Shown here: piece by piece, positions 1 to 64,000 of the stretch
How positions within the stretch are numbered: the stretch's first letter is position 1
Layout of the letters: every line of letters starts with the position of its first letter
IMG/VR virus record: IMGVR_UViG_3300028886_000036
Span: 211,467-275,466 of that record
Length of the DNA: 64,000 bases
Source of the DNA: a virus
Taxonomy: Duplodnaviria > Caudoviricetes
Direction: 5' to 3' (one strand)
The notes under the pieces: model-generated
Seen by the model: only the letters and a program-made list of their open reading frames with translations
What the model was told of the DNA's origin: nothing
The model's database searches: none
Made by a program: the position numbers and the translations under genes

Positions 1-30
1 AAAAGTGTGCAAGTCACTTTCAGTGCTCCA
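1..30 (+). tRNA. 3' end of a tRNA truncated by the window edge
   Basis: T-arm-like AAGTG-TGCAAGT-CACTT, then a 7-nt acceptor strand and TCCA, just before two complete tRNAs. Confidence 0.6.
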
Positions 31-52
31 TAAAATATAAAATTAGTTAAAT

Positions 53-137
53 GCCCAGGTGATGGAATGGAAGACATTGAGGACTTAAAATCCTCTGGCA
101 TCGCGCCGTGGGGGTTCGAATCCCCCTCTGGGCACCA
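53..137 (+). tRNA. tRNA-Leu(TAA)
   Basis: Acceptor GCCCAGG/TCTGGGC, anticodon arm GAGGA-CTTAAAA-TCCTC, long variable arm, GTTCGAATC T-loop, encoded CCA. Confidence 0.95.
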
Positions 138-141
138 CTAC

Positions 142-217
142 GGACTCGTAGCTCAATTGGTAGAGTCGGCGACTTATAATCGCCAGGTTCTGGGATCGTA
201 CCCCAGCGGGTCCTCCA
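142..217 (+). tRNA. tRNA-Ile(TAT)
   Basis: Acceptor GGACTCG/CGGGTCC, anticodon arm GGCGA-CTTATAA-TCGCC, T-arm CTGGG-ATCGTAC-CCCAG, encoded CCA. Confidence 0.85.
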
Positions 218-273
218 AATTTGATTTCAAAACTAATAAGTTTTAATATAAATGCAGGTGGTGATCACCTTCA

Positions 274-912
274 ATGAGTATATTGTTTAATAATGTTTAT
301 CAAGGTCCACCTGGACCACCAGAATTTGAATATCCTATTTTATATGATGGGTATTTTATTCCTTATTCAGCTGATTATAATTTACGTAACGCTTTATCTC
401 AACAATTAGGTAAGAATATTTCTTATGGAGTTATTGGATATATTGATTCGGCATATGCTTTATCTAAATATAATGTTACTGTTAATGATACTGGGTCTAT
501 GGATCCTATGAAATTTGGATTTACGAAGCCTGATGGTACTAAAGGAATTAATACTATTAAGCAATTTATGTTTAGTGCGGTAGATATGTACGGAGAAATT
601 TATTTAAGCACTAATGGATTTTTAACAGAATATAGTGAATATAATGATGATGAGAATAGTTCGCCTAAAATAATGGTTGAATTTCAGTTGACTTATGAAA
701 ACTACGATAGTAATGGAGATAGAACTCTATTTATTAGAACTAATACGCAGTTCGCTGAATTCTTGGATCTTAGAAATTGTGTATCAACTACAAGCGGTGG
801 TGCTACTTATCATACATTTAACAGTAGTAGAGAATATAATTCGATATATCTAACTGGATTTTTATCTGTTTCTGCTCCTTTTAGACTTACAGCTAGAGTA
901 CTGTCAAGTTAA
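274..912 (+). CDS. hypothetical protein
   Basis: 212-aa ORF with GGTGGTG SD-like sequence upstream. Confidence 0.7.
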   Translation: MSILFNNVYQGPPGPPEFEYPILYDGYFIPYSADYNLRNALSQQLGKNISYGVIGYIDSAYALSKYNVTVNDTGSMDPMKFGFTKPDGTKGINTIKQFMFSAVDMYGEIYLSTNGFLTEYSEYNDDENSSPKIMVEFQLTYENYDSNGDRTLFIRTNTQFAEFLDLRNCVSTTSGGATYHTFNSSREYNSIYLTGFLSVSAPFRLTARVLSS

Positions 913-1186
913 CTATTTATAAAAGAAGTGATTATAAATATTTATGCGAATGGTCAGTTACACGTAATCCTTATCCAATAGATATCACTTAAAGAAAGGA
1001 TTGTGACATGTCTAATGACTGAATGGTACTTTACAAATGGAACTTCTTCTAATAATACAATAAAAGTTGAATATGTAGCCTTTATTCCAAATACTGGGAA
1101 TATGTAGAACGTTAGCAAATAAAAACCAGTAGAAGATAAGCTGTATGTTTGATTTATAGTTTATTGTAAAGGAGTGAATACTATGC

Positions 1187-2059
1187 ATGTTTAGTAAAAA
1201 ACTTTTGATACAAAATAAAGATAGCCCATATTTAATATATAGACTTACATATGCGGAGTGTCAGGCGTACCATAGTTCTTTAACACTTGGGTATGTTATT
1301 AAGAATCGTGATGAAAAGTTTAAGGTAGTTGCGATTGCAAATAATCTATATATCAATAATAATGGATATATTTATGGAAATAGTGACGATCCACTTTATA
1401 CTTATTCACGTTTTACAGATAGTCAATGGTATGAATTACGTGTTTACTGTGATGATAGTATAATGAATCTGGGAAGTTTTTTTCTTAGAGACTTCTATGT
1501 TTTTACTAGATATGAGCCTTCAACATATTTATATTTTTATGGGGATGGACGAGATTTAGTTTATGACGCTTCAGGTGGATATTATTCGGTTTTTCGGTCT
1601 GATAGACAACAACAATATTCTGGGGATTATACTTCGATGTCTATAAACACGATATCAGCTATACAAGATTCTTTTAATTTATATGCTGCACAAGTTAGGG
1701 ATAATCCACAGTCAGATCCCGTAGAATTTGATCAAATGAGAACTGTTGAAGTTGAATTTGATTATAATTCTAGCTATGAATTAAATGTTGAAGGATTATT
1801 AGTAACTATTAATAGTGATACACTAAATATTAGTTTACAATATTCTTCTCAAAATCTGAGTTTACAATTCTATAGAATATCATTAAATCAATCTGAAATA
1901 GCACAAATTCCAGTATATGCTAATTCAGATAGTCGAGTATATACCATTCCAAGTAATGCCCCAGATTTAATAAATGGAATTAATAGTCTTACTGTTGTAG
2001 CTAGATTAAGTGATAATTCTGAGTCTATATCAGAAAACACATTCGTTTATAATGCATAG
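1187..2059 (+). CDS. hypothetical protein
   Basis: 290-aa ORF, AAGGAG SD. Confidence 0.75.
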   Translation: MFSKKLLIQNKDSPYLIYRLTYAECQAYHSSLTLGYVIKNRDEKFKVVAIANNLYINNNGYIYGNSDDPLYTYSRFTDSQWYELRVYCDDSIMNLGSFFLRDFYVFTRYEPSTYLYFYGDGRDLVYDASGGYYSVFRSDRQQQYSGDYTSMSINTISAIQDSFNLYAAQVRDNPQSDPVEFDQMRTVEVEFDYNSSYELNVEGLLVTINSDTLNISLQYSSQNLSLQFYRISLNQSEIAQIPVYANSDSRVYTIPSNAPDLINGINSLTVVARLSDNSESISENTFVYNA

Positions 2060-2075
2060 AAAGGATGATTCTTAT

Positions 2076-2243
2076 ATGGTTAAATATTTTTTTGAGTCAA
2101 ATGGAAATAAGACCGAGGTTTCTGAAGTGATTTTTAATTCAGTTAAAAATCATTATGATAACAGTAGAATGTCTGCTACTGGAGATAGTTTTGGTAATGA
2201 AGAAATCACTCTTTCTGTAGAAGAAAGCGACATGCCTTTTTGA
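2076..2243 (+). CDS. small hypothetical protein (MVKYFFESNG...)
   Basis: GAAAGGA SD before the ATG at 2076; start moved downstream from the ORF track. Confidence 0.6.
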   Translation: MVKYFFESNGNKTEVSEVIFNSVKNHYDNSRMSATGDSFGNEEITLSVEESDMPF

Positions 2244-2261
2244 AAGGACTTGAAATAACAT

Positions 2262-2429
2262 ATGACTGAATGGTACTTTACAGAAGACAGTAATGGCGTC
2301 AGAACAATGGTTAAGAAGAAGGATTATAAGGAGCTTCAGTATAAGAGATTTAAGAATAATGAAGATCCTTATCCTCAGGATGTAGATACTACTAAACATA
2401 ATTTGGTAGTGCATACACTTCATATTTAA
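2262..2429 (+). CDS. small hypothetical protein, 55 aa (MTEWYFTEDSNG...)
   Basis: Translated by hand; GAAAGGA upstream; below the ORF-track cutoff. Confidence 0.6.
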   Translation: MTEWYFTEDSNGVRTMVKKKDYKELQYKRFKNNEDPYPQDVDTTKHNLVVHTLHI

Positions 2430-2441
2430 AGAGGTGTCAAT

Positions 2442-2588
2442 ATGCTAGGTTATGCATTTACTTGGCTTACACAAGCTAAAGATAGTGTAGCTAATTTCTT
2501 CCTTGGTGTTCCAGTAACTATCTTTGTCACACTTGGTATTATTTTCTTTATAGCGATGTTCTTCTTTGCATTTAAGAAGAAGGATTAG
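2442..2588 (+). CDS. small single-pass membrane protein, 48 aa
   Basis: GAGGTG SD; hydrophobic stretch FFLGVPVTIFVTLGIIFFIAMFFFAF followed by KKKD. Confidence 0.65.
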   Translation: MLGYAFTWLTQAKDSVANFFLGVPVTIFVTLGIIFFIAMFFFAFKKKD

Positions 2589-2623
2589 ATAAAATTAAAA
2601 ATAGAGAAAGGATTTGATCTATA

Positions 2624-3223
2624 ATGTTGGGTAGTTATAACATTAACGTTGCTCCTAGTAAGCTTCCTCAGAAGGTTGCTACTGCTTTTGGTGAGATTTT
2701 TAGTAATATGGTTGGTGCGGAGTACACACCAATTGCGTATCTTGGTGATAAGGTTGTTTCAGGTGTGAACCATGCTATCCTTGCAACTCAGACCATGATT
2801 ACTGGTACCGATGTTCATAATGTGGTTCTTGTGGTTCTGAATGAGAAGGATGATAAGTTTAGTTTGGTTGAGATCACCACACTGCTTTCAGATTCTGGTC
2901 GTATGGGCGGTCTCCAGGTTGCTCCTACTATTAATATCCCTGAAGAGGCTATGACGGTTTTTAATAACACTCTTGCTGGTTTTGTTGGTAGTAAGGTTAC
3001 TCCTTTTGCTCTGCTTGCTACTCAGGTTGTTAATGGCTTTAAGTATGTGTTTGCTTGTGAGAGCACTGCTGTTCTTTCACCTGAAGCTATGCGTACCAGC
3101 AACTACAATCAGGTTGTACTTGTGAGTGTTTACTCTAACTACGACAAGATTGAGTTTAATACTGTTATTGAGGGCGTTCCTGCTCAGGGTGCTCTTGGCG
3201 CTCCTCTTGGCGAATGGCCTTAA
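2624..3223 (+). CDS. two-repeat protein with cystatin-like QVVxG motifs
   Basis: Internal repeat: YTPIAYLGDKVVSGVNH and VTPFALLATQVVNGFKY; T-ending codon bias similar to the capsid gene. Confidence 0.6.
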   Translation: MLGSYNINVAPSKLPQKVATAFGEIFSNMVGAEYTPIAYLGDKVVSGVNHAILATQTMITGTDVHNVVLVVLNEKDDKFSLVEITTLLSDSGRMGGLQVAPTINIPEEAMTVFNNTLAGFVGSKVTPFALLATQVVNGFKYVFACESTAVLSPEAMRTSNYNQVVLVSVYSNYDKIEFNTVIEGVPAQGALGAPLGEWP

Positions 3224-3358
3224 TAAATAATATTTCTTTCATAATAAACCTCTAGAGGGGTGAAACTCCCCTCAACCCTTTTCTTTTGACCAGTTTTTCT
3301 AGATTAAAAAGCTGAGACCCTTGTTATAGGAGACCCATACTTATGGAGGTAGCTAAAA

Positions 3359-4321
3359 ATGAAAATTATATCTAGTAGTACATATGATGAGATGATGCAT
3401 AATCATCTAGAATTAACCGAGGATCTTTATTTTGAGATACCTTCTGGAGAAAAATTAAGAAAGTTCTGTAAGAAGATACGTTATGGATTACATCCTGAAA
3501 TATTTAATTATTATCGGGAACATGATCTTGATCTTTTTACAGTATATAAGGATTATCTAGTAATCCATAACGATAGTCTTTGGAAGGAACTTAAAAAGAA
3601 AGATGAGGATTCTAAAATGATTAAAACTAACTATACATTAGATGAGCTTGGGAGTAAGTTTAAATATTCAATCTTGATTACAGCCCCAATAAATGATTCA
3701 ATTACCTATGACCTTATTGATATTGTTAAGAGTAAATTTCGCATTGATAAAGATTTCAATATCGGTATATTCAAAGTTATTAATGCTATATATAGTGACG
3801 ATATGGAGGAAAATTTGGGTTACTATCTTTCAGACAATAACAATATGGGATTTCCTCTTTGTAACGGTGGATATGAGTTTATTTTAGATAATGGTAAATT
3901 AACGGTAGAAAGCGATCAGGTTTCATCAAATAAGCCTTGTATTAAAAAATTTACCTGTAGTTTTGAGTTATCAGAAAAAAAGAATCAAAAGAAGCAAGCC
4001 ACTGAAAATGTTAATTCTGGAAGTCTTGAATCTAGTGGACCTTGGCATGAACCTGAAAAGGTCAAAGCTATTAGAGAAACTATTGAAGCCGTAATGAAAA
4101 ACACAGGCAAGACAGATCTTAAAGATATTGATCTTGACATGCTCAGTAGTTGTATTAATGCAACCTTTAATAGAGAAAAGATGTTCTATAAATGGTTGAA
4201 TGAGTTTACCAATGAAGAAGTTGATGATAAGACAATTAAGTTTGCATTCAAATTCTTAGACTGGGTTCTTTTGAATAAACTTGATTCAGAGAAAACTAAC
4301 GGTATTTGTTTTAAAGAGTAA
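3359..4321 (+). CDS. hypothetical protein
   Basis: 320-aa ORF, GGAGGT SD. Confidence 0.75.
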   Translation: MKIISSSTYDEMMHNHLELTEDLYFEIPSGEKLRKFCKKIRYGLHPEIFNYYREHDLDLFTVYKDYLVIHNDSLWKELKKKDEDSKMIKTNYTLDELGSKFKYSILITAPINDSITYDLIDIVKSKFRIDKDFNIGIFKVINAIYSDDMEENLGYYLSDNNNMGFPLCNGGYEFILDNGKLTVESDQVSSNKPCIKKFTCSFELSEKKNQKKQATENVNSGSLESSGPWHEPEKVKAIRETIEAVMKNTGKTDLKDIDLDMLSSCINATFNREKMFYKWLNEFTNEEVDDKTIKFAFKFLDWVLLNKLDSEKTNGICFKE

Positions 4322-4331
4322 TATTAACATT

Positions 4332-4409
4332 CGGGTATTAGCGCAGTCTGGTTAGCGTATCTGCTTTGGGAGCAGAGGGTCGAAGGTTCAAATCCTTCAT
4401 ACCCGACCA
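4332..4409 (+). tRNA. tRNA-Pro(TGG)
   Basis: Acceptor CGGGTAT/ATACCCG, anticodon arm TCTGC-TTTGGGA-GCAGA, GGTTCAAATCC T-arm, CCA. Confidence 0.95.
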
Positions 4410-4545
4410 TTAAGACTTACAACATTTATATGTTTGTAAATAAAGTTTGCCAACACATTTGCCGCGATGTGTTGATGAAGAACGTTATCAGTCATGGATA
4501 ACACCCTCCTTTGGAAGAAGCCTAGCTTAACCGCTAGGCTTTTTT
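4410..4545 (+). ncRNA. candidate small RNA: three hairpins, an unpaired anti-SD (ACCCTCCTTT) and a terminator
   Basis: Stems TTACAACAT/ATGTTTGTAA, CAACACAT/ATGTGTTG and GTTATC/GATAAC; terminator AAGCCTAGC/GCTAGGCTT plus T-run. Confidence 0.5.
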
Positions 4546-4546
4546 A

Positions 4547-4575
4547 TTGACAATTAAACAAAGCAATGTTATAAT
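4547..4575 (+). promoter_or_regulatory. sigma-A/70-type promoter
   Basis: TTGACA-N17-TATAAT. Confidence 0.8.
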
Positions 4576-4609
4576 TAGTTTAATCTTAAGCATAAAGGAA
4601 GTGTATATA

Positions 4610-4999
4610 ATGTCAGAATGGTTTGGTCATGAGCCATATATTCCAAATCCTAGTGGAATATATAAAAAAGATATTAATTATGTGGCTACTGAAGAAGAAG
4701 TTAATCAAGCAAAAGAAAAAACTATGATTGATGATGATTGCGGGTATGATGGAGGTAAATGGATTAATACTTCAGTTAGTAGCGAAGTACCAATTGAAGT
4801 AAAAGTTTTATGTAATGAAACTTGTAGAAAACAAATGGATTATTATGAGGATACTATAGTTAAACTCAATGATATGAATAGGCATCTTAAAGATAAAGTT
4901 ACATTGTATACTATATTAACTTATTTCTTTGCATTAACTACTGGGTTGCCTCTTTTATATATGATGGTAGAATATCTTACCTTAAAAGGAATAATGTAA
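4610..4999 (+). CDS. hypothetical protein with C-terminal TM helix
   Basis: AAGGAAG SD before the ATG at 4610; hydrophobic C-terminus. Confidence 0.7.
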   Translation: MSEWFGHEPYIPNPSGIYKKDINYVATEEEVNQAKEKTMIDDDCGYDGGKWINTSVSSEVPIEVKVLCNETCRKQMDYYEDTIVKLNDMNRHLKDKVTLYTILTYFFALTTGLPLLYMMVEYLTLKGIM

Positions 5000-5004
5000 G
5001 ATGA

Positions 5005-5037
5005 AAAAGAAAGGTAGATAACCTCTACCTTTCTTTT
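5005..5037. terminator. bidirectional intrinsic terminator
   Basis: AAAAGAAAGGTAGA/TCTACCTTTCTTTT between convergent genes. Confidence 0.8.
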
Positions 5038-5041
5038 ATTT

Positions 5042-5680
5042 CTATGAACTAAACATTTTCTTCTTAATCGGACTTAACATAAAGAATGCAGATACTTTGT
5101 ACTGTTTATTAGCATTTTCAATTACAACTTCTTCCTGAAGATAGCTACTAATACTTGGAGTCCTTTTATTAAAGAAACTAATCTCATAAGTACTATCTTT
5201 ATAGTATGCTATTCTAATATCTATACCACAAATAGTATCTTTAACAGCATATCTATCACCATAATAGTTAAGACGTATAAATGTTATCTTATCATTGAAC
5301 TTTATTTTAGCGTAGATACATTTATTAAGCATATCTAACGCTTTTTCAAACGAAACGTTAAAGTAATTACAAAATTCATTCATAGTTTTTTCTATTGATT
5401 TAGCCCATGCCATAGACAGTTTTCTCTCACGGATAACGTCTTTCCTATGTAGTTCTTCCATATAGGCTAAACGTTCTTTTTGAAGTGATAGGTAAAATTT
5501 TTTAGTTGTATAACATTTCTCTCTTCCACAATATACGTTCTTTGCGCTAATTGTTCCATTAAGTTTTATTTCATTAATGGCAATAATCTCATTTTGAGAT
5601 ATGTCGTCCTGATATTCTTCTCTCCATAAGAATGTACTTAAGTCTAAACTTTCCTCACACGCCATATTTATAGATACCAC
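5042..5680 (-). CDS. hypothetical protein
   Basis: 212-aa ORF ending at a terminator. Confidence 0.7.
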   Translation of the reverse strand: MVSINMACEESLDLSTFLWREEYQDDISQNEIIAINEIKLNGTISAKNVYCGREKCYTTKKFYLSLQKERLAYMEELHRKDVIRERKLSMAWAKSIEKTMNEFCNYFNVSFEKALDMLNKCIYAKIKFNDKITFIRLNYYGDRYAVKDTICGIDIRIAYYKDSTYEISFFNKRTPSISSYLQEEVVIENANKQYKVSAFFMLSPIKKKMFSS

Positions 5681-5808
5681 CTTTCTTTTAAATTTTTATA
5701 AAAAGAAACCCTAGCCAGTGACGTGGATAACTAGGGTTTCCTTTATATTGGGTGAAAGTTATGCAGTTTGATTAACTACGGACTATCTCTAGCCATAACA
5801 GGTACCTC

Positions 5809-6135
5809 CTACTTTCTCTGAAATATTGGACCAGTATATACTGGGTATAACAGCCATTCAATTAACGGGACACTCTTGGCATATTTAGCAAACACAAAAG
5901 TTTTATGTGTGCCAGAATCAATTTCAATATGCCATAGAGTTTGACATTGGTCATAGATAGGTGTTTTTTTAATTTCTTCATGCAAGAATTTCCGTGGGTT
6001 TTCAGTATTAAGAAATTTCTCATACTCTTCTTCCGATACTTCATTCCCAACAGAATCTAAAAATTTTGATTCAATAACATATTTACTTGCATGAGCTTTA
6101 TTACTAATCCGGTATAGTCCTTTTTCTACTACCAT
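5809..6135 (-). CDS. hypothetical protein
   Basis: 108-aa ORF, AGGAG SD. Confidence 0.7.
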   Translation of the reverse strand: MVVEKGLYRISNKAHASKYVIESKFLDSVGNEVSEEEYEKFLNTENPRKFLHEEIKKTPIYDQCQTLWHIEIDSGTHKTFVFAKYAKSVPLIEWLLYPVYTGPIFQRK

Positions 6136-6191
6136 ATTTTCTCCTAAAGTAATTCCGGGCTAGATTTATATCCAGCCCGGAATGATTAAAT

Positions 6192-6986
6192 CTACTTACA
6201 ATATTTTTCGCAGAACGCGTTGTATCCAGTCTCGTTGTTAGTGTATACGTCGATCTTGTGCTTCTCATCAGCACGATCTGTGTGGAACCCAGACGTATCA
6301 ACAAAAGTCGCAACGTCACTGGTGTGGAAAGCAATGAGCTTTGAACCCATGTCGATTCCAGCGAACCCGTTCTTTAACTTGATAACTGGATACTTCTTTA
6401 CAGAAGCATCCACTCTCGTGTCAAAGTACTTAACACCCTTTAGTGCTTTTGGCTCAGTCGGAATAAGCTTTTTTGCGTCCGGAGAATCAACAAGAATCGC
6501 CAAAGAACCTTTCTGATACATGTTAGGAAGCTTTATAAGCTTTTCCATACCCTCAAACGACGCTGACGAATAAACATACTCGTTTACGACATCGTTGATA
6601 AACTGGTACAGATGCTCTGTATCCGGTTCTTTAGGAAGCCTTTCGCCCTCCACCATCATCTTGGTAATGATATACCTTCCATTAGTGGGATTAAAACCAC
6701 CAATGCCAAGGATGTGATATACGGCTCCGTGGTGCGCCAGAGGAGCTTCTTTGGAGAAAAAGCTTCGAAGGATGCAGACGAACTTGAACTCCTGAAACAA
6801 CGCTCCATACGGCATGATGCACTCGGTAACGCGCTTCACCTTGAACTGCACTGCCTCCCCTGCAAAGACTTTAGTACTTAAAGTCTTTCCATCCGAGTCT
6901 TCGATTTCACACGACACGGGGAAGTCTTGGGTATAGATATACTTCACCCACCAATTGTTGCTGCGCTCGTTGTTATTGTCGGTCAT
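6192..6986 (-). CDS. hypothetical protein (cassette gene, visibly higher GC)
   Basis: AAGGAGGT SD before the ATG at 6986; promoter motif at 7045. Confidence 0.8.
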   Translation of the reverse strand: MTDNNNERSNNWWVKYIYTQDFPVSCEIEDSDGKTLSTKVFAGEAVQFKVKRVTECIMPYGALFQEFKFVCILRSFFSKEAPLAHHGAVYHILGIGGFNPTNGRYIITKMMVEGERLPKEPDTEHLYQFINDVVNEYVYSSASFEGMEKLIKLPNMYQKGSLAILVDSPDAKKLIPTEPKALKGVKYFDTRVDASVKKYPVIKLKNGFAGIDMGSKLIAFHTSDVATFVDTSGFHTDRADEKHKIDVYTNNETGYNAFCEKYCK

Positions 6987-7044
6987 TTTTATGACCTCCT
7001 TATTGAGATTAAGTCCTGTGATAGAAACAGAACTCACAATAATA

Positions 7045-7054
7045 ATATATATAC
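7045..7054 (-). promoter_or_regulatory. conserved phage promoter-like motif TRTAWRTATATW (first of 20 copies)
   Basis: Plus-strand ATATAY(A/T/G)TAY at 7045, 8281, 12280, 12671, 14574, 18747, 25714, 30453, 30862, 31232, 31385, 32017, 32306, 33045, 33807, 34411, 34879, 36664, 41069 and 55075, each just upstream of a minus-strand unit. Confidence 0.75.
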
Positions 7055-7119
7055 AAATTTTGAGATAGACTTAAAAATAAAAAGAGCCCCACAATTAAGT
7101 GGGACTCTTATATAGAACA

Positions 7120-8226
7120 TTAGTCATCAAACACAACATCTTTGTTGTAAACTAATTTCATCAACTTCTTAAAAGACGGCTTAGTATGCAGGAACCTGAA
7201 GAATGGATGAGCATCGTCTGCTAAAGTTCTATCAAGAATTCCGTCTCTGACAAACCAATCATAGTCATCCATTCGAAAAACCCAAAACGCATGATAGTAC
7301 TGGTCAGGCCAGTACACCAAAACCCAACCTGTTTCAGTATCTAACGCAGTAGCTAACGGTGGGTTCTTCAGGAGCTCGTTAGATTTTGAAGTGATGTTTT
7401 CGCTTAGAATAATACCGGAAACCTCAAGCTTCCCAAACAACTTAATATATTCAGTTGATGGAGAAGCACTAGTGTACTGATTAATAGTACCAGCATGTTT
7501 TCCAGTAGACTCATACGTAGTCGTTTTTATTTCTACAATGGGCCGATTTTTCTTTTCAGAAATTTCCTTCTCTTCTTTGTCATAAAGTATAGGCCAATCA
7601 AGGTTAGAAAGAAAGAACTCGAAATTTTTGTACCTATACTTAGAAGAGTAAAATTTCTTAGGATTGATCTGATATTGCTCTCTATCAGGCATATTTTGAA
7701 CTTCCCGATCAAGATAGATTAGCTCGTTCCCTACAGTCTCCAAAAGAGACATGAAATAATGCCCACTGTTGCTATCTTCCAACGCAATTCTTTCAAACAT
7801 TTCTCCATTTGTACTAACTCGTACTAATTTATAGCATCCATCAGATACATCATAATGGAGTAGTATATCGTTGACATACTTAGCGCATAACATAGGTACG
7901 TCTTTTTCAGGCCATTTTCTGCGATATGCATGTTTTATTGTCAACCTGATAACAACGTTTCCGGGGTTATTCCCACGTACAAGTCGTGTAGGCCAAATAC
8001 GAATAAGTTGACCTTCACGAACTTCTTCCATTCCGATAGGAATGCCTAATTTTTTATCGAAGACCATAGCCGGGCCATATGGAATTCTGCCAAACTCATA
8101 TTTAACAAGTAAGCAATTCTCCCATAATGGTGACCATCCCCATGTACTTTGCGACTCAAGTCTATTCTCTCGGGTAAAAATTCTACCCCCGAGATCCTGT
8201 TCTTTTCTCGCCCAATAATATAACAT
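7120..8226 (-). CDS. hypothetical protein (cassette gene)
   Basis: 368-aa ORF; promoter motif at 8281; terminator at about 7083-7108. Confidence 0.8.
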   Translation of the reverse strand: MLYYWARKEQDLGGRIFTRENRLESQSTWGWSPLWENCLLVKYEFGRIPYGPAMVFDKKLGIPIGMEEVREGQLIRIWPTRLVRGNNPGNVVIRLTIKHAYRRKWPEKDVPMLCAKYVNDILLHYDVSDGCYKLVRVSTNGEMFERIALEDSNSGHYFMSLLETVGNELIYLDREVQNMPDREQYQINPKKFYSSKYRYKNFEFFLSNLDWPILYDKEEKEISEKKNRPIVEIKTTTYESTGKHAGTINQYTSASPSTEYIKLFGKLEVSGIILSENITSKSNELLKNPPLATALDTETGWVLVYWPDQYYHAFWVFRMDDYDWFVRDGILDRTLADDAHPFFRFLHTKPSFKKLMKLVYNKDVVFDD

Positions 8227-8301
8227 GGTATTACCGCCTTTCGTAAAATTAGCCCTGTAGATACAGAACTTATTAACATTATATACTTACAAATTTTAGA
8301 C

Positions 8302-8330
8302 TTGACAAATAGTGTAATGTCTATTATAAT
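8302..8330 (+). promoter_or_regulatory. sigma-A/70-type promoter
   Basis: TTGACA-N17-TATAAT. Confidence 0.8.
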
Positions 8331-8650
8331 TACAGTATCTTAATGAAGGGGTTGATCATAGCATGATTAACAAAGACTTTATTTCTAAGTATCCTTTTGA
8401 TATACCAGGTATTGTTTATAAGAAAGATTATTGGGACGATAACTATGAATATGAAGAAGATGATGATGAAGATAAAGACAGTTGGATGTCTCTATAATTA
8501 GTTTAAGGAGGATTATAATATGTCTAGATTTACAGCTGAAAGTTTTGAGGATATGCTACATAGTATTCATTATATCTCTAGAACTCTTGAAAGAATTGAA
8601 AAGTTGCTTGTAGATATTGATGAAAAGATTAATAGGAAGGAGTCTTAATT

Positions 8651-8920
8651 ATGCCAATGAAGAATCATTTTGATTATATGGTACATGACGCAGTATATAG
8701 ACCTTATGAATCCCCAATGCCATTTACTGAAGGTCTTTATATGGATATTAAGGATTATATTGAATCCTTAGAAAGACGTATTGAAGAACTTGAAAAGAAA
8801 GTTGAAGAAAGTAATAATAAAAGTAATGTTCATATTACTATTGATACACCAGAGATTAATAGTCCGAGAGTTTGGTGGGATACTAAATCACCATATACTA
8901 TTAACTCACCAACTTGTTAA
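8651..8920 (+). CDS. hypothetical protein
   Basis: AAGGAG SD; short coiled-coil-like segment. Confidence 0.65.
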   Translation: MPMKNHFDYMVHDAVYRPYESPMPFTEGLYMDIKDYIESLERRIEELEKKVEESNNKSNVHITIDTPEINSPRVWWDTKSPYTINSPTC

Positions 8921-8935
8921 GAAGGAGGAATTATA

Positions 8936-9163
8936 ATGAGTTTAGGTGTTATTCTTGTAATAGCTATATGCATTGCAACTTTATTTAGTTGTATTGCTGA
9001 TATAATGTTTGACATTAAGTTAATTAATTCTAATATAGATGCTTTGGAAAAGAACTTCTATGATAGAATGTTTCAAACTGAGAACAAATTTAGACAGCTA
9101 GATACTAAATATAGTCTCAGTAGTATTAGATTTAAAAAACTAGAAAAGGAGATTGATAAGTAA
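8936..9163 (+). CDS. small membrane-anchored protein
   Basis: AGGAGG SD; N-terminal hydrophobic helix. Confidence 0.65.
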   Translation: MSLGVILVIAICIATLFSCIADIMFDIKLINSNIDALEKNFYDRMFQTENKFRQLDTKYSLSSIRFKKLEKEIDK

Positions 9164-9684
9164 TGAAGTATGATATTTACCCAATTAAGATTTGTGTAAG
9201 AGGTCGTAATCAGGAAAAGCCAGAAGAGCTTAGTTCTATTATGACTATTATTCCTGAAGCAGTTGAGGATAGTTTTAACAAGCCTGATACTCCGCCTACT
9301 ATTAATATTAAGCTTTTGATTGATAGTAATAATCTAGAAGATATTGATTATCTTCATAGCAGACTTTGGTTTGACCAGTTTATTTCATATACTGGTATTT
9401 ATAATTTGATCAATAAGGTTAATTTTGCATGCGCAATTGAAGTTAATAATCAGGTGGAATTTACAGATTCTAATAAAGAAGATCTGAATCATATGTTTGA
9501 ACACTTTGTTGAAGACTTTAAGAATTTTGTTGAGGATACTAAAACACATATTGTAGTGTGGCCAGAGCAACCAGCATTTACTATTACCACTCCAGAACCA
9601 ATTAAAGAAAAGGAAGAAACTAATGAAACAGCACCTGTTGCAGAAGCAGAGGTAGCTAATGACTCAACTACAAAGACTGAATGA
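9163..9684 (+). CDS. hypothetical protein
   Basis: Translationally coupled to the previous gene (TAATG). Confidence 0.7.
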   Translation: MKYDIYPIKICVRGRNQEKPEELSSIMTIIPEAVEDSFNKPDTPPTINIKLLIDSNNLEDIDYLHSRLWFDQFISYTGIYNLINKVNFACAIEVNNQVEFTDSNKEDLNHMFEHFVEDFKNFVEDTKTHIVVWPEQPAFTITTPEPIKEKEETNETAPVAEAEVANDSTTKTE

Positions 9685-9792
9685 GACCTATGATATTGTA
9701 ACTAAATATGGATGTTTTGATTATGAGTTTATTATCTTTATGATAGTACTCATAGTCGTATTATACTTTTTGTTTAAGATTGAGCTTAACAA

Positions 9793-10689
9793 ATGACTAG
9801 TAGACTTGATCCTAACTTTAAAGTGCAACTAGCTAATACATATGATCCAGAAAAGAACTATAAAGGAATTGATTATTGGTATGGATCATATAAATATGAC
9901 GGCATTAGGTGTATGTATTTAAATCGTACACCTAATGTTATCTATAGTAGAAAAGGACTGGTTTTTACTGGGTTTGATAGTATAGTTATTCAGTGCAATG
10001 AGCTAGCTAATAAATTGGGTATAGTTAATAAGGAAGATATTTTTATTGATGGAGAATTATATTCAGATGAACTAGACTTTAATGATATTCAAAGTATAGT
10101 AATGACTGAAGATAGCTCTTTAGTAGATAAGGATAAGATATATCTTAGAGTATTTGCATTAGGTCCTTTTAGAGATACCTATGAAATGGTTAGTATATTT
10201 AGTTCAAGTGTATTTGATGGATTAGATAAACTTAAACCAATTACATATTTCACTGTACATAATGATAAAGAGACTATTACTAATAAATGCAAAGAGTGTA
10301 TTCAAAATGGATATGAAGGGATTATGTTAAGAGATCCGGTAATTCCATATGATTGGAAACGCAGTAATAAACTTCTTAAATATAAAATGTTCAAAGACAG
10401 TCATGAACTAGATATGACTATAGTTGATATTCTACCAGGAAAGAATGGAACTAAGTACAGTGATACTATGGGTGCAGTATTGTGTATAGGTTATATAAAT
10501 GATGCTGAAGTTAGATGTAGAGTAGGATCCGGGTTTACAGATCAAGAAAGACATGACATGTGGGATCATCCAGAGAAGTATCTTAATAAAGAGATTGTAG
10601 TTAGATATCAGGATGTTACTTCTGACTCTAAAACCGGTAATATCTCTATTAGGTTTCCTATTAAGAAATGTTTTAAGTTAGATAGATAG
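9793..10689 (+). CDS. lig: ATP-dependent DNA ligase
   Basis: KYDGIR adenylation motif, IDGELY, YEGIMLR, LLKYK, OB-domain VGSGFTD and RFP. Confidence 0.95.
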   Translation: MTSRLDPNFKVQLANTYDPEKNYKGIDYWYGSYKYDGIRCMYLNRTPNVIYSRKGLVFTGFDSIVIQCNELANKLGIVNKEDIFIDGELYSDELDFNDIQSIVMTEDSSLVDKDKIYLRVFALGPFRDTYEMVSIFSSSVFDGLDKLKPITYFTVHNDKETITNKCKECIQNGYEGIMLRDPVIPYDWKRSNKLLKYKMFKDSHELDMTIVDILPGKNGTKYSDTMGAVLCIGYINDAEVRCRVGSGFTDQERHDMWDHPEKYLNKEIVVRYQDVTSDSKTGNISIRFPIKKCFKLDR

Positions 10690-10701
10690 GGGATAGATAT
10701 A

Positions 10702-11412
10702 ATGGCTCAAGTTAAATTTTCGTTTAATGCCAAACGTAATGAAGATGGTAGATGGTCTTATACTTATGATTATGATGCTAAAAAGATTTCATTTGATAAG
10801 ATGATCTGCACTGATTCTGAGATTATTTTTGAAGCAGTGTTAGATACAAATGATTCTGTATCAGAAGTAAATGATCCTTATTTGAATCCTTATTTGAATG
10901 AGTTATCTATATTGTTTAAAAATGGTTATAATGAAATCGGTGTTAAAGATATATTTAAGAGAATAAATCTCACCAGTATAGACTTTAGTAAAGCTGATGA
11001 TCGAGGTAATATTAATTTATACACTTTTAATAAACATACCACGCCAGTGTATATTAGATTTGGAGACCCTGATACACCTAATACTTATAGTGGAGACCCT
11101 GATACACCTAATACTTATAGTTATGAAGAAGTTAAAGAGCTTAAAGAAAAGTATTTAGATGATACTGGAGATTATATGCTTCCATCACGTTTGAATGGCG
11201 ATATTTATAAGTATCAATGTATTATAGCTGTAGACCTTATTAAAAGTAATGTTTTTAAAGAACATGATGTATATCTTTTATATGTTGTTACTAGGACTAT
11301 GTATGAGATGGTTAGTGGTCATGAACTTACTAGGCTTGGCATGGATGAAGGACAGCGATATATCAGTAACTTTTTAACTAAAGAAAGACTATCTAACTGC
11401 TTGGTTAAATGA
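10702..11412 (+). CDS. hypothetical protein
   Basis: 236-aa ORF containing a 30-bp tandem duplication. Confidence 0.7.
   Translation: MAQVKFSFNAKRNEDGRWSYTYDYDAKKISFDKMICTDSEIIFEAVLDTNDSVSEVNDPYLNPYLNELSILFKNGYNEIGVKDIFKRINLTSIDFSKADDRGNINLYTFNKHTTPVYIRFGDPDTPNTYSGDPDTPNTYSYEEVKELKEKYLDDTGDYMLPSRLNGDIYKYQCIIAVDLIKSNVFKEHDVYLLYVVTRTMYEMVSGHELTRLGMDEGQRYISNFLTKERLSNCLVK
11061..11120 (+). repeat. perfect 2 x 30-bp tandem repeat
   Basis: TGGAGACCCTGATACACCTAATACTTATAG twice (GDPDTPNTYS x2). Confidence 0.95.
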
Positions 11413-11699
11413 AAAAGAAAGTTGCAAAGAAACTAGCTGAAAAAGATTTTACTGACTTAACTAAATATCAAGTCAATATAAAGAAGATTGATGCTAAACC
11501 AATAGATGATCCTATTCCACATAAGCATCCTAGCACCCATAAAAAAATAGAAGTAATTTATAGATTAGCTAATGAGTATACTGAAGATACTTTGGAAGAT
11601 CTAATCAACACAATTAAACTAGATGGGATTGACATAATCACTGTTCATAGTGGTTATGTTAGAGATCCACTAGGCAAAAATAAAGAGACCCCCGGTTAA
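11409..11699 (+). CDS. hypothetical protein
   Basis: ATGA overlap with the previous gene. Confidence 0.6.
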   Translation: MKKKVAKKLAEKDFTDLTKYQVNIKKIDAKPIDDPIPHKHPSTHKKIEVIYRLANEYTEDTLEDLINTIKLDGIDIITVHSGYVRDPLGKNKETPG

Positions 11700-12220
11700 G
11701 AGGGTCTCTTTATTATATGCAGACGTAATTTAAGCAGATGCTTCCAGCAATAAAGGAACCTTTCGATCTCGAAAGGATGTATGTCGATACGATCCTCTTC
11801 TGGTACTTTTACTACCAACGCATAATAGTAATGGTATAGAGTTCTATATACACCTAGCTCTTTAAACTTTCTATAGATGAAATTCATAAAAAGCCTTAGC
11901 CAGATGAATTTTACTCCGTGTTTTACCATTTGTTCTACCGCGAATTTGTCTGCGTATATTTCAGCAAATCTTGATTGAGATTGGTTATGTTCCCAATAAC
12001 AGTAGATGTGCCCAATCTCGTGGTAGATGATGAACGGAAGTGCAAACAGCAAATTGCCGCTTCTGTAACTTCTAGAAATGGATATAATAAATCTATTTCC
12101 ATTCCCACGAATTCCGCAGAATGAATCCCATATACGCTTTCTTATTACGATAGATAATGGGATTTCAAAATCCTTTATTATGTTTCTTATTCTACGCCTT
12201 AATTGTTTAATAGTGATCAT
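11696..12220 (-). CDS. zincin-type metallopeptidase-like protein (cassette gene)
   Basis: HEIGH motif plus downstream EIYADKFA; GGAGGT SD before the ATG at 12220. Confidence 0.7.
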   Translation of the reverse strand: MITIKQLRRRIRNIIKDFEIPLSIVIRKRIWDSFCGIRGNGNRFIISISRSYRSGNLLFALPFIIYHEIGHIYCYWEHNQSQSRFAEIYADKFAVEQMVKHGVKFIWLRLFMNFIYRKFKELGVYRTLYHYYYALVVKVPEEDRIDIHPFEIERFLYCWKHLLKLRLHIIKRPS

Positions 12221-12362
12221 AACAAAGACCTCCAAAAACAAGTTGTACATCTCTCAAGAGATGCTGTTACATTCCCTTTATATATTTATAAATGGCTAAA
12301 GACTAGCCAATGAAAAAGGCTGCCCAGAGATTGCTCTCCGGGGCTTACGCCTTTCAATGATA

Positions 12363-12569
12363 TTAATCGATATAGACCGCATCGCTAGGCGACGATGCGG
12401 TGAATTCAGCATGGTGCGGCATGCACCACTCAGCTTTCCCTGAGGCCAGGATCTTTTCCCTGGCCTGCTCTTCTGTCGCCGCGTGCGTGCGATAAAACTC
12501 GCACTCATGCGGAGACGGTCCACCAAAGAAATACCACTCGTTAAACTGCGCAAAGATATTTTGTTCCAT
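12363..12569 (-). CDS. small hypothetical protein (cassette gene)
   Basis: GGAGGTG SD before the ATG at 12569 (MEQNIF...). Confidence 0.7.
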   Translation of the reverse strand: MEQNIFAQFNEWYFFGGPSPHECEFYRTHAATEEQAREKILASGKAEWCMPHHAEFTASSPSDAVYID

Positions 12570-12574
12570 GTTGC

Positions 12575-12662
12575 ACCTCCACCTGCCCAAGATAAGACAG
12601 TGGGTTAACTGGGTTAACCTCTGTCGAACTACTCGAAAGTAGTTTCTCTGAAAGCAGATTCA
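12575..12662 (-). ncRNA. conserved structured 5' leader RNA, copy 1
   Basis: Near-identical to 31137-31223, with a compensatory base-pair change. Confidence 0.7.
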
Positions 12663-12696
12663 TTCGCATTATATATATACAACTTAAAATTGATAG

Positions 12697-12725
12697 TTGA
12701 CAACTACTTCTTTTTGCTTTATAAT
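12697..12725 (+). promoter_or_regulatory. sigma-A/70-type promoter
   Basis: TTGACA-N17-TATAAT. Confidence 0.8.
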
Positions 12726-12760
12726 ACAGTCATATTAATAATCACAAGGAGGTTAATTAA

Positions 12761-14122
12761 TTGCCCTTAAGATGGTCTGAAGAAGAACATGACATTATTA
12801 GATTTATTAATTCTTATAACAACGAAGTAGTCAATAGCGGTTACAAAGAGATGAGATATACAGCGGATGATGTATATGAAATATGGAATAATTATCTATC
12901 AGATAACTACAGGGGGTTTGAATCTGTGAAACATAAAATGAGAGAGGTGGATTCATTTAGTTTGAATGACAGTATAATTAAATTTTTGAGTGGTAGTAAT
13001 TCACTTACTATTATGGATCTTATGGAGTATTATCATATATTTGATTTTATGGCTGAGAAATGCCTAGAATACTATGAACAAAAATTTATGAAAAGATTTT
13101 ATGATAGAAACACTGATGAAATCTTTACAAAAGAGCTTAAAGAGACTATTATAGAGAATCCTATTGTAGATCATAAGATTAAAATAGATACTGGTAATAC
13201 TCCAGTTTTGGTTAAACCAGAGCCTGATACTATTAAATCAGATGTTCCAGTTTCTAGTAAAAAAATTGAATCATTAGATATACCAGAAGCACCAGTTAAA
13301 AAGAAGGGTAAAAACTCATTAAAGAAGATTACTAAAAAGAGTAAGTATAAGACTTTAGCTGATGTAGAACAAGAATCAGTTGAAGATATTCCTGAAGAAC
13401 CATTTGCTGCTTTGAAAGAAATAGTTAATAGTTATAAGGTGCATATTAAAATTGGAATTATTGGAGATACTCATATTGGTAATATCTTTTGTGATGAGAA
13501 TACTCTTAACAGTTTTTATAAGAGATGTAATGATCTCGGTATCAAATACATCATTCACGCTGGTGATCTTGTAGATGGTCATAATATGTATAATGGCCAG
13601 GTTAAAGAGCAGAATCTTCACGGATTTGAAGAGCAAGTAAAGTATGTAATCTCTAATTATCCCAAATATGATGGACTTGTAACCTATGTAATTTCTGGTA
13701 ATCACGATATGTGTTATTTTAATAATACGACTTTACATCCTCTAGTTACTATTAGTAGATCTAGACCAGATATCATTTATGCTAGTGACTATTATGCTAA
13801 TATTGATATTGATGGTATTAAGATTACAATGATTCATACTGATGGTAACAGTGGATCTGAACCAATGACTAAACTAAAGAAGCTTATCAATAATAGAACT
13901 GAACCGTGTGATGTTATGGTGATGGGCCATTTACATCAGTCTATGGAATTGAGAGATTATTGTGGAGTAGCATATGCATGTGCTCCTGGGTCTTTCTTAA
14001 AGCCTAATTCATATACTATTAGAAGAGGATTCAACTGTACTCTTGGTGGATATATTCTTGATATTGAAAAGAATCTTTCCACTAATAAACTTATAGTTAC
14101 ATCTACTTGGATCAGTGAATAA
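12761..14122 (+). CDS. calcineurin-like metallophosphoesterase with N-terminal extension
   Basis: GDTH, AGDLVDG, GNHD, MIH and GHLH motifs. Confidence 0.9.
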   Translation: MPLRWSEEEHDIIRFINSYNNEVVNSGYKEMRYTADDVYEIWNNYLSDNYRGFESVKHKMREVDSFSLNDSIIKFLSGSNSLTIMDLMEYYHIFDFMAEKCLEYYEQKFMKRFYDRNTDEIFTKELKETIIENPIVDHKIKIDTGNTPVLVKPEPDTIKSDVPVSSKKIESLDIPEAPVKKKGKNSLKKITKKSKYKTLADVEQESVEDIPEEPFAALKEIVNSYKVHIKIGIIGDTHIGNIFCDENTLNSFYKRCNDLGIKYIIHAGDLVDGHNMYNGQVKEQNLHGFEEQVKYVISNYPKYDGLVTYVISGNHDMCYFNNTTLHPLVTISRSRPDIIYASDYYANIDIDGIKITMIHTDGNSGSEPMTKLKKLINNRTEPCDVMVMGHLHQSMELRDYCGVAYACAPGSFLKPNSYTIRRGFNCTLGGYILDIEKNLSTNKLIVTSTWISE

Positions 14123-14137
14123 TAAAAAGAAGGAGGG

Positions 14138-14533
14138 TTATGCCCTCCTCCCTCTTATGAATTCTACCCTAAACATGTGCCCATCACGCATGGTGAAATC
14201 TCCGCCAATCAGAACGCTATACTGTTTGCCACCATTAATCTCTAAGAATACTTCACAGAGATTAACGAAGAACCCTTCGATAGTAACTTTAACTCCGTTG
14301 GGAAGGACTTCTTCATGACGTTTTCCGCGTGGGATGCTAATCGGAAAGAGTTCCCCATCAAAATTGATAACGACACCACGCCCTTTTAAAAGAGATGAAG
14401 CCTCATTTTCAAGAAGAGGGAGGCGAAAATGTGAGGGTTTATAATTTCTCGGTGAATAGCTTCCCTCTCTGCCTCCAACAGTAGTGTAGCTACCATTACG
14501 GATGGAAATAATTACCTGCTGACCTATTGACAT
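14138..14533 (-). CDS. hypothetical protein (cassette gene)
   Basis: AAGGAGGT SD; promoter motif at 14574. Confidence 0.75.
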   Translation of the reverse strand: MSIGQQVIISIRNGSYTTVGGREGSYSPRNYKPSHFRLPLLENEASSLLKGRGVVINFDGELFPISIPRGKRHEEVLPNGVKVTIEGFFVNLCEVFLEINGGKQYSVLIGGDFTMRDGHMFRVEFIRGRRA

Positions 14534-14592
14534 CGTGTATTACCTCCTTAAGGTAGTTTTAGATATTCGTATTATATATATACAAGACAGGA

Positions 14593-15114
14593 GTGATTTT
14601 GTACTTGAGTAATGGAATTACTAAACTAATTTATTATACCTTTAATGATGTAGTTAAGTTAGTTAAAAGTGAATATGGCTTTGATGTGTCATATTTGAAA
14701 TGCAGTATTCTGAATAACAACAAAAGAGATTTTACTATTAGAGCTGGAGACACTATATTTATAAACTACAACTTAGGTATTATTCTTAAAAACAAATACG
14801 GTATTGAGTTTGATAACTATAAGAAGTTTTTTGTAATTGCAATTGCTAAAGAGATTGGTAAAGAAGTAATGGGTAAGTTCGTAGATGCTGAAACTAAAAA
14901 GCATTGGTTAGAAGTTATTGATAACTTTGATGAACTTGCTTTAGTTGGCCCAACTAACTATGAGAATGGTGAATTGGAACCATTAAGCGATTTCTTTGCA
15001 TTAAAGATCTATCAGATTATGTTGCCAAAACTTAATGAGTTTGTTAAGAAGTATAAGAAGGGAGTAGATAAAAATGTCGAAAAAGACAGAGAGCAGAGCG
15101 ATTCCGTGGAGTAA
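14593..15114 (+). CDS. degenerate metallopeptidase-like paralog
   Basis: Resembles 34937-35827 and 36682-37230, but HExxH is replaced by KEIGK. Confidence 0.55.
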   Translation: MILYLSNGITKLIYYTFNDVVKLVKSEYGFDVSYLKCSILNNNKRDFTIRAGDTIFINYNLGIILKNKYGIEFDNYKKFFVIAIAKEIGKEVMGKFVDAETKKHWLEVIDNFDELALVGPTNYENGELEPLSDFFALKIYQIMLPKLNEFVKKYKKGVDKNVEKDREQSDSVE

Positions 15115-15619
15115 TGAAGAGGTTATTCTTCTTAAGCTTAATTATGCTTGTAAAGGAGCTAAAACCTGGAGGGAGATCTCACAGAATATGCAGGAGTATA
15201 CAGGTATTATTAGAACTACTCCCTCATTAATTGTGAGAATTCAAAAGCTTAAGGATGATAACGAACCACTTACCATTAAAGATATTGTTAAGCTTTATAA
15301 TGATGTAGTGTTTGATGTGAATCATACCTATACAAAAAAGTTTACAGATTATGTAGTTGAGCATTTCTCAAATCAACTTTCTACTACTGAAAAAGAAATT
15401 GTTGAGACCCTTAACATCGAGCCAGAATCACAGATTGAAAAGAATAGGGTTGATTTCTTGGATGGATTTGATTATGAGATTGATGGTTTTGAAGAAGATA
15501 GATATGCTGATGAAGATGAATATCCAACAAAATGGAATCTTGGTTTGATTCTTGACTATCTTCTTTGTACAGCTGCTGCTATTGTTGTTCTCTATACATT
15601 GGTAACCTATATTGGCTAG
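15074..15619 (+). CDS. protein with Myb/HTH-like N-terminus and C-terminal TM helix
   Basis: WSNEEVILLK...TWREIS pattern; hydrophobic C-terminus. Confidence 0.55.
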   Translation: MSKKTESRAIPWSNEEVILLKLNYACKGAKTWREISQNMQEYTGIIRTTPSLIVRIQKLKDDNEPLTIKDIVKLYNDVVFDVNHTYTKKFTDYVVEHFSNQLSTTEKEIVETLNIEPESQIEKNRVDFLDGFDYEIDGFEEDRYADEDEYPTKWNLGLILDYLLCTAAAIVVLYTLVTYIG

Positions 15620-15923
15620 AAAGAAAAAAGAACCTGAACAAATACAGGAAGAAGTAATAGACCTTGATGAGCTAGTACAGGCTATAGATAATAGATTCAA
15701 TGCTATAGAATCTGTGCTAGCTCAGCAAAAAGAAAAAGAAAAGAAATGGGGTTTTGAAGTATTAGAGTGTAGAGATGATCTAGCTAATACTAAAGGGTTT
15801 CACTGGTTTCATCCACAAGCTACTGGTTTTGAAAGTGGAATCAGTAAAAATTATGTTAAATATTGTAAATATACAGGTAAAAATTATCCTAAAAGAAACG
15901 ACTCAGATTACTTTCAATGGTAG
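15612..15923 (+). CDS. hypothetical protein
   Basis: 103-aa ORF within the operon. Confidence 0.6.
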   Translation: MARKKKEPEQIQEEVIDLDELVQAIDNRFNAIESVLAQQKEKEKKWGFEVLECRDDLANTKGFHWFHPQATGFESGISKNYVKYCKYTGKNYPKRNDSDYFQW

Positions 15924-15951
15924 TTGACATAAAATTAAATAGTGTTATAAT
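15924..15951 (+). promoter_or_regulatory. sigma-A/70-type promoter
   Basis: TTGACA-N16-TATAAT with extended TG. Confidence 0.75.
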
Positions 15952-15960
15952 AGAAGGGAG

Positions 15961-17349
15961 GTGGTAGTGATGGCATTTATGAAAGATAGGTTGTATGTAG
16001 AAGAGCTTAGTGATTTTGATAAGAACAAGCTTACTATTTTCACAGAAGAAGATACTATTACTTGTTATGATAGTACTGAAGTAGACGGTAAAAAGTATTA
16101 CCGTATTCCACGTTATTTCAGTAATATAGAATACGATGATTTAACTACCGAAGGATTTGATATTGATATTGAAATGAATCCTGAATTTAAACCATTGAAC
16201 GAACAACAAGAAAATGCTATTGAAGCTATAGTAGATAATGTGCATGGACTAGTTTCTGCTAGGGTTGGTTTTGGTAAAACTTATGTAGCAGTTAATAGTA
16301 TTACCAGAATCAAAAAAAGAACACTTATTATTGTACATGTTTCTACTAAAGATGGCCTTATGGATCAGTGGAGAGATGCTATTATTAGATATACTAATCT
16401 TTCTATTGATGATATTGGTTATCTTACATCAAAAACAAAAACTATTGATAAACCCATTTATCTGACCACAGTACAAACACTGTTATCTAGAGTAAAAAGA
16501 AATGATCAAGAGTTTTTTGATATGATGTATAAAGGTAACTTTGGAGCAACCTATTTTGATGAGTGCCACATTACTGCTTCCTCTGCTGAATTTAGTGAAA
16601 GCACTAAAACTATTTTTTCTAGAAGAATATATGGCTTGAGTGCTACACTAATTAGAAGAGATAATCTAGCCCCATTACTTAACTGGAATATCGGAAATGT
16701 TATTTATGATGATGGTCAATGGTTTGTATTACCAATATATGCAGGTCTACTTGACATTCCAATTAAGATGGGTGGATATGGTAGATATCTGGAGTATGGT
16801 AGTGCTTCTGCATGGAGTGTTAAGTATGCAAAGTTCTTGTCCAAAAAAGAAGAGTATTTAAAAGCAGTAGCTACTATAGTAGATAAATGCATTGAACAGG
16901 GTAGAAACCCATTGATACTTTCATCTCAAATAGATATTCTAAACAAAATATATAGCTTATCAAAACATCAAGAAGATATTAGTATTGTTCATGGTAAAGT
17001 GGTTAATAAAGATTATACAAAGAAATGTATACTAGCTACTTTAGGTATGTTTAAAGTTGGAATGGATATTCCTAGACTGGATACTTTAATTTTTGCTACA
17101 CCACTCACTGCAAAGAATGGTCTTATACAAGCAATTGGTAGAGTTGCAAGAATCTTTAAACCAGTGCCTAATAAAAAAGTAATGCTTGTAGATATTGCAA
17201 ATTCGTTGTATAATAAGACTATGCAGATGAGAGAAGTTAGACAGAAATACTATAAAGAGATTAATGAGCATAGTAGTAAAGGTTGTGTACAAGTAAGACT
17301 TAATGAGCTTAATGATATTGATAAACTAATTAGATTTTGTAATAAGTAA
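15961..17349 (+). CDS. SF2 DExH helicase (UvsW/XPB-like)
   Basis: GFGKT Walker A, FDECH, LSAT, GMDIP and QAIGRVAR motifs. Confidence 0.9.
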   Translation: MVVMAFMKDRLYVEELSDFDKNKLTIFTEEDTITCYDSTEVDGKKYYRIPRYFSNIEYDDLTTEGFDIDIEMNPEFKPLNEQQENAIEAIVDNVHGLVSARVGFGKTYVAVNSITRIKKRTLIIVHVSTKDGLMDQWRDAIIRYTNLSIDDIGYLTSKTKTIDKPIYLTTVQTLLSRVKRNDQEFFDMMYKGNFGATYFDECHITASSAEFSESTKTIFSRRIYGLSATLIRRDNLAPLLNWNIGNVIYDDGQWFVLPIYAGLLDIPIKMGGYGRYLEYGSASAWSVKYAKFLSKKEEYLKAVATIVDKCIEQGRNPLILSSQIDILNKIYSLSKHQEDISIVHGKVVNKDYTKKCILATLGMFKVGMDIPRLDTLIFATPLTAKNGLIQAIGRVARIFKPVPNKKVMLVDIANSLYNKTMQMREVRQKYYKEINEHSSKGCVQVRLNELNDIDKLIRFCNK

Positions 17350-17372
17350 ACAAATTGTTTACATAATACTTC

Positions 17373-17450
17373 GGCCCTGTAGTTCAACTGGATGAACAAC
17401 TGACTTCTAATCAGTAGGTTATGGGTGTTCGAGCCACCTCAGGGTCGCCA
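17373..17450 (+). tRNA. tRNA-Arg(TCT)
   Basis: Acceptor GGCCCTG/CAGGGTC, anticodon arm ACTGA-CTTCTAA-TCAGT, T-arm GGGTG-TTCGAGC-CACCT, CCA. Confidence 0.9.
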
Positions 17451-17528
17451 TTAAATTAGCCTGTTTACAAAATGTAAACATAATAAAATAAAAAGAAGGA
17501 GCGGTGTTACTGCCCCTTCTTCTTTTTT

Positions 17529-18668
17529 TTAGGTTCTATGTTTCATTTTATACTTTGGGTACTGAACATAATCATAATCCCAGTATTGCATATCTTCACC
17601 AATAGATCTTAATTCTCTTAAGGAAAGTAAGTAACTCTTTAACTTTGTAGCTCTTTCTTTTTTAGCATTTGCCAGGCTCTGATATGCCGATACTATGGCT
17701 TCTTTTTTGTGCTTTAATTCTTCATCATAACGCGAAGACGAATACACCCTTTCTCTGGGATTCCAATATCCAATAAAGTAAGCCAATTCATCAAGACGTT
17801 TCCTAATTTCACAACGTCTTTCAGGATTATCTTTAGATGCGTCATTATATTTTGCCCAAGTTAAGCGTTTAAGTTCTCTATTTAACCTATCAGCTTCACT
17901 CTTTGCAATAGAGCATTTTAAGTGTAGTTCATCACTATCAAGCTCTTTAAGATCTTTTTCAGCTTTATAAATAGCGTTGAATGCATTCTTAAAAAGATCT
18001 CGCTGTCTCCAATCGCTGAGAGACCATCTAGCACTTGATGCTTTTCTAAAAATACTTAAAGTACTTTCGACTTCTTCTGAGTATCCTCCTGTTTTTTCAT
18101 ATAATTTGCTCAATCGCGTAAACCAGCCCCATGTGTCGGAATCTTTAGTATCATTAATCTTTTCTTCGGTAAGGAAATAATATTCCTTACTTTCATTATA
18201 TAGCTTTTCAGGGATATCACGATACCCTGAATAATCTATGGTGATATAAGATCCAGTGCTCCACCTCTCATCACCATAGTGGCCTTCTACTTCTTCCTCC
18301 CGGATGTCATTTACCCAAACGTTCTTTTTTGACTTCCTATAGTGACTGATATTTAATTCAAACTTTATATTTGGGATGAATACTCCAGCGTCAACTACTA
18401 CGTTGTTATCCGTATCGATAAATAAATTTTCCACAAATTTTACATGGAAAGTTTTCTCCAAAATTTTAAATACATAATTGAAATCATGAACGCTGTATTT
18501 CTTACAAGTTATCTTGCTCCACATATTGAGCATTTGCTCACGCGATCCTGAGATAGTTTTTACGATTTTGCCAAAATATTCTCTTCTAGTGTAAATTTCA
18601 AGAATAATTTCAGCATGCTTGTTTTTAACAACCGCTAAGCTTTTCTTACCTTTGAACGAATATGCCAT
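17529..18668 (-). CDS. hypothetical protein with coiled-coil C-half (cassette gene)
   Basis: 379-aa ORF; promoter motif at 18747; hairpin-rich leader. Confidence 0.8.
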   Translation of the reverse strand: MAYSFKGKKSLAVVKNKHAEIILEIYTRREYFGKIVKTISGSREQMLNMWSKITCKKYSVHDFNYVFKILEKTFHVKFVENLFIDTDNNVVVDAGVFIPNIKFELNISHYRKSKKNVWVNDIREEEVEGHYGDERWSTGSYITIDYSGYRDIPEKLYNESKEYYFLTEEKINDTKDSDTWGWFTRLSKLYEKTGGYSEEVESTLSIFRKASSARWSLSDWRQRDLFKNAFNAIYKAEKDLKELDSDELHLKCSIAKSEADRLNRELKRLTWAKYNDASKDNPERRCEIRKRLDELAYFIGYWNPRERVYSSSRYDEELKHKKEAIVSAYQSLANAKKERATKLKSYLLSLRELRSIGEDMQYWDYDYVQYPKYKMKHRT

Positions 18669-18758
18669 GATAACGCCTCTTTCTGCTGGTGTTTACCAGC
18701 AATGAAATATCTGGATTCTAACGAATCCAGTCATTGCAATTTCATTATATATTTATAA

Positions 18759-18787
18759 TTGACATCCTAATTAATCTATGCTATAAT
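18759..18787 (+). promoter_or_regulatory. sigma-A/70-type promoter of the polymerase N-gene
   Basis: TTGACA-N17-TATAAT with extended TG. Confidence 0.8.
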
Positions 18788-18816
18788 CATCTTAACCTTA
18801 AAGTAGGAGGAGAAAA

Positions 18817-21417
18817 ATGGCATCACCATTAACTACCTATATTAAATGGCTATCTATCCCGGAAGATATTCCATTTCCAGAAGAATGTAAGTCATTAAAT
18901 ATTAAAACTATTTTGAATCTAGCAGAAGAAGATCTATTTGCTGGATTGATGATGAATCAGCTGTTCAATGACGCATATGCTTATAATTATAGCATTGAAG
19001 ATATTGCTAGACTTCATAAGAAACATAATAGTACTTATAAGTTTAATTATATTAAGCAAGTTCCTAAACTTCCTGAACCAGTTAAAAAAGAAGAGGTTAA
19101 GGAAGTCGTAGTGCATAAGAAAACTAAATATAAAAGACCTAAAGAAAAACCAGGTATTACAGAAGAAATCAACCCTGAAGAGAATCCAATGCTGGTTAAT
19201 GTCTATTATGATGGGGATAATAGACAAGTTGCTTATGTAACCAGAGTTGATAGGAAAAGGTATATTGAGATAGTCGATGACAATGTTATGATGTATTATG
19301 GTAAAGATGATTATCTTAATGTTAGTGATGCTGCTAGATTGAAAAGTGAATTGGTTTCTTATAGATACCGTAATAAAACTATTGAAAAGCATAAAGAAGA
19401 ACATCCTTATGATGCAATCTATAATGTAGATCTTAATATTGCTATTCCTAAAACAGTATCTTGGAAAGAGAATCATCCTAATGCTGGTACTTATAAATTA
19501 AGGATTAACTATATTGATATTGAGTTGTATCAGGAAGGTTATGGAGTAATTGACTTCTCTGATTTGAAAACTTCAGCTAGATTAATTCCAGTTAACTTGA
19601 TTACTATTTATGATAATTATGATGATAAATATTACACTTTGATTTACAATTTGAACCGGTCAGAAATTAAACCTGAACAAATTAAAGGATATTTAGACTA
19701 TAAAGATGAATGTAATTTTGATGTAAGAATTTTTGATAAAGAAACTGATTTGTTTTTGGAGTTCTTTAGATTGCTAAAAGAATTTGATCCAGATCTAGTA
19801 TCTGGATGGAATAGTGACGAGTTTGACTTACCCTATATCAAATATAGAGCTGAATTTCTTGGTATTAAGAATCCTAAATTGGCTCATAATAAAGTGTTTG
19901 GTATTGAATATAAGACTCTTACCAATAAGCACAATGAAGAAATTACTTATTGTATTCCTAAACTTGGCTATTCGGTTGCTTTGGATTATCAAAGATGTTA
20001 TAAAGAGAGAGCTTTTGGTAAAAGAGAAAACTATAAGCTTGGTACTATTTCACAATATGAACTTGGTATTACTAAACTTGATACTGAAGATGGTATGGAT
20101 AAGATCTTTAGAGAAGAACCTGAACGTTTTATTGCATACAATATTAACGACGTTCATCTGGTTAGAAAGCTTGATGAAAAACTGAAGTATATCGATTTGT
20201 GCTTTAATATTATCCAGTTCGCTAATATTTCTTGGGATAGTGTTTATACCACACTTCATATTGTTGATGGCATTCTTTATGAGTATTTGATTAAGCAATC
20301 TAAAGTAATGAAGATTGTTAATAGAGATGTTGAAAAACAACCTTTCATGGGCGCATATGTGAGAAAACCAATTAGTGGAGTACATGATTGGTTAGGTGAT
20401 TTGGATCTTACATCTCTGTATCCTTATATTATGGCTAGATATAATATTAGTGCAGATACTTATGTTGGAAAACTTGATTTTGAAGATAGTAAAGAATACA
20501 TTTATAACAAGGAAGGCTTTATTAATAGTAACAAGAAGATTAATCTATATCTTAGAGTAGATGGCATTGAAAAAAGATATGAGATTAGTACTAAAGGCTT
20601 CCATGATAAAATGATTAAGAATAAGTACATCATTACTTATACTGGTACTATCTTTAAAAGGCATGAAGATAAGTTGTCTGTTTTGTATGAAATTATTCAG
20701 ATGCTTATTTCTAAACGTAAAGAGTATAAGGATCTGATGAAAGATAATATTGGCGTAAATGATATGCTGGTTGATAGATATAATGGAATGCAGATGACTG
20801 TTAAAGTTATTACTAACTCTTTGTATGGAGCTCAGTCTAATAATAGATTTAGAATGTATGATTATGAAGTAGCTAGATCTATTACTACTACTGGTAGAGA
20901 AATTGCTAAAGTAGCTGCTGTAGTTGCCAATGATCTGATTAATCAAATGATTAGAAATAAGAGTGGCAAATTTAACAGTGTTGAGATTCCTTATGATTGG
21001 GAAGAAAAATCTGATGATATTCTTAGCAATGTTGTATATGGAGATTCAGTTACTGGAGACAGTTTGATTAGAACTGGTATTGGTAATATTCCAGTTAAGG
21101 ATATTTGGGAGACTCAAATGAAAGCCTATCCTGAATTGTCTAAAACTGGTGAGATTAACACTGGTTATGTTCAAATGAATGGCAAGGAGTATATCCTGAA
21201 TCCTAATATAACAATACTTGGAGTAGACGACAGTTTATATATCCCAAGATACATTATGAAACATAAAGTTAAAAAGAAACTGTATAAAATTACAACTGAA
21301 TCTGGTAAGTCAGTTACTGTTACAGAAGATCATAGTCTTATTGTTTATAGAAACAATGAGAAGCTGGTTATTAAGCCAACAGAATTGATTGACACAGATA
21401 AAGTGATTGTGATATAA
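18817..21417 (+). CDS. polB: family-B DNA polymerase, N-terminal part (3'-5' exonuclease, motifs A and B) fused to split intein N-fragment
   Basis: DIE (ExoI), GWNSDEFDLPY (ExoII), YNINDV (ExoIII), DLTSLYP (motif A), KVITNSLYG (motif B); ends YGD followed by intein sequence. Confidence 0.95.
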   Translation: MASPLTTYIKWLSIPEDIPFPEECKSLNIKTILNLAEEDLFAGLMMNQLFNDAYAYNYSIEDIARLHKKHNSTYKFNYIKQVPKLPEPVKKEEVKEVVVHKKTKYKRPKEKPGITEEINPEENPMLVNVYYDGDNRQVAYVTRVDRKRYIEIVDDNVMMYYGKDDYLNVSDAARLKSELVSYRYRNKTIEKHKEEHPYDAIYNVDLNIAIPKTVSWKENHPNAGTYKLRINYIDIELYQEGYGVIDFSDLKTSARLIPVNLITIYDNYDDKYYTLIYNLNRSEIKPEQIKGYLDYKDECNFDVRIFDKETDLFLEFFRLLKEFDPDLVSGWNSDEFDLPYIKYRAEFLGIKNPKLAHNKVFGIEYKTLTNKHNEEITYCIPKLGYSVALDYQRCYKERAFGKRENYKLGTISQYELGITKLDTEDGMDKIFREEPERFIAYNINDVHLVRKLDEKLKYIDLCFNIIQFANISWDSVYTTLHIVDGILYEYLIKQSKVMKIVNRDVEKQPFMGAYVRKPISGVHDWLGDLDLTSLYPYIMARYNISADTYVGKLDFEDSKEYIYNKEGFINSNKKINLYLRVDGIEKRYEISTKGFHDKMIKNKYIITYTGTIFKRHEDKLSVLYEIIQMLISKRKEYKDLMKDNIGVNDMLVDRYNGMQMTVKVITNSLYGAQSNNRFRMYDYEVARSITTTGREIAKVAAVVANDLINQMIRNKSGKFNSVEIPYDWEEKSDDILSNVVYGDSVTGDSLIRTGIGNIPVKDIWETQMKAYPELSKTGEINTGYVQMNGKEYILNPNITILGVDDSLYIPRYIMKHKVKKKLYKITTESGKSVTVTEDHSLIVYRNNEKLVIKPTELIDTDKVIVI
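21046..21414 (+). other. split intein N-fragment, 123 aa, Ser1
   Basis: Block A SVTGDSLI directly after YGD; block B VTVTEDHSL (TxxH); a stop codon follows, with no endonuclease domain. Confidence 0.92.
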
Positions 21418-21431
21418 TTTAATAGAAGGAG

Positions 21432-22007
21432 ATGTTGTTTTATATGAGTGATAGAAATATAGTCGATTTTAATGGCTTACAGACATATGATAATAATATT
21501 AAAAGATATATTAGTGAAGTTGGTAATACAAACTATGCACCAATGTCACATACGCATTATCTTGGAGATATAGGTTTCACTCCAGATAATGGTACTATTC
21601 CAAACGATGATGTTTATAGGTTGAAAGGATTTAGAAACTGTCAAATCTTTGTCAATTACGATAGCGATAATATTAATATTGATACTGATAAATATGACTT
21701 AGCTTATATTAATGTTTCTAGAGATATTAACATTACTTTAAGAATCGGAGCTACCGAAGGTGTGTCTCCCAAGAGTCATGCTAGATGCTTAAAGATTATT
21801 TTAAATAATGCCTATAATCATAATATTACTTGGAACTATAGTAGTAATTTTATTTGGAGAGATAATGATGTTACTTTCTCTGATGAAGCAAATAAGGTTG
21901 ATATTGTCGAACTTATTACTGCTGGATTAGATGCTAATGGAGAAGTAGCAGAAATTAATCCTACTAGTAATGTTATTTGGTATGGTAATATTTCTAAATC
22001 ATATTAA
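21432..22007 (+). CDS. hypothetical protein, possibly virion-associated
   Basis: 191-aa ORF with a YAPxSHTH motif reminiscent of fibre proteins. Confidence 0.6.
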   Translation: MLFYMSDRNIVDFNGLQTYDNNIKRYISEVGNTNYAPMSHTHYLGDIGFTPDNGTIPNDDVYRLKGFRNCQIFVNYDSDNINIDTDKYDLAYINVSRDINITLRIGATEGVSPKSHARCLKIILNNAYNHNITWNYSSNFIWRDNDVTFSDEANKVDIVELITAGLDANGEVAEINPTSNVIWYGNISKSY

Positions 22008-22027
22008 TGAAAGGGATTGATTAACAA

Positions 22028-22303
22028 ATGGGAGTTAAACAAGTTTTTACAAAAAAAGAGGCTAGAGAGATTTGTAGAAGACTCGGGCTTTCTGAAATAG
22101 CTTTGAGTAATGATACTTGTATTGTTGCTCAGAATGATAAGGGTCATATCTATAAGTTTCCTATCGGAGTTCCTGGCAAGGTAGAAGTTACTAATAAGCC
22201 AGTTGTGAATGCTGTTAAGGAAGAAAAGGTAGAACCTGAGAAGCCAGTTAAAAGAAAGCGTGGTCGTCCACCTAAGAAAAAGAAAGTGGAGGAAACAGAA
22301 TAA
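22028..22303 (+). CDS. small AT-hook protein
   Basis: KRKRGRPPKKKK near the C-terminus. Confidence 0.65.
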   Translation: MGVKQVFTKKEAREICRRLGLSEIALSNDTCIVAQNDKGHIYKFPIGVPGKVEVTNKPVVNAVKEEKVEPEKPVKRKRGRPPKKKKVEETE

Positions 22304-22320
22304 GAAAGGACTGATTCTTA

Positions 22321-22899
22321 TTGAATTCAGTATCTAAGAATATATTAGATTTACTTAAAGTTATTGCACAGAATCAGATGCAATTAGCTAAAAAAGTAGA
22401 TGAGATGAACAATAAGCTTCAGGAGTTTTTTGATGAAGCCACTACTGAACCTCCAGTAGATTTAGAAGAATTTAGTATAGAACCTGAAAGAAATCCTCCT
22501 GTTAAAAAGAAAAAGATTGACAGTAAAATGTTTGATGAATTTGTTCTTCAAGAAAAAGAAAGAAGAACACCGAAGGGACAAGCTACTCAGGTTAAAAAGA
22601 AAACTAAAGTTACAGCAAATCCTGGCATTAATGCTAATAAGATAAGGATTATAAATGGAAGTGATGGCTCTGACATTTCAGATGAAAGTACTGTAGTTTC
22701 AGCTGATATTGATTCAATTAAACCAACTGATTCTGCTAAAGAAAAATTGAGAAAGCTAGGTATGCCACTTCCTTCATTATCTAATGCTGCTCCTGAATTA
22801 GCAGATATTGAAAAGGCAAAGATTTTAGAGGCAGAAATTGCTAGAGAACAAAAGAAAGCTGATTTAAAGAAACCTAAAGAAGAAGTAAAAGAAAAATAA
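22321..22899 (+). CDS. hypothetical charged protein
   Basis: 192-aa ORF, GAAAGGA SD, TTG start. Confidence 0.7.
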   Translation: MNSVSKNILDLLKVIAQNQMQLAKKVDEMNNKLQEFFDEATTEPPVDLEEFSIEPERNPPVKKKKIDSKMFDEFVLQEKERRTPKGQATQVKKKTKVTANPGINANKIRIINGSDGSDISDESTVVSADIDSIKPTDSAKEKLRKLGMPLPSLSNAAPELADIEKAKILEAEIAREQKKADLKKPKEEVKEK

Positions 22900-23004
22900 G
22901 GAAGTGTTATTTTGAAATTGGTATTGGAACACTATGCTATGTTTATATGCATTTGGTGTGCTGAATATATGATTGCAAATCTTATTTAGAAAGGGAGTAT
23001 TTTA

Positions 23005-23331
23005 GTGGCAACTAAAGTTTTAACAGATACTGGTCATTTTGATATAATGGATTATACTGTTACTAAGTTTTATGGTAAAGATATTTATAAGCCTTATAAA
23101 GAGTATGGTGTTAAAGCATATTTCGAGGCATTGAAAGAAGCTATTAAAGGCATTGCTTCGCCGCCTTCATATATTTTGGTATTTGATAATAAAAAGTATA
23201 CCTGCAAGCTGTTTGTTAATCAGAAAGAAGTTAAACCAAAGAATCCCGGTGAGCTTCAGAAGAAGATTGATAAATATAAAAGGATGAAGTTTAAAGAGAA
23301 TACCAAGGAGGATAATAGTAATGAAGGTTAG
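23005..23331 (+). CDS. hypothetical protein
   Basis: GGGAG SD, GTG start. Confidence 0.65.
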   Translation: MATKVLTDTGHFDIMDYTVTKFYGKDIYKPYKEYGVKAYFEALKEAIKGIASPPSYILVFDNKKYTCKLFVNQKEVKPKNPGELQKKIDKYKRMKFKENTKEDNSNEG

Positions 23332-23992
23332 ACTTATTGCCGAAACTAATAACCCAGAATATGTTGTTACATTGGCTGCGGCTACTTGTTATAGTGATAA
23401 AGAATACACTGAGCTTTATGATAAGTGTAACGATAAAAAGTATCAGGAGACCCTTATTACTAAACTTCTTTCTAGTGGGCATGAAAGTCCTTTTGAGCAT
23501 GCTTGTTTTACATTCTTTATTGAAGGAGTATCTAGATCTATGACTCACCAATTGGTAAGACATAGGATTGCATCATATTCCCAGCGATCTCAGAGATATA
23601 CTAAAATGAAACCTTCAGAATTTAATATCCCAGAGAGTATTAGTTCTGATCCAGAAAAGAAGAAAGCTTTTGAAGAACATCTTAAAGATACATTCCAGCT
23701 CTATGATGAATTGATTGCTGGTGGAGTTCCTAAAGAAGATGCTAGAGAGATTCTTCCTAATGCAACTCAAACTACTATTGTAATGACTATGAATCTTAGA
23801 GAGCTTAGACACTTTATGGAATTGAGAATGTGTAATAGAGCTTCTACAGAAATTAGAGCAGTTGCTGATGAGGTTTATTCTATTCTTAAAATGTATCATC
23901 CTTTACTGGTTATCGGTGCAGGACCCAAATGCTGGTATGGTAAATGCACTGAAGAACATAAAACTAAAGATTGCCCTAAAAAGAAAATTTAA
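23321..23992 (+). CDS. thyX: FAD-dependent thymidylate synthase
   Basis: GHESPFEH, HQLVRHRIASYSQRSQRY (RHRx7S), KEDAREILP, NLRELRHF. Confidence 0.97.
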   Translation: MKVRLIAETNNPEYVVTLAAATCYSDKEYTELYDKCNDKKYQETLITKLLSSGHESPFEHACFTFFIEGVSRSMTHQLVRHRIASYSQRSQRYTKMKPSEFNIPESISSDPEKKKAFEEHLKDTFQLYDELIAGGVPKEDAREILPNATQTTIVMTMNLRELRHFMELRMCNRASTEIRAVADEVYSILKMYHPLLVIGAGPKCWYGKCTEEHKTKDCPKKKI

Positions 23993-24000
23993 TAAACAAA

Positions 24001-24036
24001 AAGAAACTACCGTAGTGATACGGTAGTTTCTTTTTT
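24001..24036. terminator. bidirectional intrinsic terminator
   Basis: AAGAAACTACCGT/ACGGTAGTTTCTT between convergent genes. Confidence 0.8.
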
Positions 24037-24038
24037 AA

Positions 24039-24476
24039 TTATGAGTTCACATGGATAAATCCAAGTAAGTCGCCAATATTAAATTCATTTAAGATAGCTA
24101 ACGCCTTATCATAGAGATCCTTTTTTATTTTTTCATAGTCAAACTTAACTTGACTCTTAATGAATGCTTGATTAGGATCTTTCAAAATAGTTGAATAGAA
24201 CAAAGATGACATTAGATCTTTAAAGCTATAGAAAACTTGGTAACAACCATCTTCTCTAATAAATAGATAGATGTCATAGTATCTATTAACTACAGCCTCC
24301 CAAGGTACCTGCCCATATTTAAAGGTAATACCGTTTGTTAAACAGTATTCTTTAAACAGGTCAAGTGACACAAACTGAAGTACTTTAACTTTTTCAGGAA
24401 TAAACGCCTTAGCATCCTGGAGTTTTTCAATCTTCATCCAAAGATTATAGTAATAATTCTGCTCTACAGTTTCCAT
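24039..24476 (-). CDS. hypothetical protein
   Basis: GGAGG SD; last gene of a minus-strand operon. Confidence 0.7.
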   Translation of the reverse strand: METVEQNYYYNLWMKIEKLQDAKAFIPEKVKVLQFVSLDLFKEYCLTNGITFKYGQVPWEAVVNRYYDIYLFIREDGCYQVFYSFKDLMSSLFYSTILKDPNQAFIKSQVKFDYEKIKKDLYDKALAILNEFNIGDLLGFIHVNS

Positions 24477-24487
24477 TAAAATTCCTC

Positions 24488-24799
24488 CTAATCAATATTA
24501 GATGGTCTATCTCCACACATCTTTATAAAGGTATGTGCTATCTCACAAATATCATACTTATCGTCATCTTTAACAAACTTATTATTGTGATATGTACAAC
24601 TATAACAGTCGTTACAAATAAAATCTTTAAGCATAGTTAATCCCAAGGTTCTAATAAATTTTGCTTTGCCAGCACATACTTCATCAACTGTATGATCATG
24701 ACTAGCATTTATAGGACAGCGGCTATTACATTTAGTATAAGACAAACATCTATTTGTAAATTGTATACTATAGTATAATACTACTGCAAAATGATTCAT
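24488..24799 (-). CDS. Cys-rich small protein (two-repeat family member)
   Basis: Two Cx(n)CxxCx(n)C-like clusters. Confidence 0.7.
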   Translation of the reverse strand: MNHFAVVLYYSIQFTNRCLSYTKCNSRCPINASHDHTVDEVCAGKAKFIRTLGLTMLKDFICNDCYSCTYHNNKFVKDDDKYDICEIAHTFIKMCGDRPSNID

Positions 24800-25008
24800 T
24801 CTTTATCCTCAAAAGACATATCCATAAAATATTCATCTTCATTGTCAGTACAGACTGCTATAGCGCCCTGATGAAGATATCCTAAAATCGCCATAAGATT
24901 ATTAACATCATTCTCGTCAATTCGTATTTCAATAGGAGTATACTCTTTGAACACAAATTTTATAGTTTTCATACCGTTCCTCCATATCTCAACTTTTTTA
25001 TAATACAC
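24796..25008 (-). CDS. small hypothetical protein
   Basis: Coupled to both neighbours. Confidence 0.6.
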   Translation of the reverse strand: MYYKKVEIWRNGMKTIKFVFKEYTPIEIRIDENDVNNLMAILGYLHQGAIAVCTDNEDEYFMDMSFEDKE

Positions 25009-25303
25009 CGTTACCTTTCATTTCAGAATATTTTACTGCTAATATATTAGTAGAACACGATCCTCTCCCTTCCCATATTACATGTTGTTTGTATTCACAA
25101 GATATACAATTTTTATGTTGTGAACAAAATCCCCTGGCAGTTACAATAATCTTATTACTGTCATGAAATTTAGAAGATACTGATACATATCTATATAATG
25201 TGCAACAATCTCCCTTTGATTTATACCGACAACTATTGCAGCATACTTGAGTCATACAATAATTTATTAAAACAATATTTGTAGCGAGATCTAATTTTCT
25301 CAT
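24998..25303 (-). CDS. Cys-rich small protein (two-repeat family member)
   Basis: YCMTQVCCNSC..C and FCSQHKNCISC..C. Confidence 0.7.
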   Translation of the reverse strand: MRKLDLATNIVLINYCMTQVCCNSCRYKSKGDCCTLYRYVSVSSKFHDSNKIIVTARGFCSQHKNCISCEYKQHVIWEGRGSCSTNILAVKYSEMKGNGVL

Positions 25304-25354
25304 AATTTCACCTCTTATTATACCACAAACACATCTAATTGCTAAAGCACTTAT

Positions 25355-25669
25355 TTACTTCAATTTCATCCCTTTGAGAAGTACATATCTTAAAGCAGTA
25401 ATACTAGCAGCACAATATTCCTCCTTGCCTCCGGTAGCTAATATACAGTCATACTTACAACATCCAGAACTACTATCACAAATCTCTAGTAGTTTTGATA
25501 TAATATTCTCATCAAACACCTCTTTAGCTCCATCTAATGCCCATCTAGTTATATTACACACTTGAGGTTCATTCTCATCTAAAAACTTACATTTATAACA
25601 ATACTCAACCCCCATACAATAATTAGCCAAGCATATATTTAGTACCAAATCATATCTTACACGCTTCAT
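25355..25669 (-). CDS. Cys-rich small protein (two-repeat family member)
   Basis: YCMGVEYCYKC..C and ICDSSSGCCKYDC..C; paralog of 24998-25303. Confidence 0.7.
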   Translation of the reverse strand: MKRVRYDLVLNICLANYCMGVEYCYKCKFLDENEPQVCNITRWALDGAKEVFDENIISKLLEICDSSSGCCKYDCILATGGKEEYCAASITALRYVLLKGMKLK

Positions 25670-25733
25670 AAGACCACCTCTTCTAAAATATAAACTAAAT
25701 GAACAGTGTAATAATATACTTATAAATTTTTAC

Positions 25734-25761
25734 TTGACAAGATGAAATAATCGTGTATAAT
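25734..25761 (+). promoter_or_regulatory. sigma-A/70-type promoter of the polymerase C-gene
   Basis: TTGACA-N16-TATAAT, followed by a GAGGTG SD. Confidence 0.8.
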
Positions 25762-25783
25762 AACAGTGTGAGGTGAGAAAAAG

Positions 25784-25903
25784 ATGAAGCTTGAACGGAT
25801 TAAATCAGTTGAAGTTATAGACCCAAATTATGATGTAGATGTTTATGACTTTGAACTGCCAGTCGAACATAACTTCTTTGCTAATGATATTCTAGTGCAT
25901 AAT
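25784..25903 (+). other. split intein C-fragment, 40 aa, +1 residue Thr
   Basis: Block F VYDFEL..HNFFAN and block G ILVHN|T. Confidence 0.93.
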
Positions 25904-26773
25904 ACTGATTCAATCTTTACCAAGTATGGAGATGCATTAAAAGCTATCTATGGAGATGAATATGATGATATCTCCGATACTGATAAGATTAGTAAAGTTA
26001 TTGAATTGAATGAGTCTGTAGCACAGTACATTAACAATGTAATGATACCAGATTTGCTAGAAAAACACAATACCTCTGCTACAGAATCTAGTGCTAAGAA
26101 GTTTAACTTTAACTTTAAACAGGAACTAGTTATTAGAAAAGCATTGTTTATTGAAGCTAAAAAGAAGTATGCAACTTGGCTGGTTTCAAAAGAAGGTAAA
26201 CCTCTTGATAAGATTAATATTACTGGTCTAGAAATTGTTAGATCTGATTTCCCGAAATTTAGTAGGGATATGATGAGAAATGTAGTTAATGATATTCTGA
26301 AAAAGGGTATCACTAAAGAAGATCTAATTATTATGTTATCTCAGTATAAAGATCAGTATATGGAACTACTTCAAACTGGATCTACAGATGCTGCTATACC
26401 TAGTTCTTGGAATAAAGAGAACTATGCTAGTGTACCTAGAGCTGTTAAATCGATGTTAATCTACAATGCTATCTATGGCAATACATTTAAGATACTGGAT
26501 AGAGGTTATAGATTTGACTTGGAAAATATTAATATAAGTCAGTTTGATGAGACAGTTAGAAAACGCTTGACAGATTTAGTTGAGAGTGGTAAAATGGGAA
26601 AAGAAGGTAAGTTGGATTGCATCACTATCCCATCAGGTAGTGTATTAGATACAAGTAAGTTTACCATTGATTACAACAAGATGGTTGGATTTGCAATCGA
26701 TGATAGACTGAAAAATTTCTGTGAGATATTTGGTATCAGTATTGAGGATCCTGATGCAATAAGTTGGATCTAA
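25784..26773 (+). CDS. polB: split intein C-fragment fused to family-B DNA polymerase C-terminal part
   Basis: Intein ends HN, then TDSIF (completing motif C, YGDTDS), KKKYA and ITGLEIVRSD. Confidence 0.95.
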   Translation: MKLERIKSVEVIDPNYDVDVYDFELPVEHNFFANDILVHNTDSIFTKYGDALKAIYGDEYDDISDTDKISKVIELNESVAQYINNVMIPDLLEKHNTSATESSAKKFNFNFKQELVIRKALFIEAKKKYATWLVSKEGKPLDKINITGLEIVRSDFPKFSRDMMRNVVNDILKKGITKEDLIIMLSQYKDQYMELLQTGSTDAAIPSSWNKENYASVPRAVKSMLIYNAIYGNTFKILDRGYRFDLENINISQFDETVRKRLTDLVESGKMGKEGKLDCITIPSGSVLDTSKFTIDYNKMVGFAIDDRLKNFCEIFGISIEDPDAISWI

Positions 26774-26803
26774 TATCTTTAATAGGAGGTAATTGAAGTT
26801 CAG

Positions 26804-26986
26804 ATGGCTAAAGGACTGAAGAAGTTCAAGGATGATATGTATGAGGACTATACGTCTAGGAACAGAAATAAGGACAAAGGGAAACCATCATATCACAAGG
26901 GTACATCGCCTAGAAACACCGACGATGATGAGTTTGACAGGACCACTAAGTTTGGTGGTAAGAAATCTAATTCTAGGAGGAAATAG
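26804..26986 (+). CDS. small basic protein
   Basis: AGGAGGT SD. Confidence 0.6.
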   Translation: MAKGLKKFKDDMYEDYTSRNRNKDKGKPSYHKGTSPRNTDDDEFDRTTKFGGKKSNSRRK

Positions 26987-26991
26987 TTAAG

Positions 26992-27489
26992 ATGATTATT
27001 TATGTAGTTAACGAAGAGAAAAAGAAAGTATGTGCGTATATGCCGGATTGCAGACAGGATTTTATTAACTATGTTTATAATTGTGGTTCGGTGAATAATG
27101 ATGGTAGGCTTAAGTTTATTGCAGATATTGTTTCTTTCGACAAGCTTGCCAAGTTCCCTGACAAGTTCTTTGCAGTAGCCACCTGTGATGATAGGGATGA
27201 TTTTGATCCTGAAATTGGTAAGGAAATTGCAAAAGCTAAATTGCTTGTTAAGTATTACAACACTAGGGCTAGGTTTATTCGTAGCATCTATGAAGAGGCT
27301 ATTGAGTATTTCAATAAGTTCGCTGAGTCACTCCAGACTGGTTATGAAGTTGCTCTTCAGAAGGTTGAAGATAGCCAGAATTATGTTGATGATGTTAATC
27401 AGATTCCAGATCATAATGAACAGCTTGAAATTGAGCTTAATGGTGATGTGGAAGTTAACGATGAAGAAGATACTTCTTCTGAAGAATAA
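26992..27489 (+). CDS. hypothetical phage protein
   Basis: AGGAGG SD; ATCDDRDDFDPEIG..IA motif. Confidence 0.7.
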   Translation: MIIYVVNEEKKKVCAYMPDCRQDFINYVYNCGSVNNDGRLKFIADIVSFDKLAKFPDKFFAVATCDDRDDFDPEIGKEIAKAKLLVKYYNTRARFIRSIYEEAIEYFNKFAESLQTGYEVALQKVEDSQNYVDDVNQIPDHNEQLEIELNGDVEVNDEEDTSSEE

Positions 27490-27512
27490 TTATATTAAGG
27501 AGATTGATAACT

Positions 27513-27959
27513 ATGTCGTGTCAGTTTAATCGTGTTATTATTGCGGGAAATCTTGGTTCTGATCCTTTCTACAAACAGCGTGATGATGGTCGTGATTTCT
27601 GCACTTTCCGACTTTTTGTTAATAGGACTTTCTTTATGAGAGATCCTGCTACTGGAGAAGTTGTTAAGAAGGAATCTGTTGATAGCCCTGTTATTCAGTG
27701 CTGGGGTAAGAATGCTGAACGCATGGGTAAGTACCTTACCAAAGGTCGTAACGTTCTGATTGAAGGCCATATTGAGACTCATCAGTGGCAGGATAAGAAT
27801 GACCCAAATGTGATGCATAATGAAACTGTTGTTATGGCTGACGACTTCAAGTTTATCGATAAGCCTCGTTCTGCTGAAGCTACCCCTAAAGCCTATACTA
27901 AAGAAGATACTCCAGTTGATAACACCGGAGATGTTGATACTGTAGCAGTTGACATTTAA
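27513..27959 (+). CDS. ssb: single-stranded DNA-binding protein
   Basis: FNRVIIAGNLGSDP, CWGKNAE, KGRNVLIEG and an acidic tail. Confidence 0.92.
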   Translation: MSCQFNRVIIAGNLGSDPFYKQRDDGRDFCTFRLFVNRTFFMRDPATGEVVKKESVDSPVIQCWGKNAERMGKYLTKGRNVLIEGHIETHQWQDKNDPNVMHNETVVMADDFKFIDKPRSAEATPKAYTKEDTPVDNTGDVDTVAVDI

Positions 27960-28026
27960 CTAAAAAGCTGGTATAATTCTTATAGCACAATATAAGAGCT
28001 ATACCAGCTCTTTTTATATCTCTAGA

Positions 28027-29697
28027 TTGGGAGTGGTAATTATGGATAATATTTTGGGAGAACTTAGACAGATTCTGGATAATAATAGAGAGTTTATGGG
28101 TAGTGAATTTTTGTCAGTGTATTCTAGATTGGTATTTGGTAAAAAGACTGATCCTACAGTATTGAAGTCAGCATCATATCTCTGTAAAGAATTTAAATAT
28201 TTTATTGAGAGAGTAAAAGATAAACAGAATACTATTGGAGTTACTCTTATTACTTTGGATTCTTTACAGCAGAAGATGTTACAGTATGTTAGTAAGAGTT
28301 TTAATAATAAAAGTAAAGTAATTGATGGAGATGTAGCTCTAGAGAAATATAAGAATTTTATTAATAACGATGTATCAATCAGTTATGAAGATAAGCAGAA
28401 AGCATTAAGTATTACCACTCAAGAAGATCTTCAGTTGGATGTAGTGAATGAAATCCAAACTAGTTTTTCTAATAAGAAATGTATGTTCAATTCATTAGGT
28501 CAGTATGAGATACTTAAGACTTTTATTAATAGTGGTTATAATGAATGTGAAAACTGGGGAGAATTTGTAGATAAGTTTCATAAGTTGTTAGGTACAGCAC
28601 TTTTGGATGTACAAGCTTATACTTATGATGCGGCTAATTCATTAGATCTATCTAGTATGACTATTGAAGATGTAGTTAATAATAATAATCAAGTCACCAA
28701 GATTAGTACTGGGTATAATATGTTTGATAAAGTACTTCAGGGTGGTTTTCAGAATCAAAGAGTGTATATGTTTGGTGGTATTTCTGGTGGTGGTAAATCT
28801 CTAGTATTGGTTAATTTTGCATTTAGAGCGAAGTTGTTTTTGGATAAGAAATATCCAAAAGAAGAAAGATCTAAACATACTGTATTGTATATTTCATTAG
28901 AGAATAGCACTAAAGAAACTGGTGATAGATTTATTTGTTGTGCATTGGGTCAATCTATTGCTCAAATTGAAAATGGGTTTAGTAGTTTGAAAGATCAGTA
29001 TAACTACAGCATTAAAGAAGTATTTAATCCAGATAATGCTAGAATCAATATCACATATAGACCAGCTAAAAGTATCGATATCTATGATATCCAAACTATT
29101 ATTACCGATATTGAAAGAAGTACAAAAAGTAAAGTAGATATTTTGTTTGTGGATTATGCAGATAAAATGTCTGCAGTGAATGCGTCTAAATCAGATCAAG
29201 AATGGAGAGATCTTGGTTATATTGTTGATGAATTGAAATCATTATCTATTTCATTGGATATCCCGGTAGTTACAGTTACACAGCTTAATAGAGAAACTTA
29301 TAAGGGGAAAGGCAAAGGTAATGAGTTCAGTATTAATGGTGGTAATATCTCTGGTTCAATTAGAAAAAGAGAGAATGTTGACTTCTTTACTATCTTCAAC
29401 TTCAAAGCCAAAGAAGAAGAAGAAATCAGTATGAATGATAATCCTGATGAAGTCTTTGATGATAGAAAAGATGTTATGAAACCAATTGAACCAGTATATT
29501 GTATAGTTGATAAAAACAGAATGGGCCCAGATAATCTGAAGTTCCAAGTATATATTGATTATCCAACTTACAGAATGCTTAATTACCCAAGTGAGAATAT
29601 TAGTACTAGTTTCTATCATAATGGCAGTATTGAAAAAGTTATGATTGATGAAGATGAAAGTAAGCTTGATGAAAAATTAAGAGATACAATGCTTTAA
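28027..29697 (+). CDS. replicative SF4 helicase (DnaB/gp41-like)
   Basis: GISGGGKS, YISLEN, FVDYAD, VTVTQLNR and DKNRMG. Confidence 0.9.
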   Translation: MGVVIMDNILGELRQILDNNREFMGSEFLSVYSRLVFGKKTDPTVLKSASYLCKEFKYFIERVKDKQNTIGVTLITLDSLQQKMLQYVSKSFNNKSKVIDGDVALEKYKNFINNDVSISYEDKQKALSITTQEDLQLDVVNEIQTSFSNKKCMFNSLGQYEILKTFINSGYNECENWGEFVDKFHKLLGTALLDVQAYTYDAANSLDLSSMTIEDVVNNNNQVTKISTGYNMFDKVLQGGFQNQRVYMFGGISGGGKSLVLVNFAFRAKLFLDKKYPKEERSKHTVLYISLENSTKETGDRFICCALGQSIAQIENGFSSLKDQYNYSIKEVFNPDNARINITYRPAKSIDIYDIQTIITDIERSTKSKVDILFVDYADKMSAVNASKSDQEWRDLGYIVDELKSLSISLDIPVVTVTQLNRETYKGKGKGNEFSINGGNISGSIRKRENVDFFTIFNFKAKEEEEISMNDNPDEVFDDRKDVMKPIEPVYCIVDKNRMGPDNLKFQVYIDYPTYRMLNYPSENISTSFYHNGSIEKVMIDEDESKLDEKLRDTML

Positions 29698-29745
29698 GAG
29701 AATAAAATAAAAAGGCCGCGATGTAGCTGCGGCCTTTTTCCATTT

Positions 29746-30402
29746 TTACTCCTTAATAATCAACTTCCCGATTGCTGATTCTCCGCGAAACATAGTACGG
29801 AATGTCCGAGACAGAATTCCATAATTTCCGCACTCATTCGTGTCTGGAAACACTGACCAGCAGAATCCTGGAACATCCAATTTTAAGTCTTTAGAGTGAT
29901 CATCAAGACGGAATACCTTTGAGACCTGTGTATAGGTATCCTTTTCTGGAACCCATGTCTCCACGGAAGTTCTCGGGCACCACAGATTGGAGGCATCGTA
30001 TTCCTCCTCCGTTTCGTAATGCCCTTTGATCGTTCCTGTCTTTACTTTCCGACCATACGTGACGTATACTCCGCTATTTGGGCCGATCTTGATTTCGACC
30101 CCCAAAAATAGTCCGTTCCTTTCAATGCAATATGGTTCGTATAACGGGAGCGGTTTAACGTCGGGCCATACCGCGCCATCTCGTAATGTGACTGGAATGT
30201 CCGGGATTTCCACCCGGAATTCCTCCGGGGCCATGAATCGCCCCAGTGTCTCCCAGTATGGCGCAGATACTGCATCACCCAGTATTTCTTCAAACGGATA
30301 AAACTTAAAGTATTTCACTATCATTGTGGCTTTCATTTTGTCATCCTCCGAGGGCAGTTGCCCAAAAACGCAGAGCCAGTTGTTAAGAGGATCTAGGATC
30401 AC
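29746..30402 (-). CDS. hypothetical protein (higher-GC cassette gene)
   Basis: Promoter motif at 30453; terminator at about 29709-29739. Confidence 0.75.
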   Translation of the reverse strand: MILDPLNNWLCVFGQLPSEDDKMKATMIVKYFKFYPFEEILGDAVSAPYWETLGRFMAPEEFRVEIPDIPVTLRDGAVWPDVKPLPLYEPYCIERNGLFLGVEIKIGPNSGVYVTYGRKVKTGTIKGHYETEEEYDASNLWCPRTSVETWVPEKDTYTQVSKVFRLDDHSKDLKLDVPGFCWSVFPDTNECGNYGILSRTFRTMFRGESAIGKLIIKE

Positions 30403-30522
30403 TCTCCAAACCTAGCTGATGGACATTGATTATATGTCCTGTCACTGCCCTAATATATATACAAATGAAAATAGAAAAATAAATAAAAAGAAGACCTAAA
30501 TAGTATAGGTCTTCTTTTAATC

Positions 30523-30825
30523 TTATAACCAAAGAGTAAATTCTAAGTCATCTAACCTATAGATAATTTTACCTCTAGTTTGTGCTCCCTTTATCTTTTT
30601 TAGTTCAGTTTCTTCTTTTACTACGACATTATACTTTCCAGATATTTCTTCTTTAATCAGATCAGCATTAATTATAGACATATGGAAAGTACGATAATAC
30701 CATACTTTTATATACTTGTTTTCATCTTCAAGACAAAATAATGTAAACCAATCTTTATATTTACCACATATAACTGGAATTTCGTGCATATGTCGATTAC
30801 CCTGAGTTAACCCTAAACAACTCAT
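30523..30825 (-). CDS. hypothetical protein (cassette gene)
   Basis: GGAGGTG SD before the ATG at 30825; motif at 30862. Confidence 0.7.
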   Translation of the reverse strand: MSCLGLTQGNRHMHEIPVICGKYKDWFTLFCLEDENKYIKVWYYRTFHMSIINADLIKEEISGKYNVVVKEETELKKIKGAQTRGKIIYRLDDLEFTLWL

Positions 30826-30936
30826 AACAAACACCTCCAAAGAGATTAAGATACTTTCATTATATACTTATGAATAAAGCATAGACTAAATAAAAAGAAG
30901 ACCCTAAACTTCAGGGCCTTCTTTTTAATATTATAG

Positions 30937-31131
30937 TTACTTCTCGTTCTTAACGCGTTCGATACGTAAGCCTTTCAAGCAATCCCACAATTTCGGGGAA
31001 TACTCTGATTTATAGCTACTTACGAAAATAGCGTGCCGGATGCAATATATGATTGCTTCCGGCACCCGAAACAATCCGCAGCCAACAACGTGTGCTGCGG
31101 ACAACCCGCAATCGATACTAACGTTAAACAT
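30937..31131 (-). CDS. small hypothetical protein (cassette gene)
   Basis: GGAGGT SD before the ATG at 31131 (MFNVSID...). Confidence 0.65.
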   Translation of the reverse strand: MFNVSIDCGLSAAHVVGCGLFRVPEAIIYCIRHAIFVSSYKSEYSPKLWDCLKGLRIERVKNEK

Positions 31132-31136
31132 CGTAT

Positions 31137-31223
31137 ACCTCCACCTGCCCGAGATAAGACAGTGGGTTAACCAGGTTAACCTCTGTCGAACTGCGTTTTG
31201 CAGTTTCTCTGAAAGCAGATTCA
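31137..31223 (-). ncRNA. conserved structured 5' leader RNA, copy 2
   Basis: Homologous to 12575-12662. Confidence 0.7.
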
Positions 31224-31276
31224 CTGTCCTAATATATATACAAACAGAAATTGGTTATAGAACCAATAATAAAAAC

Positions 31277-31343
31277 TTGATCAGATCAGATTCGAACTGA
31301 TGACCTTCACTAATGTGATACTCTACCTCTGAGCTACTGATCA
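31277..31343 (-). ncRNA. tRNA-like RNA (67 nt) with a truncated anticodon arm
   Basis: TGATCAG TA GCTC AGAGGTA GAGT A TCAC ATTA GTGA AGGTC ATCAG TTCGAAT CTGAT CTGATCA A. Confidence 0.8.
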
Positions 31344-31449
31344 CCCTCTCGGGAAAATATATAAAACTTAAATACGCTCTTTTAATATACATATAAACAA
31401 GAATTAAAAAGAAAACTCCTAGGTGTGTGCTAGGAGTTATAAATTGTTA

Positions 31450-31941
31450 TTATTTAATGAAGTCTTGTAAAGTAAAAGCTTTGGTATCAAGCTTTTCTTT
31501 GACAATCTTTTCTTCTTTTTCCTTTTCAAGACGAATTTGCTTTTTCATGAATCTGGCAATATCTTCTTCAGACTCAATATCATTAATAGACATATCTTTA
31601 GGATTATATTTCTCAATGGTTACATCCATATTAGGAAGTGCTATGAATGACCACCATTCAGATCCATCATACTCGGATCTTTTGAGATATGACTGGTCAT
31701 TAAATACTACTTGGCATCCAAGCCATACTACTTCGCATCCATAACCGTTGTAATAGTTAAAGTCTGAAGATATCCTTTCAAAATCTTCCCAAGAAACAGC
31801 TGTGGAAGGATCTTTATGAAAGAATTCTTTTTCCTTATTTTTAACTACCACATGATGCACGTCCTTAGGAGAATGCCCACTCTTTTCAATTGCTTGAATA
31901 GTTTCTTCAAGCAAATTGATGTTAGGCTTGTCATATGACAC
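31450..31941 (-). CDS. hypothetical phage protein (cassette gene)
   Basis: GGAGGTG SD; YNGYG...RSEYDGSEWW motif; promoter motif at 32017. Confidence 0.75.
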   Translation of the reverse strand: MSYDKPNINLLEETIQAIEKSGHSPKDVHHVVVKNKEKEFFHKDPSTAVSWEDFERISSDFNYYNGYGCEVVWLGCQVVFNDQSYLKRSEYDGSEWWSFIALPNMDVTIEKYNPKDMSINDIESEEDIARFMKKQIRLEKEKEEKIVKEKLDTKAFTLQDFIK

Positions 31942-32040
31942 ACTAACACCTCCAACAAAAGATATTTATTTTGAACTACTCTATTCACACACAAAAGAGT
32001 AGTAGATACTTAGTTAATATATTTATGAAAGACAGAGCAA

Positions 32041-32298
32041 AAAGAAACCTATGCCTAATGTTACAGCATAGTAAAGAAAACATATAGTTTTCTTTTCCGT
32101 GAAGGTTTCTATCTCCTATCCTTATAAGGACGGGCGCTTAGTCTCTGATACACCAAACGGGGTGAGTGTATCTTCACTTAAGCACCTACCTTATAGAGCA
32201 GGTTAGGAGATCCAACACGATACGCAGCTCAGCTAGCTTGCGCCTGAATCGGCAAGCTCAGAACTGAGTTACGCAGCCCCAGATTACTCATAGGACAC
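32041..32298 (-). ncRNA. candidate ~255-nt structured non-coding RNA
   Basis: Own promoter motif (32306); no ORF in the track; three long stem domains whose G-U pairs work only on the minus strand. Confidence 0.65.
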
Positions 32299-32390
32299 TC
32301 GTATAATATATATACAACCTGAATTAAGTTTTATACATTAGATAACAAAAAGAAACCCCACAGTCATCACGACGTTGGGTTTCTTTTATT

Positions 32391-32936
32391 TTAGCAAACT
32401 TTTACCTCCTTCTTTCTGGCGATCTTGCATGCCAGAGAACACCCCCAAAACAACATAAGGGCCACAGTAAGAAGTGTAGGTCTAATACTATTAACAGTCG
32501 CCCCAGTATATAACCACGTTGGGATTACTGACGCCAGAATATTCCAACTGCTGTGATTAATGTACCAGAAAACTTTCATACGCTTATTGCTATAATGGTA
32601 ATAGCACAACCCAGATGCCGCGTGAAGCAGCATCATTGGCAGTCTAAATACCATAAACAACCCGACTCCAAACCACGCGATCTGGTAGGAGTAGAGAAAA
32701 GCCTCGAAGAAAGCATAAACTACCGCTTCTTTCTTGCTGCTGCAGTGCCTCATCTTAAAGGATTCTTCTAACCATGGAACCCAAAGGCACATCACTACGG
32801 ATGTTACAATTCCAAACGCACTCATTGCTACGTAATAATGATTATTGATGCTATATACGCAGCCCCCTACAGCAACCCCCGCTACGATCAACGGCTTCCA
32901 CATGGTGCAAATGAAATCTTTGAGATACTGTTTCAT
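32391..32936 (-). CDS. multi-pass membrane protein (cassette gene)
   Basis: AGGAGG SD before the ATG at 32936; several hydrophobic segments. Confidence 0.75.
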   Translation of the reverse strand: MKQYLKDFICTMWKPLIVAGVAVGGCVYSINNHYYVAMSAFGIVTSVVMCLWVPWLEESFKMRHCSSKKEAVVYAFFEAFLYSYQIAWFGVGLFMVFRLPMMLLHAASGLCYYHYSNKRMKVFWYINHSSWNILASVIPTWLYTGATVNSIRPTLLTVALMLFWGCSLACKIARKKEVKVC

Positions 32937-33163
32937 AGTATCCCTCCTACTCCACCTGAGCAAATGCCAGGCCGACCCACTGGTCTGCACCTTGGCTAGA
33001 CACCGACCGATTCGGTGTGCTCTAATAGTAGAGTCACTTGCGTAATATATATACAACTAAAATTAAGTTCTAGCAAAAAGAAAAGTTCATTTCGTATACA
33101 GATAATAATTATTTTTGAACTATTCTTTTTTATTTCAGTCAAACATCCCTTAATTTAAATTAA

Positions 33164-33397
33164 CTACTTTTCATCTGGATATAATTCACCAGCTACAAAT
33201 ACTACAGTTTGATATCCAGTACTATTGATAACTATAAATGATCTGCCATCAAAAGTATAAGGATATCCACTATTAGAACTATCACTAACAGTATTGTTAT
33301 GTCTGTTATCATCTTTGTTCACCTTATAAAAGATGGTATCTCTGTAACTACTCATCTTCTTCATCCTCTTCAGGAGAACAAATCGTGATAGCTCCAA
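33164..33397 (-). CDS. small hypothetical protein
   Basis: Coupled downstream of 33348-33653; the true start is probably internal (MSSYRD). Confidence 0.55.
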   Translation of the reverse strand: MELSRFVLLKRMKKMSSYRDTIFYKVNKDDNRHNNTVSDSSNSGYPYTFDGRSFIVINSTGYQTVVFVAGELYPDEK

Positions 33398-33653
33398 TTG
33401 AATCTAATGGGACTATGTACTTATCATTTTCCATTATAAAGTCTTCATCAGACTCATCTGGAAAATAGATATTGATCTCAAGATGAAGTTCACCAATTAA
33501 ATTAGTGATAACTTCTCTCTTGGTATACATACCCATTTTCTTTAATTCAGAGTATTCATCTTTAGAAAGCCTTATAATGCTTTCTTTCTGATGATTGCTC
33601 TCAATCAAAAACCTATTGTCCGCAAAGTTGTAGTAGTTGTAATTATAGTCCAT
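33348..33653 (-). CDS. hypothetical acidic protein (cassette gene)
   Basis: GAGGAGGT SD; long structured leader. Confidence 0.7.
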   Translation of the reverse strand: MDYNYNYYNFADNRFLIESNHQKESIIRLSKDEYSELKKMGMYTKREVITNLIGELHLEINIYFPDESDEDFIMENDKYIVPLDSIGAITICSPEEDEEDE

Positions 33654-33874
33654 TACAATCTACCTCCTCATATCGTACTCTCCTTTCAAAAGAGTAATAA
33701 AGTGTATAGTCTAATCTAAACGAAAAGACTTTTCTGAATGACTCAAACAAGCACTATTACTTGCTTGAATAAATCAGTGGATTAGACTGACTTACACTTA
33801 TGAAATATATATGTATGTGAGAAGTTAATAAAAAATATAGTGGGCGCATAGACTCCCACTATATTTCTGTAAAA

Positions 33875-34348
33875 CTACTCGTCTACGATGTCACACAACT
33901 TATCATACATCATATCAAGTACTTCTAAATCCTTTTGAGCATTAACCATTTTTAAGATATCATTTCTCACTTCCTCTATTTTCTTATTCAATTCAGATTC
34001 TGTAAACCTATATCCGAGCAGATCTAATACTAAACATTTTTTCTCATCATTAAGCGCATACTGCCATAATACATACTTCCACTGATTAAACTTCACACAA
34101 TTCCAATGAGGCTCGTCATCAGCTGCCTCGATATAACTAAGCCTTGGAATATCGAACATATCCTTAAGTATTTCATTAGTTGATACACGAACACTTACAT
34201 CCTCTTTAGAGAAGTCCTTAATAAGTTCGGATGGTTTGTTATATACTCGAACATCTACACCCATCTTATCAAGAGCTTTCTTAACCTTCTCCCACGGTGT
34301 TTCGTAGAACATCTTCTTTTCCCACTCGCGCTTTACATAGTCATACAT
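33875..34348 (-). CDS. hypothetical protein (cassette gene)
   Basis: AAGGAGG SD; motif at 34411. Confidence 0.75.
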   Translation of the reverse strand: MYDYVKREWEKKMFYETPWEKVKKALDKMGVDVRVYNKPSELIKDFSKEDVSVRVSTNEILKDMFDIPRLSYIEAADDEPHWNCVKFNQWKYVLWQYALNDEKKCLVLDLLGYRFTESELNKKIEEVRNDILKMVNAQKDLEVLDMMYDKLCDIVDE

Positions 34349-34494
34349 TTTAAACCCTCCTTAGGGTAAAATAGATATTGTCTTCCTATAAAAGGTAAGA
34401 CAGTATAATTATATACATATAAAGAAGAGAACTTTTATTTAGAGGATTCTCTTTTATAAAGATTTAGTTCTATTGATTGCTTAATAAAAATAAA

Positions 34495-34520
34495 GAGCAG
34501 TTTTACGTCATGCTCAGGAC
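34495..34520 (-). repeat. 26-nt 3'-end element (pseudoknot-like), copy 1
   Basis: GTCCTGAGCATGACGTAAAACTGCTC; 25/26 identical to 36367-36392. Confidence 0.8.
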
Positions 34521-34527
34521 AGGCTGG

Positions 34528-34824
34528 TTACTTGATGATCTTCAGAACTTCGTCCGCGATTTCTTCTGGACAGTCCTTAACTCCCACGGCTTCTCTGAAT
34601 TCGCTCAAGATTTGGCGCAGGTTCTCTGGCAAATGCCCGAGTTTCTCAAGGTCGTTGTAAATCTTCACTACAGAGAAATTGAAAACTTTCTCACCAAGCG
34701 CCTTTAAGAGCTCTTCATAAAGAGGGTAGTTTAAAGACTTAACCCACATATTGTGGGTTGTCTCTGAAGCAGTTCCCTTCAGCTCTTTGTGGATTACCAA
34801 GTACCACGTATACTGAATTGTCAT
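34528..34824 (-). CDS. hypothetical protein (cassette gene)
   Basis: GGAGGTG SD; motif at 34879. Confidence 0.7.
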   Translation of the reverse strand: MTIQYTWYLVIHKELKGTASETTHNMWVKSLNYPLYEELLKALGEKVFNFSVVKIYNDLEKLGHLPENLRQILSEFREAVGVKDCPEEIADEVLKIIK

Positions 34825-34936
34825 TTTTATCCACCTCCACGGTTAAGGGATGACATACCCTTGTAAGATATTCTATTAATATATATACACCCAGAATTAA
34901 AAAAAAAGAGAACCCTCATATAGAGGATTCTCTTCT

Positions 34937-35827
34937 TTATTTTTTAATAAACTTTATAACTTCTTTAGCAACCCATTCAGCAGTCTTTTCCATCATATAT
35001 TTTCTTGGGTCAGCATTCTTATATGAATCTAAATATACAGTACTGAACATATCTTTCTCAATCTTTTTAATAGGCAATACTTCATGATGTTCTCTATCTA
35101 AAGCATGACCTAATTCATGTGCAATAATAAAGATATACCAATCTTGCACAGAAGTCTGGTTAGCTTTCCAATAATTCCAAACTGCTTTATAGTCTGGATT
35201 AATATAGATCTTACCGTTATGACAGTATGACCCACCGGACCATCCTATTGGTTTACCTTTAACTATACTACCATCATTATAATGTGGAAATGGTGAGATA
35301 ACTAATTTGATATAAGATAAGTCTACGCCAAACATCTTATTGATTACTTTAACTACTATACTATAGCAAGTTTTAATTGTGTTTCTAACTGAAGGATTAA
35401 GTAATTGATCTACTATATAGTTACTCAATGAATCACAGTATGATTCTTCTTGTAAAGTACTAGTAGTACTATTTTGTATCTTAAGATCTATAGTGTAACT
35501 AGTTTGTATTATAGATACTTTAGGTCTAGTATAGTTATGATAAACTATATGAGCTAATTCATGAGCTATAAGATTATATAAAAATAATTTATAGTTTCTA
35601 ATTGATTGAAGTTTCTTAAACACTACTATTGGTCTAATACAAATTATTTCTGGATTGGTTTCCCAGCAAGCACATCCATCACTATCTTCATAACCACTAA
35701 TTGGTCTAGCCTTTTCATCTAATACCTGATTACTAAATATAAGTTGTACTTGAGATAGATCTATATTAAACTTAAGCTTATAATAGTGTTTAACTATATT
35801 AAAGATTTTAATAATCTTTTCTTTCAT
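34937..35827 (-). CDS. tandem two-domain zincin metallopeptidase-like protein
   Basis: IAHELAH and IAHELGH in two homologous halves. Confidence 0.75.
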   Translation of the reverse strand: MKEKIIKIFNIVKHYYKLKFNIDLSQVQLIFSNQVLDEKARPISGYEDSDGCACWETNPEIICIRPIVVFKKLQSIRNYKLFLYNLIAHELAHIVYHNYTRPKVSIIQTSYTIDLKIQNSTTSTLQEESYCDSLSNYIVDQLLNPSVRNTIKTCYSIVVKVINKMFGVDLSYIKLVISPFPHYNDGSIVKGKPIGWSGGSYCHNGKIYINPDYKAVWNYWKANQTSVQDWYIFIIAHELGHALDREHHEVLPIKKIEKDMFSTVYLDSYKNADPRKYMMEKTAEWVAKEVIKFIKK

Positions 35828-36306
35828 TGTGGTATACCATTAAAAGCTATTGATTTAGCTCTATATCTTACATCATCTGTAACTTCTTTACCAAACCAAT
35901 TGGGTGGGATAAATTGTTTAGCAGATCTTATATCTGGAAATTCTACTTCTACAGTGATAAGTCCTTTAGCATTACCACTATATATTGAGATACCAGCAAA
36001 TCCTATATCAACAACTGTTTTTGATAATGATGCTTTTGATACTTTTTTAAGTGAGTTATATTCTTCAGGAGTAAGCCTCTTTTCTATTTCGGTTCTAACC
36101 ATTCCATTACCGGATTTAATAGCCATTTTATAGATTACTCCATATCCCTGTATTTGGATCTTACTACATCTTAACTCACCAGAACCATCTATCAAAACAT
36201 AATTATGAACTAACTTATGTACAGATTCAATCTTAAATTGCTTAAGATTAGGTAATCTATCAATTACCCAGACCCTTTCTATTTCTTGGCCTGATTGAAA
36301 TGCCAT
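35824..36306 (-). CDS. CYTH-domain (triphosphate tunnel) protein
   Basis: EIER N-terminal motif, RTEIE, VEVEF and PNWFGKEVT. Confidence 0.85.
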   Translation of the reverse strand: MAFQSGQEIERVWVIDRLPNLKQFKIESVHKLVHNYVLIDGSGELRCSKIQIQGYGVIYKMAIKSGNGMVRTEIEKRLTPEEYNSLKKVSKASLSKTVVDIGFAGISIYSGNAKGLITVEVEFPDIRSAKQFIPPNWFGKEVTDDVRYRAKSIAFNGIPQ

Positions 36307-36366
36307 TTATAACAACTCCTTTATAGAGATTTAGTTCTACTATTTGTTCAATAAAAAATAAAAGAA

Positions 36367-36392
36367 GAGCAGTTTAACGTCATGCTCAGGAC
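36367..36392 (-). repeat. 26-nt 3'-end element (pseudoknot-like), copy 2
   Basis: GTCCTGAGCATGACGTTAAACTGCTC. Confidence 0.8.
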
Positions 36393-36398
36393 AATTTC

Positions 36399-36611
36399 TT
36401 AATAGGTTTCTTCCTCCACAAGCCCCTTGAAGTACACTACTTGCTGTTCACCGTATGCATTCCAGCTAAACGAATGTTTCTTCTTAGCTTCGTCAAGAGT
36501 ATTGAATGGACCGGCGATAAACACATCAGCGCTTGGTGCGGACATACCATTCGCTGAGGATGTACCAACAACGCAATACCATTTACTGCATTCTTTTTTG
36601 CTTCCGAACAT
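36399..36611 (-). CDS. small hypothetical protein (cassette gene)
   Basis: AGGAGG SD before the ATG at 36611 (MFGSKK...). Confidence 0.7.
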   Translation of the reverse strand: MFGSKKECSKWYCVVGTSSANGMSAPSADVFIAGPFNTLDEAKKKHSFSWNAYGEQQVVYFKGLVEEETY

Positions 36612-36681
36612 TTTATTTCCTCCTAAAGATAAGATTGCCCCACATAGTAAGGTTACTTTCTTAATATATTTATAAAAAAAT

Positions 36682-37230
36682 TTGAACAAATATAGAGTAT
36701 ATATTTTACAAAGAAAAGAGGTGAATCCTTTGAAATATAGATTAGTTCCTTTATTAGAAAACAGTGCTTTCAGCAATGTAGATTGGATTAAGAGGGCATT
36801 TAGAAAAGTTAAAAGATTTTATAAAGAAGAGTTAGACACTAATTTAGACTATATGAAGTTAAAGTTTACAACTAAATGTTACAATGAAGATGGCACTATT
36901 AAGACTGATGCTGATACTAATGTACCAAAGAAAGGTGCTGGAGATTGGACTGAAAAACATATAATCTATATTAGACCTAATCAAGTTACTTTAGAAACTC
37001 AGCATATGGATGAGTTTAATAAAGAAAGATTTGTAGCACAAGTTATTGCACATGAATTAGCACATGAATGTTTGCATAACAAGTTATTTACTTTAAGAGA
37101 AAAAGGTATACCTATGGCTAGAACTAGATATGTTAACACATTCAAGAAAGGTTCTGATGAATACAAAGAAGAATTATATGCTGATTCAGTAGGCAACTAT
37201 GTTGCACAAAAGCTTTATAGTGAAGAATAA
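36682..37230 (+). CDS. zincin metallopeptidase-like protein
   Basis: IAHELAHE plus EELYAD; the likely start is the TTG after GAGGTG (MKYRLV). Confidence 0.75.
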   Translation: MNKYRVYILQRKEVNPLKYRLVPLLENSAFSNVDWIKRAFRKVKRFYKEELDTNLDYMKLKFTTKCYNEDGTIKTDADTNVPKKGAGDWTEKHIIYIRPNQVTLETQHMDEFNKERFVAQVIAHELAHECLHNKLFTLREKGIPMARTRYVNTFKKGSDEYKEELYADSVGNYVAQKLYSEE

Positions 37231-37318
37231 TTTTGAACAAATTAGAGAGTACTATGGATTAACTCAAAATCCATAACTAGGCTCTCTAATTTTTTTATAT
37301 ACAGCATCAGACCATTGT

Positions 37319-37590
37319 GTCAATAACCTTATACATTATTGTATGAAGCCATGCTTCTTATTGACTACCCTAAGTCTGGTTTTACCAGGAAACTACGTTA
37401 TTGAAGAAAAGATAGGCACCTGCGAACGTTTGTCCTAATTTACAGCTCTGCGGCTAATGATTAAACGGTTCTGAAAGGTAGGGACAGTGTTATTAGCATA
37501 TAAAACCTTCAAATAACATTGGGTAAGGGCACCTAACTCTACTTTTGTAGAGAGTCACTTCTTTTGTTAGTGACTAAATTTTATGTAGTA
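37319..37590 (+). ncRNA. omega RNA (HEARO-type) of IscB
   Basis: Starts GTCAATAA...TTATTGAC stem, then ACTACGTTA, GGCACC, GCTCTGCG and AACATTGG elements typical of HEARO RNAs; lies directly upstream of iscB; 3' end approximate. Confidence 0.8.
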
Positions 37591-37603
37591 AGGAGGTAAC
37601 CTT

Positions 37604-38866
37604 ATGGTTTATGTATTAAGCAAAACAGGGCAACCACTTATGCCAACTAGTAACCACAGAAAAGTAAGGTTACTTCTTGAGTCTGGTAAGGCAAAGGTTG
37701 TCCGTAGAACGCCATTTACAATTCAATTACAATATACTTCCCACACCTATAAACAGAATGTTAGTTTAGGTGTAGATACTGGAAGTAAAGTAATTGGATT
37801 ATCTGCAACTACTAATAAGCAAGAGCTGTTTGCAGAAGAAGTAACTATTAGAAACGATATAGTTAAATTATTGTCTGTTAGGAGTCAGCATAGACATGGT
37901 AGAAGAAGTAGAACAACTAGATATAGGAAACGAAGAACGCTTAATAGAAGTAATTCCAAGCAAAAAGGATGGCTTTCTCCAGCCATTAAAGCTAAAATAT
38001 TTTATCATATTAAAGTTATAGATAGAGTGCATCAAATACTTCCTATTAATAATATTATAATTGAAACTTCTGCATTTGATATGCAAAAAATAGTGAATCC
38101 AGATATAATTGGTGACGAATATACAAAAGGCCCTCAATTGGGTTTTTTAAATGTAAGAGAATATGTGTTATCTAGGGATAACCATGAATGCCAAATTTGC
38201 CATGGAAAAAGTAAAGATCCGGTGTTAAATGTGCATCATATTGAATCTAGGAGAGTTGGTGGTAATTCTCCTACTAACTTAATTACTTTATGTAAAACTT
38301 GCCATCATAAGTTACATTCTGGAGAGATAACTACAAATTTTAAAAGAAAAAGACCATTAAGAGATGCAGCATTTATGTCAATATTAAAATCTAGATTATA
38401 TAATCTTCTTAAAAACAAATATAAAAATGTTAAAGAAACTTTTGGATATATAACAAAAGCAGTACGTATAAGTAATAATTTGCCAAAAGATCATTGCGTT
38501 GATGCTAGATGTATATCAAATAATCCTTTAGCAAAAGAATCTAATGTATTATATATAGCTATTGTAATAAGAAGACATAATCGAAGAATACATCAAGATG
38601 CTATAAGAAAGGGTGGTACAAGAAAGATTAGACAACTTCCTAAATATGTTTTAGGATATAGAATGTTTGATAAAGTAAGATGTGATAAAGGTGAAGGTTG
38701 TATATTTGCAAGAAGATCTTCCGGATATTTTGATATAAGACATTTAAATAACGAAAGAATGTATGCTGGTGGATCATATAAAAAAATTAAGCTAATAGAA
38801 AGAAGTAATACTCTTCCTATAGAAGGAATTAAACGGAATATTGATAGGGGTGATGATGATGCCTAA
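37604..38866 (+). CDS. iscB: IscB RNA-guided endonuclease (IS200/IS605 OMEGA system)
   Basis: PLMP N-terminus, RuvC-I GVDTG, Arg-rich bridge helix, RuvC-II IIETS, HNH (CQIC..HHI..N..LCKTCH), RuvC-III HCVDA. Confidence 0.93.
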   Translation: MVYVLSKTGQPLMPTSNHRKVRLLLESGKAKVVRRTPFTIQLQYTSHTYKQNVSLGVDTGSKVIGLSATTNKQELFAEEVTIRNDIVKLLSVRSQHRHGRRSRTTRYRKRRTLNRSNSKQKGWLSPAIKAKIFYHIKVIDRVHQILPINNIIIETSAFDMQKIVNPDIIGDEYTKGPQLGFLNVREYVLSRDNHECQICHGKSKDPVLNVHHIESRRVGGNSPTNLITLCKTCHHKLHSGEITTNFKRKRPLRDAAFMSILKSRLYNLLKNKYKNVKETFGYITKAVRISNNLPKDHCVDARCISNNPLAKESNVLYIAIVIRRHNRRIHQDAIRKGGTRKIRQLPKYVLGYRMFDKVRCDKGEGCIFARRSSGYFDIRHLNNERMYAGGSYKKIKLIERSNTLPIEGIKRNIDRGDDDA

Positions 38867-40052
38867 TCATCAAGTAATTATTAGACGAAGAGACTATATT
38901 GAGGAATATAAGAAGTTAGTATACGAACAGTATGCTAAAGAACATATAGTAATAGAGTGTACATATTATCATTTAGATAAAGATGAATCAGTTTATGATC
39001 AGAACTATATGAGTACTTATAGAAGTGATGGTAAACTTACTGGATTAAAATATAGTAAGATACATCATTTAGCAGTATTATTTGGTCAGAATGCTACACC
39101 ACATCCATTAAATAGTTCAGAGCAAGGTCTTAACTTTATGGATCAAAGAACTAGTATAGTTATAGATACAGTTTGTGGTTTAAATCCGCATCCTGGTGAT
39201 AGAGTTATTTTTAAAATCTCTAATGACTATAGTACTTGGGTAGTATCTAATGTGAGTAAATCTGGTACATTTGATACTACTTATAATCAATGTGAATTAA
39301 AGCAAGAGATGTTCAATTATAACTTTGAAAAAGAAAATGTTTTAGATCAAGAGTATATGTATGATGAGTTTACAAAAAGAATATATAGTTTATCTAATGC
39401 TAATAACTATGAAAGAAATATAGTTAGGCTTAATGAAGTAATAGACTTCTTAAATAATGATGACAATTATCACGATAATATTGGTTATCACTTTATTGGT
39501 AATGTAGCATTTCCTCAATTAGAAACTATAGTTGCTACTCATGATAAGATATCGCCTCCATTAAAGATACTCTTAAATGAAGGTTTTGATGTAGAGATAC
39601 CTACTAATAGTATCTTTACATTATGGACTATGATAAGTAATTTTGATACTAAAGCAGATTTATTAGATAAAGCATATACCACTGCTAAAGATAATGTTCT
39701 TAACCCTAAAGTAAACTTATGGTCTGGATATAATGAAGCTTTAATTGGAAAAGCAGGTGCTCCAGTATCTACTTACTTTTATGGTAAAGATAAAGATGAT
39801 TTTAATGCTGCCACAGAATACTTACAGAAATGTGCTAAAGGAAATAAGTATTATAAGACATTTATAAAAAAGCATCCTGATAGCGCAATATGCAAGTTAG
39901 CAGATGAAATAGCTCAATTTAACTTTACAGATAATACTATGGTATATCCTGAACATATGATTAGTACTAACTTATTTGAAGCTATGGTAGAGTATTGCCA
40001 AATCAATAAAGAATTGTTAGATATAGAGAATAGTAAGGTGGTGTTAGAGTAA
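38841..40052 (+). CDS. probable virion structural protein
   Basis: 403-aa ORF heading the structural operon; start probably about 38856. Confidence 0.55.
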   Translation: MIGVMMMPNHQVIIRRRDYIEEYKKLVYEQYAKEHIVIECTYYHLDKDESVYDQNYMSTYRSDGKLTGLKYSKIHHLAVLFGQNATPHPLNSSEQGLNFMDQRTSIVIDTVCGLNPHPGDRVIFKISNDYSTWVVSNVSKSGTFDTTYNQCELKQEMFNYNFEKENVLDQEYMYDEFTKRIYSLSNANNYERNIVRLNEVIDFLNNDDNYHDNIGYHFIGNVAFPQLETIVATHDKISPPLKILLNEGFDVEIPTNSIFTLWTMISNFDTKADLLDKAYTTAKDNVLNPKVNLWSGYNEALIGKAGAPVSTYFYGKDKDDFNAATEYLQKCAKGNKYYKTFIKKHPDSAICKLADEIAQFNFTDNTMVYPEHMISTNLFEAMVEYCQINKELLDIENSKVVLE

Positions 40053-40801
40053 TGGATATACCTGAAAATATATGTAGTCAGACTATACATCAAGTAGAAA
40101 AACAATTCTTATCTAGAAGAGTTCCAATTAAGTTATTTAAACAGCTTATAACAGCATCTAAGGATCTAGATTTTACTAAGCTTAATGATCCAGTAATTAA
40201 GTCAAGATATATGGAATCTAGAAATAAGATTGAACCTTATTTTAGAAGAGTAATCCAGCAAGATGTTTATTCTAATTCAGAAGATAATAGATATGAAGAG
40301 TTTATAAACTTATTAATAACATTGTTCTCTATATTTGATGCAATCATAACTGGTAGATTGTATATTACAGATATTGCTCAGCAAGAAACCACAATAATAA
40401 ATGACTTCTTAGATTCATATGGGTTTATGATACATAGAATATTTGAGAATCAGGTTAAAGTAGATTTAGCCCAACATATCTATAGAAACATTAGATTAAA
40501 AGGAACTACTACTTTGCTTACTATTTTATTATCTAATATTGGGTTTAATGCATATCAAATAGATGAATATGAACTGAATTGTTTAGATGGTAAGTTTGTT
40601 TTAGTACCTCACACTACTTATAAGAGTCATGGAGCTAGCGGGCAAGAGTTAGAAAATAGTTATGCCTATGTAGAAGAATTAGATGATATACTGTGGACTG
40701 TTAGTGATGATGAATTAAGAACAATATTTAATCAATCGTTATCTATGTTACTTAAGGTTGATGAAAACCCTGAAGAAGAGGATCAAGAAGAAGAGCCTTA
40801 A
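40052..40801 (+). CDS. probable baseplate/tail protein (possibly an N-part)
   Basis: RLKGT motif reminiscent of baseplate wedge and tail proteins; acidic C-tail. Confidence 0.5.
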   Translation: MDIPENICSQTIHQVEKQFLSRRVPIKLFKQLITASKDLDFTKLNDPVIKSRYMESRNKIEPYFRRVIQQDVYSNSEDNRYEEFINLLITLFSIFDAIITGRLYITDIAQQETTIINDFLDSYGFMIHRIFENQVKVDLAQHIYRNIRLKGTTTLLTILLSNIGFNAYQIDEYELNCLDGKFVLVPHTTYKSHGASGQELENSYAYVEELDDILWTVSDDELRTIFNQSLSMLLKVDENPEEEDQEEEP

Positions 40802-40825
40802 TAAAAACAAAAGTAAAAGGGCCTT

Positions 40826-40984
40826 TTAGGCCCCGCACATTCCTGCGATGGTGCATCCAATTTCGACTGCGGTGAAGATTCCATCCGCGAGGTTGCGGAG
40901 GCCTTCGTTTTCAATCATCGGCAGAGTGTGGTTTTTGATGTGCGTGGTGATAGCTCCCGCAACGGTTGCGAAGCTGATTTTCAT
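40826..40984 (-). CDS. 52-aa peptide (cassette gene inside the structural operon)
   Basis: AAAGGAG SD before the ATG at 40984; motif at 41069; GC-richer than its flanks. Confidence 0.65.
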   Translation of the reverse strand: MKISFATVAGAITTHIKNHTLPMIENEGLRNLADGIFTAVEIGCTIAGMCGA

Positions 40985-41107
40985 ATCAGTCTCCTTTCTC
41001 CCAGATTTCAGGGCTCTGGGATCTAACCCGGCGCAGTGTCTTAATCCTTTCGCTGCTCCAACGCCAGTATATATATACAACTTAAAATAAGAGGGAGGTG
41101 AATCTAT

Positions 41108-43138
41108 CTGTTTAATTCACTACCTGTACAAACATCTTACTTTACTATTAGTTCGTTAGTAGATCAAGATGTTATGAATAAGATAGCCATTGCTATGGAT
41201 ATCTTAAGACAATACAATGAAAATTTAGAAAACTCTGGTAAAGAAACCAAGATTTATGCTATAGATGGATATGGAGAAAGAGTTAGTTTTAAGGCATTAG
41301 TTTTTGGTTATTACTATGTGTTTAGTAGTATTTATGGAAGTGTAGATAGCTTTTATGGATATCCTAAAGATATGTACTGGAACCTATTATGGGGCGATGG
41401 TATCATTGGGTGGAACAGACCAGTTACTAACCCAACAATAGATATTCCAAAGGCTTTAACTATTTATACTCAATTAAATGCTTCGGCATCTTCTTATAAA
41501 GATAAATTTAGTAGAAAAACTGCTTTTAAGAAATTATTTTATAGAGATTATACTTATAGGCATAATGTTTTTATTGATGAATCAATACAATTAGATGATG
41601 CTGGATATATAAAAAATATCTCTGATGCCTTAAAAACCCTAGATCCTGATTTTTATGAGTTTATAACAAATAAACTGAAAGAGCTATGGGATTTAGCTGC
41701 TAATGAAGCTAAGAATGTTTCAGTACCAACCAAGTTAAGATTCTTATTTGATAATAGACCTGTAGCTAAAATGTATGATGCATTACCTGAAGATGAATCA
41801 TATAAAGATGGCTTATTAAATATGAACAGCTCTGTTATACAAGCTAATCAGTTCTATTTAACTTTCTTAACTTCTTTTGAACAGATTGTTTATCAGTATA
41901 CAAAGCAAACCTTTCCTATAAAACTTTTAGGTACTTTAGCTAATCTGTATTCGTCATATGTTAAATTAATTACTAACTATGTTAAACCATATCATGCTAG
42001 ACTTATAGATAAAGCTCCTATAATGAGGTTTGGTGGTGGTTTAGAAGAAAGTGTAGCGGTTGGAGATATACTTAGATTGGATCCAACAGTTCAAATCTAT
42101 AGCGATGTGGTTAGATGGAGATTTGATAATCCTTATGACTATAGACCTGATGAATATGATAAGCTTGATAAAATTTGGGATGAGTTTTGGGTAGGTGGAA
42201 AACCAACCGATTCTGAAGATGATGAACCTTGGGACGGAATTCATTATTATGAAGATACTGAAGAATCTGGTATAATTCAAAGAATAGAAGATAAAGAAAA
42301 CTACTATCATAGAATTGATGACGAGTTATTATATACTGATAACAAATTACGTCAGAATGACATTTATGAAGATATAACTATTACTTCTGATAAAACTATC
42401 AGAAGCTCTAAACCAAATTTAGATAATATTCCATTTAGTTTGTATCCATCTTCTTTATACGAAAAGTATAGTCATAAATGGGTTCCTAAAGATCCATTAG
42501 ATCCTGAAAACTATAAAGTATATGAAGATTTAATTAGATTTGGAACTAGTAAAGAGCAGTACGCTCTTATGATATCGAATGGTATGATAAAAGAGGGAGA
42601 TTTTCCGTTAAGATATGCATTAGCAGAAACCCATCCTAGTATTGAAGATATGATAGAATATGATTGGATAAACCAGTATGTTGAAAACATTTCTGATAGA
42701 GATCTTTGTATTATTACTGATTCATATACCGATAAGGATATTTATAGAGTAACGGATATTAACTTTAAGCATAAAGATTACGATATTGATATTACTGGTA
42801 GTAAGATAGGTATCTTTACTAATGATATGAATCATATGTGGGTCTATACTAAAGAAACTGATAAAACATTCAAATGGAACTTAATAGAACTTCCTGTTAT
42901 ATCGGATATATTTAACAGAATAGAGCCTCCTAATGTTTTGCATAGAAAGATAACATTTACAAATGGACATGAGATAGACGTGTCTCCATTTAGAAATTTA
43001 AGTGATAATAGTACTTTCTTAACTAATTTAGAAATGCCAAAGAAGAACTTTAACTTTATAAAGTTTTTCTTATTTATCCCTGCTCATACAAAAGCTATTC
43101 TTCCAGAAATAGAGTATACTAGCAGGAAGAAAATTTGA
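41108..43138 (+). CDS. probable baseplate/tail protein (CTG start proposed)
   Basis: The frame stays open 22 codons upstream of the ATG at 41174, to a CTG 7 nt after GGAGGTG; contains KPYHARL. Confidence 0.6.
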   Translation: MFNSLPVQTSYFTISSLVDQDVMNKIAIAMDILRQYNENLENSGKETKIYAIDGYGERVSFKALVFGYYYVFSSIYGSVDSFYGYPKDMYWNLLWGDGIIGWNRPVTNPTIDIPKALTIYTQLNASASSYKDKFSRKTAFKKLFYRDYTYRHNVFIDESIQLDDAGYIKNISDALKTLDPDFYEFITNKLKELWDLAANEAKNVSVPTKLRFLFDNRPVAKMYDALPEDESYKDGLLNMNSSVIQANQFYLTFLTSFEQIVYQYTKQTFPIKLLGTLANLYSSYVKLITNYVKPYHARLIDKAPIMRFGGGLEESVAVGDILRLDPTVQIYSDVVRWRFDNPYDYRPDEYDKLDKIWDEFWVGGKPTDSEDDEPWDGIHYYEDTEESGIIQRIEDKENYYHRIDDELLYTDNKLRQNDIYEDITITSDKTIRSSKPNLDNIPFSLYPSSLYEKYSHKWVPKDPLDPENYKVYEDLIRFGTSKEQYALMISNGMIKEGDFPLRYALAETHPSIEDMIEYDWINQYVENISDRDLCIITDSYTDKDIYRVTDINFKHKDYDIDITGSKIGIFTNDMNHMWVYTKETDKTFKWNLIELPVISDIFNRIEPPNVLHRKITFTNGHEIDVSPFRNLSDNSTFLTNLEMPKKNFNFIKFFLFIPAHTKAILPEIEYTSRKKI

Positions 43139-43149
43139 TATAAAGAAAG

Positions 43150-43707
43150 GTGAGAATAGATTTGTTTAGTGATAAAATAAACTTAAAAGGTCATATCAGA
43201 ATAACTGATTTTGATACTAAAAAAATTATAGTAGATACAGATAATCATATTGTTATTTCTGGAAGAAGATGGCTGATGCAAAGAATGTTTAATATGCCAA
43301 TTACACAGGATAGTAATGCTCATACTTGGTTACCTGGCTGGTTTGGTATTGGTTCAGGTGGGGCTTCAGTGGATGCCCCATTTATCCCAATCTGGCCTAC
43401 CGATGATGATACCAGCTTATTCTACCCAGAAGAGTTTTCACAGGAAGGTGCTCAGTATAGTTCTACAAATCATCTTTATAAGATGGTAGATTCAATTAGC
43501 TTTCCTAATGATCTTACAGCTAAACTCACTATGACTTTAGATTATCAAGATATGGTTGATAAATACATCAATGAAGCTGGAATGTTTGTTGGAGAAGTAT
43601 TAGAGTATACTAACGAAAATTTCTTAATGTTTTCACATGTTACATTCCCAACCTTTCCTAAAAGTATATACCAGAAGTTAACCTTAGAATGGTTCTTCAT
43701 GTTTTAA
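43150..43707 (+). CDS. probable baseplate/tail-fibre attachment protein
   Basis: NHIVISGR, FGIGSGG, INEAGMF and FSHVTFP..K. Confidence 0.6.
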   Translation: MRIDLFSDKINLKGHIRITDFDTKKIIVDTDNHIVISGRRWLMQRMFNMPITQDSNAHTWLPGWFGIGSGGASVDAPFIPIWPTDDDTSLFYPEEFSQEGAQYSSTNHLYKMVDSISFPNDLTAKLTMTLDYQDMVDKYINEAGMFVGEVLEYTNENFLMFSHVTFPTFPKSIYQKLTLEWFFMF

Positions 43708-43722
43708 AAGAGGTGAATATAT

Positions 43723-45048
43723 ATGGCAGTTATTACAACTGATTTTGGTTCTATACAGACTAGAAATATCGATCCGCATTCACCAGTAACTTCAGAAAAC
43801 CATAATAAGTTACTTAAAACTTTTGGTACTAGTAAGATGTATGTGGATGGATTTGATACAACTTTTTATGTAGAAGGTAATCAAATTCTTGTCGATATTG
43901 AAAAAGGCACAGCATTTGTTCAATACATGGTTATTGAAACCACATCTGCTGCGACATTAGAAGTTAGTGAACTACCAACCAATTCAAAAGAACTTTACAT
44001 TGTTTTAGAGTATACCTATAGAGCAATTAAACCAGTTCCTATAGCATATCTTAAAGTAATCAGAGCTGAAAATTGGAATCCCACTAATCAATTAAGGCTG
44101 TATAGTCTTTATACTAATGAGTGGACTTCTCTTACTACAGGTAGATTAAGAGATTGGTTAAGTGATCCAGCCTATTTTACAGATTGGAGAACCAAACAAG
44201 AAAATACTCCAGTTTGGGCTAATAAGACATATTTGAGAATTGACGGAGATAATATAGCTGATGGATTAAAAATTAACCCTCCTGCAAAGGGATGGGATAA
44301 TGCAGATGGAAATCTTGTTGTTAATAAAGATTATGTTGATAACCAAATTGCAAATCATAATGATCAACATAGAGATTTCTTTGTAAAGAAATACATTGTT
44401 GATCCGTCAGATCCTAAATATAACAGAATTGAAGATTATTTGGATGTGTATATGCCTAATCCATATCTTAATTTATCTGATTCTAATGATGAAGAAGGAA
44501 GAGGTTTAAAAGTTACTGCTTCGGCTGGTACAGTTGAAGTTGAATTAACTTACAATAGAATGCAGATAGTTAAACCTGGACTTAGTGACGAGACTGGTAG
44601 TAATATAATTAGCGATATTAGTGCTGATGGTGTTACTGGCGCTATATGGTCAGATATTGCTGAATACTTTATTACTGATATGACTGAAATGCCAGAACAG
44701 GGTGCTTGCATTTGTGTTAAGAATGGTAAAGCAGTTTTATCAGATATGGAAGCTGACACTTCTGTAATTGGATGTGTTTCATATAAACCAGCTTATATAC
44801 TTGGTGGTACTACTGATTTCAAGAAAGAATTTGAAGAAAATCATAAGATACCAGTTGCTGTAGTTGGTCAAATAAAAGATGTTAAGGTTTATTCAGATAC
44901 AGATATTTACTCTGGAGCACTTCTTATTTCAGGTAAGGATGGATGTTTCAAAGCTATAAATCCATCTATGTGCAATGGTTCACATATTGGTAAAGTTTTA
45001 GTTCCTGTTCATAAAGGACATGGGAAGTATTATTGCTTGATTAAGTAA
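43723..45048 (+). CDS. tail/fibre protein with C-terminal peptidase-G2/chaperone-like domain
   Basis: DIAEYF, VIGCVS..PAY.LG and PVAVVGQ. Confidence 0.6.
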   Translation: MAVITTDFGSIQTRNIDPHSPVTSENHNKLLKTFGTSKMYVDGFDTTFYVEGNQILVDIEKGTAFVQYMVIETTSAATLEVSELPTNSKELYIVLEYTYRAIKPVPIAYLKVIRAENWNPTNQLRLYSLYTNEWTSLTTGRLRDWLSDPAYFTDWRTKQENTPVWANKTYLRIDGDNIADGLKINPPAKGWDNADGNLVVNKDYVDNQIANHNDQHRDFFVKKYIVDPSDPKYNRIEDYLDVYMPNPYLNLSDSNDEEGRGLKVTASAGTVEVELTYNRMQIVKPGLSDETGSNIISDISADGVTGAIWSDIAEYFITDMTEMPEQGACICVKNGKAVLSDMEADTSVIGCVSYKPAYILGGTTDFKKEFEENHKIPVAVVGQIKDVKVYSDTDIYSGALLISGKDGCFKAINPSMCNGSHIGKVLVPVHKGHGKYYCLIK

Positions 45049-45105
45049 CAAATTTATGATATAATCCTTCTCAGAATAAACCACATTCTGAGGAGGATTT
45101 TTTAT

Positions 45106-45594
45106 ATGAAATTGAAGTATTATAATAATGGTGTAATTATGCTTAAACCTGGACCTGATTACTTTGATATTATGGGTGTTGATTTTAAAGATCCTACAGC
45201 TAGTATTACAGGATATCAAAGACTAGCTCATGTGTTTTGTAATGATACAGAAGGATTTTCAATACAGTTTTATAATTACGAATTAAACTCTTTTCCTAAA
45301 GCATATTATGCGTATCTTAAAAAGATGATTAAAGAAGATGCTTTTTTAGAGAATATAGAGATTCTTTTAAATAATAATATTCATAATATAAAAAAAGCAT
45401 TTATGATTAGTTGGAAAGACGATAATAAGGATACTAAAATCACTAGATTGTTCTATTATATTTTTAATGTTATAGTCAGAAACTGCTTATCTTCAAAGGA
45501 TAATATTGATTTAACAAATACTAATAAAACAACTTTAACTGGATCCAATGGATATGAAAGAGTAATTCTAGATTTTAATGTCGAACAAATATAG
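45106..45594 (+). CDS. hypothetical protein
   Basis: GAGGAGG SD located inside a hairpin. Confidence 0.65.
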   Translation: MKLKYYNNGVIMLKPGPDYFDIMGVDFKDPTASITGYQRLAHVFCNDTEGFSIQFYNYELNSFPKAYYAYLKKMIKEDAFLENIEILLNNNIHNIKKAFMISWKDDNKDTKITRLFYYIFNVIVRNCLSSKDNIDLTNTNKTTLTGSNGYERVILDFNVEQI

Positions 45595-45625
45595 AGAAAT
45601 ATTTAGAAAGAGGTGATGATTACTA

Positions 45626-46288
45626 GTGTGGACAGAACCAGATGTTGCTTCTCATATAGAAGATAGAGGAGATTATAGACTTCACAACTTATTTGAGAAG
45701 CTGATTATAAATGTTGAACAAACCGCTATAGGAAACTATAAGTATGACACTACAGGCCAACCTATAACTAAAATAGAAGTATATGATGTGTCGTGCCCAG
45801 CTCTTATGGAAAACTTCTTTGAATTAAGAGATGAATGTGACATATACGAAATGCAGTATACTGATGAGTATAAAACACCAACTATTGCCCATGACCAGTA
45901 TAAAAATGTTACACTTAGTCCTCTTATTCTTCTTATGAATAGTAAGTATACTAATGCAGATTTTGTATTAGATACCAGTGAAGAATATAAAATGTTGTCT
46001 TCAGAATTAGTTATAGATCTTCTATGTAAATCTGAGTCTCAAAACCAACCGAATACAGTTACAGAAGTAACTGATCCGGATGAATATGAACAGCATATAC
46101 GCAAATTAAATATGCATAGAGACGATCATAATCCTACACTTGATCGTCTTTTTTCTAACAAATTTAACATTAGTATGAAGGATGTTAAAAATACTTTAGG
46201 CTATAAAAAATTAGTTCACGATATCGGTGAAGATGCCGTTAAGAAAAATATAATGAAACTTACTTCATACTTCAATAAAGGAGAGTAA
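45626..46288 (+). CDS. baseplate wedge gp53-like protein
   Basis: IAHDQYKNVTLSPLILLMN resembles the gp53/LysM-like motif. Confidence 0.45.
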   Translation: MWTEPDVASHIEDRGDYRLHNLFEKLIINVEQTAIGNYKYDTTGQPITKIEVYDVSCPALMENFFELRDECDIYEMQYTDEYKTPTIAHDQYKNVTLSPLILLMNSKYTNADFVLDTSEEYKMLSSELVIDLLCKSESQNQPNTVTEVTDPDEYEQHIRKLNMHRDDHNPTLDRLFSNKFNISMKDVKNTLGYKKLVHDIGEDAVKKNIMKLTSYFNKGE

Positions 46289-46290
46289 TA

Positions 46291-47298
46291 ATGTATAAAG
46301 GAATATCTACATCACCTACAGATATATTAGGTGGAATGAATGTCCCAGTACTTGGGGATGTGCCTAATCAGTCGATTCCTATGCAAAGCAACTTCTCTTC
46401 CGAACTAAATCTTAATAGCTATGAAACAAGAATCTTTTCCAATACTAGTATTCTGTATAAGAATCTTTTAGATTGGAGTAAAGTATATATCATAAAATTA
46501 CCTAATCAATTATCTGCAGTACCTGCTCTAATCACTCAAACTGGGAAGATATGTTTAAATATGGATGTAGCTGCAGTACACCTTAACTTAAACAAAAATA
46601 ATATAGTTATTGAAGACGCCAATGACTTTAGTGCAGCGGTATTGTTTGGGTTAAATATGTTATTGTTTACCCAAAAACAAGATCCATCTTTGTTGAGCAT
46701 AGCATTTCATGCTATAGTTGATTTTATATATTCTTTAATAACGCAAGTATACCAGTTTGATATAGATTTTAGCAAGATCAATAATCAAGATATAGCTAAT
46801 ATGTATTGTGCTGTAGCTAAAATGGTTATCAATAACTATCTAGGTTTAGAAGGAACTAATGTAAATGGAGTTGCTAGAACTTTAACTCACTACTTTTTTT
46901 CAAAGGATACTAGGTCTAGAGTACCTTATGATCCATCACTTCTTCCAATAACTCCAGATATAGTGATTAACAACTATGCAGATTTGTTTAATTACTTTAA
47001 CACACAAAATATACTTCCATCAACTTCTTTAGAAGATTTTAGAAACAAGGTTATTACAAAATTATCATTAACTGCTTTAATGTGCATGGCTAACGGACTA
47101 ACTTTTGCTAGCATGATCTTAACTAGTAGACTCCCATCTAATGTATTCAATGATAGAGTTACTAAAGTAAAACCGCAATCTGCTAATAAACTTTTTTCAG
47201 CAGTACTTCAAGTATTGACTAAAGAGTATATGGATAAACGAGAGACTGAAAGACAAGGTGGGTTAATATCGTCACAGACTAATGGTAGTTGGCAATGA
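46291..47298 (+). CDS. hypothetical (probably virion) protein
   Basis: 335-aa ORF in the structural operon. Confidence 0.6.
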   Translation: MYKGISTSPTDILGGMNVPVLGDVPNQSIPMQSNFSSELNLNSYETRIFSNTSILYKNLLDWSKVYIIKLPNQLSAVPALITQTGKICLNMDVAAVHLNLNKNNIVIEDANDFSAAVLFGLNMLLFTQKQDPSLLSIAFHAIVDFIYSLITQVYQFDIDFSKINNQDIANMYCAVAKMVINNYLGLEGTNVNGVARTLTHYFFSKDTRSRVPYDPSLLPITPDIVINNYADLFNYFNTQNILPSTSLEDFRNKVITKLSLTALMCMANGLTFASMILTSRLPSNVFNDRVTKVKPQSANKLFSAVLQVLTKEYMDKRETERQGGLISSQTNGSWQ

Positions 47299-48530
47299 GT
47301 AATTATTATAATCCTGATACTACTGGTTATACTATAAAAGCTACTTTGAAACTTGGCCCTGAAAAAAAGCGTGTAGAAATAGACATAAGTAGATTTATTA
47401 AGACTATTACATATAGTATAGTAAACTTTGATTTTTTACCTTCAGTAGAGTTAACGTTTATTATCAATACTTATTATACTAATCTTTTATCTAATCCATA
47501 TGAATTAACTTTAGAGATACTTGAAAAAGGTGGAAATAGTGGTGAAGATATTCCTAGAAGTAAAGTATCTGGAACTTTTGTAGCGTTTCCTTCTGATGTA
47601 ACTACTATTAACAAGTCTAATGATACAGAAGACAATTCTAGAATAGAAATAACTGAAGTATTCTTCCCAAAAGATGTTAGTACTACAGTTAATTCAGAAA
47701 CTACATTAAGTATTAGTAATGCTAATCTTTTAAATGCTATAAAGAAACTATTTAAAGCATCTTGTTCAGGAAGTTGTCGTCTTAAATGTGGAAAATTTTT
47801 CAATACTTCTTCACAATCTTATGTAGTGTTATCTAGAGATAAACTCATACCACACATTAAAAACTTATTCAATGTATATGGATTTTATAACAATTCTACT
47901 ATAATGTATGCTGACTTTAATAATTTCTATATTCATAATGTTAATGAAACATTAGTTGGAGAAAAAGACCCATTAGTCTTTTATTGGAATAAAGAGAAGT
48001 TAACTGATAAGTATACTATCAATAAGTATCATTATTGGATACGAACTCCTCCTAGGATTACATCTAGTACAGGTGATAATTCTAATATGTATAGTCAGGA
48101 ATTAGTTTTAATTCAGCACCCTAAACACACTTTATATAAAAAGACAACAGCTAAGTTAAAAAAAGAAGCTAGAAAAAATAAGACCACTGCACAAGTTAAT
48201 AGTTTTGACTATTACGATATAACTAAAAAAACTAAAACCACTATATTTGCTGGTAATAACGATACCATCGCTGGACTAACTAGATTATCTAGTGAAATGT
48301 CATATAACATTACTGCAGATGTAACTGTAATAGATCCTATGATATTAACAGATTGGGTTATTGGTAGAAAAGTAAAATTTGATACAGATATAACAGATTA
48401 CTTTGGATTTGATATGAGTGGATATGTTTCTGGATATACAGTTACTCTAAATAGTAATAATGGAGTTAAATGGGATGGAATTACAGAACTTACCATAAGT
48501 ATAGTGTCGAATGGAGCGTTCATAAAATGA
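47289..48530 (+). CDS. hypothetical, possibly baseplate hub protein
   Basis: 413-aa ORF in the structural operon. Confidence 0.45.
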   Translation: MAMSNYYNPDTTGYTIKATLKLGPEKKRVEIDISRFIKTITYSIVNFDFLPSVELTFIINTYYTNLLSNPYELTLEILEKGGNSGEDIPRSKVSGTFVAFPSDVTTINKSNDTEDNSRIEITEVFFPKDVSTTVNSETTLSISNANLLNAIKKLFKASCSGSCRLKCGKFFNTSSQSYVVLSRDKLIPHIKNLFNVYGFYNNSTIMYADFNNFYIHNVNETLVGEKDPLVFYWNKEKLTDKYTINKYHYWIRTPPRITSSTGDNSNMYSQELVLIQHPKHTLYKKTTAKLKKEARKNKTTAQVNSFDYYDITKKTKTTIFAGNNDTIAGLTRLSSEMSYNITADVTVIDPMILTDWVIGRKVKFDTDITDYFGFDMSGYVSGYTVTLNSNNGVKWDGITELTISIVSNGAFIK

Positions 48531-49522
48531 GTGCACAAATTTTTGATGAAGTAGATTACAATGTATATAGACTCAATAAAATTTGGGATAAAATAGAATC
48601 TAACCCGGTACAACTTACTGAGGCCCCACATGAATATGATTTTGACAGCTATCCAAAATTAGATACTAAAGCGGCACTAGACATTCTAGATATAATTTAT
48701 CAACAGAACAGTTATATGCTGTATAAAGAGCCATGGTATAAGTATCTTTTTATTAGATTAAAAAAAGATATTAAACGTGGATTTGTATCTATGATTAATA
48801 TACAACCAACTATGCTTCAGAAAACTATTAGGTTTTTTTCACCATTACTTTCTTTGTTTAGTGGAATAGAAATGTTTAAAGATGCATTAGATAAAACCAA
48901 CATGTTTTATGAAACTTGTATAATGGGAGTCTATAATAGTTATAAAAATAAAATGTTAATAGTTGTTAACTATATTGACAAATCACAAGTAAGCTTAGAC
49001 ATGCTTAAAACAATATTGCACGAGTATTGCCATTTTTATGCTAGAAAGCATCATGATTTATATGTTAATCTTTTTGAAGATATGGTTGGTAAATTTTATA
49101 AAGAAGTTATTAAAGCTACCTCAATTGGATTTAAGTTAAACATTGATAGAGTTACTGCTCAAAGATTATATGAATGCATTATGAAATGGAACTTTTATAA
49201 ATTAGATAATTTAAAAGCTAAAAAACATAACTTTCAAAAATGTATAGAAGAAATGTCTGAAATACATGAAGAGTTTACTACAGCATACATTAACATGCTT
49301 TCATCTAGAATAGAATACAAACAAGATGATTCGTATAAAAATAGCGCTGAAATTATGAGGCAAGCATATTCTGTAATATCTGACCCTACTATTGCAGCAC
49401 ATATTGTACAAGTAATATATAACTATCAAGAGTATTATTGTGCAGATGAAATCATAGCAGTAATGTCTTTCTATAAACCCAACTATAAACCATATTTACA
49501 AATGTTAGAAAGTCTGGTGTAA
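48527..49522 (+). CDS. HExxH metallopeptidase-like protein
   Basis: ILHEYCH and a distal ADEIIA; ATGA coupling at 48527. Confidence 0.6.
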   Translation: MSAQIFDEVDYNVYRLNKIWDKIESNPVQLTEAPHEYDFDSYPKLDTKAALDILDIIYQQNSYMLYKEPWYKYLFIRLKKDIKRGFVSMINIQPTMLQKTIRFFSPLLSLFSGIEMFKDALDKTNMFYETCIMGVYNSYKNKMLIVVNYIDKSQVSLDMLKTILHEYCHFYARKHHDLYVNLFEDMVGKFYKEVIKATSIGFKLNIDRVTAQRLYECIMKWNFYKLDNLKAKKHNFQKCIEEMSEIHEEFTTAYINMLSSRIEYKQDDSYKNSAEIMRQAYSVISDPTIAAHIVQVIYNYQEYYCADEIIAVMSFYKPNYKPYLQMLESLV

Positions 49523-49527
49523 TAATC

Positions 49528-51345
49528 ATGCCAGAAATTAAAAATGCCATAGATGCTGCACTAGAAAAAATCAAATGCAGAGATATAGAGACTGGGTTTA
49601 AGTATTTTCTAGAGAACTATGCAATGCTTCCTGAATCTGGAACTGGTAGATTGATACATTTTAAGCCTTGGCCTATACAGGAAGAAACTTATATAAAAAC
49701 TTGGGTAGATATTTGGAAGAAAGAAAGAGAAGCTTCTGAAAAAGGAACCAAACCAGAAAAGAATGGTATTATCTTTATGGCATCAAGACAGTGTGGTAAA
49801 ACACAGTTATCTGAAGCTTTATGTGCTTGGTTATTAACTAGTTTTGATAACTACGAAATATTACACTTTACTAAAGATACTACCTTTGCTAAAAAGACAA
49901 TATCTGAAGTACATGCTATGATAGATAATCTTCCAAAGTTCTTGAGACAAGAGTATTTAACTGATACTAAAGATAAGGGATTTACTTTAGCTAATGGATC
50001 AGCATTTAGAGTTGAATCAGCTAACAGTTCTAGTAAAAAGGGTGGTTCTTCAAAAGGTAGAGGTTACAGACCACTTTTAGTATGGATAGACGAGGCCGCA
50101 TTTGTTGACCTTAAAGAACACTTATCAGCTATACTTCCTGCTACATCAATGAGCTTTACAGTTGCTTTAAAGAACAAGATTCCTTATGGTCTTATTTATA
50201 CTTCTACACCTAATGGTAGAAGTGGAACTGGGCAAGGTTTCTATGAAGAATGGTTAGCTTGTGAACAAGGAGATCCTACTAATCTTATAGCAGTTAAATA
50301 TCTTTGGAGTCAGACTGGAGTATATGATGATAAATGGTTTGAAGGAGTTTGTGCTTCAGAGCATTGTACTCCTGATAGAATTAATGCTAAAGTAGATCAA
50401 GAGTATAACTTAAAGTTTATAGCAAATGATGCTTCTCTTTTTCCAAATGAAATCATGGGAGATCTTCAGGATATCAATAAAGCTACTAAGCCTATTAAAA
50501 AAGAAGAGTTTATAGATGGGTATATACATTGGTTTGAATTACCTAATCCTAGAGAAGGCTATATAGTTGGTATTGATACTGCTACAATGGATGGAACAGA
50601 TAGTTCTACTATTGAAGTTATAAACTATACCACTGAAGAACAAGTGTGTGAAGGTAAGTTTAAATGTTCAGTAACAGACTTCTGTGAAAAGTATATACCA
50701 AAAGTATTAGATTATTTACCATTCAAAGTAATTGCTATAGAAAAGAATGGTGTAGGTAATCAAACATTAGAAATGCTTTCTAAAACATATAAGTTTGATA
50801 TCTTTGGGGATTATACAGATATCTATGAACCCAAACTTGGAATTCATTCTAATACCAATAATAGAAAGCTTTGTATAGAACAAATCTACAATCTTTTTAT
50901 GTATAACTTACCTAAAGTAAAATCATATCAATTAAGATTAGAAGCAACTACCCTTGAAAGAAGAAACAATGGTAGAATTGAGGGAGTACCTCATGATGAC
51001 CTTTGTTTTGCTATAGGTTGGTGTAGATACTTAATTGAACATGAGCAAGCTTTTTGTATTAAACATCTTTCTACAGTAAGAAACACAATGACCGCTACAC
51101 AGCTCATTGAAATGATTCCAGATGTTAATGATAAATCTAAGTCTACATTCAATCCAGCTCTTTCAGAAAAGAATCAGAGTATACAATATACTTCTGGAGG
51201 ATCTGAAGTAGTACAAAGACTAATATCTGAAAACTCTAGAAATTTCAGTGGAACTTCTGTAGAAGAGATGCAAGAAATGTTTGAGAAGTATGGTACTAAA
51301 AAGCAACTATACCAATCAGACGAAGATATATGGGACTTGATATAA
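49528..51345 (+). CDS. terL: terminase large subunit
   Basis: ASRQCGKT Walker A, WIDEAAF Walker B, STPNG, and nuclease motifs GIDTA, IEKN and HDD. Confidence 0.93.
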   Translation: MPEIKNAIDAALEKIKCRDIETGFKYFLENYAMLPESGTGRLIHFKPWPIQEETYIKTWVDIWKKEREASEKGTKPEKNGIIFMASRQCGKTQLSEALCAWLLTSFDNYEILHFTKDTTFAKKTISEVHAMIDNLPKFLRQEYLTDTKDKGFTLANGSAFRVESANSSSKKGGSSKGRGYRPLLVWIDEAAFVDLKEHLSAILPATSMSFTVALKNKIPYGLIYTSTPNGRSGTGQGFYEEWLACEQGDPTNLIAVKYLWSQTGVYDDKWFEGVCASEHCTPDRINAKVDQEYNLKFIANDASLFPNEIMGDLQDINKATKPIKKEEFIDGYIHWFELPNPREGYIVGIDTATMDGTDSSTIEVINYTTEEQVCEGKFKCSVTDFCEKYIPKVLDYLPFKVIAIEKNGVGNQTLEMLSKTYKFDIFGDYTDIYEPKLGIHSNTNNRKLCIEQIYNLFMYNLPKVKSYQLRLEATTLERRNNGRIEGVPHDDLCFAIGWCRYLIEHEQAFCIKHLSTVRNTMTATQLIEMIPDVNDKSKSTFNPALSEKNQSIQYTSGGSEVVQRLISENSRNFSGTSVEEMQEMFEKYGTKKQLYQSDEDIWDLI

Positions 51346-51927
51346 ATGGAAATAAATGAAATTGAACTAACTTACAAAGACACCGACTTATTAAAACAGT
51401 ATTACAAACTGCTTACAGATGAGTTTAAAGATTTAAATGATACTACATTTGATAATCTAGTCTATAGACTTAAAAACAAAGAAAATCAAGACATCGCTGT
51501 AGTCAAGGTGTATCTTAATGAAGACAAGGAAATGCTTGCTGGTATTACATATGATTACTATGAACCAATACAAACAATAGGTTTACAGTTTATAATAGTT
51601 AATCCAAAATTTAGAAATCAAGATATTGGTAAGATAGTATATAAACGGATGGCATCTGCATATATGTATCATCTAAAGTTTGTATTTATTGAAGTAGATA
51701 AGTCTGGTTATTCTAAACCATTCTGGGAAAAGCTTGGTTTTAAAGATACTAAAATGCTATATATTCAACCAGCCTTAGAAGGGAAACTCCCCTGTGATTA
51801 TTTTGAACTGTGGGTTAAAGAGTATAACAACAGTGTCTTAAATAAAAGAAATATTGATAACTTTATAGAGTATTATGACAAGTATGCCATAGAGTTGCCA
51901 AAAAAGAAAGAGAGCATTCCTCAATAG
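51346..51927 (+). CDS. GNAT-family acetyltransferase
   Basis: VNPKFRNQDIGK and FWEKLGF. Confidence 0.8.
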   Translation: MEINEIELTYKDTDLLKQYYKLLTDEFKDLNDTTFDNLVYRLKNKENQDIAVVKVYLNEDKEMLAGITYDYYEPIQTIGLQFIIVNPKFRNQDIGKIVYKRMASAYMYHLKFVFIEVDKSGYSKPFWEKLGFKDTKMLYIQPALEGKLPCDYFELWVKEYNNSVLNKRNIDNFIEYYDKYAIELPKKKESIPQ

Positions 51928-51945
51928 GTTTGCTCTCTTTTATTG

Positions 51946-54900
51946 TTAATGTTTAGCTACTAGTTTTGCGATATAACAGAACCTAGCGGTATCTTTAAAT
52001 TTACATCTAGAGCAGGTACTATACTTTCCACATTCACGTTTTATATAGCGTATAATACTAGAATTGCTTCTCCATTTGTACGGAATCCAAATAGATTCTG
52101 TTTCTGCTCTGCTTTGCCTAACTCTGATATAATTATTAACACTAGTATATATCAACAATGTTTTTTGTTTACTTAAATTAATCATCTTTCTTTACCGGTA
52201 ACACCCACCTGATTTAGCATAAATAATTATTATTAATCGGATTTAATATTTTTCTTAGTCTGCAGAAAGAAAACTTTCTTAGCTTACTAGCACGAGCACA
52301 CATAAAGCATTTATCACAACTTACACTACGACAGTATTCTGAGATATCTTTAATTACTTTGGGAGTTTTTGGCTTGCCCCAGCAATCTGGTACATCTAAG
52401 ATAAGATTGGAAAGAATCTTATTTTTTCTAGAATAGTTGTTAATAACTATATAGACTAACGTGTACTTTGTTCTATCCATAGATTTATTCACGTAACCTA
52501 TTTATCATCTTTCTTTACTGGTAACACATGATTCACTATATTGCTTATATTAGTTCTAAAGTTACACATCTTCCAGCCACTAGAAGTATCTTTGAAAAAC
52601 TCACAATTTTTACATCCAACAGCACTACAATGCGCATTAAACCTATATTTGCTTAAGCCCTTGATCTTTGGAAGTTCCCAAGGTCCTAACACTATTTCTA
52701 GAGAAGAGCTTGCATTTAATACAGAATTTAATATAAAGATATAGTATAACCCAGTTAAGTTTTTATTTAGTACAAACAGATAACTCACCACGTCTTTCTT
52801 AATGGATCAAACATAAATCTAACAGAACATAATCCATTTAGCTTTGGGTTTGTAGTTGTGAAAGAACACTTACTACAATAAGTACATCTACACATTCTTT
52901 TTAGTTCAAGCATTTTAGATGGAATATCTTTAAATCTCCATAGATTAGGAGTACGTTCAGTATATTTAATTCTTTTACTTCTGAAGAAGTTATTAACTAC
53001 AATATAAGCCATGTGGTAATTTATTTTTTTCATAGTTATTTACCACAATGTCCGTGGCAGCTACTACAATTATGTGTACACTCTTGTAGTTCAGTAAGAA
53101 TCTGTGAGAATCTTTTTCCATCAATCTTATCTCCGGGAAAATCTTCTCTTTGAGGAACTACTTTCTTATCCTTTCTAACATAAACCGTCCTGCCATTGAT
53201 TTCTCTCATTTCAAATTCCATTAGATGTTTCCTCCTAATCTGTTAGTTAAAATATGAATCTGCTAAAAAGCCCCTATAGCAACTAAACTTTTTGGACGTA
53301 AATTTAGAATTAGAATTATCTAATATACAATCTTCACAACCCTTATTATTATGGCAATAGTCACTAACTAAACCTTCTTTAGAAAAATGATCGCTAGGTG
53401 TAAAGGACTTTTTACTAGCATATCTATTGTTTAATATTATATAAGCTAATACTATAGTCATTTTTTCCACACGAATCTTCTCAAATACACACTTAAACAG
53501 TAATCTTTATATGTATTTAGGATACAATTCTTACATTCACTTTTAACGCAAACATCGTTTATTATTTTTGCTAAAAGCGCACTACTAGATATATCTCTAT
53601 TTAAACCACATACATTGTTATCATGAGTATAAAACAAGGCACTTATACTTATATCAGTTATTTGAATCACCACCCTAACTTATCGTGAAGTTCATAACAA
53701 AGCTTGCTTACATAACAGTCTTTTTTAGTATTTAACATCAAACAATTTCTACAAAGTTTGTCTTTACAATACCTGTCATATAAACACGTATTTCGACAGC
53801 CTTCCTCATAAGCTTCCGGATAGCTGTTCATAATTATTATATACGCTAAAATTATATCTGGTTTCACATAGATCCTCCTTTTCTTAACAAGTACATTCTC
53901 AACTTGCGTAACTCTCGTGATACAGATTTATAATAGCAGCAAGCGATTGTAGTTTCTTCTTCAATATATAACTTACATGAATAACAGCGTGGATTTGAAT
54001 TGCAATAGCTTCCAATAGCTCCAGTTAAGTACTCGTCACTGTTTTGTGTTATCATATTGTTTAGCATTACATAAACCAAATACTTATTCATTTTGTTTAT
54101 ACTTACCTAAAATACTTTTTAATTTTACTTGAAAACAATCAGAAACTACTTTAGATCTTATTATTCTCATTTTACATTTTCCACAGTTACTATGACAATA
54201 CTTTTCAATCAAGTTATTAACTCCTGATTTAGTGTATCGTCCTAACATATCATTACAGAATACGATATATGTAAACAATATATCCATAGTATCACCGCCT
54301 ACCTAGTACATTTCCGACAACCTCTGGTCCCATCCTAGTACGAAAGCTTATAGAATCAATGATATGCTTCATAATAAACCTAGCTATGTTATTGGAGTTT
54401 AATTTATGACGTTTAGCAAGCCATCTATTGTAGCTTACAATGTACATTCCAAGTATAGAAGTTCTAACTAAATTTACTTTATAGTTCATCTTTATAAATT
54501 AAGCCTCCTAGTTCATTAGATTTATCAGGATGTTCAAACTTAAGATATTTAATATTAACTTCCATAAGATCCCTATCAACAGTCCAACTATCTAACTCAT
54601 ATCCTATGAAATGACTAATATTGAGACTACGAAGATACTTGCTAAGTAATAGTGCTTTAGCAGTCATTCTACCCTCCATCGTCTTCATATAAATTATTAT
54701 TCTTTATCACTAGATATACTCTGGCATTGTGCATTATAATCTTATCTGTAGTGTCATTACAAATATGAAAGTCCCATTTAAAGAACATATTCAAAGCTCT
54801 TATGTATGTTACTAGCAGTAATGAAATATTCATTTTTCTGAACACATATTTACTAGATAATCTCTGATCTTTACTTGATAACACCTTAACCCCTTTAAAT

Positions 54901-55027
54901 GCATTTTACAGTCTGTACACACTGGTGGCTCACAGTATTTATTTCGCATATTACTGTCACCATCACCTATATTTAATCCGATAATATCATTACATAATAT
55001 AATATATACTAGCATCATTTCTTTCAT
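51946..55027 (-). other. operon of 14 small ORFs (61-97 aa), mostly Cys-rich paralogs
   Basis: Tightly coupled ORFs at 51946, 52214, 52498, 52785, 53036, 53243, 53458, 53667, 53864, 54084, 54292, 54479, 54669 and 54830; most share an N-terminal YxxxN motif and a Cx3-5CxxCx6-12C cluster; promoter motif at 55075. Confidence 0.75.
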
Positions 55028-55117
55028 AGTTATATTCCACCTTTCAATTCAAAAGATACTTACACAATAACATAATATATTTATAAAAATTGACATATAA
55101 TCTGGAGGTGATTCACC

Positions 55118-55687
55118 ATTAGATATAGATTAAAACTTAAAGAATCTGATCAACAGCAATCTGAGACTCAAATCTTAAAAAAGATGGAGCATCTATCTAC
55201 TATAATGAGACCTATTAAATATGGTTATTTAACTAAAGATGGACGAAAGATTAAAGCATCAAATGATTTTGATGATGTAGAATGGTATAATAGCTATATA
55301 TTACAAACACCGCAAGAAGTTATAAATAACAAACTTGGAGTATGTTGGGATGATGTAGAATTTGAAAGGGCTTATTGTAAAAAGAATGATATCCCACATA
55401 GTACTTTCTTTATAAAAACTCATTATGGTGATGATAGTAATCATACAGTTTTAGTGTTTAAGACTGAGGATAATAAGTTTTATTGGTTTGAACATAGTTG
55501 GCACGATAAACGAGGAATCCATGGCCCATTTATAAATATAAAAGATATCTTTATAACTATATCAAAAGTAATAACAAAAGACCCGCCAGTTAGATTCTAT
55601 AAATATGGTAAGCCACAGTATGGTTGTAATGCTATACAATTTGAAAAATTTGCTACTAAAAATTTAGTCTGGACAGGAGGTGTATAG
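55118..55687 (+). CDS. transglutaminase/cysteine-protease-fold protein (ATT start proposed)
   Basis: GVCWD, HTVLV and YWFE; the frame is open from an ATT at 55118, 7 nt after GGAGGTG. Confidence 0.6.
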   Translation: MRYRLKLKESDQQQSETQILKKMEHLSTIMRPIKYGYLTKDGRKIKASNDFDDVEWYNSYILQTPQEVINNKLGVCWDDVEFERAYCKKNDIPHSTFFIKTHYGDDSNHTVLVFKTEDNKFYWFEHSWHDKRGIHGPFINIKDIFITISKVITKDPPVRFYKYGKPQYGCNAIQFEKFATKNLVWTGGV

Positions 55688-55690
55688 AAT

Positions 55691-56542
55691 ATGCCAGGAA
55701 AAAGAGTTTCTAGTCAAGTACCTTATCCTAGTAAAGCTATAGGAGATTTTTTAGGAGAGGTTGGCAATCTATTACAAACTCAAGTTTATAATAAGTTTAA
55801 GCACGTAATAATTGGATCTTTCAATAAAGCAGTCTTATATTTAGAGCAGCTTAATAATGATAAGAATGTTACTAGTGAACATGGTATGTATAAAGATCTT
55901 CCTATGATGATCTATACACCAACTTTAGAAGAGCCAGTACCACAAGTGGATTATTTATGGAATTATCCAGGTACTCATCCATATATGTCTTCATGGAATA
56001 GACCACCCATTATGTTTGATGATGGAACTATGTTAACTATGACTACTAGAAGAATGCAAGGTAATATAGATTTAAGAATCTTTGTTGATTCACAACCTGA
56101 AGAACATGACATCCAAATGTCTTTCTTAAATTTCTTTAGGGGTCTAAACACAGTATATCCACTTAATAATGTCACATTAGAATTTTGTTTAGCAGACAAA
56201 ATAAAAATGTTAACTGATAGAAATGATGAAATAGTACTCAATCTTTTAGATAGTAATATCAGTCATAAACTTGTAAAAGCCACCAATCAATATGAGTATA
56301 TGATCCCAATAAGTTCTACTCCAACACTAAGATTAGCATCTTTAACTGATGCATCTACTTTTTATGGTGGAACAGATTTTGCTGAATTTGCTTTATCTGG
56401 GTCCTTGCAGTATGAATTAGAAATACCAGCAGTTATTACACTACAAACTGAAGTAGACATTCGATCTATTCAATTTAACATTACAACAGATATTAATACA
56501 GATACTGGAGAAGTACTTGAAAGTTTCATAAAAGAAGTCTAG
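55691..56542 (+). CDS. probable virion (neck/tail completion) protein
   Basis: 283-aa ORF, GGAGGTG SD; function inferred from context only. Confidence 0.45.
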   Translation: MPGKRVSSQVPYPSKAIGDFLGEVGNLLQTQVYNKFKHVIIGSFNKAVLYLEQLNNDKNVTSEHGMYKDLPMMIYTPTLEEPVPQVDYLWNYPGTHPYMSSWNRPPIMFDDGTMLTMTTRRMQGNIDLRIFVDSQPEEHDIQMSFLNFFRGLNTVYPLNNVTLEFCLADKIKMLTDRNDEIVLNLLDSNISHKLVKATNQYEYMIPISSTPTLRLASLTDASTFYGGTDFAEFALSGSLQYELEIPAVITLQTEVDIRSIQFNITTDINTDTGEVLESFIKEV

Positions 56543-56565
56543 TAATAGACTTCTTTTTTTATGTC

Positions 56566-56594
56566 TTGACAAAAAGAAATGATTAGTGTATACT
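56566..56594 (+). promoter_or_regulatory. sigma-A/70-type promoter
   Basis: TTGACA-N17-TATACT. Confidence 0.75.
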
Positions 56595-56626
56595 CTGTAT
56601 ATCTTAAGGAAAAGGAGTTATGAGAA

Positions 56627-56929
56627 ATGTCATGGTTTATTAATTCATTGGGCCTAGTGCTTGGAGTAGGTTTAGCTTGTTTTCTTTTAGCACTTTTAGT
56701 AGGGTCGTGTATGTATTATGCTAATGAGAAATGCGGAGATGAACTAAATGGTTCTTATAAAGTATATCAGGAAGGTAAAAGAAACATTAATATTGGAGGG
56801 AATTGTAGTGTAGTTCAAACAAACGGTACAACTATAATTAAGAATGATGATTATACCATTATAGTTACTAAAGATGGCATTAGTGTTAATGGAAAGAAAA
56901 TTGATCTTAATAAGGAGGAAACTGAATAA
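56627..56929 (+). CDS. membrane-anchored small protein
   Basis: N-terminal TM helix. Confidence 0.7.
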   Translation: MSWFINSLGLVLGVGLACFLLALLVGSCMYYANEKCGDELNGSYKVYQEGKRNINIGGNCSVVQTNGTTIIKNDDYTIIVTKDGISVNGKKIDLNKEETE

Positions 56930-57285
56930 TGTATAACTATGATCCCGAGAGTATGAAGATTAAGATTTGCAAAGAGTGTAAGGGTACTGGTTTTATTGAA
57001 GGAAATGAATGTCCTAATTGTAAAGGCACTGGTAGAATTGTTATTAGAACTAATGAATCTGAATATCAGATTAGTGATATTGAAAATGGTGTAGTTGACT
57101 TTGATAAGGATATTATGAAAGTTAAATTGTGCAAAGCTTGCAAAGGACTTGGGTTTATGTTTGATAATATGGGTAACAAGATTCAATGCACTGAATGTGG
57201 TGGTAGTGGAAGAGTTATTAAATGTGATCCCAAGACAGAACTTCTAATGAGTGAGATTGCAGAATTTAGTCATACTGGAGAATAA
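56929..57285 (+). CDS. DnaJ-type zinc-finger-only protein
   Basis: Four CxxCxGxG repeats. Confidence 0.8.
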   Translation: MYNYDPESMKIKICKECKGTGFIEGNECPNCKGTGRIVIRTNESEYQISDIENGVVDFDKDIMKVKLCKACKGLGFMFDNMGNKIQCTECGGSGRVIKCDPKTELLMSEIAEFSHTGE

Positions 57286-57288
57286 CAA

Positions 57289-57516
57289 ATGGAAGAAAAA
57301 AACAATGAAATTTCCTGTAATAGCTTGATGGAGAAGCTAGACAAACTAGACCAGATTGATGAAAGTATTTCAAAACTAAAGCATATCCCAGATAACTGGA
57401 ATGCAGCCACTTATAGCTTTGTACTTAATGAAATATATCATCTTAGATCTGATTTAAATACTTTAAGAAGTGCCCTTGAAAGAATTAAAATGAATGCACC
57501 AGGATTAACTAGATAA
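57289..57516 (+). CDS. small hypothetical protein
   Basis: GGAG SD. Confidence 0.6.
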   Translation: MEEKNNEISCNSLMEKLDKLDQIDESISKLKHIPDNWNAATYSFVLNEIYHLRSDLNTLRSALERIKMNAPGLTR

Positions 57517-57519
57517 ATA

Positions 57520-57555
57520 AAAAGACTACCTGTCATACGACAGGTAGTCTTTTTT
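57520..57555. terminator. bidirectional intrinsic terminator
   Basis: AAAAGACTACCTGTC/GACAGGTAGTCTTTT. Confidence 0.85.
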
Positions 57556-57594
57556 GTTACAATACTTTTAAGGAAGAATGATACACTAATTTAA

Positions 57595-59184
57595 TTAGTC
57601 GCGCTCACCATCATAGAAGCCGTTATCACCCTTGATGCGGAGGATACCGACACCCTCACGACGGATGAAGCGAGTAGCAAAGCGGCTGATGAAGCTCATT
57701 GAAGGCTTACGACCAAGGGGCCAAGGCGAAACAACGAGTGGTTTGTAAGGAGCATACACGAAGATAGCGTTGGCTTCGTCAGAAGGCTTGATCATAACAA
57801 GAACCTTGCCCTGGGGCATAAGAGGAGTGCTAAGAGCCTTCCAAGTATCGTTCAGGGTACCAGCGACAGGAGTCTCACCATACTCACCGCCCTTGATGTT
57901 ACCATCAAACTTATACTCTGAAGTGTTCTTAAACAGAGCAAGATCAAGAGGATTGGCGATAAGAACGTTGGGCTGAGTCATGTTGGTATCAACATAGATC
58001 TTGGCGCTAAGATCGTTAAGCTTGACAACGATCTGGTTGTTCCACTCACGAGGACCGTAAGCGAAGTTCTTCATAGGACGACGATCAAAGGTGAAGCGAT
58101 CAGAATCACTTGAACCATCGCCACAAGAAGTAGGATTGAAAAGCTCAGTCTCACGAATAAGCTTATTAAGGATACGACGATCGATATCCATAGCAATGAT
58201 CTTACCCATATGATCAACAAGCTGAGTCTGGATATCAATATCGAAGTAAGCCTTGTAATCCTGCTCCTCCTGGATGGTCCAGTTGGTCTGAATCTCAAGG
58301 TCCTCAGCGCGGAATCTCACATAGGTGCTCTTAAGGTGAACTTCATTAGCATACATCTCTTCAGCCTGGTTAAGCTGACCAACGATACGAACGCTCTTAA
58401 CATGAAGAACGCTGGCATCCTTGTCGCCAAGAGTTGACGAAACAGAGAAAACGCCATTGGCATAATTAATATGACCAGAAACGATATCCTCACGACCACC
58501 GCAAGGAACAGCAAAGCTGAAAGCGCCGCTATCCTCAGGCTCAACATTGATATCAACTTCGCTGTCATCGCTAAGTGTAACACCAACAATAGCGAAATCA
58601 GCAGAAAGAATGTGAGCATTCGAAGGAGTATACTTGCCAGGCTGACCAGCAAGATTGCTCATATGATCAAGAAGATCAAGGCGGTGGATAGCACCAGTGC
58701 CAGAAATAGTAACATCAAGTGGCTCGATATCAACATTAAGACCAAGCTCACCGAAAGGCTGACCGGTAGACACTGAAACACGGTTGTTGGGCATTTCAAC
58801 CTCATTGCCACCAACCTTAGCAACAATTCTCATGAAGCTCTTAACAATTTCAGGCTTGTCCATAGGAAGAACCGTAAGGGCCTCTCTGGCAACAAGCTGA
58901 GGCCACATTCTACGGAAGATGGGCATCGTTAAAGGAGCAATAGGAGTGAAACCATATGCAGTTGATTCTGTAGTAAGAAGACCAGTTCTCATATGATTAG
59001 CCATCTGAAGGAATGAGTCCTTAACCTCACCCTCAAGACCTTCGGCTAATGACTTTGAGTATCTATCAAAGAGAACATCCTCAGCAAGGATCTCCTTATA
59101 ATTAGCATAGGGATCAAAACCCATCTTGCTCATAGTATTAACTGACTCTGTTAAGAAGCCACGAGTAATATTTTCTGTAGACAT
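57595..59184 (-). CDS. major capsid protein (T4 gp23-like, HK97 fold)
   Basis: PIFRRMWPQLVA, WTIQEEQD, IAMDIDRRIL, FVYAPYKPL and SRF motifs; strong codon bias; GGAGGT SD before the ATG at 59184. Confidence 0.88.
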   Translation of the reverse strand: MSTENITRGFLTESVNTMSKMGFDPYANYKEILAEDVLFDRYSKSLAEGLEGEVKDSFLQMANHMRTGLLTTESTAYGFTPIAPLTMPIFRRMWPQLVAREALTVLPMDKPEIVKSFMRIVAKVGGNEVEMPNNRVSVSTGQPFGELGLNVDIEPLDVTISGTGAIHRLDLLDHMSNLAGQPGKYTPSNAHILSADFAIVGVTLSDDSEVDINVEPEDSGAFSFAVPCGGREDIVSGHINYANGVFSVSSTLGDKDASVLHVKSVRIVGQLNQAEEMYANEVHLKSTYVRFRAEDLEIQTNWTIQEEQDYKAYFDIDIQTQLVDHMGKIIAMDIDRRILNKLIRETELFNPTSCGDGSSDSDRFTFDRRPMKNFAYGPREWNNQIVVKLNDLSAKIYVDTNMTQPNVLIANPLDLALFKNTSEYKFDGNIKGGEYGETPVAGTLNDTWKALSTPLMPQGKVLVMIKPSDEANAIFVYAPYKPLVVSPWPLGRKPSMSFISRFATRFIRREGVGILRIKGDNGFYDGERD

Positions 59185-59527
59185 TTGTATTACCTCCAAG
59201 TAATATTTTTTAAATTCGGGATGTTTGAAAAGAAATAAGTTCTGGAGTTTTTGTCAACTTTTTACTCTTAGCTCTTATAACGCACTTTTTTGATTGGTAT
59301 ACTTTAAAGAATATGCTAGTTTTATAATATGATTTCACTACACCAAAAGTCTCTTTCTTCTTCTTCTTTTTGACCTTTCTAATTATTATAATGGATTAGT
59401 GTAAACATGTAATGATCATACTCTATAAAAGCTATCAACAACTATAAAGTACATCATAGTAAAGTCTAATCAAAAAAGTATAACAAAAAACTATATGTAA
59501 AAAACCTATAAGGTTTTATACCAAAAA

Positions 59528-60481
59528 TTATTTAAAATGTTTGTTAAAGAAATCTATGTATTTAAGGTTTGAATCTTTTTCATATTTCTTATCACGATCT
59601 GTATCAAGATAATCATTAAGATAATCAATCATTTTATTATGATAAGATTTAGTAACATCATCTTTATCATCATTAAGATATGACTCTAAAAGACCTAATA
59701 TTACTTTATTAGAATCAATAGTTTTCTTCTGTTTGGTAGTAGTTAAACTATTAATATTCTCCATAAGATCCTGAAGTTTCTTATCTATTGAATTTGAGGC
59801 CTTATTAAAGCCATGTAAAATACCTGATCTATCAAGAGTAATTGTTCCAAAAGTATTTTCTAAAAGAACCTTTTGCTTTGGAACAACTAACGTTGCTTCT
59901 GATACTTTACCAACCATTCGAGCTTCTTTATGACTTGGATTTGAAACACAGTCATAGGTCACCATTTCGAATGGTTCCTTAATAGTTGTAATACCAGAAG
60001 AATTAACTTCTGATTCACCCATTGCTCTAAGACTGAATCCAACAGGAACTCCATCCATAATTAACCCAGCCATATCTCTACCTTTTTGAGTAGAAGCTGT
60101 TTTAATTATTCCCATTACTTTGTCTCCATCAAAATAAATATCCTCAATTATATGAGAAGTATTCTGATATAAAACAACAAAGTGTCTATATGAATCAGTT
60201 TCTGAATTACCTGATGGAACTGGGTGATCCATTTCACCAGTAAGAGCATGCTGTTCAATTAATGGTCTAATTTTTTCAACACCATGCATTAATACTGACT
60301 TTGGATAAATTCTTTTATTTTTATTGACATCATCACAGGTCTGTAATATTGTTTTTATCTTAACCTGTGGTCCACCATTTCTAGTAGTTGCTTCCAATAA
60401 CTGATGCTTTTGACCAGCAATTGGTTCAAATTCTTCTGTAAAAATAGTAGGTATCTTAAACACCTCCTCTTTTGAAAACAA
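59528..60481 (-). CDS. prohead protease (T4 gp21-like)
   Basis: NKNKRIYP, GEMDHP, GFSLRAMG and YDCVSNPS; start possibly the ATA at 60454. Confidence 0.9.
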   Translation of the reverse strand: MFSKEEVFKIPTIFTEEFEPIAGQKHQLLEATTRNGGPQVKIKTILQTCDDVNKNKRIYPKSVLMHGVEKIRPLIEQHALTGEMDHPVPSGNSETDSYRHFVVLYQNTSHIIEDIYFDGDKVMGIIKTASTQKGRDMAGLIMDGVPVGFSLRAMGESEVNSSGITTIKEPFEMVTYDCVSNPSHKEARMVGKVSEATLVVPKQKVLLENTFGTITLDRSGILHGFNKASNSIDKKLQDLMENINSLTTTKQKKTIDSNKVILGLLESYLNDDKDDVTKSYHNKMIDYLNDYLDTDRDKKYEKDSNLKYIDFFNKHFK

Positions 60482-60565
60482 TTACTATAGGAGAAATAGA
60501 GAAATTATTCTAAATCTCCTATAGTTTGTTAAGAATTAAATTAGTTAATTTTTGTATAATTATTT

Positions 60566-61168
60566 TTAATTAAATACTATATTAATACTATTAAGATCCT
60601 CGATATTAGTTGAATCATTAATAGCTTTTCTATATTGCTGTTTTAGTAAGTGATATTGAGCGTACTTATTAAGCATCTGATTCTGAACAGACTTCATTAC
60701 ACTTATTGGGATATCATAATGAGTATTATCATCAGCATCTGTGATATAACCAGATTCTAAACCAGAAGATTCAAGTAATTGTATTGCGCCAAACATCTTT
60801 AAACTATCATCTGTATTAAACTGCATCTTGTACCCTTCAGTAGTAGTAAAAGAACCTTTAACTGCTTCGTCAAATTTAATAGATAAGTCTTCTAACTTTT
60901 CATCTTTATACTCTTCAAAAGTCTTTTCAGATGGGACTTCATCTTCTATAGTTGGGTTCTCTCCCCAAGTAGCTAAAACATTTTCATATAAATCCATTCT
61001 ATTGTATTGAGTACAATCTGCTAATAATTCTGCTCTGCCTAAATTAGAATTTATATAAGCTCTTCTACCTATTTCTTCTATTACTAAACTACAATTATCG
61101 GTATTTATTATGTTATCATTTACTACTATTAAATCTTCCGGATTAAGGTTTTCTATAAGTTCATCCAT
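60566..61168 (-). CDS. DUF4376-like tail-fibre-associated protein
   Basis: KDEKLEDL, ITDADD and C-terminal STNIEDLNSI; adjacent to a fibre gene. Confidence 0.6.
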   Translation of the reverse strand: MDELIENLNPEDLIVVNDNIINTDNCSLVIEEIGRRAYINSNLGRAELLADCTQYNRMDLYENVLATWGENPTIEDEVPSEKTFEEYKDEKLEDLSIKFDEAVKGSFTTTEGYKMQFNTDDSLKMFGAIQLLESSGLESGYITDADDNTHYDIPISVMKSVQNQMLNKYAQYHLLKQQYRKAINDSTNIEDLNSINIVFN

Positions 61169-61287
61169 TTACATCACCTCTTTAACTTGAAGCTAAATAT
61201 ATACCCGTGAATCTCATATGAAATGATTCATTTACAGCTATAGATAGATTATAACCAAATAAATCGTTAGCTGTAATTGTTGTATAA

Positions 61288-62334
61288 TTATTTCCAATTT
61301 CCTATTGCTAACCAGCATATATTTCCCCAATCAACTGAATATGCTCCATCTTTAATTTTATTAACAAACATATCAAACCCAGTTGTACTTCTTGATCCAG
61401 TTTGAGTACAAAATACAGAAGTTGAATATTGACCACCATAGCTAACATTACTAAATATACGGGGCTCACTAGCAAAAGCTTTAGTAAAAGTTACAGTAGC
61501 ATGCCCAGTAGTATCATTAGGTACGTTAACCAAGCCCCAACATATTTGTAATCCACTATAATATCTAATATATCCATTGTTCCCTATAGATTTTTCTTGG
61601 GCTACTTCTACCTTACCTCCATTACAATCTACATTAGTATCGTTATCAACAAAATTAATTCTAAACATTCTTCCATTAGCTGCACCATTCTGAAATACTC
61701 TAAAACTATTTTGATATAAATCTATAATTGTTTCATAATAGCTACTTGATGATGGAATTAAGCATATTTGTCCGCCTTCATTACTAGTATTTTGATTTAA
61801 AACTCTTAATCCTACGTTATCAACGCCTGACCCTTGAACACTTAAATATGAAGTCTTATTTTCTAATTCCGATATTCTATTATTAACAAAAGCAGTAGTA
61901 GCTATTTGAGTAGAATTATCTGCAGTAGCTGGCGTAGGTGCAAATGTTTGTTTAGTCCCATCTGCTAATACTTTTACACCTAATTCACAACTACCAGAAG
62001 CAGATGAGCTGTGTTGAATAGCAACCAGTTTAGTAAAAGTATCATTAGTTGTACTTACGTAATTTTCAACACAACCTGTACGAATATTATTTGCCCCATA
62101 ATAATTTATAGTGTTAAATGCAGAACTACTAGGCGGGTCTTCAGTTGTTAATTTAGGGTTTATAAATTTAAATCCATTTTGCCAAGAACCGTCTGAATTA
62201 ATAATAACATGTGAAAAACTCTTTTTATTAGTAATAGATTGTACAGTATCTAAAGTAACATAATCACTTAAATCAGTTGAAGCAGCTGGAGTAGGATTTA
62301 CTAAATTAATTGGTACTTTAGTAGGAATACCCAT
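61288..62334 (-). CDS. tail fibre protein
   Basis: APTPATADNSTQIATTAFVN repeat and C-terminal GYIRYYSGLQICWG...WLAIG domain. Confidence 0.8.
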   Translation of the reverse strand: MGIPTKVPINLVNPTPAASTDLSDYVTLDTVQSITNKKSFSHVIINSDGSWQNGFKFINPKLTTEDPPSSSAFNTINYYGANNIRTGCVENYVSTTNDTFTKLVAIQHSSSASGSCELGVKVLADGTKQTFAPTPATADNSTQIATTAFVNNRISELENKTSYLSVQGSGVDNVGLRVLNQNTSNEGGQICLIPSSSSYYETIIDLYQNSFRVFQNGAANGRMFRINFVDNDTNVDCNGGKVEVAQEKSIGNNGYIRYYSGLQICWGLVNVPNDTTGHATVTFTKAFASEPRIFSNVSYGGQYSTSVFCTQTGSRSTTGFDMFVNKIKDGAYSVDWGNICWLAIGNWK

Positions 62335-63770
62335 TAATATCCCTTCTGAACAGGCTGTTGAACAGTTTGATTATCAGATTGCTGATCAGGCATATCATTT
62401 GAATTTACCTCATCATTTTTTCTAAACTGATCATCTTGATCTTCCTGTTGATTCTGTTTAGATTTCTCCTTATCAACTACTCCATTCAACTCATCAATAC
62501 AATTATTTAAGAACTTTTCAATCATATCATTTAATTTAGGTAATTCTGGTTTATCTCTAAGATTAGCCATATTATCTGTAACACCATTGATTAACTGATT
62601 GATTGATTTCTTAAGTTTATCTATCTTTTCATTATTGATTTTTTCTGAAAGATTAGATACCTGAGTCTCAAGCTTATTTAACTGATCTATATTATGAGAA
62701 AGTCTCTGATTCTCATCTGGACCTTCTTGTGCATTAGGATCATTCGGATCTTCACCAGCTAATGGATCATCTGGGTTTTGCTCTTGATCGGGATTATTAG
62801 GATCTTCTGGATTACCTTCTTCACCCATATCTCCACCTTCAGGATTATTTGGATCCATTCCACTCATATCATCTTGAGGTATATTTGGATCTTGCTGATC
62901 ATAATTATCCTCTGGAGGTTGTTCTTGATTCATTTGATCTTGACCTGGAACTCCCCCTTGATCTTGCGGTGCTTGTTGATTTGGGTCTGCTCCCATATCT
63001 TGCATATTTGGGTCTTCCTCCGGAGCTGCTGCGTTGGGATCTTGATTAGGATCTGCTGGAGCAGCTTGTGCATTTGGATCTGCTTCTGGGGGAACAGCAT
63101 TAGGATCTTCCTCTGGAGGAGGTGGAGCTGCATTTGGATCTTCTTGTTGAGGAACTTCTTGAGAAACTCCCCCTCCATAAGGAGTATTATTAGGCATTTG
63201 AGCTTGCATAACACCTGGCTGCATCTGATTAAATGGCTGCACAGCTGGCATTGGCTGTCCATAATATGGCATTTGGACTGGTTGAGCCACTGGAATAGGT
63301 TGAACCATTGGTTGAGGCATCATCATTGGTTGTGGTGCCATCATTGGCTGTTGCGGCATCATAGGCTGCATTGGCATCATCATCGGTTGCGGTTGCATCA
63401 TAGGTTGCTGCGGCATTGGCATTGAATCGTATCCATTGCCAAACTGAGAATCATCATAAGTAGGTGGTTCAGAGTCGCCATCATAATTATTTGCATTAGG
63501 ATCTGATGGATTCATTTGAGGAATCTGATCCATAAAATCATTAAATCTATCTCCAGTAGCTCCTTGATCCTGATCATGCTCTCCATCATCAGGATTATTT
63601 ACATCTTTTTGTGAATCTATCACATCAGAATATGATGAATCTCCTTCCATAAATAAGTTAGACATATTTAATTCATCAGCAGCATTTAAGCATTCCTGAA
63701 TAGTTCCATATTCTGACATAATGAATTTTAATAATTCATTTGAAATATAATTGCTATTAATATTACTCAC
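62334..63770 (-). CDS. low-complexity Q/P/D/N/M-rich protein, possibly prohead scaffold/core
   Basis: QPMM and DPN repeats with a C-terminal coiled coil; located in the head gene cluster. Confidence 0.6.
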   Translation of the reverse strand: MSNINSNYISNELLKFIMSEYGTIQECLNAADELNMSNLFMEGDSSYSDVIDSQKDVNNPDDGEHDQDQGATGDRFNDFMDQIPQMNPSDPNANNYDGDSEPPTYDDSQFGNGYDSMPMPQQPMMQPQPMMMPMQPMMPQQPMMAPQPMMMPQPMVQPIPVAQPVQMPYYGQPMPAVQPFNQMQPGVMQAQMPNNTPYGGGVSQEVPQQEDPNAAPPPPEEDPNAVPPEADPNAQAAPADPNQDPNAAAPEEDPNMQDMGADPNQQAPQDQGGVPGQDQMNQEQPPEDNYDQQDPNIPQDDMSGMDPNNPEGGDMGEEGNPEDPNNPDQEQNPDDPLAGEDPNDPNAQEGPDENQRLSHNIDQLNKLETQVSNLSEKINNEKIDKLKKSINQLINGVTDNMANLRDKPELPKLNDMIEKFLNNCIDELNGVVDKEKSKQNQQEDQDDQFRKNDEVNSNDMPDQQSDNQTVQQPVQKGY

Positions 63771-63775
63771 CTCTC

Positions 63776-64000
63776 TTATTGAATTCCCATAGATGAAAGA
63801 TCTCCACCTAAACTACCGCCACCTAAAGCTTGCGAAGTGCTCATACCAGTATCTGTTCCACCCATACTGGACATACCCATATCTCCACCAAGATTATCGA
63901 AGTCTCCACCCATACCAGAATCAATTCCGCCCATATCAAAACCGCCCATATCTCCACCCATACCCATTCCTCCACCCATCATACCCCTATCCCCGCCAAG
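63776..64000 (-). CDS. C-terminal Gly/Met-rich tail of a gene running off the window (possibly portal)
   Basis: GGMG/DMGG repeats; the frame is open to the window end; identity inferred from context only. Confidence 0.45.
   Translation of the reverse strand, partial: LGGDRGMMGGGMGMGGDMGGFDMGGIDSGMGGDFDNLGGDMGMSSMGGTDTGMSTSQALGGGSLGGDLSSMGIQ

Follow-up and report, generated by a model that had tools for sequence, protein, structure and literature searches.

Messenger RNAs can be stabilized from their 5' termini, as by the Bacillus subtilis aprE leader, ermC, the STAB-SD elements of phage SP82 and cryIIIA, and the 5' stem-loop of Escherichia coli ompA; these elements are single hairpins or Shine-Dalgarno (SD)-like sequences. 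Translational operators, which include the T4 gene 32 and regA sites, the MS2 coat-protein hairpin and the three-way-junction S15 leader of Geobacillus, have named binders. The promoter-early stem-loops (PeSLs) of T4-type phages, reportedly described by Arbiol et al. in 2010, are said to be mobile regulatory cassettes. Little is known of what becomes of the early genes of RNA polymerase (RNAP)-carrying jumbo phages after they have been transcribed. For phage AR9, one study (PMC5312081) gives an experimentally mapped early consensus of the virion RNAP, AAATATATATTAT-N6-G(+1), as well as untranslated regions (UTRs) of 26-491 nt and an uncharacterised motif in early 5' UTRs.

The DNA analysed here, referred to as the window, is a stretch of 64,000 nucleotides that forms the last 64 kb of a 275,466-bp IMG/VR virus record with a GC content of ~30%, whose DnaB-like helicase has Bacillus phages AR9 and PBS1 (32% identity), plus a Staphylococcus jumbo phage, as its nearest cultured relatives. 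An initial annotation of the window had proposed two near-identical minus-strand leaders, the second near 31137-31223, and both are located there: copy 1 spans 86 nt from the predicted +1 to GGAGG (12576-12661, minus strand), copy 2 spans 85 nt (31138-31222, minus strand), and the two, which we call type A, are 88% identical. They are the only type-A copies in the 275,466-bp genome by both BLAST (E 4e-45 and 3e-25) and a covariance model (108 and 105 bits). Like the Gram-positive stabilizers and ompA, type A places structure within a few nucleotides of a (predicted) 5' end and beside a strong SD, and it appears portable and independent of the downstream gene; unlike them, it is an 86-nt three-way junction that would occupy the entire UTR and has sequence-invariant arms. 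Like translational operators, it abuts the SD, has helices that are constrained in sequence and interrupted by a small internal loop, and is linked to a single gene; its loops, however, are unconserved, and it shows no Rfam similarity to any r-protein leader. As in PeSLs, promoter-plus-structure modules are repeated at small early ORFs and apparently drive modular shuffling, but the stem-loop of a PeSL is a terminator upstream of the promoter, whereas the type-A structure is a transcribed 5' UTR with pairing under selection. In phage type, in promoter motif and in the distance from that motif to a starting G, the system recalls early units of the AR9/phiKZ type (AAATATATATTAT-N6-G; PMC5312081), although there is no sequence match to AR9 or any cultured phage and the early units here, at 44-54% GC, stand out as GC-rich islands from a genome of 30% GC.

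Minimum free energy (MFE) folding yields an identical three-way junction for each copy (z -2.0 and -2.9), with all of the stems named in the initial annotation, namely an outer stem abutting the SD, GACAG/CUGUC enclosing GGUUAAC/GUUAACC, and the hairpin given below as P2. The outer stem, P1, is an 8-bp helix, AUCUGCUU/GGGCAGGU, formed in copy 1 by 12652-12659 with 12581-12588 (this and the following pairings on the minus strand). It is followed by a 3-nt bulge; by P1b, an additional 4-bp helix beyond those first listed (GAGA/UCU(U/C), 12645-12648 with 12589-12592); by the 6-7-bp hairpin P2 (12639-12644 with 12627-12632); and by a hairpin in which the 5-bp P3 (GACAG/CUGUC, 12621-12625 with 12596-12600) encloses the 7-bp P4 (GGUUAAC/GUUAACC, 12613-12619 with 12603-12609), with a 1x2 internal loop between them. 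The junction leaves 0, 1 and 3 nt unpaired. P2 reads AACUAC/GUAGUU in copy 1 and AACUGC/GCAGUU in copy 2, which is the compensatory change originally reported between the copies, and the remaining differences, originally placed mostly in loops, consist of one G-U to G-C change and loop positions. Since P1 holds three U-G pairs, the fold exists on the transcribed strand only. Partition-function folds of the leader with 45 nt of coding sequence (CDS) form the junction in all five contexts, with nt 1-2 unpaired; in three of the five (W1, W2 and L052) the SD begins with bases that are mostly unpaired, and in related contigs L004 and L056 a predicted downstream hairpin covers part of the SD. By eye, these leader-plus-CDS folds contained no competing pairing of more than ~4-6 bp, and no start-codon hairpin was found consistently across orthologs. 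Two other readings of the DNA were ruled out. A coding function fails because the variants differ in the P2 loop by indels of 1 and 2 nt that change the reading frame, and because what look like GTG/ATG starts precede the predicted transcription start site (TSS); a plus-strand function fails because only the palindromic P3/P4 scores there (11-12 bits) and the G-U pairs become A-C mismatches.

Both copies are preceded by TTGTATATATAT(T/A)A. The early-promoter motif of cassette 1, TTGTATATATATAA plus a 7-nt spacer (12662-12682, minus strand), gives a predicted +1 at the G at 12661, and that of cassette 2, TTGTATATATATTA plus a 7-nt spacer (31223-31243, minus strand), one at the G at 31222. About 15-19 occurrences of the motif lie ahead of SD-led ORFs in the genome, many of them in GC-rich islands, and no sigma-70-like promoter is present on the minus strand at the cassettes. 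Compared with the consensus in PMC5312081, an AR9-type arrangement (AT-rich motif ATATATATTA(T), 6-7-nt spacer, purine (G) start) is seen in the sequences of both copies, of the type-B leader described below and of ~15 other cassettes. If the AR9 spacing given there applies, +1 would be the G of GAAUCUGC and P1 would begin at +3. Similarity between the copies starts at this same G and stops at GGAGG; outside the leader, the 7 nt preceding it and the SD-AUG spacer differ. The 3' strand of P1 ends one nucleotide before GGAGG and, because P1 starts at the predicted +3, the fold probably fills the whole 5' UTR.

Copy 1 leads, through the SD GGAGGUG, into a GC-rich 68-aa ORF of no known family (P0001; 12363-12569, minus strand), which is found only in near-identical strains, two synonymous changes apart; its cassette ends in a terminator-like hairpin (12323-12342, minus strand). 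Copy 2 precedes a 64-aa ORF (P0002; 30937-31131, minus strand) with invariant C8, C18, C30, H33 and C51, a pattern that suggests metal binding, and this cassette ends in an intrinsic-terminator-like hairpin (30891-30927, minus strand). The two ORFs are unrelated, as first claimed (hhalign probability 0.14%). Codon-position identities of 53/64, 58/64 and 34/64 show that P0002 is coding. Its AlphaFold model (pLDDT 78) consists of a beta-hairpin, a long helix, a short helix and a strand; it has no PDB match (best Foldseek E 0.74) and resembles no known RNA-binding fold. Neither P0001 nor P0002 belongs to a Pfam or PHROG family, a P0002 profile search against 1.84 billion representatives returned its own cluster and a spurious ankyrin-repeat hit only, and an Atlas feature search with P0002 was empty; in the searches run, relatives of the two proteins came only from within this phage group. 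The cassettes that make up the GC-rich islands lie at window positions 29700-34900, 6300-6900, 12300-12600, 14100-14500 and 40800-41100, and every cassette carries a promoter motif and leader of its own, a strong SD, a small ORFan gene and a terminator.

Several further features were noted. A tRNA-like gene at 31277-31343 (minus strand; Rfam 53.8 bits, not called by ARAGORN) has normal-looking acceptor, D and T arms and an anticodon arm that is merely UCAC-AUUA-GUGA; it is 97-100% conserved in relatives and always sits ~65 nt upstream of the type-A/P0002 cassette, and a PolyA_pol/CCA-adding-type enzyme is encoded nearby in relatives L051 and L056. At 32040-32296 (minus strand), an early-promoter cassette with its motif at ~32303-32317 has no ORF led by a ribosome-binding site (RBS), the longest ORF being 19 aa; its GC-rich RNA of ~250 nt (MFE -99.9 versus -68.3 kcal/mol for shuffles, z -6.35) ends in terminator-like hairpins, gave no Rfam match at E up to 5, and is, as modelled, a candidate phage early non-coding RNA. 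The window also contains a match to HEARO, the IscB-associated omega RNA (37319-37537, plus strand, 116 bits), and a ~37-nt repeat, GAGCAGTTT(T/A)ACGTCATGCTCAGGACA, at 34495-34531 and 36367-36403, downstream of two cassette genes. In relative L059, an OrfB_IS605/Cas12f-like TnpB gene lies near the cassette region.

Relatives of P0002 (67-82% identity) occur on metagenomic contigs drawn from ENA and Logan, to which further contigs were added via the neighbouring membrane-protein family. The leader is present with every P0002 ortholog that has upstream DNA (L003, L004/L005/L050, L048/L049 (partial), L052/L053, L054/L055, L056 and L059), and the 68-aa gene with its leader occurs in near-identical strains only (L006-L009). 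A search with covariance model R1 of five IMG/VR relatives whose helicases are 72% identical came back empty; among them is the complete 284-kb genome G003, which has neither the leader nor the P0002 gene; P0002 is absent from all three relatives tested for it (G003-G005). Sample labels of the related contigs (STEW19, XIEF21) would fit a rumen or ruminant-gut origin, and the known distribution of type A is narrow, being confined to one uncultured-phage clade in samples whose labels suggest the rumen.

Alignment A4 comprises eight distinct leader variants. All 30 base pairs are kept, with 236/236 pair cells being standard pairs; homologs that break the pairings, which had been named at the outset as the observation to look for against the fold, were thus absent among the eight variants. 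Double (compensatory) changes occur at five pairs, 15-72, 16-71 and 17-70 in P1b and 19-34 and 22-31 in P2, and two further pairs show one-sided changes from G-U to G-C or A-U. As controls, slid partners pair at 29-44% and 0/500 column shuffles reach the observed covariation score; unguided RNAalifold recovers the identical three-way junction from the alignment. P4 of L056 is shorter by one whole base pair, and the 1x2 internal loop (A42 versus C60-A61) is kept in all variants, including this divergent one. Between the window and L003 or L004, identity is 97-100% in the adjacent tRNA-like gene, 84-91% in the leader, 50-57% in the intergenic spacer, 14-57% in the promoter-to-TSS spacer and 34-53% at third codon positions; synonymous sites in these lineages are close to saturated. 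Double changes that arose in separate lineages, a leader much better conserved than its neutral flanks and minus-strand-only G-U pairs bear out the initial proposal of a selected cis-acting RNA, and by comparison across these homologs the type-A leader is real, selected and strand-specific.

The constraint is unevenly distributed over the fold. Variable columns number 13/20 in P1b and P2 versus 4/40 in P1, P3 and P4 (Fisher p = 2e-5), so P1b and P2 read as structural spacers constrained in their pairing only, and P1 and P3-P4 as constrained in sequence also. Both hairpin loops vary at every column, in sequence and length, and 9/12 junction and bulge positions are invariant, in a junction of just 4 unpaired nt with variable loops and a shallow phylogeny. 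Identical leaders stand ahead of diverged CDSs (L003, L054 and L006) and two P2 alleles are mosaically distributed, which indicates that recombination or gene conversion adds to the uniformity. The independent metagenomic contigs L008, L048 and L049 start at the same nucleotide inside the leader (AGTTCGACAGAGG...), as expected of assembly-graph breaks at a multi-copy repeat.

Type A is accompanied by other leaders of similar design. The type-B leader (32937-33035, minus strand), before a 181-aa membrane-protein gene (32391-32936), follows the layout of type A (an outer stem from the 5' end to the SD, an inner stem and internal hairpins) and has in common with it only the 5' GAnUCUnCUnUnAGAG and 3' CAGGUGGAG strings; it is the best non-self hit of model R1 (15.6 bits, E 0.09), and its ortholog in L056 keeps 24 pairs, two of them via compensatory changes. 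Orthologs of the membrane protein bear type B, a type C or another leader, depending on lineage. Because leader types differ across orthologs of one gene, the early cassettes, as judged from these alignments, are modular (promoter, structured leader, strong SD, small GC-rich ORF, terminator) with leaders swapped between ORFs, and the existence of other structured, covarying and exchanged families points to a generic role for such leaders. Type C consists of GUAAYAACCU, hairpin 1, AUCAUCGG, hairpin 2 and the SD, and is found at L052 5876-5947 and 7127-7198, L060 1533-1603 and L061 343-413; it precedes the membrane-protein family and an unrelated 59-aa gene (both in L052), and both of its hairpins appear to covary.

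No described family was found to match. The leader had not been recognised in the initial annotation, and the covariance search of Rfam 15 that it called for returned no family, with nothing at gathering thresholds and, once E was relaxed to 10, only a pair of opposite-strand hits at chance level. Exact and IUPAC pattern scans for the leader found nothing in IMG/VR or GTDB genomes, and among cultured phages a BLASTN search with the cassette matched none of 50,697 phage records. Separately, 29 JGI metagenome loci that matched the outer-stem pattern proved to be chance matches in unrelated GC-rich DNA. Type A is thus a previously undescribed, narrowly distributed family of structured leaders, of a known general kind.

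We tentatively favour, at somewhat short of an even chance, the reading that type A acts as a portable module of the 5' UTR, holding the 5' end in a clamp next to an exposed RBS and so providing mRNA protection and reliable translation. It would be the complete 5' leader of short monocistronic early mRNAs made by a phage virion-type RNAP. Transcripts would start at the G of GAAUCUGC, P1 would pair nt 3-10 with the eight nucleotides directly 5' of the GGAGG(UG) SD, and its closure would give a compact Y-shaped domain composed of P1-P1b, hairpin P2 and hairpin P3-P4. The ~2 unpaired nucleotides left at the 5' end would hinder 5'-end-dependent decay; the self-contained fold would prevent mispairing with the following CDS and leave a strong RBS exposed at the foot of the helix, the outcome being stable, context-independent early expression. 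The module would belong to the 64-aa P0002 cassette and would have been copied before the second, unrelated 68-aa gene. Consistent with this scheme, the bounds of similarity match the predicted +1 and the SD, the promoter fits the AR9 early consensus with its TSS 6-7 nt downstream (as mapped in PMC5312081) in a phage whose helicase is nearest those of AR9 and PBS1, and both cassettes end in terminator hairpins. Independence from the CDS, at the level of architecture, is seen in the use of one leader before unrelated ORFs and in autonomous folding in five contexts. Against the module, a simple 5' hairpin would suffice for protection, the near-invariance of P1, P3 and P4 is left unexplained, type A stays with a single gene family in all lineages recovered, and the SD is partly covered by the predicted hairpin in L004 and L056. 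Furthermore, a crude test of 19 predicted early transcripts genome-wide found 5'-flush structure in 68%, versus 55% in shuffles and 52% in shifted windows, with no significant excess.

The near-invariance of P1 and P3-P4 suggests, as far as conservation can tell, that something also recognises the type-A RNA, and the main rival to the module is accordingly an operator for a trans-acting RNA-binding factor, either a phage early or middle protein, possibly P0002, or a host protein. Such a factor would read the invariant P3-internal loop-P4 arm and/or P1 by the SD and turn the translation or the degradation of the P0001 and P0002 mRNAs on or off as infection proceeds, so that the two genes would form a small post-transcriptional regulon; we regard this as a serious but doubtful possibility. 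It would account for sequence constraint in P1, P3, P4 and most junction and bulge nucleotides next to pairing-only constraint in P1b and P2, for retention of the 1x2 internal loop A42/C60-A61 even in L056, and for the way the leader tracks the P0002 family in every recovered lineage, G003 being without both; P1, abutting the SD, is also well positioned for a repressor. However, P0002 is a candidate only, its model being unlike known RNA-binding folds (Foldseek E 0.74), the two hairpin loops, where proteins often make contact, differ among variants in both sequence and length, and the identical leaders on diverged CDSs (L003, L054 and L006) may reflect recent recombination instead of selection for specific sequence. 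The more specific form, a dedicated operator through which a phage or host factor, perhaps P0002, times or shuts off an early mini-regulon of the virion RNAP, seems unlikely, though not strikingly so. Recombination enters in another way if the promoter-leader block is a DNA-level homology patch that shuffles cassettes, comparable to T4 promoter-early stem-loops, with the RNA fold incidental. The exchange of leaders between orthologous ORFs, the mosaic P2 alleles and the three metagenomic contigs that break at one point inside the leader, as a repeat would, are in line with such a patch; nonetheless, compensatory changes, one-strand G-U pairs and zero broken pairs amount to selection on the RNA fold, and the homology ends at the +1 and the SD, which are RNA boundaries, making an incidental fold decidedly improbable.

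Two further explanations assign the fold a different task. As a processing or decay signal, type A would present the P1-P1b-P2 coaxial stack (~18 bp) or the P3-P4 arm to a double-strand- or structure-specific RNase, whose cut would either mature read-through from the upstream tRNA-like gene or time the turnover of early mRNAs, as happens at the RNase III sites of T7 early RNA. The long, nearly continuous helices and the conserved tRNA-like gene ~65 nt upstream in every P0002 context would suit this role, which we nevertheless consider improbable: copy 1 has no upstream tRNA-like gene, each copy has its own promoter that sets the 5' end at the base of P1, and the helices contain interruptions and fall short of the usual length of RNase III substrates. 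The riboswitch-like option raised in the initial annotation, in which a riboswitch or RNA thermometer senses a metabolite, ion or temperature and gates translation, is disfavoured and appears very improbable despite the conserved structured 5' UTR directly upstream of the SD and some invariant junction nucleotides. With just 0, 1 and 3 unpaired nt the junction is tight, the variable loops make a loop-loop tertiary contact unlikely, and in every variant the SD is located 3' of P1 and outside the fold, with no alternative SD-hiding fold seen; moreover, Rfam yielded no match even when E was relaxed to 10, the genes that follow the leader are ORFans sharing no metabolic theme, and the distribution is very narrow.

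The finding provides a covariation-supported RNA motif that, given the predicted start, fills an entire early 5' UTR, together with several exchangeable leader families on GC-rich, self-contained early cassettes, and the clean split between pairing-only and sequence-constrained arms points to informative mutants. Should type A prove to be a stabilizer or insulator, it would serve as a compact and portable part for expression. Were it instead an operator, it would constitute a new regulatory circuit and the first defined RNA-level control of early genes in AR9-like jumbo phages, set within a wider system of interchangeable structured leader families.

Follow-up and report, generated by a model that had tools for sequence, protein, structure and literature searches.

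Split inteins that lack cysteine are wanted, where they are efficient, for protein ligation in oxidising conditions and beside thiol chemistry. The prototype of the natural cysteine-less split inteins is that of Aes123 PolB1, from T4-like phages of Aeromonas, whose wild type splices to about 30% and which serves as an example of the poor in vitro splicing of many natural split inteins (PMC11923092). Only two efficient, orthogonal cysteine-less split inteins are at hand, CLm and LCGC14 (PMC12707363). CL and CLm were engineered from the Aes123 intein, whose characterised relatives are those of CP21 PolB1, LCGC14 PolB2 and GOM-OPS-1 PolB2. Of the possible pairs of nucleophiles, Ser1 together with Thr+1 is the least reactive. 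The only characterised natural split example of this Ser1/Thr+1 pair, in the family-B polymerase of Nanoarchaeum equitans (Neq Pol), works only at 50 °C or above (PMC11766414).

Here we describe a locus in a 64,000-nucleotide stretch of viral DNA, called the window below, in which a jumbo phage carries its family-B DNA polymerase in two separate genes (Table 1). Our main reading, to which we assign a probability of about 0.85, is that a functional, naturally split class 1 intein assembles the only family-B polymerase of this phage by protein trans-splicing. An earlier, sequence-only reading had proposed a Ser1/Thr+1 intein without cysteine, split in nature, which needs trans-splicing to rebuild the motif YGDTDS, and this proposal holds on all tests at the level of sequence; its split-intein coordinates and junction sequences were all confirmed to the base.

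Table 1. Features of the split polymerase locus, in positions of the window.
Feature	Position	Strand	Description
Promoter, gene 1	18759..18787	+	perfect sigma-70 consensus, TTGACA-N17-TATAAT, 30 nt 5' of ATG
Shine-Dalgarno, gene 1	about 18806-18811		AGGAGG
Gene 1	18817-21417		866 aa
N-extein	18817..21045	+	743 aa; PolB N-terminal region, 3'-5' exonuclease, palm/fingers
IntN	21046..21417	+	123 aa (21046-21414) plus stop (21415-21417); no Cys
Ser1 codon (IntN)	21046-21048	+	catalytic
NX His73 codon (IntN)	21262-21264	+	catalytic
Block B His96 codon (IntN)	21331-21333	+	catalytic
Promoter inside last IntN codons	21389..21418	+	perfect sigma-70 consensus
Five gap genes	21432..23992	+	four hypothetical and ThyX (Pfam, PHROGs)
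Hypothetical gap genes	21432-22007, 22028-22303, 22321-22899, 23005-23331	+	
ThyX thymidylate synthase	23321-23992	+	Pfam and PHROGs
Hairpin terminator	23998..24035		17-bp stem, between convergent + and - gap blocks
Five small genes of unknown function	24039..25669	-	three Cys-rich, two of those three paralogues
Promoter, gene 2	25734..25761	+	perfect sigma-70 consensus, TTGACA-N16-TATAAT, 23 nt 5' of ATG
Gene 2	25784-26773		329 aa
IntC	25784..25903	+	40 aa; block F VYDFELPVEHNFFAN, block G DILVHN; terminal Asn40 codon 25901-25903
Thr+1 codon	25904-25906		opens TDS
C-extein	25904..26773	+	289 aa plus stop; rest of palm, then thumb

The two exteins together have the make-up of a family-B polymerase, and in the predicted spliced product the exonuclease, motifs A, B and C and the KKxY motif are colinear. 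Matches to PF03104 and PF00136 in Pfam cover both halves. The N-extein holds motif A as DLTSLYP and motif B as KVITNSLYG and ends on the first half of motif C (YGD), and this N half of the polymerase aligns with residues 366-609 of RB69 gp43, stopping just short of motif C. The second half of motif C, the TDS that begins with Thr+1, opens the C-extein and is followed by a KKKYA motif and the thumb; the matches of the C-extein in the PDB search were weak PolB matches and served only for locating the KKxY motif.

Between the two halves lie 4.4 kb with ten ordinary genes. Searches of all ten ORFs against Pfam and PHROGs matched only ThyX and no homing endonuclease, and among the Atlas look-alikes of the first gap ORF after IntN, which are tail-fibre-like, none is a nuclease; a degenerate nuclease within the gap is possible. 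Diverged relatives (64-73% identity) keep the split, with gaps of 4.1 and 7.8 kb; the five + strand genes after IntN are syntenic in the relatives L003 and L006, and the minus-strand block differs from relative to relative. The gap of L006 contains a CoiA-like protein and TnpB, both absent from the window, and a 269-aa ORF just 5' of IntC in L003 had no family match. Each polymerase half has a promoter of its own, and that of gene 2 is packed together with the Shine-Dalgarno sequence GAGGTGAG and the ATG within 25734-25786. Perfect sigma-70 matches number eight in the window, against a chance expectation of 0.21, and all are on the + strand; the one inside the last IntN codons is positioned so as to drive the + strand genes of the gap.

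Both intein fragments pass curated cut-offs for a class 1 intein (Hint domain), IntN with 45.5 bits on NCBIfam TIGR01445 (cut-off 24.5) and IntC with 24.1 bits on TIGR01443 (cut-off 15.6); PF14890 scores lie just under the Pfam gathering threshold. The best PDB match of IntN is 9HTH, the Aes123 PolB1 intein (E 6.7e-11), and so is that of IntC (E 5e-5). Gene 1 runs through ...VVYGD into SVTGDSLI...TEDHSL...KVIVI and its stop, and IntC ends on ILVHN before the TDSIF of the C-extein, so that the class 1 residues (Ser1, the TEDH of block B, the HN end and Thr+1) are all present. They are also invariant: across 42 diverged homologues aligned to IntN the invariant columns are Ser1, the NX His, T-x-D-H-S of block B and one Pro, and across 43 homologues of IntC they are Y-D of block F, L-V-H-N and then T-D-S. 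Taken together, these intein features are far beyond what would be expected by chance. The NX motif is defined as a His preceded by Lys or Arg (PMC10189870), and it appears here as YIMK-H73, upstream of block B; the extra His that had been picked out in YIMKHK was thus read correctly, with the Lys before it that the motif requires.

No cysteine occurs at position 1, at +1 or anywhere else in the 123-aa and 40-aa fragments. Cysteine-less inteins had been called rare, which is true among characterised inteins but not in sequence data, where 19 of 42 DTD/S and 7 of 11 YGD/S split N-fragments are free of Cys (best 150 cluster representatives; a slash marks the insertion point). Within the phage's own clade, L003 has one Cys in IntC, and L006 has two in IntN and one in IntC; we therefore do not regard the lack of cysteine as an adaptive trait that is conserved in this group, the closest clades having 1-3 non-catalytic Cys. 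The acidity of IntC, also remarked on before, stands (9 D/E vs 3 K/R); over its final 60 aa IntN counts 12 K/R vs 7 D/E. The charge polarity is nevertheless not special, and its supposed uniqueness is rejected, for Aes123, CP21 and PTm1 share the acidic IntC and the basic N2 lobe of IntN (also PMC11923092).

The insertion site, YGD/TDS with Thr+1, lies two residues upstream of that of all biochemically characterised phage members (DTD/S, Ser+1), and the junction DTD/S...HN/S is found in Aes123, CP21, PTm1, PA5oct and CC_R7. The sequence-only reading had overlooked this shift. A parsing error as the source of this offset was ruled out, the N-extein ending in YGD without TD and the C-extein starting with TDS. 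There are 16 metagenomic PolBs that carry inteins at the two sites in tandem, which makes YGD/TDS and DTD/S distinct alleles. In the intein tree they form largely separate groups (8 label changes, versus about 59 with shuffled labels), and the window's intein falls within a clade wholly of the YGD/TDS site. The split YGD/S form was seen in 57 of 81 homologues of the N half, while in 51 of the 99 homologues of the C half an IntC of about 40 aa comes first and TDS next; public data hold dozens of split YGD/S...HN/TDS polymerases, many with Cys-free fragments. Judged by these likenesses, the element is not new in kind but a homologue within a large, already known family of phage PolB split inteins, and is therefore a useful addition. 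Novelty relative to known inteins, which the sequence-only reading had left to a database search, is limited accordingly: the Aes123 PolB1 / CL / CLm intein, to which this one is homologous, is in use already.

We also modelled the complex of IntN and IntC from our own alignments. It scored 0.79, with 0.01 for the best of three controls, and it passed a mark that is reached by 58 of 80 solved complexes and by 2 of 110 mismatched pairs; contacts agreed between runs to at least 90%, and the pLDDT of the partner was at least 74. The modelled interface takes in Ser1 and its neighbours and the IntC residues as far as Thr+1. Since like complexes have been solved (e.g. 9HTH), this pass may reflect memory of likeness instead of binding by this copy, and it is in the model only that the two fragments are predicted to associate.

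Three other accounts of the locus deserve attention. Since the IMG/VR record behind the window derives from a metagenome, one may suspect that the polymerase gene is really contiguous, with or without a cis-intein, and that the 4.4-kb gap is a chimeric join; we give this almost no weight. At least four other assemblies from different samples show the same split (ENA ERZ27256887, a 275-kb contig, and ERZ27280252; Logan SRR9008756 and ERR3224573), as do two diverged lineages whose gap genes are syntenic. Moreover, IntN has its stop at the canonical split site, IntC has a Shine-Dalgarno sequence and an ATG behind a consensus promoter, and dozens of database proteins have like starts or ends. With separate genes that have their own stop and start retained across independent assemblies and diverged relatives, the intein is naturally split, and the split is not an assembly artefact. 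Hardly less improbable is a decaying locus, in which the polymerase would be a disrupted pseudogene pair and another polymerase would replicate the genome, jumbo phages sometimes carrying redundant replication genes. The 275-kb genome, however, has one PolB and no second; both halves are open over their full length, retain the exonuclease, A, B, C and KKxY motifs intact and are conserved in relatives at 67-73% identity; and an SSB and a DnaB-like helicase directly downstream set the polymerase halves within a replication module.

The account that comes closest to competing, though we still think it unlikely, is that the intein halves splice no longer and serve only to dimerise the protein without a covalent bond, or that the two parts of the polymerase are active as a heterodimer. 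Intein-less split PolBs of that sort have been described from some T4-like phages and from Methanothermobacter (PMC2677866). The oxyester chemistry of a Ser1/Thr+1 pair, too, is slow by nature. Yet an unexcised Hint domain of 163 aa would split the catalytic site inside motif C, and Ser1, the NX His, T..H of block B, YD of block F, the His-Asn pair and Thr+1 are invariant down to homologues of about 36-40% identity. Such invariance of catalytic residues argues that catalysis is under selection, as the pattern is expected only then.

Under the preferred reading of protein trans-splicing, the basic C-terminal lobe of IntN would capture the acidic IntC, and the pair would fold into the Hint horseshoe. 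Ser1 would then undergo an N-O acyl shift with help from the NX His73 and the block-B His96, and attack by Thr+1 would give a branched oxyester. With the help of the penultimate His, Asn40 would cyclise, and through an O-N shift a polymerase of 1032 aa with YGDTDS intact would result. Since the motif-A Asp is in half 1, and the second motif-C Asp and KKxY are in half 2, activity should need both halves; most likely it would need splicing too. The intein belongs to the large Ser1 family of phage PolB inteins, of which Aes123 PolB1 is a member, but occupies the adjacent allele site, YGD/TDS with Thr+1 instead of DTD/S with Ser+1. An intervening homing endonuclease would have been lost from the locus or never have been there, ordinary genes accumulating in its place, and the locus would represent the 'uncoupled halves' stage of the gene-breaking model of Dassa and Pietrokovski.

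If this is right, the sole replicative polymerase of a jumbo phage depends on the post-translational ligation of two separately transcribed halves, and a polymerase gene can stay split with no homing endonuclease present, even as genes of other kinds build up between its halves. Splicing by this intein, its rate and its temperature range are what we infer from sequence. A literature search on the sample accessions for habitat or temperature found no papers, and the label 'mesophilic' is not established for the intein. It is conceivable, although we rather doubt it, that the window holds a fully Cys-free, non-thermophilic Ser1/Thr+1 natural split intein of the biochemically uncharacterised YGD/TDS allele. 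Were that so, efficient splicing at ambient temperature, orthogonal to CLm and LCGC14 (both Ser+1, DTD/S), might be within its reach, and the locus would document, in a phage, an endonuclease-free stage of uncoupled halves that are separately promoted. The intein is Cys-free without engineering, and its Thr+1 would leave a Thr scar instead of Ser. Its allele is sister to characterised ones, so that it may reasonably be included in a screen; public data contain many more of its kind.

Among known systems, the Aes123 PolB1 intein comes nearest, with a homologous Hint domain and the closest solved structure (9HTH); intein identity is 38.5% to Aes123, 40.5% to CP21 and 43% to PTm1. Aes123 is likewise found in motif C of a phage PolB and is split at the position of endonuclease insertion, into 120 + 39 aa compared with 123 + 40 aa here (PMC11923092), the break between IntN and IntC falling at one and the same point in both. 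The two also share Ser1, the NX K/R-H, the TxxH of block B, the HN end and the absence of Cys, but the window's intein does not occupy the same site and has Thr+1 in place of Ser+1. Between the halves of Aes123, PTm1 and PA5oct stands a gene for a homing endonuclease, VSR-like or Hef-like, whereas the window has ten unrelated genes at that place and no detected nuclease. Cyanobacterial DnaE (Npu/Ssp) is likewise a replicative polymerase trans-spliced from two unlinked genes, with charge-driven association, but it differs in its Cys1/Cys+1 chemistry, its polymerase family and its charge polarity, which is opposite to that of the window's intein. Neq Pol resembles the locus in being a natural split of a family-B polymerase with Ser1/Thr+1 oxyester chemistry, no cysteine and halves at separate loci without an endonuclease (PMC11766414, PMC10189870, PMC2677866). 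Unlike the window's intein it is archaeal and hyperthermophilic (50-100 °C), with shorter fragments of 98 + 30 aa, and the PDB search with IntN and IntC at E<=1 did not bring it up as a relative in sequence. The 'fractured genes' of Dassa et al. 2009 are likewise phage replication genes broken by a split intein, with both halves on one strand, near each other, and separated by a homing endonuclease that is free-standing; here, by contrast, no such endonuclease was found, and the halves are separated by 4.4 kb that include a five-gene block on the opposite strand, with a promoter for each half. The locus fits steps III-IV of the gene-breaking model, the loss of the endonuclease and the uncoupling of the halves (PMC2677866).

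The source record, 275,466 bp long with a CheckV completeness of 100% and ending with the 64-kb window, belongs to a jumbo phage with a GC content of about 32%, and no second family-B DNA polymerase (PolB) was found in the whole genome besides the split pair. Gene 1, the N half, reads through ...VVYGD into a 123-aa tail that runs from SVTGDSLI to KVIVI-stop (IntN), while gene 2, the C half, opens with 40 residues closing in ILVHN (IntC), followed by TDSIF. Against RB69 gp43, the N half aligned to residues 366-609, covering motifs A and B and ending just short of motif C; the second Asp of motif C lies in the C half, together with KKKYA. Since the catalytic motifs of the only PolB are divided over the two halves, replication should depend on both and, as the sequence reads, most likely on their ligation beyond their mere presence. 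Directly downstream of the C half come genes for an SSB and a DnaB-like helicase, which places the split polymerase within a replication module. The window also carries four tRNA genes, all reading A/T-ending codons, as fits a low-GC genome.

Coordinates of features in the window and in related records
Feature	Position	Strand	Description
Perfect sigma-70 consensus promoters	4547, 8302, 12697, 15924, 18759, 21389, 25734, 27949	+	TTGACA-N16-18-TATAAT match
Gene 1	18817-21417	+	866 aa; family-B exonuclease and polymerase domains (PF03104, PF00136)
Gene 2	25784-26773	+	329 aa; remainder of PF00136 after TDSIF
SSB and DnaB-like helicase	27504-29697		
tRNA genes	53-217, 4332-4409, 17373-17450		Leu-TAA, Ile-TAT, Pro-TGG, Arg-TCT
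Cys-rich paralogues	24998-25303, 25355-25669	-	101 and 104 aa
Intein-like element	G000:C1:187202-188230	-	whole virus record; 762-aa open frame
Gap of related phage L006	IMGVR_UViG_3300028886_000034, 6453-9109		CoiA-N-domain protein (369 aa) and TnpB / Cas12f-like protein (494 aa)
PolB C-terminal piece of L013 and neighbouring gene	LR756508.1, 8083-9957 and 11333-12742		uncultured 484-kb phage

The sequence-only reading had taken the gene 1 tail and the gene 2 head for a naturally split, cysteine-free intein acting in trans, and both its coordinates and the absence of Cys from both fragments held on re-checking. IntN scored 45.5 bits against NCBIfam intein_Nterm (cut-off 24.5), and IntC scored 24.1 bits against intein_Cterm (cut-off 15.6). 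Across 42 aligned homologous N-fragments the invariant positions are Ser1, Val2, the NX-motif His (next after a Lys or Arg), block-B T-x-D-H-S and a Pro, and across 43 C-fragments they are block-F Y-D, L-V-H-N and the extein T-D-S; this pattern is that of a catalytically active class-1 intein with predicted oxyester chemistry (PMC10189870). A model of the IntN-IntC complex scored 0.79 against 0.01 for the best of three controls, with at least 90% contact agreement between runs and a partner pLDDT of at least 74; at the mark used for such models, 58 of 80 solved complexes pass, as do 2 of 110 mismatched pairs. The model supports association of the fragments, although, like complexes having been solved, it speaks for likeness and is not proof of binding by this copy.

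From the anatomy of the parts, trans-splicing is the most likely route to a working polymerase. IntN, which carries a KHKVKKK patch and counts 12 K/R to 7 D/E over its last 60 residues, would capture the acidic IntC (9:3 acidic to basic) with its basic C-terminal lobe, as described for Aes (PMC11923092); the Hint fold would then form, and Ser1, Thr+1 and Asn40 would complete a four-step splicing reaction, yielding a polymerase of 1032 aa in which YGDTDS is whole again. The charge polarity had been read correctly from the sequence, but it is the norm of this intein family rather than a special feature.

The split might instead have been created during assembly from halves that are contiguous in the phage, and three lines argue against such an artefact: the position of the break, the signals preceding each half, and independent recovery. 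Both the IntN stop and the IntC start coincide with the canonical site of endonuclease insertion, which is also where Aes123 divides into its fragments (120 + 39 aa). A perfect sigma-70 site precedes the ATG of each gene, by 30 nt for gene 1 and 23 nt for gene 2, and in both cases a strong Shine-Dalgarno sequence comes after it. The same arrangement was recovered in a 274,968-bp ENA contig and in a Logan contig of a different run, in ENA and Logan contigs from a relative at 98% identity, and in two diverged IMG/VR lineages (67-73% identity), whose halves are 4.1 and 7.8 kb apart and in both of which the first five gap genes are syntenic.

Perfect consensus promoters number eight in the window, all on the + strand, against 0.21 expected by chance, which suggests a class of host-RNAP promoters, perhaps early, and both polymerase halves would be transcribed from this same host-type class. 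Another of these sites, inside the last IntN codons, is predicted to drive the + strand part of the 4.4-kb gap (four hypothetical genes and ThyX), which is followed by a hairpin terminator and then by five small minus-strand genes. Two adjacent Cys-rich paralogues (28% identity, E 2e-8), for which no family match was found, fall in the variable part of the gap. In L006, a diverged relative, the gap has gained a CoiA-N-domain protein and a TnpB / Cas12f-like IS605 OrfB protein (494 aa), which marks the gap as variable and as a place where mobile elements have landed. Family searches of the gap ORFs detected no nuclease family. In the 'fractured gene' arrangement that Dassa et al. described, a free-standing endonuclease separates the halves (PMC2677866); the gap here matches steps III-IV, later stages of their model in which the endonuclease is lost and the halves are uncoupled.

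Among the best 81 homologues of the N half, 57 have the split YGD/S form (slash at the insertion point), on contigs of up to 332 kb, and among 99 homologues of the C half, 51 open with an IntC some 40 aa long and then TDS; IntN matches at E<=1e-3 fall into 858 clusters (50% identity clustering). The YGD/TDS split allele is therefore abundant in sequence data. Cys-free N-fragments are common among IntN homologues. The clades closest to this phage do not conserve the trait, which therefore seems incidental and not an adaptation. The sequence-only reading was largely right about the predicted trans-splicing intein but over-valued it; its remaining value is modest.

Some 23 kb ahead of the window lies another, contiguous intein-like element, at 17.6 bits for intein_Cterm (above cut-off) and a weak 16.4 bits for intein_Nterm. 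The PolB of L013 is apparently in several pieces, its C-terminal piece holding a seeming cis intein (Y-T-D/SC...VVHN/TDS) and a neighbouring gene another intein-like junction (...VCHN/TS).

Among solved structures, both fragments match 9HTH best (IntN E 6.7e-11; IntC E 5e-5), the Aes123 PolB1 intein, which is the prototype among mesophilic cysteine-less natural split inteins and the source of the engineered CL and CLm tools (PMC11923092, PMC10189870). Whole-intein identities of 38.5% to Aes123, 40.5% to CP21, 43% to Tenacibaculum phage PTm1 and 36% to Pseudomonas phage PA5oct lie within the published spread of 32-52% relative to Aes (PMC12707363), and hence inside the known family; several such relatives are already in GenBank as 'intein-containing split DNA polymerase precursor'. 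These four and the contiguous Campylobacter phage CC_R7 intein, however, read Y-x-DTD/S...HN/S with Ser+1, two residues downstream of the site here, which reads YGD/S...HN/TDS with Thr+1. Both sites are occupied in tandem (...VHN-TD-SV..., with a two-residue extein between the inteins) in 16 metagenomic PolBs, so YGD/TDS and DTD/S are distinct alleles. In these proteins, which lie outside the window (P0165, P0183-P0185, P0188, P0191, P0192, P0194, P0196, P0198, P0199, P0201, P0202, P0216, P0248, P0255), a cis-intein at YGD/...HN/ is followed by TD only and then by a second, often split, intein (SV...), interrupting DTDS twice. The intein tree needs 8 site-label changes against about 59 for shuffled labels, and places this intein in a well-supported clade made up entirely of the upstream site. 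Aes123 and PTm1 have a VSR-like endonuclease between their halves and PA5oct a Hef-like one, whereas here the halves are separated without a detected endonuclease, each with its own promoter. Characterised cysteine-less split inteins in the surveyed literature are Ser+1 at the downstream site (PMC12707363), with two exceptions, the atypically split PolB16 and the hyperthermophilic Neq Pol, Ser1/Thr+1 (PMC11766414); the intein here is a phage-derived, naturally split Ser1/Thr+1 one, fully free of Cys and at an allele that is apparently not yet characterised, and could plausibly be developed into one more orthogonal tool for cysteine-less ligation.

Follow-up and report, generated by a model that had tools for sequence, protein, structure and literature searches.

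A tRNA-shaped RNA with a closed mini hairpin at the anticodon-arm site in a rumen phage, probably a tRNA mimic of recurrent design

Non-decoding RNAs that are processed like tRNAs include the vtRNA parts of the TMERs of murine gammaherpesvirus 68 and mascRNA from MALAT1, the latter with a reduced anticodon arm. Both are eukaryotic and transcribed in another mode, and their processing has been experimentally established. Among bacterial and phage RNAs, YrlA-type Y RNAs (RF02553) are tRNA mimics that keep features of the D- and T-arms while their anticodon region is replaced; in these RNAs, Ro60 binds a stem formed by the two ends, and it is the acceptor-like end that is closed (Chen et al. 2014, PMC4201824). 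The consensus of the SpF41 sRNA of Streptococcus (RF02435) combines an acceptor-like stem with a short central hairpin (4-nt loop), a GGUUCGAAUCC T arm and a terminator; the papers found on it give no function. A survey of IMG/VR (PMC10690425) mentions 'tRNA-like' candidate RNAs in general terms only, and our literature search found no paper on phage RNAs that keep the cloverleaf but have their anticodon arm sealed into a mini hairpin.

Here, we analyze a tRNA-shaped element in a rumen phage represented by a 275,466-bp IMG/VR virus record that CheckV rates as complete. The stretch under study, referred to as the window, is the final 64 kb of this record, with a GC content of ~32%; coordinates are those of the window unless stated otherwise. 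The element and its parts are as follows.

31277..31343, minus strand: tRNA-shaped RNA of 67 nt, including the discriminator A at 31277 (RF00005, 53.8 bits)
31337..31343, minus strand: acceptor 5' strand UGAUCAG, 7/7 Watson-Crick pairs with CUGAUCA at 31284..31278
31320..31334, minus strand: D arm GCUC-AGAGGUA-GAGU, 4 pairs including G10-U25
31307..31318, minus strand: mini hairpin UCAC-AUUA-GUGA at the site of the anticodon arm, 4 bp plus a 4-nt loop
31302..31306, minus strand: variable loop AGGUC (G46, C48), from the sequence and cmscan
31285..31301, minus strand: T arm AUCAG-UUCGAAU-CUGAU, 5/5 pairs, with G53, U54, U55, C56, A58 and C61
31265..31276, minus strand: U-rich trailer GUUUUUAUUAUU immediately 3' of the discriminator A, read from the sequence, no CCA

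The match to RF00005 covers model positions 1-71 (E 9e-9 for the window, gathering threshold 29), and its score falls inside the range of the real tRNAs of the phage (51.8-67 bits). Compared to canonical elongator tRNAs (RF00005), the element has the same 7-bp acceptor stem, U8, G18 and G19, 5-nt variable loop, UUCGAAU and A73; however, it is devoid of an anticodon stem-loop, of U33 and of an encoded CCA, and its first pair is U1-A72 (the 3:70 pair is A-U). All remaining pairs of the cloverleaf are intact (20/20), U8-A9 follows the acceptor strand, A26 follows the D arm, and within the D arm A14, G15, G18, G19 and A21 are all present, with a U at position 20. The core of the L-shape is complete (U8-A14, G15-C48, G18, G19, A21, G53-C61, U54-A58, U55 and C56), as are the tertiary layers C13-G22-G46 and A9-A23-U12. 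A first-pass annotation of this DNA had described a tRNA-like RNA with perfect acceptor and T arms, U8-A9, a GG in the D arm and an AGGTC variable loop, all of which we find on the minus strand from 31343 to 31277.

The same annotation had reduced the anticodon arm to TCAC-ATTA-GTGA (4 bp plus 4 nt), a reading with which both the sequence and cmscan agree. According to cmscan, the shortening is confined to the center of the arm, with 4 nt versus 9 in the model; the whole arm spans 12 nt versus the canonical 17 (5-bp stem plus 7-nt loop) and contains neither a 5-bp stem with a 7-nt loop nor a U33 in loop context nor an anticodon. Since this arm consists only of UCAC-AUUA-GUGA, the element cannot decode and is not a decoding tRNA. 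Despite passing the Rfam threshold, it should not be filed as a tRNA, because the defining feature of the anticodon arm fails. ARAGORN does not call it, although it finds the 8 real tRNAs of the phage genome. All 8 of these are directly followed by CCA, while the element has GUUUUU at this position; the first pass had likewise noted the absence of an encoded CCA and a T-run 3' of the element. The cloverleaf is equal in energy to the minimum free energy (MFE) structure, at -16.8 kcal/mol, and the folding z-score of -1.7 is unremarkable, as tRNAs usually are in this respect.

A second altered tRNA scaffold was observed in the same genome at G000:C1:209689-209806 (plus strand; G000 denotes the source genome), ~1.7 kb ahead of the start of the window and directly preceding a tRNA-Gln. 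It has no CCA, and its MFE layout comprises a 7-bp acceptor stem, a D arm and a T-arm-like hairpin, while the anticodon-arm site is occupied by a long, irregular hairpin.

By analogy, the element would functionally most resemble the non-decoding tRNA-like RNAs that use the tRNA-processing pathway, mascRNA and the TMER vtRNAs. Common to all of them is a tRNA fold open to RNase P, RNase Z and the CCA-adding enzyme in the absence of decoding, although processing is predicted for the element and it has no homology to, or common ancestry with, these RNAs. With YrlA RNAs, it shares the bacterial or phage origin, the D- and T-arm features and the replaced anticodon region, but the topology is the opposite one, as the ends of the element form a normal acceptor stem and its anticodon end is closed. 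In addition to this topology, a YrlA-type Y RNA was rejected for want of a match to RF02553, with tRNA being the only Rfam match at E <= 1, and of a Ro60 gene. We looked for the latter and for other partner genes in the source genome, in its closest relative (IMGVR_UViG_3300028886_000034, G002) and in a further phage with a short-armed element (IMGVR_UViG_3300045988_153522, G001). Ro60/TROVE (PF05731; positive controls detected), PTH2 (PF01981), a CCA-adding enzyme and RtcB were absent from all 3, as were T4 Rnl1 (RNA ligase 1) and DUF6353 in searches run without a positive control.

Other known RNAs were tried as well. The absence of PTH2 led us to reject a PTH2-linked off-size tRNA mimic. 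A tmRNA was rejected, as ARAGORN found none and the 3:70 pair is A-U and not G3:U70. The element gives no match to the SpF41 model RF02435 (threshold 52 bits) at E <= 1, and the short-armed element of G001 reaches 27.9 bits, under this threshold. Finally, a remnant of an attP or integration site was dismissed, given that both halves of the cloverleaf are present and that this is a 275-kb virus with its own replisome.

The element is located in an island of 9 kb of small minus-strand cassettes, which extends from a DnaB-like helicase gene (28027-29697) to the next conserved gene (38841). Its immediate surroundings contain the following features.

31414..31438, minus strand: intrinsic terminator of the upstream 163-aa gene, 9-bp stem with 4 GC pairs, followed by UUCUUUUU
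31383..31402, minus strand: promoter-like island motif TCTTGTTTATATGTATATTA, with TATATT at 31389..31384, a 2-mismatch variant of TTnnnGTTGTATATATATTA
31356..31385, minus strand: alternative sigma-70-like promoter TTAAAA-18-TATATT, 9/12 matches in a consensus scan, such matches being no commoner here than in shuffled sequence
31344..31353, minus strand: mini hairpin CCC-GAGA-GGG directly 5' of the acceptor stem, from the sequence and the MFE fold of the predicted transcript
31250..31267, minus strand: weak AT-rich hairpin AUUGGUU-CUAU-AACCAAU, then UUCUGUUUG (dG -4.9 kcal/mol)
31231..31249, minus strand: promoter motif of the next cassette, the downstream boundary of the tRNA-like cassette

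The terminator at 31414..31438 forms the upstream boundary of the cassette, and the TCTTGTTTATATGTATATTA motif sits right behind it. The first-pass annotation had assigned the element its own promoter motif at 31385, and candidates are indeed found there, namely TCTTGTTTATATGTATATTA at 31402..31383 and the sigma-70-like match at 31385..31356. The TTnnnGTTGTATATATATTA form of the motif is found ahead of minus-strand cassettes at 30470, 31249, 32323, 33062 and 34896. Based on the analogy with the neighboring cassette, transcription would start near 31377 and yield a leader of ~33 nt. Downstream, the hairpin at 31250..31267 was not picked up by the terminator scan and is a possible leaky terminator. 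The next cassette comprises a Y-shaped leader (31223..31137) and a small ORF; since the other copy of this leader cassette (12575-12662) has no tRNA-like element upstream, the leader cassette and the element are separate units.

Across the minus strand of the island (29700-38800), at least 6 cassettes open with TTnnnGTTGTATATATATTA, and most of them end in a terminator. At the edge of the island, a HEARO RNA (RF02033, 116 bits) was identified at 37319-37537 on the plus strand; HEARO RNAs accompany mobile elements of the IscB/HNH type. No informative Pfam, PHROG or PADLOC match was obtained for the neighboring proteins. The 163-aa neighbor belongs to phrog_3972 and has hundreds of distant homologs that are at most 43% identical, none of which is syntenic. 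Elsewhere in the window, a promoter that matches TTGACA-17-TATAAT perfectly, together with an AAGGAGG ribosome-binding site (12697-12770, plus strand), precedes a TTG-start gene on the plus strand and is divergent from the first leader cassette; it suggests that the host uses standard promoters of the sigma-70 type and strong Shine-Dalgarno sequences.

The closest relative, G002, has a genome of 284 kb with terminal repeats and a helicase that is 72% identical; 3 relative fragments (G003-G005) encode a helicase at 72% identity as well. In G002, synteny extends as far as the helicase and resumes at window position 38841, while the 9-kb island in between differs, its counterpart in G002 (82.4-91.8 kb) being wholly different in content; the fragments, too, are syntenic on either flank of an island of different content. 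No short tRNA-like element was found in G002, where every match to RF00005 is at least 71 nt long, or in G003-G005. The first-pass annotation had proposed looking for the RNA in related phages, and this search yielded no ortholog in G002 and, with it, no direct conservation. Searches with exact and degenerate patterns of the element revealed no other copy in IMG/VR, JGI metagenomes and GTDB representative genomes, and patterns of the neighboring leader returned nothing relevant from IMG/VR, JGI metagenomes or GTDB genomes. Because G002 lacks the element and the pattern scans gave no copy, there is no covariation evidence for this gene, and conservation support from its closest relatives is missing too. 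This lack of conservation in direct relatives is the main weakness of the case.

The pattern matches that did arise were dismissed as unrelated tRNA-Gly(GCC) genes, as a patchwork of tRNA fragments (L162) or as chance occurrences within coding sequence. Moreover, no bacterial tRNA with the acceptor stem of the element was found in the GTDB representative genomes scanned, and a BLAST search against cultured phages gave generic tRNA similarity only (tRNA-Val of crAss001, 73%, E 0.5). Two unusual tRNAs were observed in the compared genomes: a 94-nt tRNA with a CUA anticodon inside the tRNA cluster of G002 (55907-56000), labeled tRNA-Pyl by ARAGORN, and a UUA-anticodon 'tRNA-Stop' (ARAGORN) in G001 (212159-212237). 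Both are possible suppressor tRNAs.

RNAs of the same design were identified in other phages. The 272-kb genome of G001, which has just 10 weak ORF matches to the source phage, contains a 64-nt element with the arm ACA-UUAA-UGU and a different acceptor stem that scores 49.6 bits against RF00005.

L109:1501-1564, minus strand (G001:C1:80740-80803): short-armed element of G001, no CCA

The 10 ARAGORN tRNAs of G001 are all followed by CCA, and the short-armed element is not. Four additional assemblies from other samples carry it unchanged (5 in total), and it lies 28 nt ahead of the start codon of a DUF29 (PF01724) gene.

We surveyed IMG/VR for a common D-arm plus T-loop signature with shortened spacing, a narrow and restricted pattern that yielded 73 loci. 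Perfect acceptor and T stems (7/7 and 5/5 pairs), which the pattern did not demand, were found in 34 of these loci (29 unique), with 12-18 nt where a tRNA has 21-22; acceptor stems were broken in about half of the short-gap matches. Within the 29 unique short-armed loci, 15 can form a hairpin of at least 4 bp from position 27 that leaves a normal variable loop, far more than expected by chance, since 2000 shuffles gave 2.7 on average and never more than 11. As a working class, we defined RNAs in which the acceptor and T stems are perfect, the D and T loops are canonical, and positions 27-43 form a hairpin of 3-5 bp with a loop of 3-5 nt. The layout of 4 bp plus 4 nt seen in the element recurs exactly in L190 (CUAG-GAAA-CUAG, then AGGUC), in L191 (CUAC-GCAA-GUAG) and in L198 and L223 (CUGA-GACG-UCGG), and several short-armed elements of this very geometry have GNRA tetraloops. 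L190, L191 and the GenBank fecal phage MT835485.1 give RF00005 matches with the same shortened center. In MT835485.1, a human fecal phage scaffold whose GenBank record is unannotated, the match is 68 nt long (L454:739-806, plus strand; 42.2 bits), and the anticodon site reads CCAGA-UUAU-UCUGG, a 5-bp stem with a 4-nt loop.

The short-armed loci were compared with 99 normal-length phage tRNAs carrying the same signature, among the matches listed. CCA is encoded in 3/29 short-armed loci versus 54/99 normal ones among the matches listed (Fisher p = 1.4e-5); a G-C first pair occurs in 28% versus 64%, and an A-U first pair in 34% versus 4%, of these 2 sets. Hence 26 of the 29 have no CCA, and in 72% the first pair is not G-C. 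Because these differences lie outside the arm, the short-armed RNAs appear to be a distinct population rather than random casualties among tRNA genes. The element fits this class by U1-A72, the missing CCA, its perfect acceptor and T stems, its canonical D and T loops, and its hairpin of 4 bp plus 4 nt. ARAGORN skipped most of the survey set and labeled a few as tRNA-??? or tRNA. A strict cloverleaf scanner, applied to 0.37 Mb of loci chosen without a tRNA pattern, found 5 normal and 0 short cloverleaves, too few for a frequency.

The genomic contexts of the class are heterogeneous, with most members standing alone, and given this heterogeneity the members may share no single function. One subgroup (L190:10710-10778; L191:321-388; L184:4105-4173, minus strand; L237:2877-2945) is located ~40 nt upstream of genes for DUF6353 (PF19880, phrog_2152) membrane proteins, and 2 of its 4 RNAs have GNRA loops. 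A general link to DUF6353 was rejected, since it is limited to these four metagenomic contigs and the cultured actinophages Tanis and Zeina lack the RNA, there being no room for one upstream of their DUF6353 genes. Another subgroup (L204, L212, L216, L238 and L231), labeled tRNA-??? by ARAGORN, has perfect acceptor and T stems and a 7-nt loop, CUUUUAU or CUUGUGU, that is closed by only ~2 bp; it may represent an oddity different from the sealed-arm class.

On balance, we consider it likely, if not strongly so, that the element is a transcribed, non-decoding mimic of the tRNA body and one case of a recurrent phage RNA with a sealed arm of 3-5 bp. Judging from its sequence, it is probably a functional tRNA mimic of a recurrent, undescribed design. 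The preference of the first-pass annotation for a non-decoding mimic over random decay is supported by intact stems and tertiary positions, the missing CCA, the element's own promoter, the identical assembly and the recurrence. In the mechanism that we propose, the element would be transcribed early from a start ~33 nt upstream; host RNase P would remove the 5' leader, and either the U-run or RNase Z would define the 3' end, to which the host might or might not later add CCA. The resulting RNA would fold as a tRNA with a shortened long arm and would be inert in translation, because it cannot pair with codons and is missing the identity elements of anticodon-independent synthetases. Through the acceptor/T-arm helix, the elbow and the D arm, it might then serve in trans as a decoy or competitor that engages a host protein with affinity for tRNA bodies or ends. 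The features kept would be those recognized by RNase P, RNase Z, the CCA-adding enzyme, T- and D-loop modification enzymes and acceptor-end binders, whereas those dropped would be the ones that the ribosome and most synthetases need.

The place of the element in a hypervariable island of early cassettes suggests a defense toxin or a tRNA-processing or tRNA-sensing factor as the target, and the early-type promoter and the fast turnover of the island fit an accessory for host takeover or counter-defense. Among the functions listed in the first pass, a decoy for anticodon nucleases is the least natural one, because the loop that those enzymes cut is missing, and it could work only as an uncleavable competitor; enzymes that act on the acceptor end or dock at the elbow are more natural targets. 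A broader proposal, which we put forward tentatively and consider rather doubtful, is that many phage lineages carry a common, undescribed class of translation-inert, anticodon-sealed and CCA-less tRNA bodies that would serve as decoys or uncleavable competitors for host defense enzymes recognizing tRNA bodies or acceptor ends, with the element as its rumen jumbo-phage case in an early mobile cassette.

Several other explanations have to be weighed against a tRNA-body mimic. The one that survives best, while still unlikely, is a recently inactivated tRNA pseudogene that has lost part of its anticodon arm and is carried along in a fast-turnover accessory island. The hypervariability of the island, the absence of the element from G002 as the nearest relative and of a second copy from the IMG/VR, JGI metagenome and GTDB pattern scans would fit such a relic, and phage genomes do hold tRNA fragments, as the broken acceptor stems in about half of the short-gap matches illustrate. 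However, none of the 20 remaining pairs or of the tertiary positions of this element is damaged, a promoter motif of its own is kept, and the leftover arm is a perfect 4-bp hairpin whose geometry matches that found in unrelated phages. Furthermore, GUU in place of CCA needs changes beyond one deletion. We enumerated all 5-nt insertions into the present arm and obtained a canonical arm (5 pairs, Y32, U33 and R37) only if position 34 is A, so that a one-step deletion needs an A34 ancestor. A34 is rare, and tRNA-Arg(ACG) carries A20, unlike the D loop of the element with its U20. Given this ancestor requirement, the U20 and a Logan contig of SRR9008756 (25.9 kb, from a different pipeline, seen in 2 samples) that is 100% identical across 6,492 bp spanning the element, an assembly slip or a simple one-step 5-nt deletion is unlikely.

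Only slightly less probable than a pseudogene is a cis-acting element for processing or termination, in which RNase P and RNase Z would be recruited to cut cassette transcripts, or the acceptor stem and U-run would terminate them, and the released RNA would have no role. Parallels for this exist in tRNA punctuation and in the t-elements of plant mitochondria. Because no strong terminator follows the element, only the U-run and the -4.9 kcal/mol hairpin, transcripts from its promoter may read into the next cassette with its leader and small ORF, and the positions of the short-armed element of G001, 28 nt before the DUF29 start codon, and of those in L184, L190, L191 and L237, ~40 nt before a DUF6353 gene, would suit a cis role as well. 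Yet the full-consensus promoter of the next gene stands between that gene and the element, and the second copy of the leader cassette (12575-12662) does without a tRNA-like element upstream. Since the upstream gene ends in a strong terminator, there is also no obvious mRNA to punctuate, and a complete D arm and variable loop are unnecessary for a processing handle.

Clearly less probable is that the element serves as an amino-acid carrier for a non-ribosomal reaction, receiving CCA, being charged by a synthetase that ignores the anticodon and acting as donor to a transferase, even though the intact acceptor/T-arm helix and A73 would allow for it. Identity elements outside the anticodon include G3:U70 for Ala, the long variable arm for Ser and G-1:C73 for His, and E. 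coli tRNA-Leu has A15-U48. Judged by these rules, charging of the element by most synthetases is unlikely, because the anticodon, G3:U70, the long variable arm and G-1:C73 are all missing and its 15-48 pair is G-C. In addition, CCA is not encoded, and no linked transferase gene was found among the neighbors scanned. Least probable by far is an assembly artifact, a normal tRNA gene minus 5 bases: it would account for the deficit of exactly 5 nt, but it is contradicted by the identical Logan assembly, by the need for an ANN anticodon if 5 restored nt are to yield a canonical arm, by the missing CCA, which has no connection to such an error, and by the analogous G001 element, whose sequence does not vary across five assemblies made from different samples.

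Much of the conflict between bacteria and phages is fought over tRNAs, which hosts cleave or block and for which phages supply spare or resistant versions. An RNA that presents all the cues for tRNA-binding enzymes and nothing that the ribosome needs would be a different counter-move, as such a mimic could soak up or mislead these enzymes while leaving translation undisturbed. Our survey suggests that this is a recurrent design in phage genomes that has been overlooked by annotation, with ARAGORN skipping the element and Rfam labeling it simply as a tRNA. If the class is confirmed, analyses of phage codon usage should take care not to score such genes as decoding tRNAs, and the class would provide a small, defined and easily synthesized RNA to test against tRNA-targeting defense systems.
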